DNA of 64,000 bases from assembly GCA_020137815.1 (NCBI GenBank), contig CM035350.1, positions 620,001-684,000 of the forward strand, read 5' to 3'. This document shows positions 1 through 64,000 of the stretch, piece after piece. This DNA is from Hormiphora californensis. Taxonomy: Eukaryota; Animalia; Ctenophora. The translations under genes and the position numbers were made by a program. The notes below the pieces were generated by a model. The model searched no databases, had not been told where the DNA came from, and saw only the letters and a list, made by a program, of their open reading frames with translations. How positions within the stretch are numbered: position 1 is the first letter of the stretch; each line of letters starts with the position of its first letter.

Positions 1-680
1 ATGGCGAAAATTCGGTATCCCCCTCACCAGTTCAGATGGCTTAAAAGATTCGTATCTCCCTCACAGAGTTAGAAGGCTATAATATATTCGTTATACTCTC
101 AACCAGGTTCAGAGTGTGCTAAAATCTCGTTCCCCCTCACCAGGTTCAGATGGCTAAATATCGTTATCCCCCTCAACCCAGTCAGATGGCTAAATATTTT
201 CGTATCTGAGCTCACAGGCTTCAGATGGCTAAATGAGTCGTTATCCCCCGAACTGCAATGCAGGGAAATGATCCAAACACATTGAGCAGACTGCCAACGA
301 TTTGGAGGCCCAGCGACTGAGGACAGAGTATGCGTTCAGGAAGCGAATACATGAGGTTTGTAGCATTTCTAGCAGTGTTACACAACTACACACTACTACA
401 CTAATTGAATAGGTTGTTATTGGCCCCAATGTGTTGCTAAATATTCGTTATCCCCCTCACCAGGTTCAGATGGCGAAATATTCGTTATCCCCCTCACCAG
501 GTTCAGATGGCTAAATATTCGTTATCTCCCTCACCAGGTTCAGATGGCTAAATATTCGTTATCTCCCTCACCAGGTTCAGATGGCTAAATATTCGTTATC
601 CCCCTCACCAGGTTCAGATGGCTAAAAATATTCGTTATCTCCCTCACCAGGTTCAGATGGCTAAATATTCGTTATCCCCC
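1..680 (+). repeat. 37-bp minisatellite (GTTCAGATGGCTAAATATTCGTTATCCCCCTCACCAG); degraded array 1-250 and clean array ~437-680
   Basis: Direct tandem copies are visible. The unit equals the splice-acceptor junction of the tektin exon starting at 3680. Confidence 0.9.
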
Positions 681-3600
681 GAACTCAATGCCAAAGTGGA
701 GAACTGTAAAACCATTGACTGGACGGCCTTCAAGAGACTCAAAAGAGAAAATAGCCAAACCGATCAATTCGATCTTACTGGATCTACATAATTTCTTGTG
801 TCTTCTTCAAGAACTTGTACTCAAGTAATGTCTCAAGCAATCTGAAGATCACCCGGACAAGTTGATTTCTAGCAATGCACCAACACCAGCTGAACTGGAG
901 ATCCAACAGATCATATACAAGAGGAAAAAAGAAGCACTTCTCTTTGAAATCTAACAAAAGTGCCTCCTTGATCTAATAAGGAACGAATGCTTAAAAATCT
1001 ATCTAGTGATATGAACGCTCTCACTCTTAAGCATCTAATGGCTCTCAGAACAGGTTGCTACCCATGGAATGCCTCAGTTACACCGTCTCCACAAAAAAGG
1101 TGACAAAGAGGAGCCAGACAATTACCGTGCCATAACACTCGGCAGCTGTCTTGGTAAGCTATTCTCATCATATTGCTTAGTCGCCTCATATCATTCAGGG
1201 CGAAAGTTGTCCAGATACAGCAACCAGCTAGGCTTTTGCAAAGGAGGACAAACTTCGGATCACCTCCTGTTCTGAAGACCATATTGGACAAATCTCAAGA
1301 AAAAGAGGTCAGGTGTACTCATGTTTTATCGACATCACAAAGCGCAGCTCGTTTGACCAGCAGCGGGAAGGTCACTCCTAAAAGCTAGCGGACATGGGGG
1401 TCGGCGGTAACTTCTTTCCTGTCTCCAGAATATGTACGAGGGATCAACTACGTGCATAAGGCTGGCGGAAAACTGTCTGAGTCGTTCTGCGTCCTAATCG
1501 GCACCGAACAGGGGCACCCCTTATCCCCCGAACTATTTAAAATGTTTGTTCACGAGCTATCCCATCTCTCAACGAAACACCAGGAACTTTCCCCCAACTT
1601 GACAACAAGCCAACCAATAACCTGATGGGGCGGACGACATTGTGGTCCTGGCTCTCAACAAGACTTCTTTACAGTCTCTTCTAGACACCCTGGGTCACTC
1701 ACAAGGACGTGGGAACTTGAAGTAATATTGACAAAACCCAGGTGTTAATTTTAACAAACAGGGCAGACTTCTACCGGAAAGCTATGGATTCAAGCTAAAT
1801 AACAAATCCTCAACCAACCAAGCACTATTGCTATCTGGGCTGATCTTCTCCGCAACAGGTTCCTCAAACAGCAATTGAAAACCTATCAACCAAAGGGAAA
1901 CGTGCAGTCTAGTTCTAAACGTACAATAAACTCACAGGCTCTCTCGGGCTGGAGTCTGATGAAGCTATTCGACCACCTAATTGCTCCCATCCTAACTTAC
2001 GGGGTACCGGTGTGGCTACCCACCACTCAAGCGGCAAGAGCGAGAACCGAGGAGATCATCTAGACCATAAAGGATACTTCAAGAGACTATCTAACCGATC
2101 ATTTTGAACGAGTACACTTGGATTTCTCAAATGGGTACTGGGTGTGCACAGCAAAAAACCAACACGGCAGTGTACGGAGGAAACGGGAAGAGCACCCCTA
2201 TCAATCTCGGTCCATCAGCAGTGCTCGAAATATTTCATTAGAACCCTGTCAAAAGCATCAGATGACCAAGACTCATCTTACTCGCCCTCGCCGTCGTGAA
2301 CAACGCAACTCTCACCTGGAGTGGTTTGACTTTTGGGACTCCACCCTAAGGATAGGCGGCAGAGACCAACTTGAACATCAACATGTTCACCACTGGGACG
2401 CACTGCGCAGCACCCAATCCAAACTCAGTTTCTCAACACGATTAAACAAGAGTATGGATACTCCCATACCTGGATCTACGAAGACAAGACAGAACACACG
2501 TCGCCAAACTGAGACTCGTGCTCACGACCTCCTTATCGAAACAGGTCGTTACACGGGTGACCTGCGCAATGCCGTTACTGTGTTGACAGATCAAACGCCG
2601 TACTCTCAACCAGCTACCTATGGCGGACCCATCTTTGAGGATGAAACACCCGCTCTATTTGACTGTCCCGAGTACAGGAACTGAGAAAGACACGCCAGAA
2701 ACTTCTCCAAATATCACTCAAATCAAAAGCAACATCACACATCTTCAATCCCGAACTGATCAACCACTCAACAAATTTCTGGCCGCATGTCGCACACATA
2801 GATTGAAAGTCCTGGGCCCGGCTAACTGCCTCAGGGCGAAGAACGGTTCCACTGATAAATCTTCATGTCCGGTGAAGAGTTGAGCCCACGTTTATCTAAC
2901 TCACTGCATGCTTGGGGTGGCTGTGAGGTGTGGTGTGTGTGTGTGTGTGTGTGAGTGTGGTGTGTGGCTTGAGGTATGTAGTGTTAGTTGGTGATTTTTT
3001 TTTTGTGTGAAATTGCAGTCTGTAGTTAGAGTTTAGTGGGAGGTTTTTTGGGAGTTTGGGTGAGTGAGTAGCAGGGGGGGTTGTATGCGTGTGGGTGATT
3101 GTATGGTGTGTGTTGGGTGTTTTTGTGCGTGTGTGTGCGTGCGGGGGTTTGAGTGTGTGTGTTAGGTGTGTGAGTGGGTAGTTGTGTGTGTGTGTGTTGT
3201 GTGCGTGCGTGCGTGTGTGTGTGTGTGGTGTGTGTGGTTTTATTCTTTTCTTCCTTTTTTTTTAGTCCGAACGAGGTGGTACAATTATTTATTAATTCTC
3301 ACTGTTTTTCGTTCCATTTATTTTAAACTAAACTATCCCCCTCACCAGGTTCAGATGGCTAAATATTCGTTATCCCCCTCACCAGGTTCAATGGCTAAAT
3401 TTCGTTATCCCCCTCACCAGGTTCAGATGGCTAAATATTCGTTATCTCCCTCACCAGGTTCAGATGGTAAATATTCGTTATCTCCCCCTCACCAGGTTCA
3501 GATGGCTAAATATTCGTTATCCCCCTCACCAGGTTCAGATGGCTAAATATTCGTTATCCCCCTCACCAGGTTCAGATGGCTAAATATTCGTTATCCCCCT

Positions 3601-4237
3601 CACCAGGTTCAGATGGCTAAATATTCGTTATCCCCTCGCCAGGTTCAGATGGCTAAATATTCGTTATCCCCCTCACCAGGTTCAGATGGCTAAAGATGAG
3701 TTGGAGTGGCAGCAGAGAAACACAAAACGAGAGATCGATGTTCTGATGGATGACATCAGGGGACTGAAACAGGCCATCGCCGACAAAAACAAACCCCTCG
3801 AGGTACATTTATACAGGCCTCTGGAGCTGAGTGTATTGTCAAATTGCTGTCCTAAGTTCTACCATACCACTTCACTTTCACACCAGCACATTTCTAAATC
3901 AAACTTTTGTTTAGACTTGATCAATTACCACGTGCTTGATGTGAAGTACACGGCTATAACTGGGCAACACTGTTCTAAATCAGTTACCTCAGAATTAAAT
4001 AGCATTTGTAACTAGTTCTGAGGAGGAGTTGCCTGGCAACTCAGACCATACACACTGAGCTGAGTAATAGGAGAACTGGAGTTGTGTTGCTATGGTAACC
4101 ATACCAGAAATCCGGCATAAATCGAATCTATCTCTTCTCGCGCTCCCCCTCAACTCTCACCTCTCTCCTCTCCACTCTCTCTCCTCTCTCTCTCTCTCCT
4201 ATCTCCTTCTTCTCTCGCTCTCTCGTCTCTCCTCTCT

Positions 4238-4300
<63 letters not shown>

Positions 4301-5604
4301 TCATTCTCTATAGCATCTTATTCATTATCCATAATGTCATTATGTTATGCGTATTTCACATCTTAGCTATCTAGCGAATAGAGATATCGAGTAGCTTGAC
4401 CCATACTATCTTTTCTTTTCTCAGCGATTTCTTACTTTATCTCCCTCTCTATGTCTTAACTATTCTTTCCATCTCGCTACTTCATTCTTTGTCATTGTTC
4501 TCTCTCTTTCCACCTCTCTCTCCCTCTCTCTTTCCACCTCTCTCTCCCCCTCTTTAAAACTTCCTGCAGCACCATGGAGATTATATGTGCTTGTCTGTCC
4601 GTTCGTATAACTATATGTGAAAGAAATGTGGGGAGAGAGGGGGGAAAGAGAGATGGAGAGAAAAAAAAGAGGTAGAGAGAGAGGGGAGACTGATCAAGTT
4701 GATCAAGTTTAGATGACATTGCGTTAGCAGAGGTTAGTGGTCAACCCTCCGTGACTCCGTTCGATAATTGATTGACTGGTTGCACTATGCACTGGACATT
4801 AATCGAAGCAGCGTGTGTTGTAGCTGAGTGTGTGCATGTGTTTTACCAACTCAAAAGAGAATGACAGAGAGAAAGAACGATAGAGAGGGAGATGGATTTC
4901 TGCAAGCTTTTGCAAGCACATCACACATGCATCATCAAGAGAAGTTGTCCTTTCTATCCTTCTCCCTCCCACTGCTAATCTAAACAATAAACACGTGTAT
5001 TGCAAGAATGAGGAGCAGTGAGATTGTGAGAATTGATCCAATGAATATCAGAAGGTCCCACATTACGGAGAGGTGCTACACTTCAATCATGTGTGTTCGG
5101 GGACACCTTACTACACAGCGCGCGCCCAACTAGTTGTCCCGCGCGCACCTCACTAATCTACACAAAGTGCACTTTTTCAGCACTTACCTTAACATTAATT
5201 GTGTGCAGGTTGCCGAGACGAGGTCCGAGAACAGGACCTACCGACCCCGTGTTGAGCTGTGCCGAGATGCACCTCATGATGGCCTGATAGAGGAGAAGAA
5301 TCTCCTCCAAAAGACTGTATCCAACCTGGTTGACAAGCACAACACTGCTGAGTAAGTCCTCAATCTTCTTAAATATTTTTAGAGTACACTCAATAGATTT
5401 GCTTTAAACGGCTGCACAACCTGTACATTTTCGAGTTTCGTCTATCTAAATCAACCCTTCCCTTTCAGTGATGCCCTAAATCAGCTTAAACAGACGATCA
5501 ACCGAATTGATGAGGATATAGCAATAAAGAGCGATTCCCTGGAGCTTGATGAGACCTGTATGACGAAGCGACAGAAGCTTCTCTTGGTGTCCCATAAAGT
5601 GTGA
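264..5604 (+). CDS. TEKT2: Tektin-2 (tektin B-like), 3' portion; exons ~264-355, 3680-3802, 5209-5351, 5469-5604
   Basis: GT-AG bounded, phase-consistent exons translate to IEQTANDLEAQRLRTEYAFRKRIHE / VQMAKDELEWQQRNTKREI... / VAETRSENRTYRPRVELCRD... / DALNQLKQTINRIDEDIAIKSDSLELDETCMTKRQKL. They carry the tektin nonapeptide RPRVELCRD. The first exon has an apparent 1-nt indel and an uncertain 5' boundary; the 5' part of the gene is outside the window. Confidence 0.9.
681..2900 (+). mobile_element. Decayed, 5'-truncated non-LTR retrotransposon (CR1/L2-group RT) in a tektin intron
   Basis: Frameshifted RT motifs: LHKKGDKEEPDNYRAITLGSCLGKLF, NQLGFCKG, GTEQGHPLSPELFKMF, ADD, IAPILTYGVPVW, HDLLIETGRY. 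Confidence 0.9.
3334..3694 (+). repeat. 37-bp splice-acceptor minisatellite, ~10 copies, last copy runs into the tektin exon
   Basis: Same unit as at 437-680. The final copy continues GTTCAGATGGCTAAA-GATGAG into coding sequence. Confidence 0.95.
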
Positions 5605-6340
5605 TTTTACCATTCTAAGCAGCCCAATGAACTGTCAAACCAATAGCGATTCTTTTAGAGCACAGAGTTATGATTTTGCGAGGTCACTGTAAAAAATGTA
5701 TAATACGAGCGTATCAGTCAATCGATTTTGGAAAATATCTCTAGTTCATGACTATAATAAGAACAGATGGACTCCATTCGTTGGAAAAGGAGGCCGAGGG
5801 GAAGTGACGGCCACGGCGGGCTGAAAATCACTCAACCTGGGTAGGAGGACACATGTACGCGCGAGAACCTCTACTCTGAGTTGGTTTGGCGGCGCGCGTT
5901 CCTTGACCACGCTCCCTCCTGCTGCAGTTGCGGGTCAGTTCGCACCACCAGAGGGGAGAGCGTGACGTGAGAGAGAAGGCAATCCTTTCAAAATTCAAAG
6001 ACATTCAATTGTATACAGCCAGACATACACACATTCTGAGAAGTCCTCCCTATTGCTAGATATTTCTTTCTATCTCTCACTGTCTCTCTCTTTCTATCTC
6101 TCACTGTCTCTCTTTCTATCTCTCAGTGAGAGACTCTCACTGTCTCTCTTTCTATCTTTCTCCTTGGTGGGAGGAGATAATTTATAAAAGGTGCATATGT
6201 GCACATGTAAGAGGGGGGTCATGGGGTAACATATAGCTTAGTAACACTAAAGACACTCGCTCATACTAAACAGTTGGGCACACACATATTACAATTGGCG
6301 GGGAAATGTTTATTATTCGGGGCACTGTCCACTGCAATAC

Positions 6341-28423
<22,083 letters not shown>

Positions 28424-28553
28424 TTTAGATGGGAAAAAGCGTCCGTAGGGGACATATGAACATTCTAAAATGAGAGGTTAAAACACAACCAAGAAGGTAC
28501 CATGCTAGCGAAAATTTCCCAAAAGTCAAAGATTAAGATCGAAGTTATAAATA

Positions 28554-28724
28554 CAGTCGGACCCCGATTTAGTGGCATCCTCGGGGGAAAAAAATCCTGC
28601 CACTAAATCGGGGTGTCACTAAATCGGGTTCAAATAATGTTAATTTCCTATATCGGGGAAAAAAAATCCTGCCACTAAATCGGGGTGCGACTAAATCGGA
28701 GGCCACTAAATCGGGGTCTGACTG
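28554..28724. mobile_element. Tc1/mariner (pogo/Tigger-like) MITE
   Basis: TA|CAGTCGGACCCCGATTTAGTGGC ... GCCACTAAATCGGGGTCTGACTG|TA; internal CACTAAATCGGG repeats. Confidence 0.85.
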
Positions 28725-29539
28725 TATGATAAAAGGAATTAGTAGATGTATTTTAGTTCACACAGCTCAGAGTCAGGCCTCAGGGAGGTGCCACTGGAAT
28801 TGCAGGGGCTTGTGCTCGAAGATAGGTCACATTTTCCAGCCCAGAAGGGGTTACACAATCACACCCTCTAATCAATGATGTCATTGGAAACTTGTCTCTG
28901 AACTCAAAAGGCGTTCCTACCAAAACCGGTAGCCCACAGTTACTGTGGCACAGAAGACTGCCGAAAATCAGATTCGGTAGCAAATTTTCAACCTCTGCGT
29001 GTGAGGTTTTCGTGATCCTGCACACGAGATTTAGAAATATTCTTAACGCGCATCAAAAACTATTTATTAGCGCGGTATTTAATTTGCGCGTGCAATATAA
29101 ACGTACGTGAACGCGCGAAAATTGTTAAATTTTATCCCTTAAAACTAGCGATAGCTCCCTGCAGTCTTCATTTCGCGATCATGCTGTGCTGTGAACCAAT
29201 CAGCTCTCTTCTCATTACTCAAGACTCAAAGAGACCTGATCCTATGTCACGTTGTACTTCACCTGAAACCCATGAATCTGATCGAATCTGATTGCAATTT
29301 GTTTCACACGATATAGAGATTGTCACATGGAAGCTTGTGAAACACCACTTTAGTTACATGGGGCTGGCAGTTCACATTGTCCCATGAGGAAAAAGAAAAA
29401 ACACGGTAGTTTCTGAAAGAAAATGAAACAGTTACAATACCCCATTACTTTCTACAAACATGCTTTAGAATTAGAGAGAGATAAGAAATACGGGTACACA
29501 CGCAGCTCCTTCCGTATTAACGGACAGCCTTTCTCTCTA

Positions 29540-29668
<129 letters not shown>

Positions 29669-30816
29669 ACCTATTACCATATTACATATTGCATAGATAA
29701 TGATCTAACAAATAAGAAAATCGTTTTATTGAACAAATCACCGAACAAAAGATCTATCATACAAACGGCGTTTAGATAATTCTTTAACATTTATAAACAC
29801 GTATATAAACACGATATAAAATATTGTGATGTAATATTTCCCTCGCCATATACCCACTAAAACTATTTGTAGCTGCAGTAGTATGAGTAGTGAGTATCAC
29901 CCCCAGACTCTCTCGATGATACCATGATTCATTGAGACGTGGCTCCATGAATCACTTAGTACGTATCAAAACACTCAGATGCTTAGTTATCTTACATCAT
30001 ATAAAATACCTCCCCCAAGTCACTCCTTATTTCAAGTGTGCCCCTCCCTTCTGAATCACCCCCAGAAAGGGGTACGAGGGAGAGAGAGATTCTAACTGCT
30101 TCATTATTATTACAGCAGCCCCCATCACGAACCTCTTTTAAATGTGTGCATGTCACCATCGTACTAAATTGAAACATCCTCGTGATTTTCGCTATCTTTC
30201 ACTACTGCTGGCTGTATATGCACAATCAGTCACATAATTCGAGGTATGCAAACACAAAGTCTGTGTGTTTATGTTTCACTGCACTACCCCCCCCACCACC
30301 ACAGTCTGTGTGTCTGTGTGTGAACTGTGAACCTGAGAGGTACCACCACGTATCCCCGTATATTTCACTACCCCCTCACCACAGCCTGTTTGTCTGTTTG
30401 TGAAGGTAGTAGCACCACGTGTTAGAGCATGAGTAGTTCCCCTAAAAGGTCGCCAGATGTTCCTCACACAATGAGTACAAATTACTCAGCCTCTCCTCTC
30501 TCTCACAGATACCTACTACAACATCCCTCTATTAAATCACACACACACACACACACAGACATAAAGAGAATAAAATAGAGACCACACCGCAACAAATACA
30601 ACTAAATACGGAATCTATAATCTATAAGGTCTAATGGAGATCTGAAGATTCTCTCAGCTGTACGTATCATAACACTAGGCTATATAACACTAGGCTACTA
30701 TAATCGAACTCAAACCGCAGCCTGTAACCCCTGAGAGAGGTCTTGCTACTACTCTCTCTACACAGGGTACTGTCTCTAAGAATATGCAGTAGGCCAGACA
30801 GGTTATAGTTGCACCT

Positions 30817-32055
30817 CTAAGAGTATGTGGGCCACACAGGGTATTGTCTCTTATTATCCTCATCAGTCCATTTCGCCAGCCAGCGTCCATCCACAGAGAG
30901 AGCTCCCTCCGAGAGACACTTGGATATCATTTCAACATATTCATAAAACAGTGTGTCATTATACCCCGCCTGTTTGGGACTTATCCCCTCCATGAACCCT
31001 ATATGGCCTCCCTTGGCAGTGACCACAAAGGCCACGTTAGGGTTCCGCTCAGTGAGATGGACAGGGATGGAGCACTCGGGACTAAACACATCATCAGCAG
31101 CATTAAGTGAGAGGAGGGGTATCCTGACGTGTAGTAGTTGGCGGTGTGGGGAGAGGGTGTCCCAGTATTCCTCCACATTACTATACCCATGGGTGGGTAC
31201 CACATACTTGCTATGTATCTCCTGCACAGTCCTGCATTTCAACACTTCCTCCACATTGACCCCACTCTTCTCGAAGAGGGCCCTGTTATTACTGATAACC
31301 TCCTTGTACCTATGTGTCAGGTAAAGGTTAAATATCATGTTGGAGGGTTTACTAAGACTCCTAACACTCTCAAATATACTCCACCCTGTGCTCTGTATCA
31401 TGGCTGCTGTGATGCCGCTATCCAGCCCATATTTAGCTAGGTAATGTACCAGTGTTATCCCTCCCATACTGGTACCACCCACCACTATCGGGGTCCGGGG
31501 GTACCTGAACTTGATAGCCTCCACTGCCAACTTTAGATCCTCTAGATTCTCATACCCGTCGTATGTTTTGGGGGTGTTTAGCACAACTCCCCCTGCACCC
31601 CTGTTCAGGAAGACTACTGACATGTAGCCTAGAGCCCGGAGCTGTGTGACCCAGGTTAGTAGGTAACTCTCCTGACTGTGTCCCGCCACTCCAGGCAACA
31701 GGAGACACAGCGGCCTGTCCTCTGGAACATTCTCTGGTTGTTCAATGGGCCACTCTAGTGCTACAGAGCCCCCATCAGGCAGCTTTATGAGCTGTCGGTT
31801 GTAACTAACAGGGGGTTTAGCTTTGAAGAAGAATCTCATGAGTGTCATTGAGTGAGTGCCGGTACACCAGGGAGTGGGGAAGTAACGGCGGTACAAGGTT
31901 GGAACTTCCTCCCTCAGGTAGGATCGGAATATGCCATGGGCAATATAGACAGAGGGCTTACGGACTGCGAATATGTAGTAGTGCAGGGAGTAGGCTATTA
32001 GGAAGAGAGTGAACCACTGGAAATACCATGGTACCAGTGACCACAACCATTCCAT
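30817..32055 (-). CDS. ABHD3: ABHD1/ABHD3-like alpha/beta hydrolase (YheT family), intronless CDS, 412 aa
   Basis: N-terminal TM anchor; PTPWCTGTHSMT, LPDGGSVALEW, LLPGVAG, nucleophile elbow GTSMGG, NAADDVFSP, GGHIGF (Ser-Asp-His triad). Confidence 0.9.
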   Translation of the reverse strand: MEWLWSLVPWYFQWFTLFLIAYSLHYYIFAVRKPSVYIAHGIFRSYLREEVPTLYRRYFPTPWCTGTHSMTLMRFFFKAKPPVSYNRQLIKLPDGGSVALEWPIEQPENVPEDRPLCLLLPGVAGHSQESYLLTWVTQLRALGYMSVVFLNRGAGGVVLNTPKTYDGYENLEDLKLAVEAIKFRYPRTPIVVGGTSMGGITLVHYLAKYGLDSGITAAMIQSTGWSIFESVRSLSKPSNMIFNLYLTHRYKEVISNNRALFEKSGVNVEEVLKCRTVQEIHSKYVVPTHGYSNVEEYWDTLSPHRQLLHVRIPLLSLNAADDVFSPECSIPVHLTERNPNVAFVVTAKGGHIGFMEGISPKQAGYNDTLFYEYVEMISKCLSEGALSVDGRWLAKWTDEDNKRQYPVWPTYS

Positions 32056-32069
32056 AGCTAGAGAGATAG

Positions 32070-32392
32070 AGAGAGGGTTAGTTGGAGAGGGAGAGAGAGA
32101 GGGTTACTTGGGAGAGAGGGTTAGTTGGAGAGGGTTAGTTGGAGAGATAGAGAGGGTTAGTTGGAGAGGGTTAGTTGGAGAGATAGAGAGGGTTAGTTGG
32201 AGAGGGTTAGTTAGAGAGGGAGAGAGGGTTAGTTGGAGAGGGAGAGAGGGTTAGTTGGAGAGGGAGAGAGAGGGTTAGTTGGAGAGGGAGAGAGAGGGTT
32301 AGTTGGAGAGGGAGAGAGGGTTAGTTGGAGAGAGGGGGAGAGGGTTAGTTGGAGAGGGAGAGAGGGTTAATTGGAGAGAGGGAGAGTTAGTT
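32070..32392 (-). repeat. 22-bp minisatellite (CTAACCCTCTCTCCCTCTCCAA) directly upstream of the ABHD start
   Basis: More than 12 copies, each with a CTAAC branch-like motif and a pyrimidine tract, ending at TCTCTCTAG|CTATGG. Confidence 0.85.
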
Positions 32393-33382
32393 GAAGAGGT
32401 TGGGTGAGGGACTACATGTTGTGAGGGATGGCACTGGCAGGAGGGGGATTCAATACAACGAACAGAAACTACTTTACAGTTGTACAAAGGGGGTTGTTTC
32501 GGTGGTTACTGTAGGTGGCAATGTGACACAGTAAAGGAGGGGGTAGGGAGAGTAAAGTAAAAAAAGAAAGGAGGAAGGAAGAAGATGTTCATCCATTTTC
32601 TGAACAAAAAAGAAAGGGTGGGCTAAAGCTTGATTGGTGAAAAATTTAATCTTTTCCGGGAACAAAAAAAAGGTTTTTTTAGTATGGCATTTGAATTTAA
32701 TCATAAATCCTTTGCATCGGTATTGGCCCTTTAGTTAGAAGGGGGGAGAAAAACAGGGGCCGGGGGTTTTGAATAAATAAAGGGGAAAATTAAAGGGGTT
32801 TGAAAGGTTTTTTGGTGGTAAATAAAAAACACAATGTTGGTAAAATTAGTTTCTCAAAACATGACAAAATTTTCACTTTAGGAGGCCTTTTGCTAAAATT
32901 TTAGAAATGACGAATCTGCTAAATGGAAACAACCAAGGGGAAATACCCGGGGGAAGGGGGTCTGTAAGAGTGGAACAAAACCCCTAATAGGGGTTTTTTG
33001 AGGACCTTTGGGGAAAATGAAAGGGGTAAAAGGGGGTGGGGGCCCTGGTGAGGGGGCGGCAGGGTAAAGGTAAAACATTTTATACGGGAAATAATTGAAA
33101 ACCAAGGTCAGAAAAAAAATTGTTTAAAATTAAATGGCAATTGGGAAAGGAGAAGAAGAAGAGGAAGAAAAAGGGAGAACAGAGGATAGATAAAGAAAGG
33201 AACCCAGGATAGACAAGGAGGAAAGGAGATACTCAGGGTTTTCTTTTTTGGTAAGATAAATAAAAGGGATAAAACCACCCATAAACCGTAATTGGGGGAC
33301 TTAAATCCCCCAACGAGGTTCGATGTCATTTGGGTTTTCTGATCCCCCACAATATATACAATTATAAATTGGTATTTTAACC

Positions 33383-34205
<823 letters not shown>

Positions 34206-34732
34206 AAAAGAAAAAGGTATCTGGTATATAATCACCTCCTGCAAAAAATCGTTTTATATCCCTCGCCTGTAATAGCTAATATTATCCTCCCTTGCTATAG
34301 GTATTGTCACTTAGTTAATGGAGGGGGAGAAAAAAGGGGCAGAGGGGCTGAATAAATGACGAAGGAGGAAAATGAGAGAGGGGTCTGAGAGAGGATTCTG
34401 AGTAAGGTAAATAGAAGGAAATAAAATGTGTGAGGATGAGTTTCTCTAAAGACATGACAAATGTGACACATTAGGAGAGCTGGCATGCTAATGTGTCTCG
34501 TAATGACGAGGATGCTGCTAATGAACATCACATACGGGAAATATACCGGGGAGGGGGCTGTGGAGAGGTGGTAACAGGGAGAGGGGGACCGATAAGGAGG
34601 GGATAAGAGGGGAGACTGGGGATGAAGAGGGGAAAGGGGGCGGGCAGGGTACAAATAGTAAAACACGTTACTCAATATAATTGAAAACCAGGTACAAAAA
34701 AACTTTGCTTACAGGTTGAAATGGCAATTAGT

Positions 34733-34866
<134 letters not shown>

Positions 34867-35222
34867 GAGAGAGACTCATGTGTATTACTTTGTGTGTGTA
34901 AGCGTATAATACATAATGATGAAACCAGAAACCTAAACCGTGAAGTTGAGCTGTGAAATACACACAATCTGACGGCTTCACTGTCAGATTGTGTATTAAC
35001 ATGTACACAATAATATACAAGTTATAAATGTATATAACGTGTATAATACATGGCTATACAAGAAACTAAAAGAGACCCAGCGAGGAACACACCTCACAGG
35101 ATAAAGATATATTTAATAAATGGGAGGACGGAGGTGAATTGCTTTATCTGGGGGTATGCTACGTGTTTGTCTACATATTATGTGGGGAATAATATTATTA
35201 TTCCATGTTGGCAACATGAGTG

Positions 35223-35284
<62 letters not shown>

Positions 35285-35527
35285 TAGAGAGAATATTATA
35301 GATAGAGAGAATAGATGGAAAAATCATAATGAGAGACGATGAGAGAATCAATGGGTGTCAAATCGTGTAAATTGCTAAAATACGCTTTTCAAACATAGCT
35401 TGCGTGTCATATGAAAAATAAAGCATGTGGCGGAAAGAACCCCCGCATATTGAATATTAAAAAAGATAAACTATTTTGAACCTGCTACAGTATAATAATA
35501 AATCCCTCACACTCTAATTCCCGGTAT

Positions 35528-36787
35528 TTAATTTACGTAGGGAAACGGGAAAAGTGGGTCGGTATAGTTCGTATAATTAAACAGCATAAAATCTGGTTTG
35601 AATTTTTCATACAGTTTATCCATCAGATATTTAGGGACCTTTGGAAACCACCTCCGTGCAAGAATCGTGGACCTCTCCACTCTGGGATCGCTGGAGGAAT
35701 CATAAGGACCCGGCACGGACACGTCAGCATCTTTCTGCATAGCGAAATGTTTCAAAATCTCCTTACTTTGAACCTGTGCGTGTTCCAAGGCACCGATGAA
35801 GTTGTAATTAACTTCCGACAGACTGAGCATGTTATATTGAGGCTGGAAGTGAACATTGATACCCTCTATAGGGTCCTCTGCTAGATATCTCAGGAACTCC
35901 AGAAATGTAGGTCTGAGTCCCCTTTTAAACAACTCTCGCAATGTAATGGAGGGGTCCCGGTAGCGCTGGAGAATATCTAGAGATACTCTCCCTCCCTGCC
36001 ACTTCTGGAATCTCTCCGGGGCAAACTTGTCATTGTAGCCAGATACAATCCTAGTCCAGGGGTTTCTAATGACTGTGAAGGTGTATTTCCCGTTCAGATC
36101 CATATATGGGTATCTCCGTAGAATGTTAGAGATAGAGATGCTATTGATTATATAGTGGACCTTGGGGGTCGGTTCATCCTCCCAGAACATCTTCTCTTGA
36201 CGGAGAATGGTGAACTTCCAGTTAGTACAGCCAGATTTGGGGATACCCGTGTATATGATATCAGCCCGATTAGAAAAATAAGTTTTGATCTGGGTAAGAT
36301 AGTTTACAGTATACCAGTCAGTAAAGGGTGGACTGGATAATCCGAGAAATCCCAGGACTTTGTAAACGTTTTTCCTGACCCACTCCTGCGAGGGAACCTC
36401 CGGTGTGTATGAAAATGTCATCTCCGTTTCGGATTTGTTTACAAAAATAGAAAACATCTCCGAGTCGGTGGTAGTGGCCACAGAACTCTCACTACCATAT
36501 AACAGGGTCTTATGTTGTTTAGAGGAGCTAGTAAATGACTCAGTTGGTTCTTTCTCAAGGGTAAGGTGTTTAAAATTGTTCAAATCAGGTTTACTTCTCT
36601 CAAAGAATTTAGTGTTTATAAGTTGGTTGGTGAATAGTGCTGGCTCATCAGAAACTACCCTGTTATTTGTAACTGCTGAGTGTTGGACCGGAGCTGAGAC
36701 AAAACTAAGTGAGTTGAACTGCATGAATATGTAGAGAGCGAATAACAGGAAGAGAATGAAGGTGACTGCGACACCAAGCCTTGCCAT
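35528..36787 (-). CDS. Golgi carbohydrate sulfotransferase (Sulfotransfer_2; CHST8-14/HNK-1ST-like), intronless, type II membrane protein
   Basis: MARLGVAVTFILFLLFALYIF TM segment; 5'-PSB YTGIPKSGCTNWK; 3'-PB VIRNPWTRIVSGY; HFQPQ; C-terminal LYEKFKPDFMLFNY. Confidence 0.9.
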   Translation of the reverse strand: MARLGVAVTFILFLLFALYIFMQFNSLSFVSAPVQHSAVTNNRVVSDEPALFTNQLINTKFFERSKPDLNNFKHLTLEKEPTESFTSSSKQHKTLLYGSESSVATTTDSEMFSIFVNKSETEMTFSYTPEVPSQEWVRKNVYKVLGFLGLSSPPFTDWYTVNYLTQIKTYFSNRADIIYTGIPKSGCTNWKFTILRQEKMFWEDEPTPKVHYIINSISISNILRRYPYMDLNGKYTFTVIRNPWTRIVSGYNDKFAPERFQKWQGGRVSLDILQRYRDPSITLRELFKRGLRPTFLEFLRYLAEDPIEGINVHFQPQYNMLSLSEVNYNFIGALEHAQVQSKEILKHFAMQKDADVSVPGPYDSSSDPRVERSTILARRWFPKVPKYLMDKLYEKFKPDFMLFNYTNYTDPLFPFPYVN

Positions 36788-37343
36788 ACCAGTTCCGATA
36801 AGATTGATGTGCCACCATAAACCTAAAATATAGATTAACACTTCAATTTGAGACGATTACAAACACTACGTTGTAGTTGATTTGTAATGTAATTTATGCA
36901 TTTAATAGACCACTCACTAGTGAATAAATAGTAGAAAAAATGGTGCCAACGCACTCTCTAAACTATCACTTTCTCAAGTGGATTATATTACATTGTCTTT
37001 ATGATTTTTTTAAATTTTCCTCGCAACAACCGGAGCAACTTTTGCACTTTGCAACTGTATAATGTATTATGGTACACTATTCAGACAAGAAAAGAATAAA
37101 TTAATTGGTCACTGAAGCGTCAAAAATCGAGCTAGGAGTTTCTTGGCGTGGAACTGCGGACAAACTGTCAAAATTGTTGAGCAAATTTTAAATAATAATA
37201 ATAATAATAATAATAATGACAGTTTATATCCCGCACTGACACAGTTTATATACAGACAACTCGTTTTCCTTAATTTGAAAGGGACTGCAGTAGACTGCCT
37301 GCTCCTAGCACGGTTCTCTGATAACGGTGAGTTAGTGGGGAAA

Positions 37344-38300
37344 CTATCCCACTTGGATAACGTTATTACGGATGAAATAGCAGCCGTCAGGATCTTCTGA
37401 TCGTATCCGTTTCAAAGTGGACCTTAGAGCTTTTTGCTCCTTCAGTTCAGAGGGCGTAAGATCCGGAGAGAGATAAACAGCCGAAAACTGTTTGGAGTCT
37501 TTGAGGTTTCGTGCTTTTTTGAGAATCGCCAGGAGAGTCGCTCTCTTCTCCAGGGATACTAAGAGCGGTCTAGGGCGCTTCTCATTTCTTTCGCCGATGC
37601 GTTTCATCGTTGTCACTTTCGGTTTCTCTTTTAATTCCTCAAAAAGTTCGTCTAAAGTAGTTTTAGCTACTCTATCCGTTGTTTCTGGAAGACCAAACAC
37701 AACCAGGTTCTTTTCTCTTTCGGGCTGTTGGACGGGAGTAGGGTGATTCACTGGTAGTGGTTTTCCCACTTTGGCGGAGGTTGCAGCACATTTCTGTGCG
37801 AGCACAGTAGAGTAGGCTTTCACCTTCTGCACCGATGCTGTCACTGTACTGAGTTGTTGCTTCTGGTGGTTGATAACCGTTTGCTGAAGCTCGATCACGC
37901 TAACCCGATGGCGGTCAAGTTCTTCTTTGCATTCACGCAGCTGCTTCTCGAGGTTTTCCACACTGATAACAGTTTCAAAATTGTTCATTGTTGTTCGGGC
38001 AAGTTTCATACTGGAGAGAAAAATACGCGAAGTAGCCTCAATCATTTCACTCGTAGTTCGGTCCTTTAGACAATGTCTGAAGTACGAACCCCAGTGATTG
38101 CAAGGCGAAGCTACGCTGTCGTTGGTTAACGTTGAATCGGGTGCAGCTTGGATAGATCTATAACATTGAGTAAACTGATCTGGTGTGATGTTGGGGTCAT
38201 TGTCCGAATTCAACCGGTAAACTTCAGAAACAAAGTCATCTACTGTCTCTTCTAATCGTTTTATCATAGGGTTATCGCCCTCGTACTTCGCTTCCGACAT
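37344..38300 (-). CDS. LINE ORF1-like protein (coiled coil plus RRM/CTD, CR1/L2-type), ~318 aa
   Basis: Coiled coil LEKQLRECKEEL...; NLVVFGLPE, RIGERNEKRPRPLLVSL and VYLSPDLTPSE parallel NVTIVNIPE / PRPLIVIL / WVNPDLTRAE in ORF1 of the intact LINE at 53838. Confidence 0.85.
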   Translation of the reverse strand: MSEAKYEGDNPMIKRLEETVDDFVSEVYRLNSDNDPNITPDQFTQCYRSIQAAPDSTLTNDSVASPCNHWGSYFRHCLKDRTTSEMIEATSRIFLSSMKLARTTMNNFETVISVENLEKQLRECKEELDRHRVSVIELQQTVINHQKQQLSTVTASVQKVKAYSTVLAQKCAATSAKVGKPLPVNHPTPVQQPEREKNLVVFGLPETTDRVAKTTLDELFEELKEKPKVTTMKRIGERNEKRPRPLLVSLEKRATLLAILKKARNLKDSKQFSAVYLSPDLTPSELKEQKALRSTLKRIRSEDPDGCYFIRNNVIQVG

Positions 38301-38353
38301 TATCAACGTTTCGTCTTTCTGCCCTTCGGGGCTGTTACATCGGATTCATCTTC

Positions 38354-38394
38354 CTCAAATTAATTTGTTTAAAGTAGTGTTGAAAAGTTTGAAA
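38354..38394 (-). other. Genomic copy of a ctenophore-type spliced-leader exon (TTTCAAACTTTTCAACACTACTTTAAACAAATTAATTTGAG)
   Basis: Matches, as recalled, the published Pleurobrachia/Hormiphora SL minus its first few nt. It is followed by GAAGATG, not by a GT donor, so it looks like a post-trans-splicing junction and not an SL-RNA gene. Confidence 0.8.
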
Positions 38395-38484
38395 TATGTA
38401 TTACTCTTTGCGTCCAGGGACCTTGGGCGGTAGCAGGGCCCAAGCAGGCTGCAAGCCCCGGTGGGGGGTCGAGGGGGTGAAGCG

Positions 38485-41400
38485 GGCGCGATTATAATCT
38501 GGGTGCCTTGCAGCCTGTTTACAGGTGCGCGCTGCCAAAAGAGTATAAAGTCGGATTTTTTGAAGTTGTCACCCCCCTCTTCGTGCGCGGAATGTTTTTG
38601 CGCGTCACATCACATGTTAACGTGTGGTGTGCGCGTCAAAATTGATAAATTTCACATGCGCGGTCATTTTGGGGTGACAACTTCAAAAAATCCGACTTTA
38701 CTTAGACCGACTTTTTTCAACCGGCTATAGCCATGGAACCACATGGCCGATTTGTGTAAACTAAACGGTATCAGTTAGAGAATCGATAGCCCTAACCGGT
38801 AACCCCAAACCAAACCCTAACCAGACCCTAACGGATAGCCCTAACCCGTCGCGCGCGCCAAAACTACGAATTGTTAGCAATGAAAGGCACCCAGATTTTA
38901 ACGTTTTCCGGGTGAAGCCCCCTAGAAATTTTTAACGTTTTCGCGACAATCAGAGAGCGCTTGAAAAGTTGGCAAAGGCAGCGCTTTTCAACTTGAAAAG
39001 TGGAAACAAAAAGAGTCTTTAAAAAAAACGTCGTCGTTGATTTTTAAAAAATTTCGTCATCAAGTTTGGCCCGCGGCGCGCGTTACGGATCTGCCGTGCA
39101 GCGCGCGCGCGGCTTGACGATATTTTTTGTTTTTTTAAATCTTATCTTAAAATTTTTGTTTTTTTTGCAGTGTCTTTTAATTTTCAAACAAAAAATGACT
39201 GCTGTCTGCTTGCGCGACAGCTGACTGAGTGCTGAGTCCTTGAAATGCGTTGTATGGGCAGGAGCTACCACATTAAAGCGAGCATAGCTCTGCTCACTTT
39301 TATGCCGCATGCGGTACCTCCTGTGGTACCTCTTGCAGAGGTGCGGTGCCAAAACTCATGTGCTTCCAGACTCCAGCAGTCCAAATTTGTAACAATATCC
39401 GAATCCTTTAAAAGCGGAACTGTTATTTGTCGGATACCAGATCGAGTAGTGTCAGCGGAATCAACTACTTAGTTCTATAGGTTTTTGGTTAAATGGCGTC
39501 TGGCCTGTCAGCCGTCAGGCCAATGCTCTAACAGCGTCAGGCCGTGTTGTGTTGGTAGCTACACACAGTTTTTTTTCTAAAAGGGTGTTAAAATGGGATT
39601 ATATTAGATTATATTAGATAACAATATCAATATAAAAATACCGGTCTCCCATGGGGGAGACACACAGTCAACAGTGTAAATCATTGTTAGTTGTTTGGTT
39701 CAACATTAACATGACAGACGTTGTAAGACGAGTGGCTGAGTGCTAACCTTATTCTAGAGTATTGTCTACATCTACTTAGTTGGTAGTTAAACATTTTATC
39801 CGGTTTCGAATTTGTTCTGAAATGGAAAGTTGGCCGGTTGTTACTTGTAACCCATGTTGATTTAGCTTGTAGAATTTGAGCTGAATAGTAACATGATCTA
39901 ATAGTTCCAATGTGAAATTCGCCTCCTACTCCTGTTGAATGATAGTTAAGCATGCCAAAGAGATATTATATGCGTTGTAGGTCTTCTCATCGAAACTATC
40001 GTTCACTTTACCCACAATTGCTCCCCATGTTTATTTAGCTTCGTCCTGTAGAATTTCAGGGTTTATTTTAGTATTTGATCCTAACTCCAGGTTTCCATGC
40101 TTGCAAAGGNNNNNNNNNNNNNNNNNNNNNNNNNNNNNNNNNNNNNNNNNNNNNNNNNNNNNNNNNNNNNNNNNNNNNNNNNNNNNNNNNNNNNNNNNNN
40201 NNNNNNNNNAAAACTTAGCAAATCTTCGAAAAAAAAGAACTCGTCAGGCCCGGTTATGTTTGTTTAAAATACCGGGGGGGTGCGTTTAAAACGAAAGTGC
40301 TGCGTTTGGAAAAAAAAACGTCGGCGGGGCGGCGGGTAGGGAGGTGCGCGGGGCGGCTTGACGAGATTTTTTTTGTTTTTTAAATCTTAAAATTTTTGTT
40401 TTTTTAAATCTTAAATTTTTTGTTTTTTAAATCTTAAATTTTTTATTTTGCAGTGTCTTTTAATTTTCAAACAAAAAAGGGCGCGGTTATAATCTGGGTG
40501 CCTTGCAGCGTGTTTACAGGTGCGCGCTGCCAAAAAAGTACACCTAAAACCACTTAGACCGACTTTTTTCAAACGGCTATAGCCACGCAACCACATGGCC
40601 GATTTGAGTAAACTAAACGGTATATGATAGAGAATCGATAGCCCTAACCGATAACCCCAAACAAAACCCTAACCCGACCCTAACAACAGCCCTAACCCGT
40701 CTCGAACGCCAAAATCGATGAAATGTTAGCAATGGAAGGCACCCAGATTTTAACGTTTTCCAACAAAAAATGACTGCTTGCGCGATAGCTGACTGCTGAG
40801 TCCTTGAAATGCGTTGTATGGGCAGGAGGCAGGAGCTACCACATTAAAGCGAGCATAGCTCTGCTCACTTTTATGCCGCATGCGGTACCTCCTGTGGTAC
40901 CTCTTGCAGAGGTGCGGTGCCAAAACTCCTGTGCTTCCAGACTCCAGCAGTCCAAATTTGTAACAATATCCGAATCCTTTAAAAGCGGAACTGTTATTTG
41001 TCGGATACCAGATCGAGTAGTGTCAGCGGAATCAACTACTTAGTTCTATAGGTTTTTGGTTAAATGGCGTCTGGCCTGTCAGCCGTCAGGTCAATGCTCT
41101 GACAGCGTCAGGCCGTGTTGTGTTGGTAGCTACACACAGTTTTTTTTTTCTAAAAGGGTGTTAAGATTATATTAGATTATATTAGATAACAATATCAATA
41201 TAAAAATACCGGTCTCCCATGGGGGAGACACACAGCCAACAGTGTAAATCATTGTTAAAGTCCGTTTCAAGCGACTTGACCCGTAATTCTTGGAATTTGG
41301 CGCATTGCGCGTGTATTTACAAAGGGGAAATCCTGAATTTCCAGGAATCTCAGGTCAAGTCGTTTGAAACGCACTTTAGTTGTTTAGTTCAACCTTAACA

Positions 41401-41715
41401 TGACAGACGTTGTAAGACGAGTGGCTGAGTGCTAACCCTATTCTAGAGTATTGTCTACATCTAATCAGTTGGTAGTTAAACATTTTATCCGGAATTTGTT
41501 CTGAAATGGAAAGTTGGCCGGTTGTTACTTGTAACCCATGTTTATTTAGCTTGTAGAATTTGAGCTGAATAGTAATATGATCTAATAGTTCCAATGTGAA
41601 ATGTCGCCCCTCCATACTCCTGTTGAATGAGTAGAAGCATGCTCCAGGAGATATTATATATGCAGATTGTAAGGTCTTCTTCTATTCGAAACTAATCGTT
41701 CACTTTACCCCCCAC
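38485..41715. repeat. Unclassified repeat block duplicated across an N gap (38485-38930 ~ 40480-40760; 39187-40020 ~ 40762-41715)
   Basis: Near-identical direct copies on either side of the 100-N gap at 40110-40209; CCCTAA-rich segments. Confidence 0.8.
38545..38700. mobile_element. ~155-bp MITE inserted in another repeat
   Basis: TIR TAAAGTCGGATTTTTTGAAGTTGTCACCCC / GGGGTGACAACTTCAAAAAATCCGACTTTA. It is absent from the second copy of the host repeat at ~40480-40760. Confidence 0.8.
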
Positions 41716-43175
41716 ATTATTTTTGCTCTCTCCCTGTACCAATGTACCATGGTGTTTATTTTTAGTTTTCTCCTCGGTTTACAGGAGAGATAATTAGCAC
41801 AACTTTCTACCTCATACTACCAATGTTCTTCTGTGCCAAATTTGTACTCCTAATAATATCTTCAAGAGGTGTTTCTGTATTTGATTGACAGGTTTCTTGT
41901 AAAGTAGACTTGTGGGTTTTGCATTGTTGTTATTCGATCATAATATGGTTATGTAAGGTGTTTATCTGACATAATTTTAAAAGGGTGAATTTACAAAAAA
42001 AAAATTTTTTCTTAAGTAAAAAATTCCCCCAAACCTCTTTGGGTCCGTCTGTTTGTCCCCTATGGTTCCCCCCGGGTTTTTTTTCCCCCCTTTTTCTCCC
42101 CCCAGTTCCCCCAAAAAGGGGGGGGGGGGGGAAAAAAAAAAAAAAAAAGGGGGGGGGGGGGGAAAACCCCCCCGGGGCCCTCCCTCTTCCTCTTTTTTTT
42201 TTCCCTTTTTCCCCCCTCTCTTCTTTTCCTTCTCTCTCTCTTCCCCTTTCCCCCCCCCCCTCTCTTTTTTTTTCTCTTTTCCTTTTCCCTCCTCTCCCTC
42301 CCTCTCTCTCCCCTTTTTTCCCTCCCCCCTTTCAAATCCCCGTATTATCATTCGTCATCTCTCTTTCACTCCTACTCACATTATCTCTCTGTTTTAATTG
42401 CCTTTAACCCTTATTTCCTTAAATTTTTCCCCTTTACCGCTATCCTTCTTCATCTTGGGGGGGGAGGTAGGCCACATTCTTTATATCTGTATTCAATAAA
42501 CCATTACATACATAAGACATTATTGAACATGTCTGTCTTCCTGCGGGAGAAAGAGCGAGAGAGAAGGAGAAACAGAACAAACCCCCCCATATTCACCCGG
42601 TCATTTCCCGGATGGAAGTTACAGTAAGGGTTTTCAGTTTCCGGTGAAGGAAAAAAAGAGTAAAAAAAAGAGAAGGGAGAAGGGGGAAAGAGAGAAAAAG
42701 GGGGGGGGGAGGGGGGAAGAGGAAAAGAGAGAGAGAGAGGGAAAAAAGCGAAAAGGGGGAAAAAGGGGGGAGAGAAAATATAGGTAGAGGAGCTTAAAAA
42801 TAGGGGGGCAGGGGCACAGCCTACATGAAGGATTTAAGAAGAGGCATGGATATATGTACAAAAAACAAAGAGAAAGAAAAGGAAAAGAGGAATTCTAGAA
42901 GGGCAATCAGGCAATTGTTTTTTTAAATATACAACTTGGATTTTTGAATGGGGGGAAGGGGGAAATAGACATGTACCAACATAATGTTTTTGGTATAATT
43001 GACAATTGTGTTAATTATACATTTGAAGATGTTAGCAACTACTCAATAATTTTCTGGTTATTCTGAATTTCTAATTTTCCACTGCCGCCTCGCTCCTTTC
43101 TCTTTTTACTCAGACTTGACACGTTGGCTTTCCCTAATTCCTAATTTACACTCAACCCCGACATCTCACAATTTT

Positions 43176-63987
<20,812 letters not shown>

Positions 63988-64000
63988 GTGAGTGTCAGGG

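What the first reader, a model, noticed from the sequence alone, without database searches (positions are those of the whole stretch)
37191..38394. Spliced-leader-tagged, ORF1-only retroelement: a trans-spliced RNA written back into the genome
Seen: on the minus strand the unit starts with TTTCAAACTTTTCAACACTACTTTAAACAAATTAATTTGAG. This joins directly to GAAGATG (no GT donor), then a ~53-nt UTR, an uninterrupted LINE-type ORF1 (38300-37344), a ~126-nt 3'UTR and (ATT)9, with no ORF2. Knowledge: the 41-mer matches, from memory, the ctenophore spliced leader added to mRNAs by trans-splicing. An SL fused to an ORF in DNA marks a reverse-transcribed mature mRNA, as in dinoflagellate relict-SL retrogenes. 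ORF1-only non-autonomous LINEs (HAL1-type) are known elsewhere. Inference: this may be a non-autonomous retrotransposon family that is SL trans-spliced, supplies its own RNA chaperone and borrows a CR1-type RT. Alternatively it is a retrocopy of a domesticated ORF1 gene. I know of no description of this combination in ctenophores.
Basis: partly seen in the sequence, partly recalled or inferred. Interest (0 to 1): 0.9.

Follow-up and report, generated by a model that had tools for sequence, protein, structure and literature searches.

The report
Leader-capped, ORF1-only comb jelly retrotransposon
A 1.2-kb repeated element in a comb jelly genome starts with the leader tag that these animals splice onto their messenger RNAs and encodes only one protein, predicted to bind RNA, so it likely spreads by being copied back from leader-spliced RNA with an enzyme borrowed from another jumping gene.

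Summary
Observation confirmed. The 41-mer equals the last 41 of 44 bases of the published Hormiphora leader. The 318-aa ORF is intact and its predicted fold matches LINE-1 ORF1p. The unit ends in (ATT)9 with no ORF2. It is a high-copy family: contigs from three DNA runs cross the leader junction, though none with 31 bases each side. Copies come with or without one extra CAG at the junction and with a second leader-like head, which is a splicing signature. The habit is wider: of 34 leader-bearing metagenome contigs, 10 are LINE-type, two-ORF and ORF1-only alike. All 8 contigs with real upstream flank are LINE heads (7) or the leader gene (1). Best reading: a HAL1-like non-autonomous LINE derivative that is copied from trans-spliced RNA by a borrowed reverse transcriptase. 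Not shown: the spliced RNA, the partner enzyme, and whether headed copies recycle without a promoter. Leader-bearing retrotransposon loci are noted in passing for flatworms, and this scan found leader-headed LINEs before in dinoflagellates, Perkinsus and Euglena. The ctenophore, ORF1-only form was not found in nine paper searches. New variant of a known kind.

The parts
38354..38394 (-). Spliced-leader exon copy (41 nt, lacks the first few leader bases), 5' end of the element
   Evidence: identical to last 41 of 44 nt of the published leader and to the leader exon of the SL RNA gene in L022; single copy in window
38353..38354 (-). Leader/body junction, inferred trans-splice site; other copies carry one extra CAG here
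   Evidence: no GT donor; 3-nt insertion variant in runs X4, X5, X8 (table 4)
38301..38353 (-). 53-nt 5' UTR
   Evidence: similar UTRs in L016, L031, L032, weaker in L020
38335..38349 (-). Four-codon upstream ORF; a 1-4 codon uORF ends at the same aligned column in 5 of 5 related UTRs
38321..38332 (-). Short GC hairpin after the uORF stop, predicted in 4 of 5 related UTRs
   Evidence: no shuffle control was run
37344..38300 (-). ORF1, 318 aa: helical N-terminus, long helix (residues 114-174, likely coiled coil), RRM-like and C-terminal domains (198-317)
   Evidence: the 11 Foldseek hits with E<=0.001 are all human LINE-1 ORF1p chains
37218..37343 (-). 126-nt 3' UTR, no ORF2
   Evidence: depth as high as the ORF; fold z -1.9, weak
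37191..37217 (-). (ATT)9 tail, 3' end of the element
   Evidence: depth falls by two to three orders beyond it
53838..58070 (+). Separate intact two-ORF LINE with the same (ATT)n tail; a possible kind of partner, not shown to be the partner
   Evidence: shares only the tail with the element at DNA level

Best explanation
This is one full-length copy of a high-copy, ORF1-only LINE-type element that begins with the host's spliced leader, and it likely arose by reverse transcription of a trans-spliced RNA using a reverse transcriptase borrowed from an autonomous LINE. Shown: the anatomy, the leader identity, the repeated nature, junction variants in DNA, and leader heads on other ctenophore LINEs. 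Predicted: ORF1 is an L1-ORF1p-like RNA chaperone. Inferred: (1) the element's transcript is trans-spliced at a tandem AG acceptor, giving heads with or without CAG and with either of two leaders; (2) its own ORF1p coats that RNA, which would explain selection on the ORF; (3) an (ATT)n-tailed CR1-group ORF2 primes at the tail and copies the RNA to within a few bases of the cap. Least certain (about 0.4): headed copies have no promoter, are transcribed by read-through from host units, and are re-spliced at the leader's own final AG or the next YAG, which renews the head each cycle.
For: Leader identity. ORF1p-like fold. Family: summed contig depth over 37220-38307 is 1,420-9,958 against 4-31 in the 3' flank (X1), 21,574-153,723 against 0-778 (X4), 28,048-340,084 against 85-390 (X5), 309-16,156 against 0-7 (X8) (not a copy number). 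ORF1-only: 3' UTR bins are as deep as ORF bins; 25 homologous clusters, the full-length ones with contig data on contigs of 1.0-2.0 kb; complete relative L032 with leader, ORF1 (37% over 187 aa), short UTR, (AAT)n and flanks. Junction in DNA: X5 contig with 25+26 bases exact, X4 25+28, X8 36+20 and 23+20. Splicing signature: extra-CAG variant in 3 of 3 DNA runs; a second leader-like head seen in X5 contigs and in two database proteins, reading VKLFIE in both; L016, L020, L032 keep a TTTYAG after the leader that the window copy and L031 lack. Selection: 16 of 24 listed ORF differences are synonymous against 23% expected, p 6e-6. Generality: 10 of 34 leader-bearing contigs are LINE-type; 0 of 8 with more than 15 upstream non-leader bases are host genes.
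Against: No leader-joined RNA of the element was seen: the one RNA run laid (X13) has a single low-depth contig on the UTR that does not reach the junction. No listed contig bridges the junction with 31 bases on both sides, the tool's own criterion. No genome was available, so copies, flanks and tails could not be counted. The window's two-ORF LINE shares only the tail and has no leader, so the partner is unidentified. No target-site duplication. The eight bases after the junction resemble the start of the SL RNA intron with one base missing (BLAST 48 of 50 against L022), which a gene-capture model would predict. GAG is a poor splice acceptor in most eukaryotes (own knowledge), which weighs against re-splicing at the leader's last AG. 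The second head has not been shown on host mRNAs. The model has mean pLDDT 66, pTM 0.38, and fold hits have low whole-query TM-scores (0.22-0.28).
Confidence: 0.8

Rival explanations
1. Same family, but only a few master copies with their own promoter and outron are active; leader-headed copies such as this one are dead-end products, like processed pseudogenes of the element.
For: A tandem acceptor in an outron-bearing master gives the same with/without-CAG and two-leader patterns. The window copy differs from the majority letter at many sites. GAG is a weak acceptor (own knowledge).
Against: No outron-bearing copy appeared among listed loose ends (24 of 92 rows shown) or in homolog N-terminal extensions, which read as leader-like. 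Many intact ORF1 subfamilies at 53-93% identity suggest many active lineages. TTTYAG kept behind the leader in three relatives would let headed copies be re-spliced. This rival differs from the best reading only in the last step and shares its confidence.
Confidence: 0.35
2. The head was captured once from an SL RNA gene or SL RNA (template switch, as for snRNA-headed SINEs), the donor GT was lost, and the head has since been inherited with the element, perhaps as an internal promoter.
For: The first bases after the junction resemble the SL RNA intron start with the T missing.
Against: Unrelated LINE groups carry the identical leader joined to different next bases at the same exon end; the extra-CAG form and the second head occur in this same family; relatives have TTTYAG, not intron sequence, after the leader.
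Confidence: 0.1
3. Site-specific insertion into an SL RNA gene, as for NeSL or CRE elements, so the leader is the target and not part of the element.
For: Such elements exist (PMC4640811). SL RNA genes form arrays here too (L022).
Against: None of 10 element flanks tested resembles the 300 nt upstream or 120 nt downstream of the leader gene, and they do not resemble each other. The leader-headed two-ORF elements encode an APE-type endonuclease.
Confidence: 0.03
4. Retrocopy of one domesticated ORF1 gene, or a cDNA chimera in the assembly.
For: Intact ORF under purifying selection; the window has assembly flaws nearby (N gap 40111-40210).
Against: Depth two to three orders over the flank in four DNA runs; junction contigs in three DNA runs of two species labels; a microsatellite tail like that of an autonomous LINE, not poly(A).
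Confidence: 0.05

Closest known systems
HAL1 (half-L1) non-autonomous retrotransposons of mammals (PMC5753468, passages)
   Same: Encodes only an ORF1p, lacks ORF2, needs a reverse transcriptase in trans; ORF1 fold matches L1 ORF1p.
   Different: Ctenophore host; (ATT)n tail, not poly(A); no target-site duplication found; 5' end is the host spliced leader and the UTR is 53 nt; derivation from the L1 clade is not shown.
Leader-bearing LINE/LTR loci of parasitic flatworms (PMC12582326: 597 loci; PMC5832876: 6 loci; passages)
   Same: Genomic leader sequence next to a retrotransposon, read by the authors as integration of trans-spliced transcripts.
   Different: In the passages seen these are side remarks on partial leaders, with no family anatomy, junction variants or ORF1-only type described.
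Dinoflagellate retrogenes with relict leaders (PMC12014239, passages)
   Same: A DNA-encoded leader marks a reverse-transcribed, trans-spliced RNA.
   Different: There the cargo is host genes and relics stay behind the new leader; here flanked genomic leaders were on LINEs (7 of 8) and no relict second leader was found in 11 heads.
NeSL, CRE/SLACS leader-gene-targeting retrotransposons (PMC4640811, passages; mechanism recalled)
   Same: Non-LTR elements linked to the spliced leader.
   Different: Those insert into leader genes with a restriction-like endonuclease; here the leader travels with dispersed copies and the flanks are not leader-gene DNA.
Leader-tagged transposon transcripts in Hydra (PMC12220107, passage)
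   Same: About 30% of transposon long reads carry a leader, so animal transposons do use trans-splicing.
   Different: RNA-level observation; DNA-encoded leader heads are not mentioned in the passage seen.

Membership tests
Ctenophore spliced-leader exon | Sequence identity to the published leader | tested here: met
   41 of 41 bases match the last 41 of 44
Ctenophore spliced-leader exon | Found at 5' ends of unrelated mRNAs and, in its gene, followed by a GT donor | tested here: met
   23 of 34 loci mRNA-like, 21 with host Pfam matches; L022 gene has GT after it, beside 5S rRNA
SL RNA gene | Leader followed by GT donor and intron part, with gene-type flanks | tested here: not met
   window copy lacks GT and the flanks
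ORF1-only non-autonomous LINE derivative (HAL1-like organisation) | Single LINE ORF1p-type ORF | tested here: met
   fold search: 11 of 11 hits at E<=0.001 are L1 ORF1p; sequence profiles gave nothing significant
ORF1-only non-autonomous LINE derivative (HAL1-like organisation) | No ORF2 between ORF1 and a LINE-type tail, as a family trait | tested here: met
   window copy and L032; UTR depth equals ORF depth; short homolog contigs; no longer fused protein found, weak evidence
ORF1-only non-autonomous LINE derivative (HAL1-like organisation) | Many dispersed copies with unique flanks | tested here: inconclusive
   high depth shows repetition; flanks of individual copies could not be listed without a genome
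ORF1-only non-autonomous LINE derivative (HAL1-like organisation) | Mobilised in trans by an identified autonomous LINE | tested here: inconclusive
   window LINE shares only the (ATT)n tail
HAL1 proper | Derived from L1-clade elements, poly(A) tail and target-site duplication | tested here: not met
   (ATT)n tail, no duplication found; descent from L1 not tested; defining traits partly recalled
NeSL / CRE leader-gene-specific elements | Inserted in an SL RNA gene | tested here: not met
   flanks unlike L022 gene flanks
Trans-spliced retrotransposon | Leader joined to the element in RNA | tested here: inconclusive
   one RNA run laid, junction not covered
Trans-spliced retrotransposon | Junction heterogeneity that follows splice rules | tested here: met
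   with/without CAG; two heads; TTTYAG kept or lost in relatives

The most novel reading that the evidence does not exclude
Ctenophore LINEs, autonomous and ORF1-only, have given up promoters: each inserted copy carries the host leader, whose 3' end doubles as a trans-splice acceptor, so any read-through transcript is cut and recapped into a perfect full-length, translatable transposition intermediate. Most of the hundreds of 'leader copies' reported in ctenophore genomes would then be retrotransposon heads, not leader genes.
Probability: 0.35. Interest if true: 0.82.

Novelty: new variant of a known kind. Interest (0 to 1): 0.62.

Why it matters
LINEs must regenerate a complete 5' end at every cycle; known answers are internal promoters and self-cleaving ribozymes (own knowledge; trypanosome examples appear in the listing). 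A leader head with splice-rule variants points to host trans-splicing as another answer, here in an animal and in a 1.2-kb element small enough to test in full. It also offers an explanation for the 718 and 491 genomic leader copies reported for two ctenophores (PMC8527503): many may be LINE heads, which matters for annotating leader genes and shared first exons. The head records which leader and which acceptor the RNA intermediate used, so insertions can be read as a fossil record of trans-splicing.

Tried and rejected
No genome was held, so BLAST copy counts, flank comparison and dN/dS on copies could not be run. Pfam and a profile search of solved structures did not recognise ORF1; interferon-gamma hits at E 0.01 were set aside as chance. 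The wide structural search was not run. Records behind the metagenome loci were not held, so the reverse transcriptase of the leader-headed two-ORF elements was not seen. No longer, fused ORF1 relative among 7,986 candidates (weak). Viral contigs and prokaryote genomes held no leader match or relative. The second head was not found in the window. The Atlas gave only unnamed clusters, mostly ctenophore by the few members with a record. 3' UTR folds were not clearly better than shuffles (z -1.9, 0.4, -0.9). RNA run X13 does not cover the junction, which proves nothing either way. I first read the N-terminal extension of P0003 as a native outron; P0043 and the X5 loose end showed it is a second leader-like head. 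Four rows at 38191-38198 beside listed indels were dropped before the synonymous count, and only 40 of 238 difference rows were shown. Derelle et al. 2010 and Bao and Jurka 2010 were not held; supplements of PMC8527503 could not be read and may describe the genomic leader copies.

Full report
Observation. On the minus strand the unit runs from 38394 to 37191: a 41-nt head, a 53-nt UTR, an open 318-codon frame (38300-37344), a 126-nt UTR and (ATT)9. A 25-nt piece of the head occurs once in the window, with up to 3 mismatches allowed, and in none of 100 shuffles. The head equals the last 41 of the 44 bases given for the Hormiphora californensis leader; that paper counts 718 genomic copies there and 491 in Mnemiopsis and does not, in the six passages I saw, say what they are (PMC8527503). 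The host is therefore likely a ctenophore. No genome was held.

The head is a real leader. A scan of metagenome contigs with 29 bases of it gave 34 distinct loci. In 23 the leader sits at the contig end (0-7 other bases before it) ahead of a non-LINE reading frame; 21 of these have Pfam matches to ordinary host proteins and 2 have none. One locus, L022, is the leader gene: leader, GT donor, repeated every 778 bases beside 5S rRNA genes. The window copy has no GT and none of the gene's flanks.

The protein. Pfam and a profile search of solved structures do not recognise it. The AlphaFold model (19 sequences, mean pLDDT 66, pTM 0.38) shows a long helix at 114-174 and a well-predicted RRM-like plus C-terminal part at 198-317. 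All 11 Foldseek hits at E<=0.001 are human LINE-1 ORF1p chains. There are 25 homologous clusters at 40-96% identity; nearest Atlas clusters are unnamed, mostly ctenophore where recorded. Of 24 listed differences between this copy and contigs of four runs, 16 are synonymous against 23% expected (p 6e-6). That count uses the 40 best-supported of 238 rows, minus four rows beside indels, so it is a rough sign of purifying selection.

A repeated, ORF1-only family. Laid on four DNA runs (three of one species label, one of another), summed contig depth over the body is two to three orders above the 3' flank and drops at the tail. The tool warns that this is no copy number; it does show repetition. 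The 3' UTR is as deep as the ORF, so most ORF1 copies end in this UTR and not in an ORF2 (inference). Full-length homologs lie mostly on contigs of 1.1-1.9 kb, with a few up to 3.5 kb. L032 is a complete relative: 461 bases of flank, leader, ORF1 37% identical over 187 residues, short UTR, (AAT)n, flank. L016 is a frameshifted relative whose contig ends about 100 bases after the stop.

The junction is in DNA and varies by splice rules. Contigs cross it in X5 (25+26 bases, no difference), X4 (25+28, four differences) and X8 (36+20 and 23+20). None reaches the 31+31 bases that the tool asks for, probably because contigs break in the very abundant leader. In all three runs some copies carry one extra CAG at the junction (table 4), the pattern of a tandem acceptor. 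Two X5 contigs continue from the UTR into a different head that shares the last five bases; read in frame it gives VKLFIE, the same residues that precede the UTR-encoded stretch in database protein P0043, whose extension also begins FQTF like the leader. P0043 and P0003 have the CAG form, the listed X5 contig lacks it. So two heads and two acceptors occur in all four combinations. Whether the second head is an active leader is not shown; multiple ctenophore leaders are reported by Derelle et al. 2010 (recalled, not held). Relatives L016, L020 and L032 keep TTTYAG directly after the leader, while the window copy and L031 lack it. No second, relict leader lies in the 150 bases after any of 11 heads.

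The habit is general. Ten of the 34 loci are LINE-type. L007, L008, L015, L020 and L034 have a second frame with an APE endonuclease match; L003 and L021 have ORF1s 31-61% identical to those; L016 and L032 are kin of the window ORF1; L031 is assigned only by its UTR. Of the 8 loci with more than 15 non-leader bases upstream, 7 are LINE heads, 1 is the leader gene and none is a host gene. Their flanks resemble neither each other nor the leader gene. The species of these contigs is not known.

Mechanism. Most likely the element's RNA is trans-spliced, translated, coated by its own ORF1p and reverse transcribed from the (ATT)n end by another element's ORF2 (inferred). An intact two-ORF LINE at 53838-58070 has endonuclease and reverse transcriptase domains and the same tail, but shares nothing else at DNA level and has no leader, so it shows only that such enzymes exist here. 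Because trans-splicing discards everything upstream, a headed copy has lost any upstream promoter. Either a few outron-bearing masters make all copies, or headed copies are read through from host units and re-spliced. The data do not separate these. For recycling: no outron seen in the listed loose ends (24 of 92 rows), many intact subfamilies, retained TTTYAG, no stacked relics, and this copy lies in sense about 400 bases upstream of an intronless sulfotransferase frame with its own TTTTAG. Against: GAG is a weak acceptor (own knowledge) and the one RNA run laid does not cover the junction.

Against the main reading. The bases after the junction resemble the leader gene's intron start with one base missing (48 of 50), as capture from the gene would give; the CAG form, the second head and the relatives argue for chance. 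No target-site duplication was found. Individual copies could not be counted.

Comparison and novelty. ORF1-only LINE derivatives are known as HAL1 (PMC5753468, passages). Leader-bearing LINE and LTR loci are noted in flatworms with the same explanation (PMC12582326 and PMC5832876, passages). Hydra transposon transcripts often carry leaders (PMC12220107, passage). Dinoflagellate retrogenes carry relict leaders (PMC12014239, passages). NeSL-type elements target leader genes (PMC4640811, passages). Passages of PMC12460157, PMC4664967 and bioRxiv 10.64898/2026.05.21.726589 added nothing on this point. Nine paper searches showed no description of leader-headed LINEs in ctenophores or of a leader-headed ORF1-only family; the library lacks most subscription papers and Repbase was not searched. 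This scan has noted leader-headed LINEs in dinoflagellates, Perkinsus and Euglena (unchecked notes) and none for ctenophores or ORF1-only types. Verdict: real; a new variant of a known kind; interest 0.62, higher if the promoterless cycle holds.

Noticed in passing
L003, L007, L008, L015, L020, L021, L034: Two-ORF or zinc-knuckle-ORF1 LINEs of at least two unrelated ORF1 types begin exactly with the ctenophore leader; five show an APE endonuclease frame.
   Followed up: partly
L022:263-381, 707-735, 1041-1159, 1485-1513: Ctenophore SL RNA gene alternating with 5S rRNA genes in a 778-base repeat.
   Followed up: partly
window 38354-38358 (loose end in run X5); proteins P0003, P0043: A second leader-like head of about 42 bases on the same family; possibly a second ctenophore leader type.
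   Followed up: partly
window 38321-38349; L016, L020, L031, L032 UTRs: A 1-4 codon upstream ORF followed by a small GC hairpin is kept across LINE-type elements with very different ORF1s; possibly a translation control.
   Followed up: partly
window 53838-58070 (+): Intact two-ORF LINE with (ATT)n tail inside an intron of an ADAM metalloprotease gene; no leader, but a T-rich stretch ending in AG lies about 28 bases before its start codon.
   Followed up: partly
window 30817-32055, 35528-36787, 45779-46621 (-): Three long single-exon frames on the minus strand (alpha/beta hydrolase, sulfotransferase, GPCR), each with a YAG shortly before a start codon; likely trans-spliced and possibly co-transcribed.
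   Followed up: no
window 38546-38700: Short element with perfect 30-base terminal inverted repeats and very high depth in all four DNA runs; MITE-like.
   Followed up: no
window 40111-40210 and 33388-34215: A 100-N gap with similar sequence on both sides, and an 828-base A run; likely assembly flaws.
   Followed up: no
window 3584-5601, 20311-20616, 49657-62195 (+): Exons of a tektin, a Yippee-type protein and an ADAM metalloprotease.
   Followed up: no
L031: Leader-headed frame with the shared UTR but an ORF unlike the others, cut off by a tandem repeat.
   Followed up: no
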